Shown here: one piece after another, positions 1-37,236 of the stretch | Numbering within the stretch: the first letter of the stretch is position 1 | Layout: each line of letters opens with the position of its first letter | Assembly: GCA_016840085.1 (NCBI GenBank) | Contig: JAEOTA010000042.1 | Location: 1-37,236 of the forward strand | DNA from: Promethearchaeota archaeon | GTDB taxonomy: Archaea; Asgardarchaeota; Lokiarchaeia; Sigyniarchaeales; SOKP01 | Length of the DNA: 37,236 nt | Direction: 5' to 3' | Position numbers and translations under genes: made by a program | The notes under the pieces: generated by a model | Told to the model about the DNA's origin: nothing | Seen by the model: only the letters and a program-made list of their open reading frames with translations | Database searches by the model: none

Positions 1-1057
1 AAGCATAGTAAAGATCCTTTAAATTTTGATCCTTAGATTTTTTATAAAGTTTTGCTAATTCTTTCGTAATTTTAGCTAAAAAGAAATATTGCTGTGATAG
101 TTTTAAAGGCATATTAAACTTTATAATCTCCATTGAAGTTATAGCTTTTCCTTTAGCAGGAGTATATTTTATAGATGTAAAAGAATTATTATATGTTTCT
201 GAATTTAAAGGATCAAGGTGAGTATGAATAGTGAGATTATAGTTCTCATGGTAAATTAAGTAGTCTAACTGATAAAATTGCGCATAAAAATCATCTGAAG
301 TAATTTCTGTTGAAATGAAATAAGCAGATTTATTAACTTTACTTGTAAATTTGTTATAACTCCACAATAGAGTATAAGTAAAAATATATTCATAAGTTAT
401 GCCATTTAATTCATATGTAATAAGAACTATTTTATGATCTTCCCCTTGTTCTAACACTTCAGATGTAATACTTATTGATTCACTCTGACTCGAGCATTCA
501 CGATTCTCACTACAAGAATGGCAACCTGAATAATATAAAAGTAGTGGTTCTATTAGTATTTCAAATTTTTCATCAGTAATTTCATCTACAGTAATATAGT
601 GTGAAGTTGTCCAAATGGGGTAGTCTGAATCTATCCATGCTAAAATACCACCAATCATATTATATAGTTTGGCAAAACCATATTCAACTAAAATCTCACT
701 TGCTAAATTGCTTCTATAACCAGATTTACAGTATATAATGATCTCAGAATTTTTAAATCCTTCAAGTTCGCTAATTCTTGCTTCAATATCATCGAGAGGT
801 ATTAGAATAGCCTCATATAAATGACCAATATTATACTCGAATGGATCCCTAACGTCTAAAATAATGAGATCAGGATACTTTTTTTTATGTTTTATCATGT
901 AATAAGCAGTATCAACTGTAATATCTTCTTGTATTTGGGGCTGTTTATCAGCAATAACTAGTGGTATTAATGAAAGACTAGGTAACAATAAGGATGCAAT
1001 AGTAAGGAATATAACACTTTTATGCTTAATTTGTTTTAAAATATTTTGTGATTTCAT
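1..1057 (-). CDS. Secreted/membrane-anchored rhodanese-domain protein, copy A (3' end runs off the window)
   Basis: Absent from the ORF track because it has no stop. ATG at 1057: MKSQNILKQIKHKSVIFLTIASLLLPSLSLIPLVIA (hydrophobic leader), then IILDVRDPFEYNIGHLYEAILIP, active-site loop IIIYCKSGYRS, YNMIGGILAW, then a CHSC..C linker. Frame is open to base 1. Confidence 0.88.
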   Translation of the reverse strand, partial: MKSQNILKQIKHKSVIFLTIASLLLPSLSLIPLVIADKQPQIQEDITVDTAYYMIKHKKKYPDLIILDVRDPFEYNIGHLYEAILIPLDDIEARISELEGFKNSEIIIYCKSGYRSNLASEILVEYGFAKLYNMIGGILAWIDSDYPIWTTSHYITVDEITDEKFEILIEPLLLYYSGCHSCSENRECSSQSESISITSEVLEQGEDHKIVLITYELNGITYEYIFTYTLLWSYNKFTSKVNKSAYFISTEITSDDFYAQFYQLDYLIYHENYNLTIHTHLDPLNSETYNNSFTSIKYTPAKGKAITSMEIIKFNMPLKLSQQYFFLAKITKELAKLYKKSKDQNLKDLYYA

Positions 1058-1081
1058 AATTTTTGTCTTTTTTCTAAAAAA

Positions 1082-1111
1082 TTGACATTTTTATAAAAAA
1101 TAAAATGTCAA
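1082..1111. promoter_or_regulatory. Palindrome TTGACATTTT-N10-AAAATGTCAA upstream of rhodanese copy A (candidate operator)
   Basis: Perfect 10-bp arms ~25 bp upstream of the ATG. Only one arm is intact in copy B. Confidence 0.35.
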
Positions 1112-2293
1112 AAAAAATGTATTCAAGAATATTATTTAAATATTTTGGAAAAAATTTTGCTAAATATAATTCATTGGTTTCATGATCGTTCTTAGATTAA
1201 TAATAAATTAAATTATTAAGAAAGAGTTTAAAGTAAAATTTATATTAAAGATTTTAAAATTTTTATAAATAAGTGCTGTGTGATAACTTGTACTAACTAA
1301 CTCATAAATTGAATACCAAATACCTGCCCATTGCAATGGGAGACCATCTCTCTGTGCAAGAATTACTTGTCTCGCATAAAATGCTCTCCTAATTTGGTCT
1401 AATCTATTATGTATCTTAGGGCTTTCTAACATATATATTCCTTTCTAGGTTTAGGTTTAAAAATTAAACCTAGTTTTAACTTACAATTAAAATTAGACTG
1501 TGCGGTTTATGAACTTGAAAGGATTGAAGGTAATAATATTGAAAAAAAGGATTAACTATAAGATTATCAAAATATAATTTTTAAATTCTCACAAAAAGAA
1601 TAGAACCAAATTTCAAGAAGAGCGGATGAAAACATCAAGAAGATACCGATTAGACCCGATAAAATAGGTTTAAAATAAATGCTTAATTTTTCAAACAAAA
1701 TTATAATTTTCTTCACCTAAAACATAGATTCCATATTCACCATCGTTTTCAGAATATGTAAATGTAATATTTTCTATGAAAGATATTTGGAAGATTATAT
1801 TCTTTAAGGCACTTCTTATGAGCTTCAAACCGAGGGTAAATATTCCTTTAGATTAAAGATTTATACTTTTTACAAAAAGAATAGTTTAATTAAGATTAAA
1901 TTGAAGAAAGTACGATTTGAATTTGACTAATAAAAACTATTTCTATTTATTATTGAAAATATTTTAATTATTTAAATAAGGGATAATAAGATTATTCTGT
2001 ATAAAAAGAATTTAGTTGATAATTACAAAATGGGTATTAAACTTTTTGATTTTTCTTTATATATCAAATTCAATTGATAAAATTAAAATTCAATACATGA
2101 CTAATTAGAACAATATGATGTAAGGAAAAGAAAAATTAATAGTTCTATTATTCAAATATTCATTTTTATTCTTCAATAATATTTATTGAATTATTAAAAA
2201 ATCAATTATTAATAAATTAGGTGTAGACATCGAGGAAAGTGTGATAAAAGATATGAATAGAATTTATATGGGAAGAGATGGATGTGAAAACTT

Positions 2294-2677
2294 ATGACAA
2301 ATACTCTAGCAGACGCATGTTGTGCGCTTAAAAATGCTGAAAGAGCACGTATGAAAGAAGTTATAATTAGTCCAGCTTCTAAAACTCTCCAACAAGTTCT
2401 CCGTATCTTCCAGAAAAATGCCTATATTGGAGAATTCGAGAGATATGATGATGGTCGTCAGGGGAAGTTTAAGATTGCATTATTAGGTAAAATAAATGAA
2501 TGTGCAGGATTAATGAGGCTGAACTATAAACTTTCTCAATTTGAGATGCTTGAAAGAAAATTGTTACCCGCTCCGGGTTTAGGATTAATTATTTTAACTA
2601 CAAATCAAGGAATAATAACGATAAAAGAAGCAGAGGAAAGGCAAATAGGAGGCCATACATTATGCTTTATTTATTAA
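2294..2677 (+). CDS. rps8: 30S ribosomal protein uS8
   Basis: LADA..ALKNAE, YIGEFERYDDGRQGKF, LLPA.GLG..ILTTNQG, IGG..LC; first gene of the r-protein run. Confidence 0.97.
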   Translation: MTNTLADACCALKNAERARMKEVIISPASKTLQQVLRIFQKNAYIGEFERYDDGRQGKFKIALLGKINECAGLMRLNYKLSQFEMLERKLLPAPGLGLIILTTNQGIITIKEAEERQIGGHTLCFIY

Positions 2678-2700
2678 TATACATATGAGGTTATCAAAAA

Positions 2701-3279
2701 ATGGTTAAAATTGCATTCTTTAAAGAAGAATTGGATATTCCTAAAAATGTTGAAGTGGCATTAGAAGGAGGTCACCACATTAGAGTAAAAGGACCTAATG
2801 GAGATATTACTAAAGATTTTTCCCATATAAGAGGAATAAAAGTCTCAATTCAAGATAATAAAATCATTTTCTCAACTAATTTTCCAAAAAGTGGAACTCT
2901 AGCATTGGTTAAAACAATTCTAAGTATTGTCAATAATTTAATTAATGGTGTTCAAACAAATTATAAATACGTCTCAAAGATCTGTTATTCACATTTTCCT
3001 TGCTCAGTTAGAGTAGATGAGAAAAAAAATATGATATATGTTGAAAATTTCTTAGGAGAACGAGCTCCAAGAAAAGCTAAGTATCCAGATAATGTAAAGG
3101 TGGAAGTAGATGGAGACGATGTAATTATCAGTGGTCCAGATAAAGAACTTCTTGGTCAAACAGCTGCCAATATCAAAAGAGCTTGTCGCATAAGAAAAAA
3201 GGATCCTCGAGTCTTCCAAGATGGTGTATATTTATATAAAAAAATTGCAGGAAATGAATTAATTTGGGAAATAAAATAG
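2701..3279 (+). CDS. rpl6: 50S ribosomal protein uL6
   Basis: VKGPNG, YSHFP, NFLGERAPR, GQTAANI, KDPRVFQDGVY. Confidence 0.98.
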   Translation: MVKIAFFKEELDIPKNVEVALEGGHHIRVKGPNGDITKDFSHIRGIKVSIQDNKIIFSTNFPKSGTLALVKTILSIVNNLINGVQTNYKYVSKICYSHFPCSVRVDEKKNMIYVENFLGERAPRKAKYPDNVKVEVDGDDVIISGPDKELLGQTAANIKRACRIRKKDPRVFQDGVYLYKKIAGNELIWEIK

Positions 3280-3294
3280 TAACAGGGTGTTTGT

Positions 3295-3780
3295 ATGGTT
3301 GGAGATAAAAAACTAATGGAACTCCGGGAAAAATTAAATAGAAAAAGACCAAAATTTAGACGAGTTGAGTCTTGGAGATATAAAAGAATAGATGATTCAT
3401 GGAGAAAAGCAAGAGGTATTGATTCAAAGACTCGGAAAAAGAAGAAATTAGGCGTTAAATCTCCTTCAGTGGGATATAGAGGACCTAAAAAAGTAAGAGG
3501 CTTACACCCTTCTGGATATGAAGAAGTTCAAATAATATCTATTAATGATTTACAAAATTTAAATAAAAAAACCCATGCTCTTAAAATTTCAAGGAAATTA
3601 GGCGCCAAGAAGAGAATTTTTCTGATTGATTACTGTCAAAAAAGAGGCTTCAAAATATTAAACCTCGGAATTTCACTAAAGGAAATTGAGACCTTAGAAG
3701 AAATGGCTGAAGCTCCTATTGGCGAGACAGAAAGTGAAGATTTTATTGATGTTGAAGATATGGAAGATTCTCTTGAATAA
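3295..3780 (+). CDS. rpl32e: 50S ribosomal protein eL32 with acidic C-terminal tail
   Basis: RPKFRR.ESWRYKR...SWRKARGIDSK.R, PSVGYRGPK.VRGLHPSG. Confidence 0.97.
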   Translation: MVGDKKLMELREKLNRKRPKFRRVESWRYKRIDDSWRKARGIDSKTRKKKKLGVKSPSVGYRGPKKVRGLHPSGYEEVQIISINDLQNLNKKTHALKISRKLGAKKRIFLIDYCQKRGFKILNLGISLKEIETLEEMAEAPIGETESEDFIDVEDMEDSLE

Positions 3781-3812
3781 TATGATGAATTTAAAGATGA
3801 AGTGATAAAAAA

Positions 3813-4268
3813 ATGAATTTAAAACCACAAAGAAGAATGGCGGCAGAGATCCTCAAATGTGGAGAGAATCGAGTATATTTTGATCCTTATTTAATCGAAG
3901 ATATTAGTCTAGCAATTACTCGGGAAGATATTCGCAATTTAATAAAACAAGGAGTTATTCAGAAAAAGTATAAAAAAGGAACTTCAAAATATCGAAAAAA
4001 TATTCTACACCAGAGAAAGAAAAAAGGTAGAGCAAGAGGTTTAGGAAAACGAAAGGGCACAAAACACGCAAGAACACCTAAAAAAAGGACTTGGATTAAG
4101 CGAATCCGTCCAATTAGGAGAGAACTGAAAAAATTAAGAGATAGAAAACTAATTACAGCAGCTAACTATAGAAAATTATATAAAAATGCTAAAGGTGGTA
4201 TGTTCGCTAGTGTTGCTCAACTAAATCGATTTATAAAAGAGAAAGAATTAATAAGGAGAGGAAGATAG
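3813..4268 (+). CDS. rpl19e: 50S ribosomal protein eL19
   Basis: QRRMAAEILKCGENRV, AITREDIR.LI, G.GKRKGTK.AR.P, YRKLY..AKGG.F. Confidence 0.98.
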   Translation: MNLKPQRRMAAEILKCGENRVYFDPYLIEDISLAITREDIRNLIKQGVIQKKYKKGTSKYRKNILHQRKKKGRARGLGKRKGTKHARTPKKRTWIKRIRPIRRELKKLRDRKLITAANYRKLYKNAKGGMFASVAQLNRFIKEKELIRRGR

Positions 4269-4272
4269 TAAA

Positions 4273-4866
4273 ATGGCGAAAGGTCCAAGATATAGACGCT
4301 CTTTTCGAAGACGATTCGAAGGGAGAACAGACTATCATAAGAGACTAAAATTATTAAAATCAAAAAAATTGAGAATAGTAATTAGAGTTTCCAATAACAA
4401 TATAAGCGTTCAAATCGTGCAATCCAAATTAGGGGGCGATAGGGTTTTAGTAGCTGCATTTTCTAAAGAATTGACCATTAAATATGGTTGGGAAGCTAAT
4501 ACGGGGAATATTCCTGCAGCATATTTAACAGGATATTTAGCGGGATTAAGAGCAAAAAATAAAAATTTACAAGAAGGAATTTTCGATTTAGGTATCTTTT
4601 ATCATAGAAATCGAGTACTTGCAGCTTGCAAAGGTGTTATTGATTCTGGAGTGATAGTCCCTTATCGTAAGGAATTTTTTCCAGAAAATTTGGATGAACG
4701 AATTAAAGGGGTTCATATTGAAAATTATGCAAAGCTCTTAAAAAAAGAAGACCCAGAAAAATACGAACAAATCTTTTCTAGTTATTTAAAGAAAAAGAAA
4801 ATTGATCCCATAAAATTTAATCAAGTATTTTCAAATATATTAAAAACTATTGAAACTAAAGCTTAA
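4273..4866 (+). CDS. rpl18: 50S ribosomal protein uL18
   Basis: MAKGPRY...FRRR.EG.TDY.KRLKLL, N.PAAYLTG.LAG. Confidence 0.97.
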   Translation: MAKGPRYRRSFRRRFEGRTDYHKRLKLLKSKKLRIVIRVSNNNISVQIVQSKLGGDRVLVAAFSKELTIKYGWEANTGNIPAAYLTGYLAGLRAKNKNLQEGIFDLGIFYHRNRVLAACKGVIDSGVIVPYRKEFFPENLDERIKGVHIENYAKLLKKEDPEKYEQIFSSYLKKKKIDPIKFNQVFSNILKTIETKA

Positions 4867-4880
4867 TAGAGTAAATTGAA

Positions 4881-5495
4881 ATGAGTCGCTTAAGAAATAT
4901 TGAAGAGGAATGGATTCCTAAAACCGAGCTAGGAGAGCTAGTTCAACAAGGACTCATAACTCTTGATAAAATCTTTCAAAATAATTTAGTTGTAAAAGAA
5001 AAAGAAATTATTGATATTTTACTCCCACAGTTATCAGAGGATGTAATAACTATTAAAATGATCCAAAAAATGACTGCTAGTGGTCAACGTAGTAGATTTA
5101 AAGCAGTCGTAATTGTAGGAGCCGATGGATTTCTTGGTGTTGGTGCGGCAAAGAGTAAAGAAGTAGGGCCTGCTATTAGGAAAGCAATTGATAAAGCAAA
5201 ACTTGCTGTTGTTCCTGTTATTCGGGGATGTGGAAGTAAAGAATGTGGGTGTGGAGGTACTCATAGTATTCCTTTTAGAGTTGATGGAAAATGTGGCTCA
5301 GTTAGGATTCGATTGATACCATCACCTGCAGGTGTAGGATTAGCATGTGCAGATAAGGTGAAGCAAGTTTTAAGATTATGTGGAATTGAAGATATATGGA
5401 GTAAGACCTTCGGTGACACCAGAACAAGTGAAAACCTTGTAAAAGCGACTTTTGATGCTTTGAGGAATGCTCATAAATTTAACTTTAATATATAG
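4881..5495 (+). CDS. rps5: 30S ribosomal protein uS5
   Basis: W.PKT.LG.LV, QKMT.SGQR.RF, EVGPAIRKA, RGCGS.ECGCG..HSIPF.V.GKCGSV. Confidence 0.98.
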   Translation: MSRLRNIEEEWIPKTELGELVQQGLITLDKIFQNNLVVKEKEIIDILLPQLSEDVITIKMIQKMTASGQRSRFKAVVIVGADGFLGVGAAKSKEVGPAIRKAIDKAKLAVVPVIRGCGSKECGCGGTHSIPFRVDGKCGSVRIRLIPSPAGVGLACADKVKQVLRLCGIEDIWSKTFGDTRTSENLVKATFDALRNAHKFNFNI

Positions 5496-5511
5496 AAAGA
5501 GTGGTGCTAAA

Positions 5512-6036
5512 ATGGCAATGGTAAAAAAGAAAATCAAATCAAAAGAAACTGAATATATTCCCAAACTATACTTTGCAGTGCGCATAAGAGGTGCACCTGG
5601 TATGAGAGGGAAAATTCTTGATACTCTTAAAATGCTTAGAATGCATAAGGTAAATCATGGGGTTCTAATCTGGGGTAATAAGAGTTATAAAGGAATGCTT
5701 GTGAAATGCAAAGATTATATTGCTTTTGGTGAAATTAATGAAAAAACCCTAATTAGATTGTTAAGAGTTAGAGGTAGGGTAGAACGAAATAGACCACTCA
5801 CAGAAGAGCATATAAAAAACTTAACTAATTATAAAAATTTTAGAGCTTTAGCAAAAGCATTATTGAATGGAGAGATTCAATATAAAGAAAAAGACTTATA
5901 TAAAGTCAAACCAGTATTCCGTTTACACCCGCCTAAAAAAGGACATCGAGGTTCAATTAAAAAGCATTACGCTGAAGGTGGTACTTTAGGTAACGTAGGC
6001 TCATATATAAATGAATTAATTTACAAAATGCTATAA
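5512..6036 (+). CDS. rpl30: 50S ribosomal protein uL30
   Basis: AVRIRG, TLKMLR, KPVFRLHPP..G, GG.LG. Start moved from 5467 (overlaps uS5) to ATG 5512, which follows a GGTG SD-like site. Confidence 0.96.
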   Translation: MAMVKKKIKSKETEYIPKLYFAVRIRGAPGMRGKILDTLKMLRMHKVNHGVLIWGNKSYKGMLVKCKDYIAFGEINEKTLIRLLRVRGRVERNRPLTEEHIKNLTNYKNFRALAKALLNGEIQYKEKDLYKVKPVFRLHPPKKGHRGSIKKHYAEGGTLGNVGSYINELIYKML

Positions 6037-6055
6037 TAAAAAGGTGATTATATCT

Positions 6056-6535
6056 ATGAGAAAATACCCTAAAAAAGTTCAAAAAATGAGAGGGCGACGA
6101 ACCCGTGGTTTTGGAAAAGTAGGACAACATAGGAAAACTGGGCAGCGTGCTGGGAGAGGTAAAACTACTCAATGGAAAAAAAGTAAAAAAAGTTATTATT
6201 TAAAGCAAAAAGAACTCGGATTTCCTGACCCAGATTGGAAAATGGGAAAAAAAGGTTTTAAAAGACCTCAAGATATTAACCGAATTTATAAAATAAATAC
6301 TTTAAATGTTAAAGATTTAGATCAGAAAATCGAGAATTTTGTGTTAGAAAATAAAGCAACTAAATCAGGGAATACCTTCAATATCAATTTAAGCAACATA
6401 AATATACAGAAAATTTTAGGTCGTGGAAGCCTTAATAAAACAATTAATATAACTGCAAAAAAAGCTTCAAAACGAGCTATTGAAAAAATAGAAGCTGCAG
6501 GTGGAAAAATAACTTTATTATCAGGAACAGAATAA
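6056..6535 (+). CDS. rpl15: 50S ribosomal protein uL15
   Basis: KMRG.RT.G.G..GQHRK.G.R.GRG, GKKGF, KILGRG, AS..AIEKIEAAGG. The GTG at 6044 is part of the GGTGA SD, so ATG 6056 is the likely start. Confidence 0.96.
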   Translation: MRKYPKKVQKMRGRRTRGFGKVGQHRKTGQRAGRGKTTQWKKSKKSYYLKQKELGFPDPDWKMGKKGFKRPQDINRIYKINTLNVKDLDQKIENFVLENKATKSGNTFNINLSNINIQKILGRGSLNKTINITAKKASKRAIEKIEAAGGKITLLSGTE

Positions 6536-6616
6536 ACTTTACTACCGTTTTTTATTCAGAACTATTTTTCATTCATGATTAAAAAAAGCATTTTAATTAT
6601 TTCTTAGGATCTTAAA

Positions 6617-6769
6617 ATGAGTTCAAATCTGAATAATCTTGAAAATGATAATGAAATTAATAAGAAAGATAAAGAACGCAAAAAAAGAAATAAATGTTTG
6701 CTTGCCTGTGTAATAATAATACTAGTAATGATGCTTCCTTCTACGTTAGCACTTTTAGCTATTTTTTAA
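6617..6769 (+). CDS. 50-aa tail-anchored small membrane protein
   Basis: Read manually: MSSNLNNLENDNEINKKDKERKKRNKCLLACVIIILVMMLPSTLALLAIF*. Basic patch followed by a C-terminal hydrophobic helix; AGGA upstream. Confidence 0.55.
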   Translation: MSSNLNNLENDNEINKKDKERKKRNKCLLACVIIILVMMLPSTLALLAIF

Positions 6770-6783
6770 GTTTGTTAATTAAT

Positions 6784-7443
6784 TTAAGAAAGCAATTTAT
6801 TTATTAATTGGATTAAACCAGGTAATATAAAAATAAATCCAAGGGTATTTCCAATAATATGGACAATTGTAAATGGTATCCCTGTAAGAAAATAGGGGAA
6901 AAATTTATCAAATGTACCAAAAAATGAAAAAACATCCACTAATGAAGACCCAATTTGGAAACTTATGGTAATTAATGCTCCAATAATACCAAATATAGCT
7001 ATTACTGATATCTTATATAAATCCTCATTTGGATCAAAAAATTGTGTCTTCTTTAGGAAATTACTAGTTAACGCACCTAATAATCCCGTTAAAGAATAAT
7101 GTACCAATTGAAATGTTAAAAGGGGTAGAGGAGAAGCTCCAAAGGGATTAAAAAAACAAAATATGAACGAACTTAAAAAACCTACAATTATTCCATCTCT
7201 TTTACCTAATATAAAACCTGAAAGGAAAATTGTTAAGGTAAATAACTCAATATTAGGTAAATATGCTAATAAATAACCTAAAACAACAGCCAATGCCGCA
7301 AAAGTGCTGAGTAAAGCAATTCTAAATGATTTTCTATCCAAGATTAAAGAAGAATTTACATTTTCTTTTTCAATTTCCTGAAGATCTGATAAATCATTCG
7401 ACAGATGTATTTTTTGTCTATTAATATCTGATTTTAAGTCCAA
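6784..7443 (-). CDS. ECF transporter S-component, CbrT-like (putative cobalamin uptake)
   Basis: IALLS.F.ALAVV, LPNIEL.TL.IF.SGF.LG...G..VG, F...HIIGN; about 6 hydrophobic helices. TTG start uncertain. Confidence 0.72.
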   Translation of the reverse strand: MDLKSDINRQKIHLSNDLSDLQEIEKENVNSSLILDRKSFRIALLSTFAALAVVLGYLLAYLPNIELFTLTIFLSGFILGKRDGIIVGFLSSFIFCFFNPFGASPLPLLTFQLVHYSLTGLLGALTSNFLKKTQFFDPNEDLYKISVIAIFGIIGALITISFQIGSSLVDVFSFFGTFDKFFPYFLTGIPFTIVHIIGNTLGFIFILPGLIQLINKLLS

Positions 7444-7754
7444 TCTTTTCTCTCTAATTTAATTTTTAAGATTAAGATTACTAATACTTCAAAATTTAAA
7501 AATGTATAGGCGATGTTTCCTATTTTCTCTTACATCTTTGTCAACAAAAAACTAGAAAATAAGAATAATAACTACAATAATTTTTAAGACATTAATTGCA
7601 AGAAAGATTCCATAAAGTTTAAGAAAAATCTCTATTCTTTATGATAAAATAATGAGATAAAAAATTATCAATAAAAAGCAGCCCCACATATATTTAGTAT
7701 ACGCATCTCTCATAGTATTAAAATTAAAATCTCTTCTTTAAATACAATTGTTTT

Positions 7755-7785
7755 AATAACTTCTTTAAAATCGAAATCTTAAAAA
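7755..7785 (+). repeat. 31-bp direct repeat, left copy (AATAAcTTCTTTAAAATCGAAAtCTTAAAAA)
   Basis: Matches 16137-16167 at 29 of 31 positions. Confidence 0.85.
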
Positions 7786-7901
7786 TGATTTTTATTACTT
7801 TATAGAAAAATTTGAAAATGGAATGATTCTTCAATATTTAGAGGATATTAAGAATTTCACCATAGAACTATAAAAGAATAAAGAGTAGGGATGAGAAACA
7901 T

Positions 7902-8969
7902 TTAAGTAAGAGAATTAATTGCATCATCTAATAATTTTTTCTTAAAATCTTCATTTTGATGCAGAATTTCATTCAGTTTTTTATCAATATATTTCTGTTT
8001 AAATAAATTTTCTCCTTTTCTAAAATATAACTCGGATTTAATAAGTTCTTTTTTATAAATAACATCATATTCGAGTCCTAACTTAGTTAATTCTTTAATA
8101 AAAATATTTTCAATAGTTTTTTTTTCAAAATAATCAGATCTTGCTATTTTTTTAAAAATGTCAATACTAAGTTTTAGGTCAAAGGGTTCGTCTTTAAAAC
8201 GATTTATGTAATTTTTCCTAAAAGTCTCTAAGTTATAAATATTATCTAATGAATAGCTTATTTCAAATTCTGTAGTTTTAAGAATTAAATTTTGGTCAAA
8301 AAAATCGATAATATTTTGAATCTTGTGATCTTCATTATTTGGTTTCCATATTAGTCTAAATTTCTTTTCTGCATCAGTTTCATCTATTCTAGACCAGATA
8401 TATAAATTTTTTTTTGTAGTTTTAATGCTCGATATCCAACTTTTACTAAATTTATCGAAAATCAATATATGGATTGTAATTCCTAAATTTTTACTAATAT
8501 TCAGATGAGGATATTGCTCTATTATTTTTTTTTTTATAATTCTAGTTATATCTATTGTGAAATATTTATCATATTCTTTATATTCATTATCGACACCCTT
8601 GGATTTAGCTTCAATATAATAAATTTCATTTAAAGATTTTCCAATTGTATAACCAATTAAAGCATCGAATGTTGGTACACCCTCTATCCCTTCTGAATAA
8701 AGTGGATCTAATAATAACAATGAATAATTGTCTAAAGGTTTATATTTTGACTCATTTTTATTTGAAATAAATGGTTTTAAAAAATCTGATAACAGTATTG
8801 CATGAGATCTATTACTTCTAATGATATTATCGAAATCAGTTCCAAACTTTTGCCTTAATTCTTTTTCGTTTAGTTGGAATAAATAATTATAATTTGCTCG
8901 AATTTTTTCAGTTTTATCTGGATTTTCCTCTAAAATATCTTGATAATTTTCTGGTAAAGATATTGGCAT
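7902..8969 (-). CDS. Hypothetical protein with probable PD-(D/E)xK nuclease domain
   Basis: PTFDALIG...EIYYIEAKS fits a D...ExK restriction-endonuclease-like active site; GAGGG SD upstream. Confidence 0.55.
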   Translation of the reverse strand: MPISLPENYQDILEENPDKTEKIRANYNYLFQLNEKELRQKFGTDFDNIIRSNRSHAILLSDFLKPFISNKNESKYKPLDNYSLLLLDPLYSEGIEGVPTFDALIGYTIGKSLNEIYYIEAKSKGVDNEYKEYDKYFTIDITRIIKKKIIEQYPHLNISKNLGITIHILIFDKFSKSWISSIKTTKKNLYIWSRIDETDAEKKFRLIWKPNNEDHKIQNIIDFFDQNLILKTTEFEISYSLDNIYNLETFRKNYINRFKDEPFDLKLSIDIFKKIARSDYFEKKTIENIFIKELTKLGLEYDVIYKKELIKSELYFRKGENLFKQKYIDKKLNEILHQNEDFKKKLLDDAINSLT

Positions 8970-8984
8970 TAATACGCCCTCTCA

Positions 8985-10163
8985 TCAATAATCTATTGAG
9001 AATTCTAAATCACCATATTGATCGATAATTTCTAAAATAGGATACACAGCATCATAAGCTACACCTTCTTCCAATGTAAAATAAACCTTATAATTCGAGA
9101 GATACATATTGATAATTGAGCCCGAGATCTTTTCATTAGCTTTAATATCAATATTTTTTCCATCATTTCGAAAATGAGTAATTATTTCATAAGAGGGTTT
9201 TTCTTTGATTTCAGTTATTATCTCATCTACATTTAATTCTATTTTGGATTTATAATTAAAAATGAGATAATTACTTATATTATTCTTAATTTCTGTAATT
9301 GGATCAACAATCTCAAATACTTTAAAATCAAGTATTTTTGATATATAAACATGTGCTCGATTGTATATCCAGGGAATAAAATCTTTTAATAGAATTTCAG
9401 GATTAAAATTGGGAAATTGAAAAATTGAATGATTTTTATTTAAGGTTAGCATTCCATTCTCAAAAAAATTTATTTTGTATCTTCTTGGGTAAATTCCATA
9501 TTCGTCTTTTAATTCAAGATAAATTTCTTCAGAGTCTAAGGATTTTATAAGAAACCTTCTATCGAATTCGGGTCTTAAATTTGATCTTCTTCGAAAGTTT
9601 TTAGAATAAAATGTCGAAATTTCTTCAATAGTATTTATATATTTCTTTTTTCTTAAATATATCAGAAAATCATCCATTAATTGAAAGGATAACCATAATT
9701 TACTAATTCCCTCTACTTTGGATAAAAAATGATTAAAAAAATCTCTTTCTATTATTTTAGTTCTATTGGTACTAACAAGAAGGAGGTAATTATTACTCAT
9801 AAATATAAAATATCCCATAAAGAAATTTTCCTTTTCAAACTTAATTTTTTCTGACTTTAATTCTTCCTTTGATTTTCTTATCTCTTTTTCTTTTAATTTT
9901 GGGATAAAATAAGTAATTTTTTTCTCACGTTTTAACTCGGGTTCTAATTTTTCACCTACTTTTCTCTTTATTTTAACTAAGTCATCATACACCTCAACAG
10001 AAAATTGAAATTCTTTCAGTAGATCAACCAATTCTTGTTTACTATATTTAATATTAATAAGGATACAGATCTTAATTGTCCGATTATATTTAAGATCGTT
10101 TTCAATAAAACAATCGAGTAATTCTGTCTTGGAATTTACTATGAAATTTTGAGAAATAAACAT
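8985..10163 (-). CDS. Hypothetical protein (392 aa), first gene of a two-gene operon with the putative nuclease
   Basis: Long intact ORF with a 15-bp gap to the downstream gene; no recognisable family. Confidence 0.75.
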   Translation of the reverse strand: MFISQNFIVNSKTELLDCFIENDLKYNRTIKICILINIKYSKQELVDLLKEFQFSVEVYDDLVKIKRKVGEKLEPELKREKKITYFIPKLKEKEIRKSKEELKSEKIKFEKENFFMGYFIFMSNNYLLLVSTNRTKIIERDFFNHFLSKVEGISKLWLSFQLMDDFLIYLRKKKYINTIEEISTFYSKNFRRRSNLRPEFDRRFLIKSLDSEEIYLELKDEYGIYPRRYKINFFENGMLTLNKNHSIFQFPNFNPEILLKDFIPWIYNRAHVYISKILDFKVFEIVDPITEIKNNISNYLIFNYKSKIELNVDEIITEIKEKPSYEIITHFRNDGKNIDIKANEKISGSIINMYLSNYKVYFTLEEGVAYDAVYPILEIIDQYGDLEFSIDY

Positions 10164-10449
10164 CTAATAAATTATAAGTCTATATTTGTTTTAAATAAGA
10201 TCTATATTTTTAAAAAATAAAAGTACTATTTTAAATATAAGAGGCTGTAAAAATTATAGAAAAAGGGGGCAGTTTGACTTGTCACTATAGAGTCCTCTAG
10301 TATTCTCACTCTATTATTCCCTAATTTTAAATAATTTATGAAAAAAGATTTAGGACATATTTTTTAATATTTCAATATCAATTAATAATGTGATTAAAAT
10401 GGGCTGTCCTTTTATAATATATATTTACAGTTTTTGCTCATTTATATAA

Positions 10450-10680
10450 AAACAGGATTTACATCCTACTACGGGATTTAACACACAATTACCAGATAAA
10501 TTACTAGATGGTGATTCTTGTGCTGCGTCCTATCCAATAGCAAATTTAAAGGAAGACCTTTCTGATCATGGTATAACCTTACCCATCAAATCAAAGGCGT
10601 TATTAGTACTAATTAGTACTAAAGATCAGAGGAGAGAAGGTAAAACTACGATTAATTATTGGGAATATTCAAATGACTAA
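10450..10680 (+). pseudogene. Gene remnant
   Basis: Open frame KQDLHPTTGFNTQLPDKLLDGDSCAASYP...YWEYSND* with no usable start. Confidence 0.3.
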
Positions 10681-10800
10681 TAAACTGAAATTAAGTCTAT
10701 AATATATATGGTTTTTATAGCAACTTTCAAGAATGATCTGATTTTATTTTTTCAAATTCAAGAAATTAGAAAATAATTATGAATTATTCACATTTCCATA

Positions 10801-11193
10801 CTATAATGTGATATTTTTATTCCTATTCTTATTTCTTTCATTACTATAAATTTCATAAAACCAATTAACTATGTGTTGAAAGAAAAATCTTTCACGTAAG
10901 ATATCATAATGAGATTTACCCTTTAAATTTGTTAATTTAGCTATATCTCCAGACTTTATTTTATCTTTAACTACTAAATCCATACGAGATACAAATTGAT
11001 CTCTGAATTTAATCATTCTAAGGATAATAAAAATAGCTTTTGAAATCCTAATTATTAGTGGATAAGACTTCGACTTATTATCCTCTTGAAGATCATCTAA
11101 TTACTCTAAAAATAGCTTATTCTTTCTTAATATTGGTTCTTTATTATAATAATTTATTAGGTCTTTCTGATTAAGCTTAAAATCTTTTTCAAT
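10801..11193 (-). pseudogene. Decayed gene; the 71-aa ORF is its 3' part
   Basis: The same frame continues upstream ([38 protein letters not shown]...) across an in-frame TAA near 11101. Confidence 0.4.
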
Positions 11194-11283
11194 TCATAGA
11201 TTTGATTTGAAAATCTAATTTGAGATCTTTATATTAAAATTAGAATTAAACCTTTAAAATTAGACAAGTAAAGTGTATTGATT

Positions 11284-12207
11284 TTATTTAAAAATCTTAA
11301 AGTTTGGATTATTTTCCCCCCATAATTTTAAATCTTGGTATATTTTGAATTTCTTGAAAAACCTATATTCAAAAGAGCTTTCAAAGAACATATTTATGTC
11401 ATTACTCTGTAAGAAAGAAAAAGCATCTCTTTTACAAAATAGATTATTAATCCAAATTGTCAATAGTGAAAATGCATCATGCCCTTGACATATTTGAAAT
11501 TTATCTAAAGTTTTATTGGATTCTTTCTTATATAATTCTTCAATATTCTTTTTAAAATTTCGATCTCTATGATTTTTAGTTATTAGATGTATAATTAATT
11601 TGTCTCTATCTATTGTAAATAATTCTTCGTCCAAAATATAATAATAGTTTAAATCCCTAAATGAAAGTTGAAAATCATTAATATAATTTATCCAGCGCAA
11701 AATACCTATTTTTTCCACGTTATCTAATATTGCTTTAAGAAAAAAATGAGGGAGATCTTCATATTTTATATCCTTCCTATAGAATTTCTTTAAACAATAC
11801 ATTAATCTTTCTTTTTCTGTACAGAATCTGTTATAAAATTTAATAAAGCATTTAGATGAAAGCATCATAAGATCAATATCATGATAATCAGTTCTAAAAA
11901 GACAATGATGGGAGAAGAGTTCTTGATTAGTTAAATGATCAAAATCAGCATCAACAATTGCGATAACTCCTTGAATTTCAATTTCTTTAGAAAATTCTTC
12001 ATATATTATTTTAAGTGTTTCTATAGATACATCTTTACTGCCAGAGAATTCGATTTTTACTTTATTACTAATCTTATGTGAAAAATTATCAGTCCATAAA
12101 TTATAATCTGTTATACCCTCAACGATTAAAAATAATCTATTCAAATCCTTTTTATATAACATAAAAATTTTGGTAGCTAAAGCAATAGGAGATCTATGAA
12201 AATCCAT
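11284..12207 (-). CDS. DUF4435 / TOPRIM-type nuclease (PARIS AriB-like)
   Basis: LIVEG.TD, G.K, IAIVDADFD, TDYHDID, CQGHD motifs; directly downstream of an ABC-type ATPase. Confidence 0.8.
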   Translation of the reverse strand: MDFHRSPIALATKIFMLYKKDLNRLFLIVEGITDYNLWTDNFSHKISNKVKIEFSGSKDVSIETLKIIYEEFSKEIEIQGVIAIVDADFDHLTNQELFSHHCLFRTDYHDIDLMMLSSKCFIKFYNRFCTEKERLMYCLKKFYRKDIKYEDLPHFFLKAILDNVEKIGILRWINYINDFQLSFRDLNYYYILDEELFTIDRDKLIIHLITKNHRDRNFKKNIEELYKKESNKTLDKFQICQGHDAFSLLTIWINNLFCKRDAFSFLQSNDINMFFESSFEYRFFKKFKIYQDLKLWGENNPNFKIFK

Positions 12208-12228
12208 AATTAGGCTCTCTCCAACTTA

Positions 12229-13638
12229 TTAATTTGATTCCAGTTTCCTCACAAGGTTAACACGTCCATAAATAATCTCAGGTGAATGAGTTGCTATTAT
12301 AAATGTTAAACTTTTTTGTTCACCAATTTTAATGAGATGATTAATAAAGTTATTCTGCCATATAACATGGAATGAAATTTCAGGCTCATCGATTAGTACA
12401 ATAGAATTTTTTTCAGCTAAGAAAATTAAATAATAAAATAAAACAACAATATGTTGTTCACCTGAAGATAATTTATCTCCTTTAATTTTCTGTTTAGTAA
12501 CAGGAGAATAAAAATAAAAACCATTATCTCCATCAAATTTAATAATTTTATCAGTTAAATGTCCTTGATTTATTATAAGTTCAAATAGATTGATAATCTC
12601 TAATAATTTATCAAAAATTGAATATTTATCATCTGAATCTTTAATCCATAAAGAAATAACTTTGGCTATATCTTCAGTTTCTAAACTTTCTGTATCAATT
12701 GGTGGTTCTTCTTTATAACCACTTGTTAATAAGCCATTGGATATTAAACTTTTTTCTTTCATTCGAATTGAATCGATCTTATTCTTGAGGTCTTTACTTT
12801 TTAAGAGAGATTCAACTTTTTCTTCTTTTAATATATCAATGACTCTTTTTGGGAAAGTACTATACAATTGCTGAGATTTGTCATTAAATTCTTTAATTAA
12901 ATTTTTTTTAAGATTTAGTAAATGATCAGAATAAGTATTTATAACCCTAATTTCAGATTTTTTATTTTTTTTTTTTTTGCTTCTAAATTTGATTAATCGT
13001 TCTGATTCAATAAAGTTAACTGGATTATGCTTAATAATGTTAGAATACCATTCTGGAAAAGGTAATTTATTATCTTTAAATATTGGTTTTAAAATATCAT
13101 ATAAATCAAATGGTGAGAATTTACGAGATCGAAGTATATTAGATTTTTCATAAATCTCAATTAATCTATATCTTCCTAAATCTCCAGGTAATTCATAAAT
13201 ATTATTAAATTCTTCACTTAAAGCGCTATTCACTATTGTAAAATATAAATTTAATAAATCCAATTGACTAGGTCTTAATTCTAAAGGTCTCTTAGTTTTA
13301 ATTTTTGAGAATGGATTCCATTCACTTTGTGTTTTAACTCTTTTAGAAAAATAATTAATTTGTGTTTCTTCTTTTATTTTTCCTTTAATATATTGAATTG
13401 AAAATCCATTTTCTAATTTAAGTTGGAAAGAGTTAAAAATTATCTCATTTATAGACTCAAAATCAAAAGTCAATAAAGATTTAATCATCTTTAATATCGT
13501 TGTTTTACCCGTTCCATTAAGACCATACAATATTGTAACATTTGGATTTTGATTTAATTCAAATTCATAATTTTTATCTCCAAATAATCCTCTTATATTT
13601 AATCCAATAATTCTGTAAGAATCTTTCATTGAATTCAT
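12229..13638 (-). CDS. AAA_15/AAA_21 ABC-type ATPase (PARIS AriA-like)
   Basis: I.GLFG N-terminus, Walker A GLNGTGKT, signature LSSGEQH, Walker B LIDEPEISFH..WQ, IATHSP. Confidence 0.85.
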   Translation of the reverse strand: MNSMKDSYRIIGLNIRGLFGDKNYEFELNQNPNVTILYGLNGTGKTTILKMIKSLLTFDFESINEIIFNSFQLKLENGFSIQYIKGKIKEETQINYFSKRVKTQSEWNPFSKIKTKRPLELRPSQLDLLNLYFTIVNSALSEEFNNIYELPGDLGRYRLIEIYEKSNILRSRKFSPFDLYDILKPIFKDNKLPFPEWYSNIIKHNPVNFIESERLIKFRSKKKKNKKSEIRVINTYSDHLLNLKKNLIKEFNDKSQQLYSTFPKRVIDILKEEKVESLLKSKDLKNKIDSIRMKEKSLISNGLLTSGYKEEPPIDTESLETEDIAKVISLWIKDSDDKYSIFDKLLEIINLFELIINQGHLTDKIIKFDGDNGFYFYSPVTKQKIKGDKLSSGEQHIVVLFYYLIFLAEKNSIVLIDEPEISFHVIWQNNFINHLIKIGEQKSLTFIIATHSPEIIYGRVNLVRKLESN

Positions 13639-13966
13639 TAGAAATAAAACACTTTATCTATTATAAAATTAACTTGTTTGATAATTCCTATAATTTAATA
13701 CTGATAATTAAAAATCCTACAAAAAATTAATTTAATTGTAGTTTTTAAAATTTTCGATCAGATCGAAGAAATTAGAAAGTAGAATTCTAACTCTATTTAT
13801 TAAATCAAAGTATATACCTCAGCATACTCTAGACGGAAAGTCACTAATTCCTCCTAAGGCAGAGAGGATTATCTCTAGGGATTATGGTGGTAAGCAAAAA
13901 TATACTCAAGATTTCTTAAAGAAAATCTGGAAGCTAGGAAAGTATAAAGATCAATATGTATTCGGA

Positions 13967-15073
13967 ATGATATATATGTGGACACATAAGAAAAGTGGTA
14001 AATCTTATGTATATCCCGGAAGGACAGAACAACGTCAGGGCACTCCTTATTATCGTCCCTATTCATCTATTTCAAAAAGGTTCCAACAGGAAATAAATAG
14101 AGCAATTTATACAAAAAGAGACAAATTGAGAAAAAAAGAAAATCAGATGTATTATGACATGCGTATGATTTATGACAATGCTGGAAGGGGACAGAAAGGA
14201 ATTAATGCTATTGTCAAGAATTTTAAGCTAGAGATTGTTGAGATTCTGTTAATTTCAGGTAAATACAAGAGAGATTGTAGAATATTAGAAGAACTTGAAG
14301 ATTATTGGAGAGATAGGGCCAGTGAATTTGGAGAGTTATACTCCTCTGTAGGCGGAAGCGCAGGTTCGCATGTGGCAAGAATAAGAAGCCCATACGGGAA
14401 GGAAGAGCGATATGCTAAGGTGAGAGATTTGATTCGACACGGCTACTCGAAGAAAGAAATGGCAGATTACTTAGATTTATTTTGGAACCCACTGTACGGT
14501 TCTAATGCCCTAAATAACTTAATAGATGAAGCTACAGGTATGTCATATACTGCTGCTAACTTAAAATATGTAGGTAGTGAAATAATAAACCTTTTAGATT
14601 CTGGTATCTTTAGTTTGGAAGGACTTTCATCTTATTTTAGAGGAATGGACAACAATGAGATGTTCTCATTTCTTGCTAGCAAAAATTTTCCTAGCGGGGT
14701 TTTATATCTTAAGGTGTTGATAAGTTCTGCAATTTTAAAATTATCTCGTGAAAGTGAGAGCTTTTATTATTATGATATTGCAGCTGAAATAGGAGTAAGT
14801 AGGTCAAAAGATCTTTATATATCCACTTTTATGTATAGGGAGATGAAGGGTCTTCAAAGTATTAAAAAAGACGATCTCATAGCATGGCTAAGCCCATACT
14901 CCAAATTGCTGGTTCCACACTACAAGAAAGCATCTGATTTACTTAGGGCTATTAATTGGTATGATGAATTTGACCCTATGGAAATTCATAAAAGAATTAT
15001 TGCGTTATTCGGCGTTAAGTTCAGACAAGCTAAGAGAATATACACAGATGGATTCTTGACTTTAGATCTTTAA
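13967..15073 (+). CDS. GIY-YIG-like endonuclease domain plus HTH-like repeats; possibly 5'-truncated
   Basis: GMIYMWTHKKSGKSYVYPGRT...RF...F.LEIVE...LEELEDYW; HTH-like LIRHGYSKKEMADYL and YDIAAEIGVS. Frame is open back to 13742 with no start codon. Confidence 0.55.
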   Translation: MIYMWTHKKSGKSYVYPGRTEQRQGTPYYRPYSSISKRFQQEINRAIYTKRDKLRKKENQMYYDMRMIYDNAGRGQKGINAIVKNFKLEIVEILLISGKYKRDCRILEELEDYWRDRASEFGELYSSVGGSAGSHVARIRSPYGKEERYAKVRDLIRHGYSKKEMADYLDLFWNPLYGSNALNNLIDEATGMSYTAANLKYVGSEIINLLDSGIFSLEGLSSYFRGMDNNEMFSFLASKNFPSGVLYLKVLISSAILKLSRESESFYYYDIAAEIGVSRSKDLYISTFMYREMKGLQSIKKDDLIAWLSPYSKLLVPHYKKASDLLRAINWYDEFDPMEIHKRIIALFGVKFRQAKRIYTDGFLTLDL

Positions 15074-15966
15074 TAATAACCTTTTTTCTTATTTTTTTGG
15101 GAGAGGTAGATGGTCTGGCTAAGTCCATCATATTTGGCATTCTTAAGGAACTTGGGTGCCTGTGTTATTTTTGTTCCCCTTACGTATAAATGTTTTAAGT
15201 TATGCAGGTTTTCTATCGATTTTGGCAGATGTGAAATGTTATTATGGATAATACTTAACTCTTGGAGTGATGATAGCTTTCCTATTCCTTCAGGAAGCTT
15301 CGTAAGGTGATTGTAATCTAAATAGAAGGATTTTAGAGATTTTAGTTTCGTAATTTCATCGGGGATTTCTGTTAATTCATTAAACTCTAAACTTAAAGAT
15401 TTAAGATGTTTTAAATTAAAAATTTCTTTCGGAATTGATTTTAGGCCCCATCCGTCTAAGTTTATATGTTTTATACTGTTGATTTTACCATAATCACAAT
15501 AATCTCGAAATTGATTGATCCCGACGATTACTTTGCCCTCAAAAAAGTCCTTTTTTGAATATTTGAATATTGCCGTATGTAGTCTCTGACCTGCTTTATG
15601 AATTTGGATTTTTTCTCTAAAATCTTCGAGATATATCTTTCTTTTAAGGGCAAATCCCTCATCTGACCAATATCCTTCTTCATGTTTCCAGCTTGCCTTT
15701 TCCAAGATTTCCTGCTGTAGTTTATCTAAGATTTTAGCTCCAGTTAATAATGCAAAGTATCCGATTACAAAATAGGGAGCTCTTCTAAAACTACGATTAT
15801 GAACCATTTTCACGAGAGTGTCGTAGTTTTTCTCGAAGTTTTCTCTTGTAAGGTTCCTCTCTTGAAAAAAGAAGTCATGAGACTCCAATCCACACGCATT
15901 CAACATAAAAGATGCTACATCCGCTTCCTCATCATCATCTAAAATGTGTACACTTGCTCTTGTCAT
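15070..15966 (-). CDS. Leucine-rich repeat protein with an uncharacterised N-terminal domain
   Basis: About 5 LRRs, e.g. LKSLSLEFNELTEIPDEITKLKSLKSFYLDYNHLTKLPEGIGKLSSLQEL. Confidence 0.9.
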   Translation of the reverse strand: MTRASVHILDDDEEADVASFMLNACGLESHDFFFQERNLTRENFEKNYDTLVKMVHNRSFRRAPYFVIGYFALLTGAKILDKLQQEILEKASWKHEEGYWSDEGFALKRKIYLEDFREKIQIHKAGQRLHTAIFKYSKKDFFEGKVIVGINQFRDYCDYGKINSIKHINLDGWGLKSIPKEIFNLKHLKSLSLEFNELTEIPDEITKLKSLKSFYLDYNHLTKLPEGIGKLSSLQELSIIHNNISHLPKSIENLHNLKHLYVRGTKITQAPKFLKNAKYDGLSQTIYLSQKNKKKGYY

Positions 15967-16136
15967 ATTTTTAATTTATTTTTTCGATAATAATACTCAC
16001 TGGTTATCAGTAATATGGCAATCCTTTAATTTAAATTTGATGTGTCTATTCTGAAAGTAATTTATAATGAAGGAGGGTATGAATCTTGAAATGAAGATGA
16101 GAAATTTAAAGGGCATTTCAAGTAATCTGACTTTAA

Positions 16137-16167
16137 AATAATTTCTTTAAAATCGAAACCTTAAAAA
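16137..16167 (+). repeat. 31-bp direct repeat, right copy; contains a BRE/TATA-like element (CGAAA-CC-TTAAAAA)
   Basis: Matches 7755-7785; lies ~100 bp upstream of the 16269 gene. Confidence 0.85.
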
Positions 16168-16268
16168 ACCATGATAGATTTTTCTAGGCTAAGTTTCCTA
16201 ATTAAAAAATCTAGCCTAATTAAATGATCATTTGAACAAAAAATTGGTAAAGGATAAACAAAAATAGA

Positions 16269-17084
16269 ATGAATTTTATGATGAAAAATCTAAAAAAATC
16301 CACGTATATTATTGGTTCACTAGTTATACTCCCAATTTTAGTTCTCTTCTTAACTCCAGCAGTTAAAGCAGAAACAAATATCCCTGAAAATTTTAACGCA
16401 GATTTAGATTTAGATACTACTTATATTTACAATGTAAAATCTTTTAATACAAGCAAACCACTTCAATGGTATTCTTTAGATTGGTTCGCTCCACCCAAAG
16501 GATATGCTAATACAACGCCAGGAGGTCAGATTAAAGTAAGCTTTAAAGGATTTTATGATAAAGATCCTAATGATATTTTTAACATATTCGAAAGCCCTGT
16601 GCCATATCTAGATGTAGAATTCGTAGAAAATAGGCTTGGAAATTTCCATACTAATGCTACATTTTATAATGTCTCAAACGGAGAAGCTGATATGAATTTA
16701 CTTCTTGGGTATAATTCATTTAAATCTGGTTTTTTAATTCCCATCAATAATTTTACTTGGTTAAAACAACAAGCCAATGCTCAAGATGAACCTCCATATT
16801 GGAATGCCACTGTGACCATCCAAGAATCTAGTAAACGTATTACGTTTGATTTTCAACAAAAAGGGGGATTTAAACAAAGAACTATATCTACTTATGATAA
16901 AACTTCGGGATTGTTGGTCAATACAAATACAAATGTTGGAAATTATACTCTTGAAATGACATTGTCAAATCTACCAAAATTTGCATCTGAAGAGACTATC
17001 CCTTCATTTCAGATAAGTATTATCTTTGGGATTATTACTGTCATCTCAATAATATATATAGTAAAATCAAACAGAAGGAAGTAG
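16269..17084 (+). CDS. Cell-surface glycoprotein with PGF/Loki-CTERM-like sorting signal
   Basis: Signal peptide ending AVKA; many N-x-S/T sequons; C-terminus IPSF + TM helix + KSNRRK. Confidence 0.75.
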   Translation: MNFMMKNLKKSTYIIGSLVILPILVLFLTPAVKAETNIPENFNADLDLDTTYIYNVKSFNTSKPLQWYSLDWFAPPKGYANTTPGGQIKVSFKGFYDKDPNDIFNIFESPVPYLDVEFVENRLGNFHTNATFYNVSNGEADMNLLLGYNSFKSGFLIPINNFTWLKQQANAQDEPPYWNATVTIQESSKRITFDFQQKGGFKQRTISTYDKTSGLLVNTNTNVGNYTLEMTLSNLPKFASEETIPSFQISIIFGIITVISIIYIVKSNRRK

Positions 17085-17134
17085 AATAAAAAAACTAAAC
17101 ATATTATTTTTTTTTTTCATTTCTATATTTAATT

Positions 17135-17560
17135 ATGAAGAAAAAAGCTAAATTTCTTCTCATAGGAGTCATTGGAGTTTCTAGTTTTTGCATTTTAATT
17201 TTTTTTGGTTTTTTTATAATTCCGATGATTCAATCTTCTAATAACAACAAAATTGAGAATAGAAGTGAGCTACTATTTGAAGTTACAAATATTACTATAA
17301 TAATTGATTATTCAGACGTTAAAGATAGCGAGATCTTTAAAAATATTAATTTAACAAATTTTAAAACAACAGCATTTCATGCCTTACTAAATTGTTGTGA
17401 TGTTGTAGCTCAAGATCATGGGTGGGGGATTTATGTAAAGCAAATTAATGGAGTTGGCGAAGGTTGGATTTACACAGTAAATAATGAATCACTTCCAAAT
17501 ATTCCTTCTAATCTTTTCAATTTAATAGATAATGATATAGTAAAATGGACACATGTTTAA
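17135..17560 (+). CDS. Membrane-anchored DUF4430 (transcobalamin-like C-terminal) domain protein
   Basis: N-terminal TM; TTAFHAL...GIYVKQINGV..GWIYTVN...L.DND.V.W. Confidence 0.8.
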   Translation: MKKKAKFLLIGVIGVSSFCILIFFGFFIIPMIQSSNNNKIENRSELLFEVTNITIIIDYSDVKDSEIFKNINLTNFKTTAFHALLNCCDVVAQDHGWGIYVKQINGVGEGWIYTVNNESLPNIPSNLFNLIDNDIVKWTHV

Positions 17561-17589
17561 GATTAAAACACTCAATTAAAAATGAAAAG

Positions 17590-18024
17590 TTAATATTTTA
17601 TATCTTTGGTTTCTATTTTTTTAAGAACAGATTCCATTTCTTTAAATGCTTTTCTAATTTTATGGAAATAATAACCTAATTTATAACCTTTTTTACAATT
17701 CGTAAAGAGCATAAAATCGTTATCAGCATCTCCTACTACAATGATCGTATATCCTCTATTACCACTGATGACTATATCCTTCAATTCCCCTTGTTCTAAT
17801 CCTTGACTAATTTTCTCTCCAAGCGAGATTAAGGTCGCTGGACTCGCGCTATAAATATCCCAAGTAACATCAGCTGTTTCAGAACTTGCAATTCTTAACC
17901 CTGTTTTAGACACGATAGCAGTACCCTCTAAATCAGTAGAACTCTCTAGTAGTTCTAACGATCGCATTAATTCATCTAAAATATCTTGACTTATTTCAAT
18001 TTCAGAGTCTTTAGCTTGTTCCAA
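17590..18024 (-). CDS. Roadblock/LC7 (MglB-like) protein
   Basis: DLEGTAIVSKTGLRIAS, SA..ATL.SLGEK....L..G.L...VISG.RGY; TTG start after GAGGTG. Confidence 0.9.
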   Translation of the reverse strand: MEQAKDSEIEISQDILDELMRSLELLESSTDLEGTAIVSKTGLRIASSETADVTWDIYSASPATLISLGEKISQGLEQGELKDIVISGNRGYTIIVVGDADNDFMLFTNCKKGYKLGYYFHKIRKAFKEMESVLKKIETKDIKY

Positions 18025-18064
18025 TTATAACACCTCAATTATGTTAATAATAATTTTTAATAAT

Positions 18065-19483
18065 TTAAATGTTTTTTACATGAAAACTTCTCAATTCCTT
18101 TAAAAACACTGGATCTCCTTTCTTGACTACAATATCTTTAATTTCAATTCCCACGATCACAGCTCCTTTAGTACCAAAAGTATTTAAAACTGTTGTAAAG
18201 GGAGGTTCTAATTTCTTTCCTATAATTTTTTTAGCCCCAATGGCACTTTGAGCTAAACCTGTGCAAATTATTCCTTGAGGATGTTCTGGATTTTTAATGA
18301 AGCCCTTTTTAATCTTATATCTATAAAATAATGGAGGTTTATCATAGATTTTTAATAGATCTGCAGATCCTAAGATCCTTAAAGTGGTTGGTGGTAAATC
18401 TAGTCGACTAATAAGCAAAATAGCTTTTTTTTTTCTTATTAAAACTTTATCTTTTAATAGAATTATAGCTTTAAATCCTCTATCTTTATTAGATACTGAT
18501 TTTTGAATTCTTCTTCCATCTATTTCATCGAATGGATAAATATTGCCTGTCATAGTCAACATTCCTATGGTAATGTGAACTTGAGTGCCAAAACGAGTGT
18601 TTGGTTTAAATAAACTATTATTATTCACTTCTACACCAATTATATTGCAATATTCAAAAGCCTTTGGATTATTTGTAGCATAACAACCTCGAAATACTTT
18701 CTTAACATCTATCCCCTTAATGTTAATTCCTACTCGATCACCTGCCTTTGCGGAATCAACATTTTGATAAAAAATTTGAATACTTTTAACTCTTCCTGAA
18801 GATTTAATAGGTAAAATTTCTATGTTTTGATTTAAGCTTAATGTTCCGCTTAATATTGTTCCAGTTAAGACCGTTCCAATACCCTTAATTGGAAAATGGT
18901 GATCAACAGGTATTATAAGATCACCATCAATAATCCGTTTTATTTCTAAAGAATTTACTTTTTCTAAGATTCCTTTTTTTAATTCTTCAAATCCAACCTT
19001 GTTTTTAGCTGAAACTGCATATATTGGGACATCTGAACCAAAGGAAGTTGAATCAAAAAATTCTCTTGTTTTTTTTATTTCTTCTTCAATATTTTTTTTA
19101 AAAAGATCGATTTTATTAAGAATAACTATAATATCTTTAATTCTGAGTGATTCAACCATAATTAGATGTTCTCCAGTTTGAACTTGAGACCCTTTATTTA
19201 TATCTATGACAATTAAAGCAATATCAATAATCTCAACTGAAGACGCACTAATTTTTATTAAATCAGCATGACCGGGGCCATCTACCAAGGTAACGAGATA
19301 TTTATCAAGTAAAAAACTGGTAAATCCTAAATCAATAGTAATACCCCTTTCTTTACTTTGTGGATGGGCATCGAGACCTGCTGTTGAGATGATTTCTGAT
19401 AATACTTCAGCTATAGCTGTTTTTCCGGAGTCTATATGACCAAATAAACCGATATGCACAGGGATTTTTTTTTTAATTTGCAT
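18065..19483 (-). CDS. selB: Selenocysteine-specific elongation factor (archaeal/eEFSec type)
   Basis: GHIDSGKT, QSKERGITIDLGF, DGPGHA, QTGEH, NKID, DHHFPIKG.GTVLTGT; short C-terminal domain (FGTKG) and no bacterial winged-helix extension; near tRNA-Sec and SepSecS. Confidence 0.93.
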   Translation of the reverse strand: MQIKKKIPVHIGLFGHIDSGKTAIAEVLSEIISTAGLDAHPQSKERGITIDLGFTSFLLDKYLVTLVDGPGHADLIKISASSVEIIDIALIVIDINKGSQVQTGEHLIMVESLRIKDIIVILNKIDLFKKNIEEEIKKTREFFDSTSFGSDVPIYAVSAKNKVGFEELKKGILEKVNSLEIKRIIDGDLIIPVDHHFPIKGIGTVLTGTILSGTLSLNQNIEILPIKSSGRVKSIQIFYQNVDSAKAGDRVGINIKGIDVKKVFRGCYATNNPKAFEYCNIIGVEVNNNSLFKPNTRFGTQVHITIGMLTMTGNIYPFDEIDGRRIQKSVSNKDRGFKAIILLKDKVLIRKKKAILLISRLDLPPTTLRILGSADLLKIYDKPPLFYRYKIKKGFIKNPEHPQGIICTGLAQSAIGAKKIIGKKLEPPFTTVLNTFGTKGAVIVGIEIKDIVVKKGDPVFLKELRSFHVKNI

Positions 19484-19665
19484 CTCTTATTACTAAAAAA
19501 AATTTAAAAATAAATACATTATTATTCTTACATTCTCTCTCTTTAAAGAAATGGATATGAATACTAATAAATAATTCTTTTAAATATTGGACTCTAATAA
19601 AATTATAATCAAAGTTTTTTATTTCTTATAATAAAGAATATTATAATTTTTTAAACGTGGTGCTT

Positions 19666-20538
19666 ATGCCTAAGTTTTGTCCTTATTGTGGCAAACCAGT
19701 AAAAGAAACAGATAAATTTTGCATCATATGTGGCAAACCTCTTCTTGCTGATATTCCAAAATCAGTAAAAGAACCCGAAATTAAGGAATCTAAGACAAAG
19801 GAAGAAGAAATAAAGGTTGAGGAAAAACCTGAAGAAAAACGATTAGAAGAAGAGGAGGAAGAAATTTTTGAAGAGGAAAAGAAAGAAAAAGCAAAGAAAA
19901 AATCAAAAAAACAAAAAGAGAAAGAAGAAGTTAAACCTTTACCTGAAGAAGTAAAAGAACAAATGGTTTACTATATTGAATATAACGATATCCAGTTAAA
20001 TAAAAAAGTATTAGCAGAAAAATTAAAAGAAATTTCACAATTAACTAAGGATCCTAAATATGACTATGATACCGACTTTAAGAAGCAAGTTAATGTTAAA
20101 CTAGAAGCAATTAAAACACTTATAGAAGAATTGAAGCAAAAGGAAAGTGTTATCAAACAAAATCTAGAAGAACCTTTTATAGTTCAACGGATTTCTAATG
20201 ATATTGAAACAAAAACATTTCAATTAGAGAATTTATCACGAGAGCATAAATTACACAAAGTAGATAAAGAGACATTTGAAAGATTAAAAAAAAAATATAA
20301 ACAAGAAAAATCAGAATTAGAAAACGAAAAAAATGATCTAATAGAAGGTATGAAATTATGGATTCAGGATTTGAAATTAGAAAAGGCAGAACTTTCTAGT
20401 GAGAGAAAACTCAACAAGGGTCGATTTCATGCGAAAGAAATTTCAGAAGAAGATTTCAACAAGAATGATAAAGATTTTGACTTAAAATTTAAGAAAATTG
20501 ATACAAAAATCAAAACCTTAGAAGAATTAACAAAATAA
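19666..20538 (+). CDS. Zinc-ribbon plus long coiled-coil protein (CdvA-like coiled coil possible)
   Basis: KFCPYCG...DKFCIICG; acidic linker; two H...V/I..E.F helical units. ATG 19666 follows GTGGTG. Confidence 0.7.
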   Translation: MPKFCPYCGKPVKETDKFCIICGKPLLADIPKSVKEPEIKESKTKEEEIKVEEKPEEKRLEEEEEEIFEEEKKEKAKKKSKKQKEKEEVKPLPEEVKEQMVYYIEYNDIQLNKKVLAEKLKEISQLTKDPKYDYDTDFKKQVNVKLEAIKTLIEELKQKESVIKQNLEEPFIVQRISNDIETKTFQLENLSREHKLHKVDKETFERLKKKYKQEKSELENEKNDLIEGMKLWIQDLKLEKAELSSERKLNKGRFHAKEISEEDFNKNDKDFDLKFKKIDTKIKTLEELTK

Positions 20539-20585
20539 AATTGAAAAAATATATTTATCACATTATATTTTAATACTCTATACCT

Positions 20586-20711
20586 ATGAGAAATAAAATA
20601 ATCGCAATAATTATTCTACTTATCGCAATATCTCTTTTGACAGTTGGTCTAATTCAAGGTCAACAGATTTTAATCGATCAATTTTATGAACAAATGGTAG
20701 TTATTCCTTAA
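20586..20711 (+). CDS. 41-aa small membrane protein
   Basis: Read manually: MRNKIIAIIILLIAISLLTVGLIQGQQILIDQFYEQMVVIP*; its stop overlaps the convergent gene's stop. Confidence 0.55.
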   Translation: MRNKIIAIIILLIAISLLTVGLIQGQQILIDQFYEQMVVIP

Positions 20712-21016
20712 ATCTCCCATTTTCCTTTTTTTATAGCAAGGGTGTTATCTAGAAAGCCCTTTTTTTGAAAAGTCTTCTCTTGTGCCTTTCTAAATTTATT
20801 AGATTGATTGTAGTGAGTTTTGCAAAGATAAACTCTATGGTTTGAGCTTTCTTTATATTTTAAGCCAGTTTTTTCGATATAAATTTTCCAAGCATTTTCT
20901 GAAAGAGAACGAATAGCATTTTCATTACAATTTTTTATTGAACATTTTCTTACCTTAGAAGATCTAACTAAATCTTTTTTATCTCTAATTTCTTTCGGAA
21001 GTTTCATGATAAACAC
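20708..21016 (-). CDS. Small archaeal zinc-finger protein (C-x4-C...C-x2-H)
   Basis: KCSIKNCNENAIRSLS...RVYLCKTHY; ATG 21007 is an alternative start. Confidence 0.7.
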   Translation of the reverse strand: MFIMKLPKEIRDKKDLVRSSKVRKCSIKNCNENAIRSLSENAWKIYIEKTGLKYKESSNHRVYLCKTHYNQSNKFRKAQEKTFQKKGFLDNTLAIKKGKWEI

Positions 21017-21090
21017 TTGCTAAAAACTTTTTTAGAATAGAATATTATGATTTGTAAATAACTAATGGCTTAAAATTTTTGCTATACCTT

Positions 21091-21801
21091 ATGGATACAA
21101 AAGAATTAATTTTTAATGAAAGTCTAATAAGGCAGAAAATTTACTCATATAATTCTCCTTTGAGACTTACTTTAGAAGATGATTTTTTTACAAAGGCAGC
21201 AGTTATTTTTTCAATTATTCCCTATGAATATAAACCTTATGAACTTATTTTAATTCATCGTTCAGATAAAGGTATAAGACATAGGGGTGAAATGTCGTTT
21301 CCGGGAGGAAAATTTGAGCCTCAGTTTGATAAATCCTTAAGAGATACTGCTTTAAGAGAAACAGAAGAGGAAATAGGTGTCCCTCGGAAACAAGTTAAAA
21401 TTATTGGGTGTTTGGACGATTTTCCTACAATAACGCAATATATTATTACTCCTTTTATAGGGATTATTGATAAAAATCAAACTTTAATAAGAGATGAAAG
21501 AGAGGTTCAAAGAATTTTGAAAATCCCTATTAATTTTTTTACTAGTAAATCGAATTTCAGAGAACAACCTATTGATATTGAAGACAAGAAATTTCCTGTT
21601 TTTTACTATAATTACATTGATCGTGAAAATGGACAAAAATATACTGTTTGGGGTGCAACAGCATATATGATATCAACTTTCATTGAAAAAATTTATGGTT
21701 TCACTATTTCTAATTTAGGATTAGAACGATTTAAACTTGATAAAATTAAAGATATTAAGGAATATATTAAATATAGAAACGAGATTACCAGTAATTTTTA
21801 A
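21091..21801 (+). CDS. Nudix hydrolase, CoA pyrophosphatase (NudL/Pcd1) family
   Basis: AAV, R....RHRGEMSFPGGK, TALRETEEEIG, ITPF.G, VWGATA. Confidence 0.92.
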   Translation: MDTKELIFNESLIRQKIYSYNSPLRLTLEDDFFTKAAVIFSIIPYEYKPYELILIHRSDKGIRHRGEMSFPGGKFEPQFDKSLRDTALRETEEEIGVPRKQVKIIGCLDDFPTITQYIITPFIGIIDKNQTLIRDEREVQRILKIPINFFTSKSNFREQPIDIEDKKFPVFYYNYIDRENGQKYTVWGATAYMISTFIEKIYGFTISNLGLERFKLDKIKDIKEYIKYRNEITSNF

Positions 21802-21825
21802 AAATCTAAATTATAGAGAAGAATT

Positions 21826-22494
21826 ATGGATTTTAATTTTGATAAAAATCATATTCAAAACAAATTAAAAGACTACCATTCAAAAGATCGATTAACATGG
21901 CACCATGAGGATTTTATTAATGCCGCCGTTGTATTTCTAATAATTCCTTATGAAAATAGACCATATGATCTAGTATTAATCAAGCGTACAAAAAGGGAAA
22001 ATGATAAGCATTCAGGAGAAATGTCTTTTCCTGGGGGTAAATTTGATTATATACTAGATAAAAATTATTTGGATACAGCACTAAGAGAACTAAACGAAGA
22101 ATTAGGGATCCCACATTCAGAAGTCCAAATTTTAGGTTGTATTGATGATCATCTTACTCCTAAAGGATTTATTATAACACCATTCGTAGCCTATATAAAT
22201 GAAAACCAGAAATTGATTAAACAAGACGCAGAAGTTCATGAAATAGTGAAAATACCAGTAAATTTTTTTGCTAATAAGAAGAATTACAGTGAAAAAATCT
22301 TTATTGTTAAAGATGAGTTTATCGCTCTTGGAAGATATGAATATTTCTCCCCTAAAAATAAGAAATACGTCGTATTTGGGGCAACAGCACATATAATCCA
22401 TAATTTCATAGAAAGAGTATATAAAATTGGATTAATGAAACCAAGAGTAAGAAGAGCAACTATTGATGATCTTAAAGATAAGATTGTCAAATAG
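21826..22494 (+). CDS. Nudix hydrolase, CoA pyrophosphatase family (tandem paralog)
   Basis: HSGEMSFPGGK, TALRELNEELG, ITPFV, VFGATA. Confidence 0.92.
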   Translation: MDFNFDKNHIQNKLKDYHSKDRLTWHHEDFINAAVVFLIIPYENRPYDLVLIKRTKRENDKHSGEMSFPGGKFDYILDKNYLDTALRELNEELGIPHSEVQILGCIDDHLTPKGFIITPFVAYINENQKLIKQDAEVHEIVKIPVNFFANKKNYSEKIFIVKDEFIALGRYEYFSPKNKKYVVFGATAHIIHNFIERVYKIGLMKPRVRRATIDDLKDKIVK

Positions 22495-22499
22495 TTTTC

Positions 22500-22652
22500 C
22501 TACTTTATCTTTTCCAATTTTGTGCGATATTCTGGACAAGTTTTACATTCTGGAATTCTACATAAAAATTGAATTTTAGGAAGGTAGCAATATTGATAAA
22601 AGGGACATTCAGTTAGATTTAACACAATCGTGAGATCTGTATCACTACTCAT
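22500..22652 (-). CDS. 50-aa cysteine-rich small protein
   Basis: Read manually: MSSDTDLTIVLNLTECPFYQYCYLPKIQFLCRIPECKTCPEYRTKLEKIK*. Confidence 0.6.
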   Translation of the reverse strand: MSSDTDLTIVLNLTECPFYQYCYLPKIQFLCRIPECKTCPEYRTKLEKIK

Positions 22653-22910
22653 ATCATTTTCCTATTATTTAATTTTTTAAAAAAAAATAACAATTATATA
22701 TTAATAAAGAGAAAAACAGTGAAAATTTTGTAATTTATTAGTTAAATTACTTCTATTTTAAAGCTGATATTTTATTAAACCTTATAATATAAACACAATA
22801 AAGTTAATAATAATTTAGAGTAACCTTTTAAGTCAAATTAAAGAATAAAATTCAATTACCATCCTATATTTTTTACACTAAAAATACTTATTAGGATAAC
22901 GAAGTGTAAT

Positions 22911-24128
22911 ATGAAGTACAGAAAAATGGGTTCACTTGATGGGGAGGTTTCTGCTCTCGGTTTTGGAGCAATGAGATTGCCTATGAACCAAATGATGCAA
23001 GTTAATGAAGAAGAAGCAATTAAAATGATTCGCTACGCAATTGACAATGGAGTAAATTATGTTGATACTGCTTATCCTTATCATAATGGTGAAAGCGAGG
23101 TTATAGTTGGAAAAGCCTTAAAAGAGGGATATCGGGAAAAAGTATACCTTGCAACAAAATCGCCAGTATGGATGGTTAAAAAGGCAGAAGATTTTGATAA
23201 ATTTCTTAATGAACAAATTGAACGATTACAAACTAAACCAGATATTTATTTATTTCATGGATTGAATAGGAATCGACTTGAGAAAATTAAAAATCTAAAT
23301 TTGATTGAAAAAATGGAAGAAGCTAAAGCTAAGGGATTAATAAAATACATCGGCTTTTCTTTTCATGATAATTTTGAAGTTTTTAAAGAGATTATCGATT
23401 TCTATAATTGGGATTGCTGTCAGATTCAATATAATTATCTTGATATTGAATATCAAGCAGGAACCAAAGGTGTACAATATGCTGCCAGTAAGGGTATTGC
23501 TTTGATAATAATGGAACCAATTCGAGGTGGAAAGTTAGCTATTCCTAAACAAGTATTGAATAGAAAACCTGAAATTAAAGAAGTTCTTAATAGGTCAAAT
23601 GTGAAAAGAAGTATGCCTGATTGGGCTCTACAATTCGTTTGGAACCATCCAGAAGTTTCAATAGTATTAAGTGGAATGAGCTCTATGCAACAAGTTATAG
23701 AAAATGTAGAATCCGCAAATAATTCGGGAATTAAATCCCTTTCAAAGGAAGAATTACAAACACTCTCGGCATTGCGTGAAGCATATAAAAAATATACAAT
23801 TGTACCTTGTACGAGCTGCGGTTATTGCCTACCATGCCCAAATGGGGTTGCTATTCCTGGAATTCTTAGATTTGTAAATGAAATCTACTACTGGGGTGAT
23901 AGAGGGAGAATGAGAATTGCCTTTTTTTATAATAGAATGGCAAAGACTGAAGAAGACTTTGAAAATAGGAAAGCACAGGGAGAGGAAGTTGAAGGGGCAG
24001 CTGCTTTATGCATTCAATGTGGAGAGTGCCTTGAAAAATGTCCGCAACAAATTGATATTCCCTCTTTTATGGAAAAAGCTAGTGCCTTATTTGAAGAGGG
24101 TAAAAAAGTTTCAGAAGTACTTGATTAA
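22911..24128 (+). CDS. Aldo/keto reductase with C-terminal 4Fe-4S dicluster domain
   Basis: VSALGFGAMRLP, GVNYVDTAYPYH.G.SE, IGFSFHD, MEPIRGG, CTSCGYCLPCP, CIQCGECLEKCPQ. Confidence 0.95.
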   Translation: MKYRKMGSLDGEVSALGFGAMRLPMNQMMQVNEEEAIKMIRYAIDNGVNYVDTAYPYHNGESEVIVGKALKEGYREKVYLATKSPVWMVKKAEDFDKFLNEQIERLQTKPDIYLFHGLNRNRLEKIKNLNLIEKMEEAKAKGLIKYIGFSFHDNFEVFKEIIDFYNWDCCQIQYNYLDIEYQAGTKGVQYAASKGIALIIMEPIRGGKLAIPKQVLNRKPEIKEVLNRSNVKRSMPDWALQFVWNHPEVSIVLSGMSSMQQVIENVESANNSGIKSLSKEELQTLSALREAYKKYTIVPCTSCGYCLPCPNGVAIPGILRFVNEIYYWGDRGRMRIAFFYNRMAKTEEDFENRKAQGEEVEGAAALCIQCGECLEKCPQQIDIPSFMEKASALFEEGKKVSEVLD

Positions 24129-24373
24129 TAATTATTTTAATTTTTTAGATAATATACAAAATAAGTTATATGAAGATAAAGGGAATTATAATTTATATTT
24201 AGGAGCAAAGTTATTTAATAAAATACTTGAGAATTATAGTAATAGCTTGGAAAAAAAAAGAGTTAGACTACATACGCGTGATATATGAATATCTAGAATT
24301 TTTAAAATAAAACCACAAATTTCATTTATAAATATAAATAGATTTCAATTAATAGATATTAATTTAATAATTT

Positions 24374-24530
24374 GGCCCTTGACGGTCGGAATTGTTTTGA
24401 GATCATATCGATCTCCAACGATAAGTGGTCTCTGACGCTGGGCTTCAAACCCAGTTATCCTGCGGAGGGATAGGAGTTCGATAATGGTTAGATATTGTCT
24501 GATCTTCGAAATTCTCCTCGAGGGCCGCCA
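24374..24530 (+). tRNA. selC: tRNA-Sec (UCA), 9/4 fold, with two BHB introns (24391-24424 and 24483-24512)
   Basis: Acceptor GGCCCTTGA/TCGAGGGCC (9 bp) + G73 + CCA; anticodon arm GCTGGG-CT TCA AA-CCCAGT; long variable arm; 4-bp T-stem GGAG/CTCC; D-arm GTCGGAG-TGGT-CTCTGAC after splicing. Confidence 0.93.
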
Positions 24531-24862
24531 ATATTATTTTCTATTCCAAAAAATTTTACCCTTTTTTTCCACCTGATAAATTTTACCTGATTCTTGTAAA
24601 TGTATGATCCATAGAAAAGAATTACAGTTCGGAAATCTTGCACCATTATCCCCATCAATCATAAAAAGATTCTCAAAATTGCCAATTCGATGAATCGAAA
24701 TTGTGTTGTCCCTCTTAATGGGATGTTTATATTAATAATTTTGCTAATAAATACAAATTGCATCTGTAAAAAATTAACCAAAGAATTATTTGATAAAATG
24801 CTTTATTTATTTTATTACTAAGTATGAATATTAATTGAAATAAGAAGTTATAGTGATATTGA

Positions 24863-26230
24863 GTGGTTGATTTTAGCAAAATAAGCGATTTTTTTAATAA
24901 TTCTGCAATACCTCAAAATATGCTAAATAGAGGGCAATTAGTACTCAATAATTTCATAAAACCAATAAAAACATTGTTTGAACAAAGGAATGTTCCAAAA
25001 AAACCATGGAGTGATGATCAAATCGAATTTTTACTAAAAACACTTTCGAATATGGATACTGATAAAGACAGTGATGCGGCAAGAGTGGGAGAAAGAGAGG
25101 CAAGAATAGTTTCGAAATTACATCTACAAACTTCCGCAGGGTTTTGCCATGGAATAGGGAGAAGTGGGTTTTTAACGGCTCCACAACCTAAAGCACCTGG
25201 AGGATCAATAATGTACGAAATTTCTAATTATTTAGCAAGAGATATATTAAGAAATTGCGGATTACCAAACATAAAAGAAGCAATTATTGTTCCATTATGC
25301 ACAGGTATGTCTTTATCCTTATCCTTGGGCGCTTTAAGACCAGAATGGAAAAATAATGGTTCAAATATGAGGAGAACTGTTTTGGTTCCTCAAATTGACC
25401 ATAAATCGCTTTTAAAATCAATTGAACTAATGGGACTTAGAACTAAAATTATTAAAGGTAAAATTTTTGGAGATGCTGTTAGAATTCCATTTGAAGACAT
25501 CGAAGCTAATCTTGATAAAGATTGTTATGCTATTGTATCAATAACAAGTTTTTTTCCACCTAGGGAACCGGATAATATCAAAGAAATCAGCAAATTAGCA
25601 AAAGAAAAGGATTTGGTTCATATAGTCATCAATGCTTATGGTGTTCAAAGCCCTGAATGGATGAAATTGATTCGTTCTGCAATAGATGCGGGCAGAATTG
25701 ATGCGATAATTCAGTCAACTGATAAAAATTTTCTTACTCCTGTTGGTGGTGCCTTGATTGCTTCTCCTTTCAAGGAAAATATTACTAAAATCAGTCAAGC
25801 TTACGCGGGGAGAGCTTCGGCTACTCCAGTTGTAAATTTTTTAATTTCTATGCTCTCTATTGGAATTGATGGTTATCATAAAATGATTGAAGAACAAAAA
25901 CAAAATCGAAAACTTTTGGAAGAAAAAATAACTGAGGTTGCCCAAAAGATTAATGAGAGAGTACTTAAAATTTACAATCCTGTAGCAGTAGCATTATCTT
26001 TGGAAAATTTAGAAGAAGAACAATTGTTTGCTCTTGGTGGAGCATTATATAATTTACGAGTTACTGGTCCTCGAGTCTATAATCCCAAAGAAAAAGCGTT
26101 TGGTACATGTTGTGAAAATTATCATACTCCATACATAGTAATGAATGCTGCAATAGGCTCAAAAACAAAAGATATTACTTCTGCTGTAGAAAGATTTGAA
26201 AAAGCTTATTTTCAAATTACTCAAAAGTAG
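24863..26230 (+). CDS. spcS: O-phosphoseryl-tRNA(Sec) selenium transferase (SepSecS)
   Basis: MDTD, GEREAR, HGIGRSG.L.APQPKAPG.S, P..TGM, DHKS, NAYG, QSTDKNFL.PVGG, Y.GRAS, V.G.R, AAIG. Confidence 0.96.
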   Translation: MVDFSKISDFFNNSAIPQNMLNRGQLVLNNFIKPIKTLFEQRNVPKKPWSDDQIEFLLKTLSNMDTDKDSDAARVGEREARIVSKLHLQTSAGFCHGIGRSGFLTAPQPKAPGGSIMYEISNYLARDILRNCGLPNIKEAIIVPLCTGMSLSLSLGALRPEWKNNGSNMRRTVLVPQIDHKSLLKSIELMGLRTKIIKGKIFGDAVRIPFEDIEANLDKDCYAIVSITSFFPPREPDNIKEISKLAKEKDLVHIVINAYGVQSPEWMKLIRSAIDAGRIDAIIQSTDKNFLTPVGGALIASPFKENITKISQAYAGRASATPVVNFLISMLSIGIDGYHKMIEEQKQNRKLLEEKITEVAQKINERVLKIYNPVAVALSLENLEEEQLFALGGALYNLRVTGPRVYNPKEKAFGTCCENYHTPYIVMNAAIGSKTKDITSAVERFEKAYFQITQK

Positions 26231-26351
26231 AGATCCTTAACAAATTTAAATTTTCTATTTAATCAGAAATAAAAATAATTAAAAACTAGAAGAACTATAT
26301 TTTAATAAAATTTATTCCAACTTTACTTTAACAAAAAATAAGGGAGTATTT

Positions 26352-27032
26352 ATGGAAAATCGACTTTTAAATCAGTTTAATAACGTAATTTCTTCTCAAT
26401 GGCAATTCAAGCAAATAGAAGAACAATATGAGCCCTTAATCCCTCGAGAATTATTTGAATTAGCCTATCATACATGTAATAGCATAGCTATGAGAAATAT
26501 TTATATAAAACAGTCTTCAAGTGAAGATCAAGGTGGTTCTAAAGTTATACTATATTCAAATACAAAAAAATTTATTGCAATAGAAACCTTAGACACTTCT
26601 TTAAAAATAACTAAATACTATGGTGAAGGAAGTACAGGGGATAAGTTAATATCTGAAATTCAACCAATTTTTAAAGAAAGAAAAAAAAATTTTGCTGCTA
26701 AAGAGCCTGATATTAAAACACAGATATTAAAATGCATTTTGGTGGAAAGAAAACTTGATGAATGCGTAAATTTAGTAATGTTAAAAGGTAATAATCGAAA
26801 AATATATTTTGCTATTGGGGATGCTCGAGAGTCGGCTGCTGTTGTTCCAATATTCATGGACGCTGAAGGTGCAAGTTTAGTACAATTAGCATTAAATAAA
26901 TGGATGGAAGCAGCTCAAAGGTTGAACCATGAACAAAATTTCCCTGAAAATATTACTCCCGGAATTCTTAAAAACCTAACCCAAATTAAAAGATGGCTTC
27001 TTGATTTAATTAGTACTAATTTGGATAAATAG
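26352..27032 (+). CDS. Hypothetical protein (226 aa)
   Basis: Intact ORF with GGGAG SD; no family recognised. Confidence 0.75.
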   Translation: MENRLLNQFNNVISSQWQFKQIEEQYEPLIPRELFELAYHTCNSIAMRNIYIKQSSSEDQGGSKVILYSNTKKFIAIETLDTSLKITKYYGEGSTGDKLISEIQPIFKERKKNFAAKEPDIKTQILKCILVERKLDECVNLVMLKGNNRKIYFAIGDARESAAVVPIFMDAEGASLVQLALNKWMEAAQRLNHEQNFPENITPGILKNLTQIKRWLLDLISTNLDK

Positions 27033-27181
27033 CAAAATATTTTCTTATTTTTTAATAACTTATAAGTTATCTCAAAATATTACTTTGAGATATATTGAGA
27101 TTATCTAAAGATATATATCAAAAAACGTGAAATAGATGTTTCACGAAGTGTATATTATAGAATTGAAGTAAATAAATAAAA

Positions 27182-27368
27182 TGGGCCATCGGGGATTTGA
27201 ACCCCGGATCTCAGGTTTTTACTTTTTACAGACATTATTTCTTAATTTCTTTTGTATGTCTGTAGGCCATTTATAAGACCTGCGCTTGTTGGCCAAGCGT
27301 GTTCAAAACCTTGATAACCAATTCAGATAACGGAACAAATATCCAATCATTGGCTGAGCTAATGGCCC
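27182..27368 (-). tRNA. tRNA-Ile (UAU) with three introns (27321-27351, 27288-27314, ~27217-27270)
   Basis: Spliced sequence: GGGCCAT TA GCTC AGCCTGGTTA AAGC G CAGGT CT-TAT-AA ACCTG AGATC CGGGG TTCAAAT CCCCG ATGGCCC A. Short variable loop and A73; BHB helices TCAG/CTGA and TGGT/GCCA, relaxed TTAT/GTAA. Confidence 0.85.
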
Positions 27369-27594
27369 TTAATATTTGTATTTTGTATATCTTCTGCTGA
27401 AAAGTCTGTTTTCAATAAAAATTTTTATTTTTAATGTGTTTTGATGGTTAAATATCTTGGTTATAATTATAATCTAATAAAATCAGAAAAAAGATAAAAA
27501 TTTTTTTATGTTTGAAATATGTTATATTTATAATTAAGTTTAAAATAAGAAAAAAGTAATATATTTTCAATTGATATTTTGAGCGTGAATTGTC

Positions 27595-28008
27595 ATGGCT
27601 GAAATGTTAACAGACCTCCTACAAAATATCTATAAAAGAATAGCTCAATTAGGAGGATCGATTCAGGAGCTAAGTAACTCTCTCAATTCCTTAAATAAAA
27701 ATATTGAGGAAAAAATTACAAATTTGAGTTCAAAATTAGAGGAATTCTCTACTGAGATTAATCTAACACAAACTAAACACATTGATGCTGTTAGAGAGAT
27801 AGGTGATGTAACAACCAAAGAATTGAAAGTAGTACAAGAGGGTTTAGGTTTAGATGCAATGAAAACATTAATCAAGAAACTTGAGGATATTGCCAAACTT
27901 TCTGAAAGTGTACTTAATCAAGATACAGTAAATTTACTTTTATCAGAAGCGATTGATTCAGTAAAGAATTTAAAAGAATCTATTAAAGAAGAGGAGGTAC
28001 TAGAGTAA
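27595..28008 (+). CDS. Coiled-coil protein
   Basis: Heptad periodicity throughout. Confidence 0.75.
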   Translation: MAEMLTDLLQNIYKRIAQLGGSIQELSNSLNSLNKNIEEKITNLSSKLEEFSTEINLTQTKHIDAVREIGDVTTKELKVVQEGLGLDAMKTLIKKLEDIAKLSESVLNQDTVNLLLSEAIDSVKNLKESIKEEEVLE

Positions 28009-28044
28009 TATATTTTTTAAATTTTTTAATTAGGTGAGAAAAAA

Positions 28045-28467
28045 TTGGCAGAACAACTTTTAGATGAAATGATACAAAAAATTAATCAAATAATGAGCTC
28101 ATTAGATGGGACTATAGCACAAATTAGTCAAATGAGTGCTTCAATTAACCAAATGAGCCAAAACTTCTCTGAACAGACCGTTTCTATAACAGAAAACATT
28201 AGATTAATTGTAGAAGTTTTAAAGCAATTTAGAATCCAATCTAGCAAAAGTCTTCAAGAACTTTCTGATGATTTTAATAATAAAGTTAAAGAATTATGGG
28301 ATAAAAAAGCAATTGAAGTGATTACAGATGAAGAGAAAAAAGCAATTGATATAATAAAAAAAGCTTCTAAGGCTGTTTCAGATAATCTCTATTATGCTCA
28401 ATTGTTAAATATAATTCAATCGATCAGAGAAGAAACTAATAGAATAATTAGTGCAAAACAATCTTGA
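28045..28467 (+). CDS. Coiled-coil protein, possible distant paralog of the upstream gene
   Basis: TTG start after AGGTGA; similar length and N-terminus (MAEQLLDEM vs MAEMLTDLL). Confidence 0.75.
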   Translation: MAEQLLDEMIQKINQIMSSLDGTIAQISQMSASINQMSQNFSEQTVSITENIRLIVEVLKQFRIQSSKSLQELSDDFNNKVKELWDKKAIEVITDEEKKAIDIIKKASKAVSDNLYYAQLLNIIQSIREETNRIISAKQS

Positions 28468-28537
28468 GTTAATAAATTTTTTAATATTAAGTTAAATTCA
28501 TTTTACAATAAAAAAGTAAAAAGGTGCTATCTTTTAA

Positions 28538-29443
28538 ATGCCTACAGGTAGTTTTGTGGTATTATTACCAACTGATTCCGATTATAAAATTATGGGGTAT
28601 TATTTTAAAGAAGGAGAATCTAATTTTAAAATTTCGAGTGATCTCTTTTTAAGACTAAATCTTGATCACTCAAAGAATGAGTATAATTTATTAAAATTAA
28701 AAGATATTAGAATTTTCTCTTATCTTCATAAATTTAAAGGAAAGCTATTACGAAATGCCCATGGAATCATCCTTGGATTATTATTAAATGAAGATGAGGA
28801 ACCTGATAAATATCGCTCTTCTTTAAAAGAAGCTGCTGAAGTTTTTGAAATGCCTAGTTTAAATATACTGAAGAAATCTAGGGAAGAATTTGAATCTATT
28901 TTAAAAGATATCTATTTAGAGCATTTAGAACCATTGATTGATATCCTTCAACCAGACTCATTGAAAAATAGCATTATAAATATAACAAAATTCATGTTAA
29001 GTGGTGGTAAAAAAGAAAGAAAAATTGCTCAAGAGCTACTAGAAAAAGTTGAGAGGGGAGAGCATGAAAAAATTACTGAACTTTATAAGACCGCTGAAAC
29101 TGCTATGAAATCTTCAGATTATGAAAAAGCTGCAAAATTTTATAGAAAAGCAGCAGAAATTGCGGAAGTATTATATATAATGGATGTTGCTACTTCTTTA
29201 AAAGAGAAAGCAGAGTTTTTACAGCAAATACCTGAATTATCTAAAGAAAGAGAAAAAATAGTTCAAGAGGCACGAAATGCTTTAAAAAATGAAGATTTTC
29301 ATACAGCATATATATCATATAGAAGAGCAAGCGAAATTTCTAAAAAATTAATCCAATATGATAAAGAAGAGGAATATCGATTAAAATCAAAAGCATTGGA
29401 AGATTTTTATAAAATAGATCAAAAGTATAGTAAAAGTAAATAA
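28538..29443 (+). CDS. Longin-like N-terminal domain plus TPR/SNAP-like helical repeats
   Basis: Beta-rich N-terminus (IFSY...IILGLLLNEDE.P..Y...L); repeats DYEKAAKFYRKAAEIA and DFHTAYISYRRASEIS. Fold is inferred. Confidence 0.5.
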   Translation: MPTGSFVVLLPTDSDYKIMGYYFKEGESNFKISSDLFLRLNLDHSKNEYNLLKLKDIRIFSYLHKFKGKLLRNAHGIILGLLLNEDEEPDKYRSSLKEAAEVFEMPSLNILKKSREEFESILKDIYLEHLEPLIDILQPDSLKNSIINITKFMLSGGKKERKIAQELLEKVERGEHEKITELYKTAETAMKSSDYEKAAKFYRKAAEIAEVLYIMDVATSLKEKAEFLQQIPELSKEREKIVQEARNALKNEDFHTAYISYRRASEISKKLIQYDKEEEYRLKSKALEDFYKIDQKYSKSK

Positions 29444-29506
29444 ATTTCTGTTGTTTTATTTATTATAAGTTAGATCCATTCAATTAATTCCTTGTTTTTT
29501 CTTGAA

Positions 29507-30337
29507 ATGTCAGATTTTAGTCAAAAAATTATCTGTTTATTAACTGATTTTGGTTCAAAAGGTCAGCATTATATTGCAAGTATGAAAGCTGTAATATTTA
29601 AAATAAATTCTACTGTTAAGATAATAGATCTTTCGCATCAAATAACACCTTATTCAATAATCGAAGCCTCTTATATATTGAAAACTACCTATAAATATTT
29701 TCCTAAAGAAACCGTATTTATAATTGTAGTTGATCCAGGTGTTGGAAGTTCTCGAGAAATTTTAGCATTAAAAATAAACTCAGACTACTATTTTATTGGT
29801 CCAAATAATGGAATATTCTCTGCTTCTTTTACTGATAAAATAATTGAGTGTGTAGAAATTCAGAATGATGAATTCTTTATTAAACCCACTTCAAATACAT
29901 TTCATGGAAGAGATATAATGGCTCCAATAGGTGCTTATTTATTATCTGGTATTCCATTGCATAGATTTGGTCCTAAATTTGATCTTAATAATTTAAAAGA
30001 ATCCTCTGTTATATACAATATAAACATTAAAAAAAAAATTATCCAATGCTCGATTCAATATGTTGATTCTTTTGGAAATGGAACAACTAATATTCAGATT
30101 GTTAATAATACAATTCAAAACACTGACTTAATTATAAAGGAGGGTGCAAAGATTAGTCTAGTTATTAGAGGAATTACATATGAAGGATTCTTTACCTCTC
30201 ATTTCTTGAATGTGCCGATTAAATCAATTTTATTTCTTGTTGGATCAACTGGTTTTCTTGAAATTTCAATTAATCAAGGAAATGCATCAAAGACATTGGG
30301 TTTCGATTCAGGAGAAATTATAACAATAAAGTTGTAA
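29507..30337 (+). CDS. SAM hydroxide adenosyltransferase / SAM-dependent halogenase family (DUF62)
   Basis: LLTDFG, IDLSH, VVDPGVGS.R, GPNNG, SNTFHGRDIMAP, DSFGN, GS.GFLEIS.N.G.A. Confidence 0.95.
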   Translation: MSDFSQKIICLLTDFGSKGQHYIASMKAVIFKINSTVKIIDLSHQITPYSIIEASYILKTTYKYFPKETVFIIVVDPGVGSSREILALKINSDYYFIGPNNGIFSASFTDKIIECVEIQNDEFFIKPTSNTFHGRDIMAPIGAYLLSGIPLHRFGPKFDLNNLKESSVIYNINIKKKIIQCSIQYVDSFGNGTTNIQIVNNTIQNTDLIIKEGAKISLVIRGITYEGFFTSHFLNVPIKSILFLVGSTGFLEISINQGNASKTLGFDSGEIITIKL

Positions 30338-30353
30338 TGGAGAATAACTAGAT

Positions 30354-31487
30354 ATGGAAAAAGAAATTCTAGCGTGTATTGATAATGATAATAAAAAATT
30401 TCTACAATCAGGTCAAATTTCTAAATATATTTTTCCAATGGAACGATCAGAAGCTCATAATAAAAAAATAAGCCACTTAATCACCAGATTTTTTATAATA
30501 TCCAAAACTCCTGAAGGAGAAATATTATATTTGGTTCAAAAACGAGGAAAAACTAAGAAAACATATCCTGAATATTTTACTGACTCCTCTTCAGGACATG
30601 TAAATTATGAAAAAAATTTGGATTTAAATAAAATCAAGAAAAATGCAATTAGAGAGCTGGAGGAAGAGTTTGGTATACCTCAAAATGCTCTTCAAAAAGT
30701 GCTCTTTTATGATATTAATACTGAAGGATTAGAGATTGCATATATTTTTTTCGGAATTGTTGACTCCAATGTCGTTTTAAATCCTGATCCTAACGAACTA
30801 GAGATTAAATCTAGCAGATTTTATAATAAAACTGAACTTGAAAACCTATTAGAGAATGAGAAAAACATTGATTACTCAAAGCAAATTTGGAAGAAAATAT
30901 TACATACTGATATAATATCTCTTTTTGAAAAAGAAATTGAACCAATAAGAGAAAATCGAAAAAATATCGCTTTATTTATTGGTAGATTCCAACCTTTACA
31001 TCATGGACATATCTATGTTATTAAAGAAATTTTAAAAACATATAAAAAAATAAAAATTGGAATAGGGAGTTCTCAATTATCTCATACATTAAACGATCCA
31101 TTTTCTAGCGAAGAAAGAAAAGAATTTATCAGAGTTGCTTTAAAAAAGAGAAATATATCACCTAAAAAATTCGAAATTTATGAGATTCCAGATATTTTTA
31201 ACGCAAAAAAATGGGTAGATCATGTAATCTCAATTGTAGGGGAATTTAATTCAGTTGTTTCTAATAGTGATTGGGTCAGAGAATTGTTTTTTAAGAAAGG
31301 AATTAAGGTAGAGAAAAAAATAACTATTTTTAAAAATAATTTTAATGGGAATAATATCAGAAAATCAATAATACAAAATAATAAAAAGTGGAAAACTTTA
31401 ATGCCTAAAGAAGTAGTAGAATTAATTCAAGAATATAATGGAGTTAATCGCATTAAGTCTTTACATAAAAAATACATTAATCCATGA
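30354..31487 (+). CDS. Fusion: IDI-like Nudix domain + nicotinamide-nucleotide adenylyltransferase (NadM type)
   Basis: N-terminus LVQKR...K.TYP...SSGHV...AIRELEEEFG; C-terminus FIGRFQPLHHGH, IGSSQ.SH...DPF...ER. Confidence 0.88.
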   Translation: MEKEILACIDNDNKKFLQSGQISKYIFPMERSEAHNKKISHLITRFFIISKTPEGEILYLVQKRGKTKKTYPEYFTDSSSGHVNYEKNLDLNKIKKNAIRELEEEFGIPQNALQKVLFYDINTEGLEIAYIFFGIVDSNVVLNPDPNELEIKSSRFYNKTELENLLENEKNIDYSKQIWKKILHTDIISLFEKEIEPIRENRKNIALFIGRFQPLHHGHIYVIKEILKTYKKIKIGIGSSQLSHTLNDPFSSEERKEFIRVALKKRNISPKKFEIYEIPDIFNAKKWVDHVISIVGEFNSVVSNSDWVRELFFKKGIKVEKKITIFKNNFNGNNIRKSIIQNNKKWKTLMPKEVVELIQEYNGVNRIKSLHKKYINP

Positions 31488-32545
31488 AAACTGCAAAATT
31501 TTTAGAAATTAACGGATCTTTAGGGGAAGGGGGAGGCGCAATACTCCGAATAGGAGCGGGATTTTCAATCCTATTCAATCACCCCATCCGAATAAAAAAT
31601 ATACGCGCAAATAGACCTAAACCAGGATTAAGATTACAACATTTAATGGGATTAAAGATTTTATCAGAATTGACGAATAGTATTTTATCTAATTGTGATG
31701 TTGGAACTAAAGAAATTACACTAATTCCTAAACAAGCTTTAAAAAAATATATTGAGGTTAAAATTGGAACAGCTGGAAGTATTGGTTTATTACTTCAACC
31801 CATTCAAATTGCGTGTTTAAACTTTAATCAACCAGAAAAAATTGAAATTATAATAAATGGCGGAGGTACATTCGGTAAATGGGCTCCAAGTCTTAATTAT
31901 CTTAAAGATGTTACCTACAAAATTTTTAGAAATTATGGTTTTAAAATGGAAATTGACATTCAAAAACATGGGTTTTACCCTAAGGGAGGCGCTCATGTAA
32001 AATGCATCTTATATCCTCCTAAAAATAAGCTTAAACCAATCTTTTTAACTGAATTAGGAAATCTAGACTTAATTCAAGGTGAAATAATTAGCACATCTCA
32101 ATTGAAAAAAAAAGATGTTGGCGAACGCATAAGAAAATCAGCTCAACAACAATTAAAAAAACACTTAAAAATGAATATTAAGATTGATTATAAATATGTT
32201 AATTCGATGAGCCCAGGGGTAGGGCTTTCTTTAAGAGCATGTTCAGATACAGGAGCTATCATATCCTCAGGAACAATACTAGGTGAAAGAAATATTACTT
32301 CGGAAGAATTAGGTAAATTGGCGGCGAATGAACTTATAAAATATATTAAGAATGGTATTCCTGTTGACAATTATCTAAGCGACCAATTAATACCTCTCAT
32401 GGGATTCGTCAACAAACCATCCAGAATAAAAGTTCTTGAACTTACTAGCCATGCAAAAACTAATTTAGAATTAATTAAATTGTTTTTAAATAGAAATTAT
32501 AGAATAATTAAAGAAAATAAACATTTCATTATAGAGTTCCAATGA
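31484..32545 (+). CDS. rtcA: RNA 3'-terminal phosphate cyclase
   Basis: GS.GEGGG.ILR, IRANRPKPGLR.QH, TAGSI.L.LQ, GFYPKGG, VD.YLSDQLI, TSHA.TN. Confidence 0.93.
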   Translation: MKTAKFLEINGSLGEGGGAILRIGAGFSILFNHPIRIKNIRANRPKPGLRLQHLMGLKILSELTNSILSNCDVGTKEITLIPKQALKKYIEVKIGTAGSIGLLLQPIQIACLNFNQPEKIEIIINGGGTFGKWAPSLNYLKDVTYKIFRNYGFKMEIDIQKHGFYPKGGAHVKCILYPPKNKLKPIFLTELGNLDLIQGEIISTSQLKKKDVGERIRKSAQQQLKKHLKMNIKIDYKYVNSMSPGVGLSLRACSDTGAIISSGTILGERNITSEELGKLAANELIKYIKNGIPVDNYLSDQLIPLMGFVNKPSRIKVLELTSHAKTNLELIKLFLNRNYRIIKENKHFIIEFQ

Positions 32546-32668
32546 TTATATAAAAACCATTATTTAATCAAAGTAATTATTATTGTTAGATTAAAAATTA
32601 AAAGAAATTTTTAAAAGATAAATTTATTATATGATTATTATATAAAATTTTAAAAATCAATAAAAAGA

Positions 32669-33604
32669 ATGTCTCAAACAGTTGCCACCTTCCTACGTTG
32701 TCCTAGATGTGGAAATGAAAACCCTGCTGAAAGTTTTGCTTGTAATTTCTGTGGTGTTAGATTAAAAATAGAAAAAATTGAAAAATTCTCTATTTTCAAA
32801 AGAATAGAAAAAGAGTGGATTAAGCCAGCACCATGGTACACTAAGACTTTTTGGCTTCTTTTTCACCCAAATAAAGGTTTCTGGGACATCAATCACAAAA
32901 GAAGTAAAGCTCCAGGAGGATATATTCTATTATTTTGTTCTTTACTTTATGGACTTATGGGTCTAGCAGTTGCTTCTCATTTTAATTATGTTGACGTCTC
33001 CCCATATTCGGCAATCCTATATTCGGTATTTTTTAATCTTACTTTCTTTACTACTTTCTTTGTATTTGGATTCTTTTTTCAATTAATCTTTTTCGCGATT
33101 TTAATTTGGTTATTTACAAAAGGAGCGAATTATGCGGTGGGATTTACAGAACGCTTAGAAACTCGCTTTGGAGGATTAAAAGAAACAAAAGAGAAATATA
33201 AGGAAGCAGAAATTAGTCCATTTAGTATATATAAAGGAGGCACAATGTTACAGTTAGAAGCATCTCATAAATTTAGTATGATGCTATGTGCTTTTGCTCC
33301 TTTTTTAATAATCAACACTATTAAACTCCTTATTATGCTAGTAGGCTTTCCGACTATAACTATCGATAAACTAAGTTATAATCAAATTGATAAAATTTTA
33401 GATCAAATATTTGCTTCACCAACTTGGGGCGTCTTAGATATGATAGATGCGTTAACTATTGCAATATGGGTCCCCATCTTAACGACCTTAGCTATTAGAG
33501 AACTTAGTAATTCTTCAACTACTCGTGTTTTAATCCCAAGTTTTATAATTGGTTTTGCTGTTGCAATAATATTCTATTTCTTACGTCCTACATTGTTTGG
33601 TTAA
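32669..33604 (+). CDS. Zinc-ribbon + Yip1-like multi-pass membrane protein
   Basis: CPRCG.EN.....C.FCG; LFHPNKGF..I followed by about 5 TM helices in a Yip1-like pattern. Confidence 0.65.
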   Translation: MSQTVATFLRCPRCGNENPAESFACNFCGVRLKIEKIEKFSIFKRIEKEWIKPAPWYTKTFWLLFHPNKGFWDINHKRSKAPGGYILLFCSLLYGLMGLAVASHFNYVDVSPYSAILYSVFFNLTFFTTFFVFGFFFQLIFFAILIWLFTKGANYAVGFTERLETRFGGLKETKEKYKEAEISPFSIYKGGTMLQLEASHKFSMMLCAFAPFLIINTIKLLIMLVGFPTITIDKLSYNQIDKILDQIFASPTWGVLDMIDALTIAIWVPILTTLAIRELSNSSTTRVLIPSFIIGFAVAIIFYFLRPTLFG

Positions 33605-33666
33605 ATTTATTAACTAATATTCCAATGTTTATATAAAATTCTTGTTTTTAAATTGTAAAACCTGCG

Positions 33667-34320
33667 ATGGTAAAAGAAAATTTTAACTCTAATATAGATT
33701 CCAATATTGAATCTGAATTGTATGCTCTAATTCATACTATACTTAACGCGAATGAAAAATTTGAAGAAGGTGTTATTAATAATACATATTTTAGAAAAAC
33801 GGTGAAAAATGCTATAAATGAATTACTTAAATTTAATTTCATTCTGGATGAAAAAAAAATCAATCTTTCTCATCTTCTTAAAAAAATGAATTTTGCTAAG
33901 CAATATTATAAAGCAATTGGTATTATCAATAGACTTTCGTCTCTGGAATTCTCTAAGAGCAGTTCTGAAAATGATATAAGTGATCAACCTCCAATTTCAA
34001 AAGAAATGAGCTCAACAGTATTAGAACTCCCAGGTATTACTTTAGAAATAACTTCTTCTTTTATAACTTTAATGGACGCTTTAAAATTAAATGGATTCAA
34101 AGAAAGAGAATTAATAGAAGAATTATTTAGAGATTTAGTCAATAATATGGAGAGATTTCCTGGTATAGATGATCTTATCGTAAAAATTAAAGCAATCTAT
34201 AATCGTTCATTAAGTAATATGCTCAATGAAGATGATCTTAATAAGGTTAAAGGAATAATTGTAGATGAGATATATCAACTCTTTAAAGAATTTCAATATA
34301 AGCTAAATCCAAAACAATAA
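33667..34320 (+). CDS. vps28: Vps28-like ESCRT-I subunit
   Basis: N-terminal ELYALI.TI.....F..G.I....F and C-terminal EITSSFITLMDALKL...L..DL...M resemble both Vps28 domains. Confidence 0.8.
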   Translation: MVKENFNSNIDSNIESELYALIHTILNANEKFEEGVINNTYFRKTVKNAINELLKFNFILDEKKINLSHLLKKMNFAKQYYKAIGIINRLSSLEFSKSSSENDISDQPPISKEMSSTVLELPGITLEITSSFITLMDALKLNGFKERELIEELFRDLVNNMERFPGIDDLIVKIKAIYNRSLSNMLNEDDLNKVKGIIVDEIYQLFKEFQYKLNPKQ

Positions 34321-34412
34321 TTAAAACAAAAAAATTAATATTCTTTCTATGCTTTAAAATTATATTAGCATAATAACTATCGCTTTAACACTAAGGAAAA
34401 AAGGTAATTGTC

Positions 34413-34682
34413 ATTCCACGCCCAGGATTAAGATCTAAGGCTCAAGCAAGAAAAAAAATCCGAACTCCCGGAAATCGAAATGTAAGTCATTATTGGAGAA
34501 GAAAACCTAAAAGAGCACAATGTGTTCTCTGTAAAAAACCACTTCAATCAATACCACGATTACGCCCATCTAAAATGCGTAAAACAGACAAAACTGCTAG
34601 AAGAACAAACAGAATAGAAAGTGGAAGATATTGTGCAAAATGCCTTCAATCACTATTAAAAGAAACAGTATGGAGTCAATAG
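34413..34682 (+). CDS. rpl34e: 50S ribosomal protein eL34 (probable ATT start)
   Basis: Missed by the ORF track. (M)PRPGLRS...RTPG...KP....CVLC.KPL..IP...RR.NR...G.YCAKC; located before cmk and eL14 as usual. Confidence 0.92.
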   Translation: MPRPGLRSKAQARKKIRTPGNRNVSHYWRRKPKRAQCVLCKKPLQSIPRLRPSKMRKTDKTARRTNRIESGRYCAKCLQSLLKETVWSQ

Positions 34683-34774
34683 TCTTTTATTTGAGCTCAT
34701 AACTTCTTTTATTTATATAATAAGGATTCATTAATTTACTTGAAATATTAATAATACTTAAATTTGAAATTATA

Positions 34775-35308
34775 ATGATCTTAACAATTTCAGGTCTTCA
34801 TGGGACTGGAAAAAGCACAGTAGGAAAATTAATCGCTAAGAAATTAGGAATTAAATATTATAGTACTGGACAAATTTTTAGAGATCTAGCTAAAGAAATG
34901 AATTTAACACTGGAAGAGTTCACTGAATATGCAGAAAATAATCCTAATATTGATAAACGACTAGATGATAAAATTATTGATATAGCTAATAAAGGTGACG
35001 TAATTATAGATAGTCAATTAAGTGCCTATATTCTTAAGTCAATAGCAGACTTTAAAATATTTTTAACTTGCCCTTTAGAAATCCGTGTGAGACGAATTGC
35101 TGAAAGAGATAATGCTTTATATAATGAAAAGTTAAAAGAAACTCTGCTAAGAGAAGAATCAGAATTAGAACGCTTTAAAAAACTCTATAATATTGACCTA
35201 AATGATGCAGAAAAGATTGGGAAAATTTACGACTTGATTATAGATACTGGAAATCTAAGAGTTGAAGAAGTTTTAGAAAATATTCTTTCTGCTGTTAAAA
35301 AATTATAA
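34775..35308 (+). CDS. cmk: Cytidylate kinase (archaeal type)
   Basis: ITISG..GTGKST, G..FR..A, ID..LD, R..RIA.R, E..RF...Y.ID, YDL.IDT. Confidence 0.93.
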   Translation: MILTISGLHGTGKSTVGKLIAKKLGIKYYSTGQIFRDLAKEMNLTLEEFTEYAENNPNIDKRLDDKIIDIANKGDVIIDSQLSAYILKSIADFKIFLTCPLEIRVRRIAERDNALYNEKLKETLLREESELERFKKLYNIDLNDAEKIGKIYDLIIDTGNLRVEEVLENILSAVKKL

Positions 35309-35438
35309 TACCTTATCTAATTTCAAAAATCAAAAATAATTTATTTTTGTATAACTTTATTAACTTACTAAAAAATGTAATAATTTACTGGAAATATTAA
35401 CACCCAGTAATCATTAAAATAGTTTGGTGACAAATTAT

Positions 35439-35711
35439 ATGAGTGTTTATGATATAGGAAGGCTTTGCGTCAAGACTTTGGGAAGAGAAGCAGGCCATTA
35501 TTGTGTTATCGTCGATATTGTTGATAAGAATTATTTACTCATTGACGGATTGAACGTAAGAAGAAGAAGAGTTAATTATAAACATATTGAGCCATTAGTA
35601 GATTCTATCGACATCAAAAAAGGGGCAAAACACGAAGAAGTTGAAGCAGCTATTAAAAAAGCTAAATTAGAAAAAAGAATGAAAGAAACTGTTTCTATTC
35701 CAAAAAGATAA
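35439..35711 (+). CDS. rpl14e: 50S ribosomal protein eL14
   Basis: IGRLCVKTLGREAG..CVIVDI.DKN..L.DG..VRRRRVN..HIEP; GGTGA SD before ATG 35439. Confidence 0.96.
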   Translation: MSVYDIGRLCVKTLGREAGHYCVIVDIVDKNYLLIDGLNVRRRRVNYKHIEPLVDSIDIKKGAKHEEVEAAIKKAKLEKRMKETVSIPKR

Positions 35712-35862
35712 TTTCTCTTTTTTTCTCTAAATATTTATTAAAATTAACTAATTTTTTATTTTCTCACATTTAATCTATTGTTTCTTGTTGTCCATAATAA
35801 AATATTAAAATTTTGAATTGTTATATTGAAAATATAGTAAACAAAATTAGATTCTATTTCTT

Positions 35863-35963
35863 GCAGACATAGCCTAGCCTGGTACGGCGCTGGCTTGGAG
35901 CGGAAATATTCCCAGAAAGCCAGTGTGTGAATGCACCCGAGGGTTCAAATCCCTCTGTCTGCG
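35863..35963 (+). tRNA. tRNA-Ser (GGA) with canonical 17-nt intron (35901-35917)
   Basis: Acceptor GCAGACA/TGTCTGC + G73; CTGGC-TT GGA G|A-GCCAG; BHB helix TTGG/CCAG; long variable arm; GAGGG TTCAAAT CCCTC. Confidence 0.93.
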
Positions 35964-36083
35964 CTTCTTTACTTTTAGGATATACAAAAAAATAATGTAA
36001 AATATTCCTAAAATAATTTCATTATCTACGAATTTACTCTCTGAATATCGCTTTAAAAAGTAACTACACATCTGAAACTACCC

Positions 36084-37236
36084 GAAATATTTAAATAAAA
36101 TCTTTGAATATTTTTAGTTTGAAATTCTATTTTTTATAAAAATGTCAATTTTTTAAAAAAAAAGGCAAAAATTATGAAATCACAAAATATTTTAAAACAA
36201 ATTAAGCATAAAAGTGTTATATTCCTTACTATTGCATCCTTATTGATATCTAGTCTTTCATTAATACCACTAGTTATTGCTGATAAACAGCCCCAAATAC
36301 AAGAAGATATTACAGTTGATACTGCTTATTACATGATAAAACATAAAAGAAAGTATCCTGATCTCATTATTTTAGACGTTAGGAATCCAATCGAGTATAA
36401 TAGTGGTCATTTATATGATGCTATCCTAATACCTCTCGATGACATTGAAGCAAGAATTAGCGCACTTGAAGGATTTAAAAATTCTGAGATCATTATATAC
36501 TGTAAATCTGGTTATCGAAGTCAACAAGCACGTAAAATTTTAGTTGAATGTGGTTTTACAAAAGTATATAATATGCTTGGTGGTATTTTAGCATGGATTG
36601 ATGCGGATTATCCAATTTGGACAACCTCACATCATATAACCCTAGATAAAATCACTGATAAAAAATTTAATTTACTAATAGAACCACTACTTTTATATTA
36701 TTCAATGTGCCCTTCTTGTAGTGAGGATCATGAATGCCCGAGTCAAAGCGAATCAATAAGTATAACATCTGAGGTGATAGAACAAGGAGAAGATCATACA
36801 ACAATTCTCAAAAGGTATGAATATAATGGCATAGTCTATGAATTTATTCATACTCATACTATATTATGGAGTTATAATAAAGTTACAACTAAAGTCAATA
36901 AATCTGCTTATTTCATTTCAACAGAAATTACTTCAGATGATGATGATTTTTATGCGCAATTTTATCAATTAAACTATTTAATTTACCATGAGAACTATAA
37001 TCTCACTATTCATACTCACCTTGATCCTTTAAATTCAGAAACATATAATAATTCTTTTACATCTATAAAATATGTTCCAGTTAACGCAAAAACCGAAACT
37101 TCAATGGAAATTATAAAGTTTAATATGCCTTTAAAACTATCACAGCAATATTTCTTTTTAGCTAAAATTACGAAAGAATTAGCAAAACTTTATAAAAAAT
37201 CTAAGGATCAAAATTTAAAGGATCTTTACTATGCTT
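36084..37236. repeat. Right arm of the terminal imperfect inverted repeat
   Basis: Reverse-complement similarity to 1-1147; the last 127 bp are identical. Confidence 0.95.
36174..37236 (+). CDS. Secreted/membrane-anchored rhodanese-domain protein, copy B (3' end runs off the window)
   Basis: MKSQNILKQIKHKSV..., LDVRNPIEYNSGHLYDA, YCKSGYRS, YNMLGGILAW, CPSC..C; open to the window end. Confidence 0.88.
   Translation, partial: MKSQNILKQIKHKSVIFLTIASLLISSLSLIPLVIADKQPQIQEDITVDTAYYMIKHKRKYPDLIILDVRNPIEYNSGHLYDAILIPLDDIEARISALEGFKNSEIIIYCKSGYRSQQARKILVECGFTKVYNMLGGILAWIDADYPIWTTSHHITLDKITDKKFNLLIEPLLLYYSMCPSCSEDHECPSQSESISITSEVIEQGEDHTTILKRYEYNGIVYEFIHTHTILWSYNKVTTKVNKSAYFISTEITSDDDDFYAQFYQLNYLIYHENYNLTIHTHLDPLNSETYNNSFTSIKYVPVNAKTETSMEIIKFNMPLKLSQQYFFLAKITKELAKLYKKSKDQNLKDLYYA

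Follow-up and report, generated by a model that had tools for sequence, protein, structure and literature searches.

A tRNA-Sec gene with two bulge-helix-bulge introns in a Promethearchaeota genome, and signs that homing endonucleases may have helped to spread it

Introns have already been described in the tRNA-Sec genes of Asgard archaea. A tRNA-Sec of Lokiarchaeota with a 31-nt intron in the T-loop has been published (Mariotti 2016, PMC4989117; Santesmasses 2017, PMC5330540), and two tRNA-Sec genes of Atabeyarchaeia are catalogued with three curated introns each, the positions of which are not given (Valentin-Alvarado 2024, PMC11291895, Supp. Data 4). A recent census of Asgard tRNA introns showed that introns in the D-arm are frequent yet often overlooked in annotation, and reported repeated recent gains and a two-subunit EndA; it found no link to mobile elements and named the arrival of introns the central open problem (bioRxiv 10.64898/2026.10.13.758758). 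From phages, intronless, collaborative and trans homing are known, including the cases of T4 SegB at the tRNA region and of MobE (review PMC2988022). Our literature search retrieved no account of an intron in the D-arm of tRNA-Sec, nor any paper on free-standing or collaborative homing for archaeal tRNA mini-introns.

The window analyzed here, a 37,236-nt stretch of a Promethearchaeota archaeon genome, contains at 24374-24530 (+) a true tRNA-Sec gene of the Promethearchaeia (Loki) type, composed of three exons and two BHB-type introns. Exon 1 (24374..24390, +) comprises the 5' acceptor strand and the first six D-stem bases, and is followed by a 34-nt intron in the 5' strand of the D-stem (24391..24424, +; position 15/16 in our numbering). 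Exon 2 (24425..24482, +) spans the D-loop, the anticodon arm with the TCA anticodon (24445-24447, +), the variable arm and the T-arm up to position 59, where a 30-nt T-loop intron is located (24483..24512, +; position 59/60). Exon 3 (24513..24530, +) supplies the 3' T-stem, the 3' acceptor strand, G73 and an encoded CCA. The joined exons make 93 nt, which ARAGORN calls tRNA-SeC(tca), and fold into a 9-bp acceptor stem, a 4-bp T-stem, a 7-bp D-stem with a 4-nt D-loop and a long variable arm; the spliced product thus displays the UCA anticodon and G73 by which archaeal tRNA-Sec is recognized, as well as the 9/4 fold. The exons are nearly invariant among relatives. In all of this the gene resembles the published Lokiarchaeota tRNA-Sec, with which it shares lineage, 9/4 fold, 7-bp D-stem, 4-nt D-loop and the T-loop intron (PMC4989117, PMC5330540), and the layout of the locus is also close, with SelB upstream on the other strand in both cases, at a distance of about 6 kb in the published one (PMC4989117) and of about 5 kb in the window.

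The original prediction for this gene had given the same intron coordinates and lengths, the same 9/4 product with 7-bp D-stem and 4-nt loop, and two splicing helices, GTCG/CGAT for the D intron (bulges GAA and AAG, each split after the second base) and TTCG/CGAA for the T intron (bulges ATA and ATT, split likewise); all these details proved accurate. It had also pointed to a reported T-arm intron in Lokiarchaeal tRNA-Sec, with which the two papers agree, and treated the second, D-arm intron as potentially novel. That holds in so far as we found no description of it in tRNA-Sec, yet multi-intron tRNA-Sec genes as such were already catalogued (PMC11291895). Its further remark that the D-arm is the arm recognized by PSTK is too strong for archaea, where the acceptor domain is the main recognition element and the D-arm a minor one (PMC9499178).

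At its splice sites, each intron can pair into a 4-bp helix with a 3-nt bulge on either side. The T-stem serves as the outer helix of the T intron, while the D-intron motif has a 3-bp inner helix and an outer helix of at most 2 bp. When the introns were shuffled at fixed splice sites, the full helix plus an inner pair arose in 0.8% and 1.2% of trials, so that the joint chance of both shuffled introns forming the motif is about 1e-4. The intron boundaries can be fixed without recourse to the BHB motif, because the joined D and T junctions are identical in intron-free congeners and excision restores a canonical tRNA. A scripted pair count determined that the central D helix retains 4/4 pairs in all 29 distinct genes parsed, even as the interiors of the D introns vary widely in sequence, and in L006/L007 a change on both the exon and the intron side preserves it. 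The T helix keeps 3-4 of 4 pairs in 26 genes; its pair probability in the precursor is 0.54-0.72. According to ViennaRNA, the D-BHB fold lies 6.1 kcal/mol above the minimum, which keeps the mature D-stem (0.8-8.1 kcal/mol above it in relatives); cutting at the D intron would hence seem to call for refolding or for an enzyme of relaxed specificity. On this comparative evidence we regard it as very probable that both introns are spliced by EndA and RtcB. A two-subunit EndA would cut the precursor at the two bulge-helix-bulge motifs, in the case of the D intron after a refolding that opens the D-stem, and RtcB would then ligate the exons. Since the mature tRNA equals that of the intron-free congeners, the introns would add processing steps and no new function.

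The source genome is equipped for selenocysteine synthesis. We found the SepSecS gene (24863..26230, +; TIGR03531 above cut-off) to start 333 nt downstream of tRNA-Sec, with relatives mostly labelled Promethearchaeota; SelB/EFSec is encoded at 18065..19483 (-), bearing an aSelB_III domain and scoring 235.7 bits with TIGR00475, just under the cut-off of 242. The rest of the set comprises a PSTK-like gene, below the TIGR cut-off, and two SelD genes with TGA; the latter stand in tandem (G000 C78:5990-8158; L107, L108), their frames are uninterrupted and include a single in-frame TGA apiece, and no BHB insert follows the Sec codon of the selD genes in the source genome. As the tRNA-Sec at 24374-24530 is the sole copy in the genome, both introns must come out here, and we infer that it is the single working copy. 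The claim of the original prediction that Sec synthesis depends on double splicing is consequently supported for this genome, but not for the lineage, as most congeners with the gene are intron-free (see below). Many other tRNA genes of the genome carry inserts in the D-arm, anticodon arm or T-loop, which makes non-canonical introns ordinary there; the tRNA-Ser(GGA) of the window (35863-35963, +), for instance, has a 17-nt anticodon-loop intron. As for the splicing enzymes, RtcB and one EndA subunit of the structural type, devoid of the catalytic histidine, are present. Both EndA paralogues occur in 5/5 congeners; the catalytic one was not found in the source assembly (98.8% marker completeness), nor were the two genes that neighbor it in congeners, which suggests that an assembly gap is the likely cause. 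Other genes of the window include a VPS28-like protein (33667-34320, +) and a Roadblock/LC7 protein (17590-18024, -), both of Asgard eukaryotic-signature type, and an eroded metallo-beta-lactamase-fold gene (24531-24862, -), whose positional counterpart in L031 and L040 is intact.

The presence of introns affects how such genes are detected. ARAGORN missed the unspliced gene, which reaches only 25.9 bits against RF01852 (gathering score 47), and called the spliced one. An intron-free congener scores 62.1 bits, D-only alleles 37.9 and 34.1, and a T-only allele 23.0. The suggestion that the introns hide tRNA-Sec is therefore borne out for Rfam, though any intron suffices and the D intron is no special culprit. 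Secmarker recovered the three-intron Atabeyarchaeia genes at 36-47 bits (PMC11291895, Supp. Data 4). With any one intron enough to bring this tRNA-Sec under the Rfam threshold, anyone surveying Asgard bins for the Sec trait should use searches that allow for introns or work at the level of exons.

A comparison of tRNA-Sec loci, of the kind proposed as a check, revealed intron-free, single-intron and double-intron alleles within one genus. Among the 53 genomes of the genus with a tRNA-Sec gene, 31 have no intron and 13 have both D and T introns (12 with the D intron at the position found in the window, one with it one base upstream). D-only alleles of the two D-intron kinds number 3 and 4, respectively, one genome has a T-only allele, and in one the gene is split by a contig break. 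With 31/53 congeners intron-free, double splicing is not a lineage trait. The second family of D-stem introns, positioned one base upstream of that in the window and endowed with a 7-bp inner helix, was seen in L044, L047, L093, L023-L025 and L111. Further arrangements were encountered: tRNA-Sec genes with anticodon-loop and T-loop introns and no D intron (L068, L069, L083, L094, L087), a gene with a D intron and an insert at yet another position, between the variable arm and the T-stem (L189), and a second, short copy of the tRNA-Sec 5' end located 33 nt upstream of an intron-free gene (L062, 985-1020). In several genomes tRNA-Sec coincides with contig breaks, which fall within the gene or at its ends, the copies overlapping (L115/L116 in G065, L120/L121 in G013, L164/L165 in G088, L166/L167 in G090); this suggests mixed alleles or inserts in those populations.

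We found that the inheritance of intron alleles is discordant with that of the flanking genes. On a reference tree of eight flanking proteins, the carriers of the 34-nt D-intron family of the window are rejected as a clade (p-AU 5e-89). With the SepSecS tree alone, the grouping of the window with L031, L032 and L048 was not rejected (p 0.188); SepSecS lies inside the exchanged block, and the flanking genes were used for the AU test for this reason. L048 and L076 have a D intron with exactly the sequence found in the window, with flanking genes 68% identical, and the T introns of L031 and L125 are identical at 76% flank identity, whereas the T intron of the window differs from that of L032 at 6 sites despite 92% flank identity. 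L059 and L113, in turn, have near-identical flanks and different tRNA-Sec alleles. Against L036, the AKR-tRNA-SepSecS block is a mosaic, with 90-95% identity in the flanks and 78-87% inside. Reconstruction on the tree required 12 changes for the D state and 11 for the T state vs. about 21.5 for shuffled labels, so intron states are more clustered than by chance and much of the inheritance is vertical. In the window, these sequence comparisons indicate that the intron-bearing allele most likely reached the locus sideways. Other tRNAs of the same genome offered no convincing match as a source for either intron, and viral contigs contained no match to the tRNA-Sec gene or the D intron. Assembly chimerism was considered as well but is disfavored, as independent assemblies show the same layout (the window and L031; L190 and L193-L195).

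Upstream of tRNA-Sec lies a gene that encodes an aldo-keto reductase (AKR) with an Fe-S domain (22911..24128, +), and the distance between it and tRNA-Sec, 7-14 nt in intron-free sister loci, extends to about 245 nt in the window. This interval holds a remnant of a free-standing LAGLIDADG endonuclease gene (24151..24288, +), consisting of the last 43 codons and the stop, and a putative archaeal promoter block of BRE/TATA-like type (24310..24332, +), proposed from its position and from similar blocks in relatives. The remnant is 65% identical to the C-terminus of a broken gene at the same place in L115 and L050, where the insert is a double-motif LAGLIDADG gene with a match to LAGLIDADG_3 of Pfam. 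The insertion site is fixed, with occupied and empty alleles among relatives. At a number of loci (L032/L185, L187, L182, L181/L186, L190, L191, L193-L195 and L196) a truncated or decayed 5' relic of an intron-free tRNA-Sec persists at the native position, followed by the insert, a second promoter and the intact intron-bearing tRNA-Sec. The window itself has no tRNA relic; L050 retains an orphan native promoter. The L191 relic extends into an intron-free T-arm, from which it follows that both introns came there together with the incoming copy.

In L032, L066, L184 and L190-L196, the sequence before the promoter encodes a different protein, of 340-470 aa, with a conserved HNH-like motif. The model of its C-terminal domain (pLDDT 94) finds HNH nucleases in about three quarters of its structural matches, among them Cap5, Cas9, IscB and McrA, with a best Z of only 5.4. 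The full-length model, which is poor at the motif, gave no Foldseek match, and searches of Pfam (no HNH match), NCBIfam, PDB sequences and the Atlas returned no family. The assignment as HNH-type is thus a provisional one, based on the conserved motif and on weak but consistent fold matches. All 5/5 homologues looked up sit directly upstream of a T-intron tRNA-Sec. In a tally of loci retrieved through SepSecS, a choice that favored neither nucleases nor introns, a nuclease gene or a remnant of one was present in the 2.2 kb upstream of 5/22 T-intron alleles and of 0/44 others (Fisher p = 0.003, which overstates the significance, since the five cases go back to about four events and related genomes are not independent of one another); 17/22 T-intron alleles have no nuclease trace. 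The nuclease genes lie outside any intron or intein. Other genes occur alongside the nucleases. The L032 contig (LJUH01000039.1) belongs to Promethearchaeia though it was binned with Chlamydiae, and its insert includes an AbiEi-type gene; in L192 (322-3685) SMODS and Cap17-like defence genes precede the HNH-type gene and a T-only tRNA-Sec. Free-standing LAGLIDADG genes were also noted within about 1 kb of other tRNAs, some with introns and some without (L202, L206, L208, L209, L212, L214, L217, L223), and L206 ends, in addition, in a truncated tRNA copy. A paralogous HNH-type gene, intact or eroded and accompanied by a 149-aa gene, recurs in about ten genomes at one fixed location that is not a tRNA gene (L228-L237, e.g., L232 at G000 C9:42047-43261).

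Taken together, we consider it reasonably probable that a spliced two-intron tRNA-Sec arrived at this locus by nuclease-driven replacement of an intron-free allele. The donor would be a free-standing homing endonuclease gene, LAGLIDADG here and HNH-type in relatives, followed by a promoter and by a tRNA-Sec that bears an intron. The putative endonuclease would cut a tRNA-Sec gene devoid of introns, and in the repair, with the donor as template, nuclease, promoter and intron-bearing tRNA-Sec would be copied in, the last protected from cutting by its intron; the old tRNA-Sec would persist upstream as a 5' relic in decay, and erosion of the nuclease gene would follow later, as in the window. Of the two introns, that in the T-loop would more plausibly give protection, as a nuclease accompanies T-only alleles in L192 and L196. 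A broader generalization, that two unrelated nuclease families both target intron-free tRNA-Sec, with BHB mini-introns acting as immunity marks that are spread by collaborative homing, is one that we advance tentatively and rate as somewhat short of probable from the sequences at hand. Among the points against homing are the presence of HNH-type paralogues at a non-tRNA locus and the fact that 7/20 other LAGLIDADG relatives also adjoin tRNA genes, some of which are intron-free.

Both introns might instead be old and have been lost precisely many times, the upstream slot being a recombination hot spot in which nucleases and other cargo collect, while alleles move by ordinary homologous recombination and introns protect nothing. 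This account, which we find unlikely though deserving of attention, would agree with the occurrence of double-intron alleles in several genera and deep branches, with the correlation between T-intron distance and flank distance (rho -0.56) and with the unrelated cargo of the slot (permease, AbiEi, LRR protein); likewise, the intron-free L073 shares a T-stem variant with its sister L095, which has both introns, as would be expected after precise loss. However, loss alone cannot yield identical introns in distant hosts beside different ones in close hosts, and it leaves unexplained both the intron-free relics upstream of intron-bearing genes and the restriction of nuclease traces to the front of T-intron alleles. 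Still more doubtful is that the 5' half of tRNA-Sec underwent recombination with an integrating element whose attachment site bore an intron, the nucleases being passengers; such a course has been suggested for the tRNA-Thr of Caldiarchaeum (PMC3293823). The layout of a 5' tRNA fragment, an insert and an intron-richer intact gene is indeed the one reported there, contigs often break at tRNA-Sec, and T-only alleles such as L145 exist that could have received a D intron. Yet no integrase or recombinase was found in any insert examined, although one could have been deleted; the smallest inserts contain a nuclease gene only, no copy was found in viral contigs, and in L191 the two introns arrived jointly. 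That the D insert stays unspliced, retained as an enlarged D-arm or marking a pseudogene, is very improbable: the lowest-energy prediction, with the D-stem kept and the insert looped out, and the lack of catalytic EndA in the assembly would favor it, but the gene is the only tRNA-Sec of a genome that has the whole Sec machinery as well as SelD genes with TGA, its exons are near-invariant, and the BHB helix persists in 29/29 D introns of divergent interior.

If the broader generalization held, collaborative homing would be a real means for non-canonical introns of tRNAs to pass from one archaeal species or genus to another; homing would explain the spread of existing introns and not their first creation. 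The two-intron tRNA-Sec form is itself a modest extension of known biology. The added result is the pattern of mobility, with nucleases and relics, which renders the openly stated question of intron arrival testable, as one genus supplies intron-free, single- and double-intron alleles, displaced relics and intact candidate nucleases.

Compared with the published Lokiarchaeota tRNA-Sec, the gene of the window adds the D-stem intron and belongs to a genus in which introns come and go. The Atabeyarchaeia genes (PMC11291895) are likewise Asgard tRNA-Sec genes with multiple introns, but from another archaeal class, and nothing is reported on their mobility, while the 2026 census (bioRxiv 10.64898/2026.10.13.758758) centered on other classes; here, nuclease genes and relics flank the intron-bearing alleles. 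The setting also differs from phage homing (PMC2988022) by its archaeal chromosome, its presumably protein-spliced BHB mini-introns and the duplicated tRNA relic; what the two have in common is a free-standing endonuclease gene beside its presumed target, which at tRNA-Sec would likewise co-convert flanking DNA together with a nuclease-free intron. The closest archaeal counterpart in layout is the tRNA-Thr of Caldiarchaeum, with the same order of 5' tRNA fragment, insert and intact gene with more introns (Sugahara 2012, PMC3293823). Its insert, however, encodes a putative recombinase, whereas those at tRNA-Sec encode LAGLIDADG or HNH-type nucleases, and, unlike the Caldiarchaeum case, the relic-insert arrangement at tRNA-Sec recurs in several independent lineages.

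What the first reader, a model, noticed from the sequence alone, without database searches (positions are those of the whole stretch)
27182..27368. tRNA-Ile with a UAU anticodon: eukaryote-style AUA decoding in an Asgard-like archaeon
Seen: after intron removal the anticodon loop reads CU-UAU-AA on an Ile-type body (GGGCC acceptor, short variable loop, A73). Known: nearly all archaea read AUA with tRNA-Ile2(CAU) agmatinylated by TiaS. UAU is a rare exception in archaea but is the eukaryotic solution, where intron-dependent pseudouridylation of the anticodon occurs in yeast. ATA codons are abundant in this window. Inference: this lineage may have replaced or supplemented the agmatidine system with an intron-bearing UAU tRNA, and would need a way to avoid misreading AUG.
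Basis: partly seen in the sequence, partly recalled or inferred. Interest (0 to 1): 0.85.

Follow-up and report, generated by a model that had tools for sequence, protein, structure and literature searches.

The report
Self-guiding intron in Asgard tRNA-Ile(UAU)
This is a real three-intron isoleucine tRNA gene that reads AUA with a UAU anticodon in an Asgard archaeon lacking the usual enzyme TiaS, and its anticodon intron carries a conserved hairpin-plus-ACA signal that probably marks the wobble U for pseudouridylation, which could stop the tRNA misreading methionine codons.

Summary
The gene (27368-27182, minus strand) has three bulge-helix-bulge (BHB) introns at 17/17a, 21/22 and 38/39. Splicing gives a 75-nt tRNA-Ile with an exon-encoded UAU anticodon. 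The same anticodon arm occurs in 118/134 family genomes, always UAU. TiaS was found in 0/134. AUA (35% of Ile codons) aligns as Ile. UAU without TiaS is published for Nanoarchaeum, Korarchaeum and ARMAN, and this scan found it before in other Asgard genomes. Sampled Heimdallarchaeia keep TiaS, so 'eukaryote-style' is an analogy, not shown descent.

New here: the anticodon intron is conserved. Its 5' end pairs back on positions 29-32, leaving U33-U34 in a loop. A stem follows, then ACA 14 nt from the base facing U33. This ACA is present in 78/89 Asgard introns (shuffles 4.9) and 30/101 DPANN-type introns (shuffles 1.3), and in none of 48 other tRNA introns. The geometry matches an H/ACA guide or the T-arm-plus-CCA substrate of Cbf5. 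I infer that the precursor presents its own U34 to Cbf5 (about 55%). No modification data exist, but it is testable in vitro and in Promethearchaeum syntrophicum.

The parts
27182..27368 (-). tRNA-Ile(UAU) gene, 187 nt, four exons and three introns
   Evidence: orthologues
27352..27368 (-). exon 1 (positions 1-17)
27321..27351 (-). intron A, 31 nt, position 17/17a; central helix UCAG/CUGA; absent from many orthologues, which show the joined D-loop directly
   Evidence: sequence
27315..27320 (-). exon 2, 6-nt micro-exon carrying G18-G19
27288..27314 (-). intron B, 27 nt, position 21/22; central helix UGGU/GCCA (GUCA in orthologues); absent from some orthologues
   Evidence: sequence
27271..27287 (-). 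exon 3 (positions 22-38) with the whole anticodon loop
27273..27275 (-). anticodon UAU
27217..27270 (-). intron C, 54 nt, position 38/39 (37/38 in other Asgard families and most DPANN)
27265..27269 (-). guide-like strand UGGCC of intron C; GGCC pairs back on C32-U31-G30-G29
   Evidence: 97.8% of cells paired, changes on one side only
27227..27264 (-). 9-bp intron stem, arms 27264-27256 and 27235-27227, with an A-rich loop
   Evidence: 8 of 9 pairs with changes on both sides
27253..27255 (-). conserved ACA triplet, 14 nt after the base facing U33
27219..27222 (-). GUAA, partner of U33-U36 in the central helix of the splicing motif of intron C
   Evidence: 100% paired in 45 orthologues
27182..27216 (-). 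exon 4 (positions 39-73); CCA not encoded

Best explanation
The gene encodes the tRNA that reads AUA as isoleucine in a Lokiarchaeia-type Asgard archaeon without TiaS or tRNA-Ile2(CAU); this part is about 0.9 likely. Three BHB introns are spliced out. Before intron C is removed, the precursor can take a second fold: the intron's 5' end pairs with positions 29-32, U33-U34 sit at the start of the loop, a 9-bp stem continues the helix, and ACA follows 14 nt below. Shown: the fold is energetically available, conserved across Asgard and DPANN, and specific to UAU introns. Inferred: this copies the lower half of an H/ACA guide-substrate complex, or the T-arm/acceptor/CCA substrate of archaeal Cbf5, with U34 in the place of U55. 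Cbf5 (with Nop10/Gar1) would then make pseudouridine 34 in cis, with no separate guide RNA. Inferred further, by analogy with yeast: pseudouridine 34 blocks Elp3-type C5 modification and favours AUA over AUG. The RNA then refolds into the BHB form and is spliced.
For: Gene and anticodon. TiaS not found; also 0/50 DPANN genomes with UAU genes. AUA aligns as Ile: I 36%, V 28%, M 8%, like ATT and unlike ATG. ACA at 13-14 nt from the G facing C32 in 78/89 Asgard introns, shuffle mean 4.9, maximum 13. It includes Atabeyarchaeia-family, Odin-size and other TiaS-less families, and P. syntrophicum and Ca. Lokiarchaeum also have it. Independent DPANN-type set: ACA at +14 in 30/101 (shuffle 1.3), ANA/NCA in 53/101 (shuffle 9.3); upper helix 90% paired against at most 57% when slid; lower helix formed with exon 22-26, 76% against at most 56%. 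Other 37/38 tRNA introns: ACA 0/48 once three mis-parsed UAU genes are removed; upper pairing 12/59 against 86/89. The alternative fold is -40.7 and the spliceable fold -37.0 kcal/mol. Cbf5 with its catalytic GTLDP motif, Nop10, Gar1 and Elp3 are in this genome. Literature: 14-15 nt rule and 5-nt guide plus 9-bp lower stem (PMC4652768); Cbf5 acts without a guide on an acceptor-plus-T-arm RNA and binds ACA ends better than CCA (PMC2018633); an archaeal U34 mutant tRNA-Ile gets cnm5U and binds AUG (PMC3895270); the yeast intron promotes pseudouridine 34 and prevents ncm5U34 (PMC11408192).
Against: No RNA or modification data were seen. The ACA is missing at that place in both Helarchaeota-type introns, both f4 introns, 4 of 9 f2 introns and most DPANN introns. 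The loop is 6-8 nt and lacks the T-loop's C56. The base facing U33 is mostly U. There is no upper stem or K-turn for L7Ae and no second guide strand. Cbf5 is present with and without the ACA (25/25 against 22/25), so co-occurrence does not single it out; Pus10, TruA and TruD are also present. The exon side of the upper helix barely varies, partly because my search patterns fixed it, so support there is one-sided. The first two paired intron bases also serve the BHB inner helix. Kin are not independent.
Confidence: 0.55

Rival explanations
1. The same alternative hairpin serves another enzyme or another base. Candidates are Pus10 (anchored on a CCA-like end), TruD/Pus7 (U34-A35-U36-A37-A38 fits a UNUAR motif for pseudouridine 36, from own knowledge), TruA, or Cbf5 acting on U33 or U36.
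For: All these enzymes are encoded. Cbf5 co-occurrence is not discriminating. NCA variants of the triplet occur. Pus10 makes pseudouridine 54/55 in archaea (abstracts).
Against: The triplet is ACA rather than CCA, and its 14-nt spacing is the H/ACA rule. Pus7 would not need a triplet at a fixed distance.
Confidence: 0.22
2. The tRNA works with an unmodified or default-modified U34, and the ribosome or IleRS handles AUG discrimination as in Mycoplasma mobile. The intron conservation then reflects splicing order, RNA stability or shared descent of one intron.
For: M. mobile reads AUA with unmodified UAU and a discriminating ribosome (PMC3575796). Many DPANN and some Asgard introns lack the ACA. 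Intron-less phage-like UAU genes exist.
Against: A fixed ACA spacing is kept while the lower stem switches partner (exon in DPANN and Odin-size genomes, intron-internal in this family), which neutral descent would not keep. The alternative fold competes with splicing rather than helping it. Every chromosomal-type archaeal UAU gene seen in TiaS-less Asgard had the intron.
Confidence: 0.17
3. The excised, circularised intron acts in trans as a minimal H/ACA-like guide, on its own tRNA or on another RNA, as the box C/D intron of Haloferax pre-tRNA-Trp does.
For: In this family the stem and ACA lie wholly within the intron. There is a precedent for trans action of an intron guide (PMC11408192).
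Against: In DPANN and Odin-size genomes the lower stem needs exon 21-26. No second guide strand, upper stem or K-turn is conserved.
Confidence: 0.04
4. The product is not an Ile(UAU) tRNA: a different junction gives UAA or another loop, or AUA is read as Met, or the gene is dead.
For: Four of 68 family orthologues score a 33/34 junction at 4 of 4 as well. The anticodon stem resembles that of elongator Met in relatives. Met-e was not found in this assembly.
Against: UAU is invariant while the 3' end of the intron varies. The variable arm is short, so it is not Leu. ATA aligns with Ile. Relatives have a separate Met-e gene. The gene is kept in single copy in nearly all family genomes.
Confidence: 0.02

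Closest known systems
tRNA-Ile3(UAU) of Nanoarchaeum equitans, Ca. Korarchaeum cryptofilum and ARMAN-2/-4/-5 (PMC6000648; bioRxiv 10.1101/614032; PMC3239211)
   Same: UAU anticodon and loss of Ile2(CAU); for ARMAN also loss of TiaS and a 37/38 BHB intron in the anticodon loop.
   Different: Here it is an Asgard class-wide trait, with three introns and the anticodon intron shifted to 38/39. The passages read propose no way of avoiding AUG and describe no conserved intron signal.
Yeast pre-tRNA-Ile(UAU) with Pus1-made pseudouridines 34 and 36 (PMC11408192)
   Same: UAU anticodon, an anticodon-loop intron, and by inference intron-dependent pseudouridine that pre-empts Elp-type U34 modification.
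   Different: Pus1 reads the anticodon-intron double helix. Here the signal is a refolded hairpin with ACA at H/ACA spacing, pointing to Cbf5. Descent from Asgard is not shown.
Archaeal box H/ACA sRNAs (PMC4652768) and guide-independent Cbf5 substrates: tRNA U55, 23S U2603/2607, atypical H/ACA RNAs (PMC2018633, PMC6138745, PMC11077068)
   Same: 5-nt guide-like strand plus 8-9-bp lower stem, 14 nt to an ACA/ANA/NCA triplet, and the target U next to the paired strand.
   Different: It is in cis within a pre-tRNA and circularly permuted in this family. It has only one guide strand, no upper stem and no K-turn.
Box C/D guide in the intron of Haloferax pre-tRNA-Trp; sR115-guided pseudouridine 35 in Sulfolobus pre-tRNA-Tyr (PMC11408192, PMC11077068)
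   Same: An archaeal tRNA intron takes part in modifying its own anticodon.
   Different: Those use a C/D particle in trans or a separate H/ACA RNA. Here the precursor itself would supply the H/ACA-like anchor.

Membership tests
archaeal tRNA-Ile3(UAU) | cloverleaf with UAU anticodon after splicing | tested here: met
archaeal tRNA-Ile3(UAU) | Ile-type body (A73, short variable arm, C4-G69, U12-A23) | tested here: met
   body resembles Asgard Ile2(CAU) genes; identity elements are from own knowledge
archaeal tRNA-Ile3(UAU) | TiaS absent | tested here: met
   not found by two domains and a custom profile; three closed relatives are also negative
archaeal tRNA-Ile3(UAU) | tRNA-Ile2(CAU) absent | tested here: inconclusive
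   none found in G000 or among 30 family matches, but the G000 tRNA inventory is incomplete (Met-e not found) and intron-split genes can be missed
archaeal tRNA-Ile3(UAU) | AUA translated as Ile | tested here: met
archaeal tRNA-Ile3(UAU) | expressed, spliced and charged with Ile | not testable with these tools
   no RNA run listed
box H/ACA guide RNA | ACA/ANA triplet 14-15 nt from the top of the pocket | tested here: met
box H/ACA guide RNA | lower stem of 8-9 bp | tested here: met
   8 of 9 pairs with changes on both sides
box H/ACA guide RNA | bipartite guide pairing on both sides of the target U | tested here: not met
   only the strand pairing 5' of U34 exists
box H/ACA guide RNA | upper stem with K-turn or K-loop | tested here: not met
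   none conserved in alignments A1 and A2; so it may work like an H/ACA complex but is not a member
guide-independent Cbf5 substrate | T-loop-like loop with target U second, on about 12 stacked pairs ending in CCA/ACA | tested here: inconclusive
   spacing and U33-U34 position fit (13 nt from the closing G to ACA); loop is 6-8 nt and lacks C56
guide-independent Cbf5 substrate | pseudouridine formed by Cbf5 | not testable with these tools
   needs an assay
eukaryotic tRNA-Ile(UAU) by descent | shared with the Asgard groups closest to eukaryotes | tested here: not met
   sampled Heimdallarchaeia keep TiaS, several with CAU Ile2 genes; no tree with eukaryotic sequences was built

The most novel reading that the evidence does not exclude
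Archaeal pre-tRNA-Ile(UAU), in DPANN and in TiaS-less Asgard classes, is a self-presenting substrate. Its anticodon intron refolds the precursor into a half-H/ACA or T-arm mimic, so that Cbf5 makes pseudouridine 34 without a guide RNA. This would be a second widespread archaeal solution to AUA decoding, functionally parallel to yeast Pus1, and a reason why this intron is kept.
Probability: 0.5. Interest if true: 0.82.

Novelty: new variant of a known kind. Interest (0 to 1): 0.66.

Why it matters
How archaea with a UAU anticodon avoid putting isoleucine at AUG is unresolved in the papers I read: an engineered archaeal U34 tRNA-Ile is modified by default and binds AUG (PMC3895270). The conserved intron signal names an enzyme, a base and three mutable elements, so the question can be tested with a transcript and recombinant proteins, and in a cultured Asgard archaeon. 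If right, it gives an archaeal tRNA intron a defined job, adds a natural guide-free substrate class for Cbf5, and shows that roughly half of sampled Asgard genomes and many DPANN use a non-textbook decoding system that standard tRNA finders miss. The plain fact of UAU without TiaS is of moderate interest only, being known from other archaea.

Tried and rejected
RNA evidence: no RNA holder listed, so no reads were laid. ARAGORN and Rfam on the raw window missed the gene. ARAGORN's A34 calls in this genome (Val AAC, Leu AAG, Ala AGC, Pro AGG, Ile AAT) and its second Ile(tat) at C83 are misplaced introns in Val GAC, Glu, Ile GAU, Arg and Thr genes; rejected. A loose arm pattern gave only noise. 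The canonical 37/38 junction was rejected for this family (1.16 of 4 pairs). Co-occurrence of the ACA with Cbf5 in DPANN was uninformative. Alignment A2 was chosen by eye and leans towards the structure, so the unselected figures are quoted instead. Weak TiaS_TCKD matches in four f3/f5 genomes cover only the first 60 profile positions in proteins of about 380 aa without the FLD domain, and a like match sits beside true TiaS in G157; they are read as a paralogue. I first took G032 for P. syntrophicum; it is Ca. Harpocratesius repetitus. No UAU gene was found in family f28, which also lacks TiaS. Bacterial promoter scans are irrelevant here. Ten literature searches found no paper on Asgard TiaS loss or on this intron signal; the library lacks most subscription papers. 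tRNAscan-SE isotype models were not available.

Full report
Observation. The stretch 27368-27182 on the minus strand starts GGGCCAT and ends ATGGCCCA, with an intact T-arm. Standard finders miss it, but it folds far better than its shuffles (z = -5.3). Orthologues in the same genus share the exons and carry introns at varying places, which shows directly where the exon borders lie. This gene has three introns, each with a 4-bp central helix and 3-nt bulges: 17/17a (31 nt), 21/22 (27 nt) and one in the anticodon loop (54 nt). Joining the exons gives 75 nt, which ARAGORN calls tRNA-Ile(tat).

The junction. I scored every splice position that leaves a 7-nt loop. In this gene 38/39 pairs 4 of 4 central-helix bases, the canonical 37/38 pairs 1 of 4, and junctions giving UAA pair 1-2. 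Over 68 family orthologues the means are 3.93, 1.16 and at most 1.85. In 21 genes from other Asgard families the intron is at 37/38 (3.9 of 4). Both positions leave UAU in the exon. A pattern for the arm with base 34 left free matched 118 of 134 family genomes, and every match read T.

Organism and decoding set. Close relatives of window proteins are labelled Promethearchaeota. The order contains P. syntrophicum, Ca. Lokiarchaeum and Ca. Harpocratesius, and the class contains Helarchaeota, so this is a Lokiarchaeia-type genome (4.68 Mb, 98.8% complete). TiaS was not found by PF08489, by tblastn or by a profile of four Asgard TiaS proteins. Across 400 Asgard genomes PF08489 was found in 184, but in none of 134 from this family, none of the rest of the class and none of families f9 (Atabeyarchaeia), f19 and f26-f28; a second domain agrees. 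I take f27 for Odinarchaeia and f19 for Hermodarchaeia from genome size and listing order only. Intron-bearing UAU genes were found in f1-f4, f6, f7, f9, f19, f26 and f27, and not in f5 or f28. TiaS-bearing groups, including Heimdallarchaeota B3_Heim and a Thorarchaeota genome, carry ordinary CAU Ile2 genes; Ca. Heimdallarchaeum aukensis has TiaS. The genome has Ile(GAU) and initiator Met. Elongator Met and several other tRNAs were not found, so the lack of Ile2(CAU) rests on the family, where all real CAU matches were Met-type. ATA makes up 35% of Ile codons and aligns with Ile in distant orthologues just as ATT does. The UAU tRNA is therefore very probably the AUA reader.

What is known. UAU in place of Ile2(CAU) is published for N. 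equitans and K. cryptofilum (PMC6000648; bioRxiv 10.1101/614032) and, with TiaS loss, for ARMAN (PMC3239211). A scan of GTDB genomes returned about 112 further genes, nearly all DPANN-type, and 50 of those genomes tested had no TiaS. Earlier notes of this scan report UAU with TiaS loss in many other Asgard genomes. So this part is a new member of a known kind, and since the sampled Heimdallarchaeia keep TiaS, its likeness to eukaryotes is not shown to be by descent.

The intron signal. The anticodon intron is more conserved than splicing requires. Its 5' end (GACC, here GGCC) is complementary to positions 29-32: 97.8% of cells pair in 45 orthologues, with changes on the intron side only. A stem of 8-9 bp follows, 8 of 9 pairs with changes on both sides, and then ACA. 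The ACA lies 13-14 nt from the G facing C32 in 78 of 89 Asgard introns, against 4.9 in shuffles; 65 of these are from this family and 13 of 21 from others. P. syntrophicum and Ca. Lokiarchaeum have it too. The DPANN-type set is an independent test, because the search pattern did not specify the intron. ACA stands at +14 in 30 of 101 (shuffles 1.3) and ANA/NCA in 53 (9.3). There the intron pairs with 29-32 in 90% of cells, and its next bases pair with exon 22-26 in 76% (slid controls at most 57%). Position 21 covaries: G21 faces C or U in 44 of 46 cases. The lower stem thus switches partner between lineages while the spacing stays fixed. Other 37/38 tRNA introns from the same loci show no such ACA (0 of 48 after removing three mis-parses of UAU genes) and little back-pairing (12 of 59 against 86 of 89). 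For this gene the alternative fold is predicted at -40.7 and the spliceable fold at -37.0 kcal/mol, so both are within reach.

Mechanism, inferred. Productive archaeal H/ACA RNAs keep 14-15 nt between the pocket top and the ACA, typically a 5-nt guide strand plus a 9-bp lower stem (PMC4652768). This gene has exactly 5 + 9 = 14, which places U34 at the target position. Archaeal Cbf5 also works without a guide on an acceptor-plus-T-arm RNA, anchored by its PUA domain on CCA and more tightly on ACA (PMC2018633), and on other natural RNAs (PMC6138745, PMC11077068). In the alternative fold U33-U34 open the loop as U54-U55 do, 13 nt from the closing G to the triplet, as from position 61 to CCA. Cbf5, Nop10, Gar1 and Elp3 are encoded. 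An archaeal U34 tRNA-Ile left to default modification gets cnm5U and binds AUG (PMC3895270), and in yeast the intron promotes pseudouridine 34 and prevents ncm5U34 (PMC11408192). I therefore propose that the precursor presents U34 to Cbf5 before splicing. I put this at 0.55; another enzyme or base at 0.22; no modification role at 0.17.

Limits. No RNA data were listed. The ACA is missing in Helarchaeota-type and some other introns. There is no second guide strand or K-turn, so this is not a member of the H/ACA family. The loop is not a true T-loop. Cbf5 occurs with and without the ACA, and Pus10, TruA and TruD are present. That pseudouridine 34 would restrict reading to AUA is taken from the eukaryotic case. 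Counts over kin overstate independence.

Verdict. The tRNA is real and of a known kind. The conserved intron signal is the new and testable part. Interest 0.66.

Noticed in passing
window 24863-27032 (+): SepSecS (TIGR03531) and the Asgard putative selenocysteine-system protein (NF045535) lie next to the tRNA on the opposite strand.
   Followed up: partly
window 27595-29443 (+): Three genes of 137, 140 and 301 aa with no NCBIfam match follow the tRNA; earlier notes call them a coiled-coil pair plus a longin-TPR protein.
   Followed up: no
window 31484-32545 (+): RNA 3'-phosphate cyclase RtcA, 4 kb from the three-intron tRNA; a link to intron processing is untested.
   Followed up: no
window 35863-35963 (+): tRNA-Ser(GGA) with a 17-nt 37/38 intron; found by Rfam and by ARAGORN in intron mode.
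   Followed up: partly
L385-L392, L398, L402-L404, L410, L411, L430-L435, L437 (elongator tRNA-Met genes): Met-e(CAU) introns across Asgard classes often begin with a near copy of exon 2 and keep a GGGTCAGA/GGGCTAGA motif, which suggests another intron-dependent anticodon modification.
   Followed up: no
L395 (G107), L141 (G336), L140 (G325), L104 (G183): Phage-like UAU tRNA genes without an anticodon intron, three of them in TiaS-bearing genomes; probably proviral or binned-in viral DNA.
   Followed up: no
G304-G308 (family f28): No TiaS and no UAU gene found with my patterns; how AUA is read there is open.
   Followed up: partly
G026:C79:19227-19409, G163-G165, G157:C1:1110941-1111111: Proteins of about 380 aa match only the first 60 positions of TiaS_TCKD and lack the FLD domain: a TiaS-kinase-like paralogue of unknown role.
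   Followed up: no
L262, L268, L315, L332, L375: DPANN-type UAU genes (two labelled Aenigmatarchaeota) also have the intron at 38/39, as this Asgard family does: a parallel shift or a transfer.
   Followed up: no
L277 (CP070655.1), L366, and records labelled 'uncultured Methanosarcinales': DPANN-type UAU genes in records labelled Omnitrophota, Acidilobaceae or Methanosarcinales; the labels are probably wrong.
   Followed up: no
L001-L024, L107-L135: The acceptor stem of the UAU gene varies widely within one family (GGGCCAT, GGACTCG, GCTCCCG, GGTCCAT) while the anticodon arm and intron start stay fixed.
   Followed up: no
G000:C83:31299-32324 and 32413-32516: The cbf5 gene lies directly after tRNA-Lys(UUU) on the same strand.
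   Followed up: no

What the first reader, a model, noticed from the sequence alone, without database searches (positions are those of the whole stretch)
27217..27351. Three introns and a 6-nt micro-exon in one tRNA
Seen: intron 1 (31 nt) has helix TCAG/CTGA with bulges CC|A and AT|T. Intron 2 (27 nt) has helix TGGT/GCCA with bulges TA|T and AC|A. Intron 3 (54 nt) has a TACAGACAT/ATGTCTGTA hairpin and only a relaxed motif, best placed at 38/39. The middle exon is TGGTTA. Splicing recreates the standard D-loop AGCCTGGTTA but leaves a C13.A22 mismatch. Known: triple-intron tRNAs are best known from Thermoproteales and need a broad-specificity EndA. Inference: ordered splicing; standard annotators probably miss this gene.
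Basis: partly seen in the sequence, partly recalled or inferred. Interest (0 to 1): 0.7.

Follow-up and report, generated by a model that had tools for sequence, protein, structure and literature searches.

The report
Three-intron tRNA-Ile(UAU) with ACA-box intron
This is a real isoleucine tRNA gene of a Loki-type Asgard archaeon, cut by three introns, which is ordinary for this group; what seems new is that its anticodon intron keeps a stem and an ACA triplet at a fixed spot across many Asgard families, as if it carried a built-in signal for modifying its own anticodon.

Summary
The three introns and the 6-nt exon are confirmed: relatives lacking intron 1 or 2 give the same junctions. The spliced product is tRNA-Ile(UAU) of a Lokiarchaeia family without TiaS (0/68 genomes), probably the only reader of AUA (3.7% of codons). 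Other archaea do this too, and this scan already noted it on other Asgard DNA. Three introns are ordinary: 64 of 84 homologues have 3-4, and Asgard multi-intron tRNAs are published. C13.A22 is genomic in 35/84, so editing is not needed. Introns 1 and 2 cannot show strict motifs at the same time (shared U17a), but no order is forced. New here: the anticodon intron is in every homologue parsed and keeps ACA 13 nt after a G that can pair with C32. This holds in 83/86 family introns and 20/27 introns from ten other families, against 0/14 CAU-tRNA introns. It fits the H/ACA 14-nt rule and the T-arm/CCA geometry that Cbf5 binds, pointing at U34. My reading (about 35%): an intron-borne signal for pseudouridine 34, as in eukaryotic tRNA-Ile. 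Untested; outside the family the exon pairing is weak.

The parts
27182..27368 (-). tRNA-Ile(UAU) gene, G1 to discriminator A73; 75-nt mature body, CCA not encoded
   Evidence: 20 of 21 stem pairs; syntenic homologues
27352..27368 (-). exon 1 (positions 1-17)
27321..27351 (-). intron 1, 31 nt, position 17/17a, strict BHB; present in 25 of 84 homologues
27315..27320 (-). 6-nt micro-exon TGGTTA (17a-21); its first base is shared by BHB1 (bulge) and BHB2 (helix)
27288..27314 (-). intron 2, 27 nt, position 21/22, HBh' motif; nearly universal in the genus
27271..27287 (-). exon 3 (positions 22-38); anticodon UAU at 27275-27273; G29-C32 at 27280-27277
27217..27270 (-). intron 3, 54 nt, position 38/39 (37/38 in other families); present in every homologue parsed
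27265..27268 (-). GGCC segment of intron 3, complementary to exon G29-C32 (candidate 3' guide strand)
27227..27264 (-). intron-3 stem (27264-27256 with 27235-27227) and its A/U-rich loop; covarying (candidate P1 stem)
27253..27255 (-). conserved ACA triplet, 13 nt after the G at 27268
27219..27222 (-). 3' strand (GTAA) of the BHB3 central helix, pairing with U33-U36
27182..27216 (-). exon 4 (positions 39-73)

Best explanation
A functional, single-copy tRNA-Ile(UAU) gene of a Lokiarchaeia (Promethearchaeia) archaeon. SHOWN by sequence comparison: three BHB introns, a UAU anticodon on an Ile body, and no TiaS in the genome or family. INFERRED (about 0.85): it replaces tRNA-Ile2(CAU)/agmatidine as the AUA reader. 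INFERRED (about 0.6): an (alpha-beta)2 EndA removes the introns one at a time, intron 1 first and the anticodon intron last, because that intron first folds back on exon G29-C32 and hides its own BHB. SHOWN: the anticodon intron is old, never lost in the homologues parsed, and keeps a stem plus ACA at a fixed distance while the sequence between turns over. INFERRED (about 0.8): that element is kept for a function beyond splicing. Most likely mechanism (about 0.35, the best single option): exon-intron helix plus intron stem form a 12-bp stack, one free base and ACA. This mimics the T-stem/acceptor/N73/CCA and P1S/P1/ACA shapes bound by the PUA domain of Cbf5, so Cbf5-Nop10 makes pseudouridine at U34 (perhaps also U36) before splicing, or from the excised intron in trans. 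That would limit AUG misreading and block C5 modification by Elp3.
For: Junctions fixed by intron-less relatives. UAU-arm motif in 64/68 family genomes, TiaS in 0/68, and no tblastn hit with four Asgard TiaS proteins. AUA 36.6 per 1000 codons. BHB3 and the intron stem: 99.5% of cells paired, 6 pairs with two-sided changes, 0/500 shuffles. ACA at +13 in 83/86 family introns, at +14 in 2, ANA in 1; background 1.5%. Outside the family 20/27, in 7 of 10 families. With the first base left free in the pattern, all 14 hits read ACA. Controls: 0/14 CAU-tRNA introns, 2/45 inserts in this genome. Guide positions vary almost only in ways that keep pairing to U31 and G30, and a G28 variant carries a matching extra C. 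The exon-intron helix has P 0.81-0.99 in the window precursor. Cbf5 with catalytic Asp, Nop10 and Elp3 are encoded. Geometry rules: PMC7075261 (n+15; ACA-dependent double modification of unpaired UVUN, which U34-A37 matches), PMC2651775 (14 nt), PMC2018633 (acceptor-CCA equals P1-ACA).
Against: No RNA or modification data. No K-turn, upper stem or conserved 5' guide strand. Outside the family the exon pairing is only 2-4 bp, often with an A.C mismatch at 31; the same bases also form the BHB inner helix; and the cis fold is rare by energy (P below 0.08, mostly below 0.005). In the Odin-like, f18 and f26 introns the stem before ACA is short or absent. ACA is missing in seven introns (f4, f5, f7 and four in f2) although Cbf5 is present in the five exception genomes checked. 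The ruler alone cannot tell U33 from U34. Exon 29-32 is invariant in the family, so two-sided covariation there rests on about one event. Mycoplasma mobile reads AUA with unmodified U34 (PMC3575796). The EndA alpha gene is not in this assembly.
Confidence: 0.8

Rival explanations
1. The stem and ACA are a binding site for a different protein, for example a TruA/Pus1-like synthase (as in yeast intron-dependent Psi34/36), Pus10 or another PUA/THUMP enzyme, or a factor that delays splicing or keeps Elp3 off U34. Cbf5 is not involved.
For: TruA is present. In yeast the tRNA-Ile(UAU) intron is a determinant for Pus1, not a guide (PMC4090602, PMC9602550). The element lacks a K-turn and 5' guide, and the cis fold is weak outside the family.
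Against: The triplet is ACA and its spacing matches the Cbf5 ruler (PMC7075261, PMC2651775). I know of no ACA requirement for TruA/Pus1 (own knowledge).
Confidence: 0.3
2. The excised (linear or circular) intron is a guide for another RNA, or has a role unrelated to U34.
For: The archaeal tRNA-Trp intron acts in trans (PMC4090602). The exon complementarity is short. ACA starts at intron nt 15-16 in all types, so it may be measured from the intron's 5' end.
Against: The few guide bases that are conserved match the host's own positions 29-32. The element occurs in UAU tRNAs of TiaS-less lineages and not in CAU tRNA introns.
Confidence: 0.12
3. Intron 3 is only a BHB intron; ACA is an inherited remnant and the exon complementarity is a by-product of the inner helix.
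For: The introns are homologous, so counts are not independent. Three families and some f2 genomes lack ACA. G at intron nt 2 also pairs in the BHB inner helix.
Against: Intron nt 5-14 and 18 onward turn over across families while nt 15-17 stay. A C stays fixed in an unpaired, A/U-rich loop in 83/86. Intron length varies from 29 to 62 nt without moving the triplet.
Confidence: 0.18
4. One reading: the interest lies in a rare triple-intron gene with obligatory ordered splicing and C13-to-U editing.
For: U17a is shared by two motifs and motif 1 is the most accessible (P about 0.1 against 1e-8 and 1e-6). Two homologues (L088, L105) have a C13.A mismatch in the intron-1 helix that U13 would repair.
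Against: 3-4 introns in 64/84 homologues and C13.A22 in 35/84. Other non-Watson-Crick 13-22 pairs occur in relatives. Intron 2 is spliced in many relatives that have no intron 1. Multi-intron Asgard tRNAs are published.
Confidence: 0.1

Closest known systems
Multi-intron tRNA genes of Asgard archaea (Valentin-Alvarado 2024, PMC11291895; Goswami et al., 10.64898/2026.10.13.758758) and Thermoproteales
   Same: Several BHB introns per gene, D-arm introns missed by annotators, recent gains, (alpha-beta)2 EndA.
   Different: Those papers focus on Jordi/Freyr/Atabey lineages. A word search of the preprint found no mention of Ile or Loki, and I found no intron-borne element described.
tRNA-Ile3(UAU) of Nanoarchaeum equitans, Korarchaeum cryptofilum and ARMAN (PMC8450103, PMC6000648, PMC3239211)
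   Same: UAU anticodon instead of Ile2(CAU); TiaS absent in ARMAN; an intron reported for Korarchaeum and ARMAN-2.
   Different: Here it spans a whole Asgard class and several other families. I could not examine those organisms' introns for the ACA element.
Eukaryotic pre-tRNA-Ile(UAU): yeast Pus1 intron-dependent Psi34/Psi36; three-intron gene of Cyanidioschyzon merolae (PMC4090602, PMC9602550)
   Same: Same anticodon and an anticodon-loop intron; in C. merolae three introns with the anticodon one removed last.
   Different: The enzyme there is Pus1 (TruA family); here the motif points to Cbf5. Many other Asgard families keep TiaS, so common descent is not shown.
Box C/D guide nested in the archaeal tRNA-Trp intron (PMC4090602)
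   Same: A tRNA intron that carries a module for modifying position 34 of its own tRNA.
   Different: That is 2'-O-methylation by a full C/D RNP; this would be pseudouridylation by an incomplete, inside-out H/ACA-like module.
Archaeal box H/ACA guide RNAs, including Sso1 for Psi35 of pre-tRNA-Tyr (PMC2651775, PMC7075261) and guide-free Cbf5 activity at U55 (PMC2018633)
   Same: Lower stem followed by ACA, 14 nt between ACA and the candidate target, 3' guide pairing 5' of the target.
   Different: No upper stem, K-turn or conserved 5' guide; ACA lies inside a terminal loop; the module sits in the substrate's own intron.

Membership tests
Archaeal BHB-intron tRNA gene | Removal of inserts gives a full cloverleaf with invariant bases | tested here: met
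   75 nt, 20/21 stem pairs
Archaeal BHB-intron tRNA gene | 4-bp central helix with 3-nt bulges at each intron | tested here: met
   4/4 for all three; flanking helices 5+1, 4+1 (or 4+0), 1+0 bp; covariation
Archaeal BHB-intron tRNA gene | Broad-specificity EndA encoded | tested here: inconclusive
   Beta-like subunit without catalytic His in G000. Alpha and its whole gene block are missing from the assembly; an alpha-like hit is in 35/36 genus relatives, with Tyr/His/Lys and L1 loop in those read
Archaeal BHB-intron tRNA gene | Splicing in vivo | not testable with these tools
   No RNA holder listed
tRNA-Ile3(UAU), TiaS-independent AUA decoding | UAU anticodon on an Ile body with A73 | tested here: met
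   the BHB3 partner strand pairs with U34 as A or G
tRNA-Ile3(UAU), TiaS-independent AUA decoding | No TiaS gene | tested here: met
   0/68 family genomes
tRNA-Ile3(UAU), TiaS-independent AUA decoding | No tRNA-Ile2(CAU) | tested here: inconclusive
   None found in G000 or four relatives, but the assembly has gaps and the pattern misses interrupted genes
tRNA-Ile3(UAU), TiaS-independent AUA decoding | Charged with Ile, reads AUA not AUG | not testable with these tools
   needs biochemistry
Box H/ACA guide RNA | ACA/ANA 3' of a lower stem | tested here: met
   but ACA lies inside a terminal loop, and the stem is short in some families
Box H/ACA guide RNA | 14-nt (n+15, plus or minus 1) spacing from ACA to a target U | tested here: met
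   14 nt for U34, 13 nt for U33
Box H/ACA guide RNA | 3' guide strand pairing 5' of the target | tested here: inconclusive
   3-5 bp in the family (96% of cells, one-sided changes only); 2-4 bp elsewhere
Box H/ACA guide RNA | 5' guide strand pairing 3' of the unpaired UN | tested here: not met
   only 2 possible pairs, explained by the BHB
Box H/ACA guide RNA | Upper stem with K-turn or K-loop | tested here: not met
   none in alignment A1; no Rfam hit
Box H/ACA guide RNA | Guides pseudouridylation with Cbf5 | not testable with these tools
   Cbf5 and Nop10 are encoded; activity untested

The most novel reading that the evidence does not exclude
The anticodon intron of tRNA-Ile(UAU) in TiaS-less Asgard archaea is an inside-out, ACA-bearing half guide that recruits Cbf5 to write Psi34 (and perhaps Psi36) into its own anticodon. 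It would be an H/ACA-type module in a tRNA intron, an archaeal route to the eukaryote-like Psi-A-Psi anticodon, and the reason this one intron is kept while the others come and go.
Probability: 0.35. Interest if true: 0.8.

Novelty: new variant of a known kind. Interest (0 to 1): 0.57.

Why it matters
How archaea without TiaS keep a UAU tRNA from reading AUG as Ile is, as far as I found, open, and AUA is twice as common as AUG in this genome. A conserved element in the intron gives a precise, testable answer, with cultured Lokiarchaeia and recombinant Cbf5 as tools. If true, it adds a second kind of self-modifying archaeal tRNA intron beside the Trp box C/D case. It also gives a reason why some tRNA introns persist and parallels intron-dependent pseudouridylation of eukaryotic tRNA-Ile. 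The triple-intron layout itself matters only for annotation.

Tried and rejected
A CAU anticodon taken from inside intron 3: no BHB supports it, and relatives keep UAU. Registers 36/37, 37/38 and 39/40 for intron 3: 3, 1 and 3 central pairs; relatives whose intron starts with U or G exclude 39/40. ARAGORN's 'tRNA-Ile(tat)' on contig C83 is a mis-parsed tRNA-Thr(CGU). A split or pseudogene reading: rejected by synteny and exon conservation. A lone, His-less EndA as a special enzyme: rejected, because the alpha gene lies in an unassembled block. A full two-sided H/ACA pocket, in the precursor or a circular intron: no conserved 5' guide. Loss of ACA tracking loss of Cbf5: not seen. No RNA holder listed, so no statement on expression; laid runs are DNA contigs only. 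The metagenome scan gave mostly chance hits and intron-less tRNAs. Literature searches for Asgard with TiaS, UAU or an intron-encoded pseudouridine guide found nothing relevant; the library lacks most subscription journals. My tRNA census is a hand-set profile with boundaries good to about 2 nt and is incomplete.

Full report
1. Observation. The minus strand from 27368 to 27182 is a tRNA gene with inserts at 27351-27321, 27314-27288 and 27270-27217. Removing them gives 75 nt with 20 of 21 stem pairs; the one mismatch is C13.A22. Shuffled introns give such a motif in 1-2% of cases each. Homologues settle the junctions without using the motif: genes lacking intron 1 read straight into TGGTTA, and genes lacking intron 2 join the D-loop to position 22. 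ARAGORN and Rfam miss the gene. An independent study's contig carries all three introns.

2. Host and context. Exact-motif hits are mostly records titled Promethearchaeota or Promethearchaeia, i.e. Lokiarchaeia. The genome is 4.68 Mb and 29.5% GC. Flanking genes recur in 61-74 of 80 loci, so the locus is orthologous across the family. My census parsed about 36 tRNA genes, 30 with inserts, including a four-intron Phe and a three-intron Trp. Among 84 homologues of this gene, 20 have two introns, 49 three and 15 four; 25 have the same 6-nt exon. Heavily interrupted Asgard tRNAs, missed D-arm introns and up to five inserts per gene are published (PMC11291895; 10.64898/2026.10.13.758758). The layout is therefore ordinary for the lineage.

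3. Identity. The anticodon loop is CU-UAU-AA on an Ile-type acceptor with A73. TiaS is not found in this genome by profile or by tblastn with four Asgard TiaS proteins. It is found in 0 of 68 family genomes, while 171 of 301 phylum genomes have it. The UAU arm motif is in 64 of those 68. AUA is 36.6 per 1000 codons, AUG 18.5. The same swap is known from Nanoarchaeum, Korarchaeum and ARMAN (PMC8450103, PMC6000648, PMC3239211), and earlier notes of this scan report it for other Asgard genomes. Absence of Ile2(CAU) is likely but not proven.

4. Splicing. Most relatives have two EndA paralogues. The alpha subunits read have the Tyr/His/Lys triad and an L1-type insert, as reported for Asgard (PMC5829648). 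This assembly holds only the His-less subunit; the alpha gene and about ten neighbours are all missing, which marks an assembly gap. U17a is a bulge base for intron 1 and a helix base for intron 2, so both strict motifs cannot form together. Neither needs the other removed, though: intron 2 has a 1-bp outer helix before and none after. Computed accessibility in the primary transcript is about 0.1, 2e-8 and 1e-6 for motifs 1-3, and motif 3 rises to 1e-3 after the D-loop introns go. This favours intron 1 first and leaves intron 3 masked for long, but such models ignore enzyme binding and tertiary structure. C13.A22 is genomic in 35 of 84 homologues and always goes with A9, whereas U13-A22 mostly goes with U9; editing is not required.

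5. The anticodon intron. Unlike the others it is in every homologue parsed. In 86 distinct family introns it reads G-R-Y-Y, a covarying stem, two bases, then ACA. The stem and BHB pairs hold in 99.5% of cells with six doubly changed pairs. ACA begins 13 nt after the G in 83, 14 nt after in 2, and is ANA in 1; its rate in the variable loop is 1.5%. I recovered 27 further tRNA-Ile(UAU) introns from ten other TiaS-less families with a covariance model and patterns that stop before the triplet; the model itself contains ACA, which biases the ten it found. Twenty have ACA at intron nt 15-17, in seven families, although nt 5-14 have turned over and lengths run from 29 to 62 nt. Among the 17 found by pattern alone, 12 have it. 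None of 14 anticodon introns of CAU tRNAs has it, and many Ile2(CAU) genes of TiaS-positive Asgard have no such intron. The G-R-Y-Y bases can pair with exon C32-G29, and variation keeps that pairing in 96% of cells. A variant with G28 carries an extra C. In the window precursor this helix is the dominant fold.

6. Mechanism. Exon-intron helix plus intron stem cover 11-12 of 12 positions in 80 of 86 family introns, followed by one free base and ACA. That is the shape of T-stem plus acceptor plus N73 plus CCA, which Cbf5 binds through its PUA domain, and of P1S/P1/ACA in H/ACA guides (PMC2018633). The 14-nt rule (PMC2651775, PMC7075261) puts U34 in the active site, with U33 as the U54-like base. 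ACA-dependent modification of both uridines of an unpaired UVUN is shown in Haloferax (PMC7075261), and U34-A37 fits. Cbf5, Nop10 and Elp3 are encoded. In yeast, intron-dependent Psi34/36 is thought to favour AUA over AUG (PMC4090602). That Psi34 would also block C5 modification by Elp3 is my inference. Against this: no K-turn or 5' guide; short exon pairing and a rare cis fold outside the family; loss of ACA in some lineages that keep Cbf5; U33 cannot be excluded by spacing; and unmodified U34 suffices in M. mobile (PMC3575796). I put constraint on the element at about 0.8 and the Cbf5 route at about 0.35.

7. Comparison and verdict. The gene is a member of the BHB-intron tRNAs and, on two of three testable features, of tRNA-Ile3(UAU). 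The intron module is not a member of the H/ACA family, since two defining features fail, but it may work like half of one. The nearest precedent is the C/D guide in the tRNA-Trp intron. Earlier scan notes describe the complementary half (K-turn, no lower stem) in Asgard tRNA-Tyr introns; none of the notes returned describes this ACA element, nor did my literature searches. Interest 0.57.

Noticed in passing
window 24863-26230 (+): SepSecS gene one ORF away from the tRNA, syntenic in 61 of 80 relatives' loci; selenocysteine pathway.
   Followed up: partly
window 31484-32545 (+): RNA 3'-terminal phosphate cyclase (RtcA) gene in the same window.
   Followed up: no
window 35863-35963 (+): tRNA-Ser(GGA) with a 17-nt canonical intron.
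   Followed up: partly
window 27413-27426 (-): A/T-rich BRE/TATA-like stretch about 50 nt upstream of the tRNA; similar runs lie upstream of f2 homologues. Not tested.
   Followed up: no
G000:C78:52034-52190 (-): tRNA-Tyr intron with a hairpin followed by CAGCC complementary to exon 30-34, leaving U35 free; matches earlier scan notes on a Tyr self-guide. No ACA at the 14-nt position.
   Followed up: partly
L253, L255, L288, L301, L330, L332, L345 and others: Elongator tRNA-Met introns across Asgard share a GGG-Y-Y-AGA motif; perhaps a pairing site for a box C/D guide of Cm34.
   Followed up: no
L505, L507-L510, L512, L513, L519-L523: A G28/GGCCC variant of this tRNA-Ile(UAU) is scattered over three genera whose other members carry the A28 form: transfer or old polymorphism.
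   Followed up: partly
L237 (G051:C209): The anticodon intron appears to hold a second, nested BHB insert near its 3' end.
   Followed up: no
L360, L366, L379, L405: tRNA-Ile(UAU) on low-GC metagenome contigs with 16-18-nt introns whose 5' ends are complementary to exon 28/29-33 but lack ACA.
   Followed up: partly
L264 (G300:C1:387315): Intron-less, degenerate-looking tRNA with UAU anticodon in a TiaS-positive genome.
   Followed up: no
G000 assembly: The EndA alpha gene block (about 15 kb in relatives) and several tRNAs are missing despite 98.8% marker completeness.
   Followed up: yes
other contigs of G000: Earlier scan notes list many candidate BHB introns in protein genes of this genome; not checked.
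   Followed up: no
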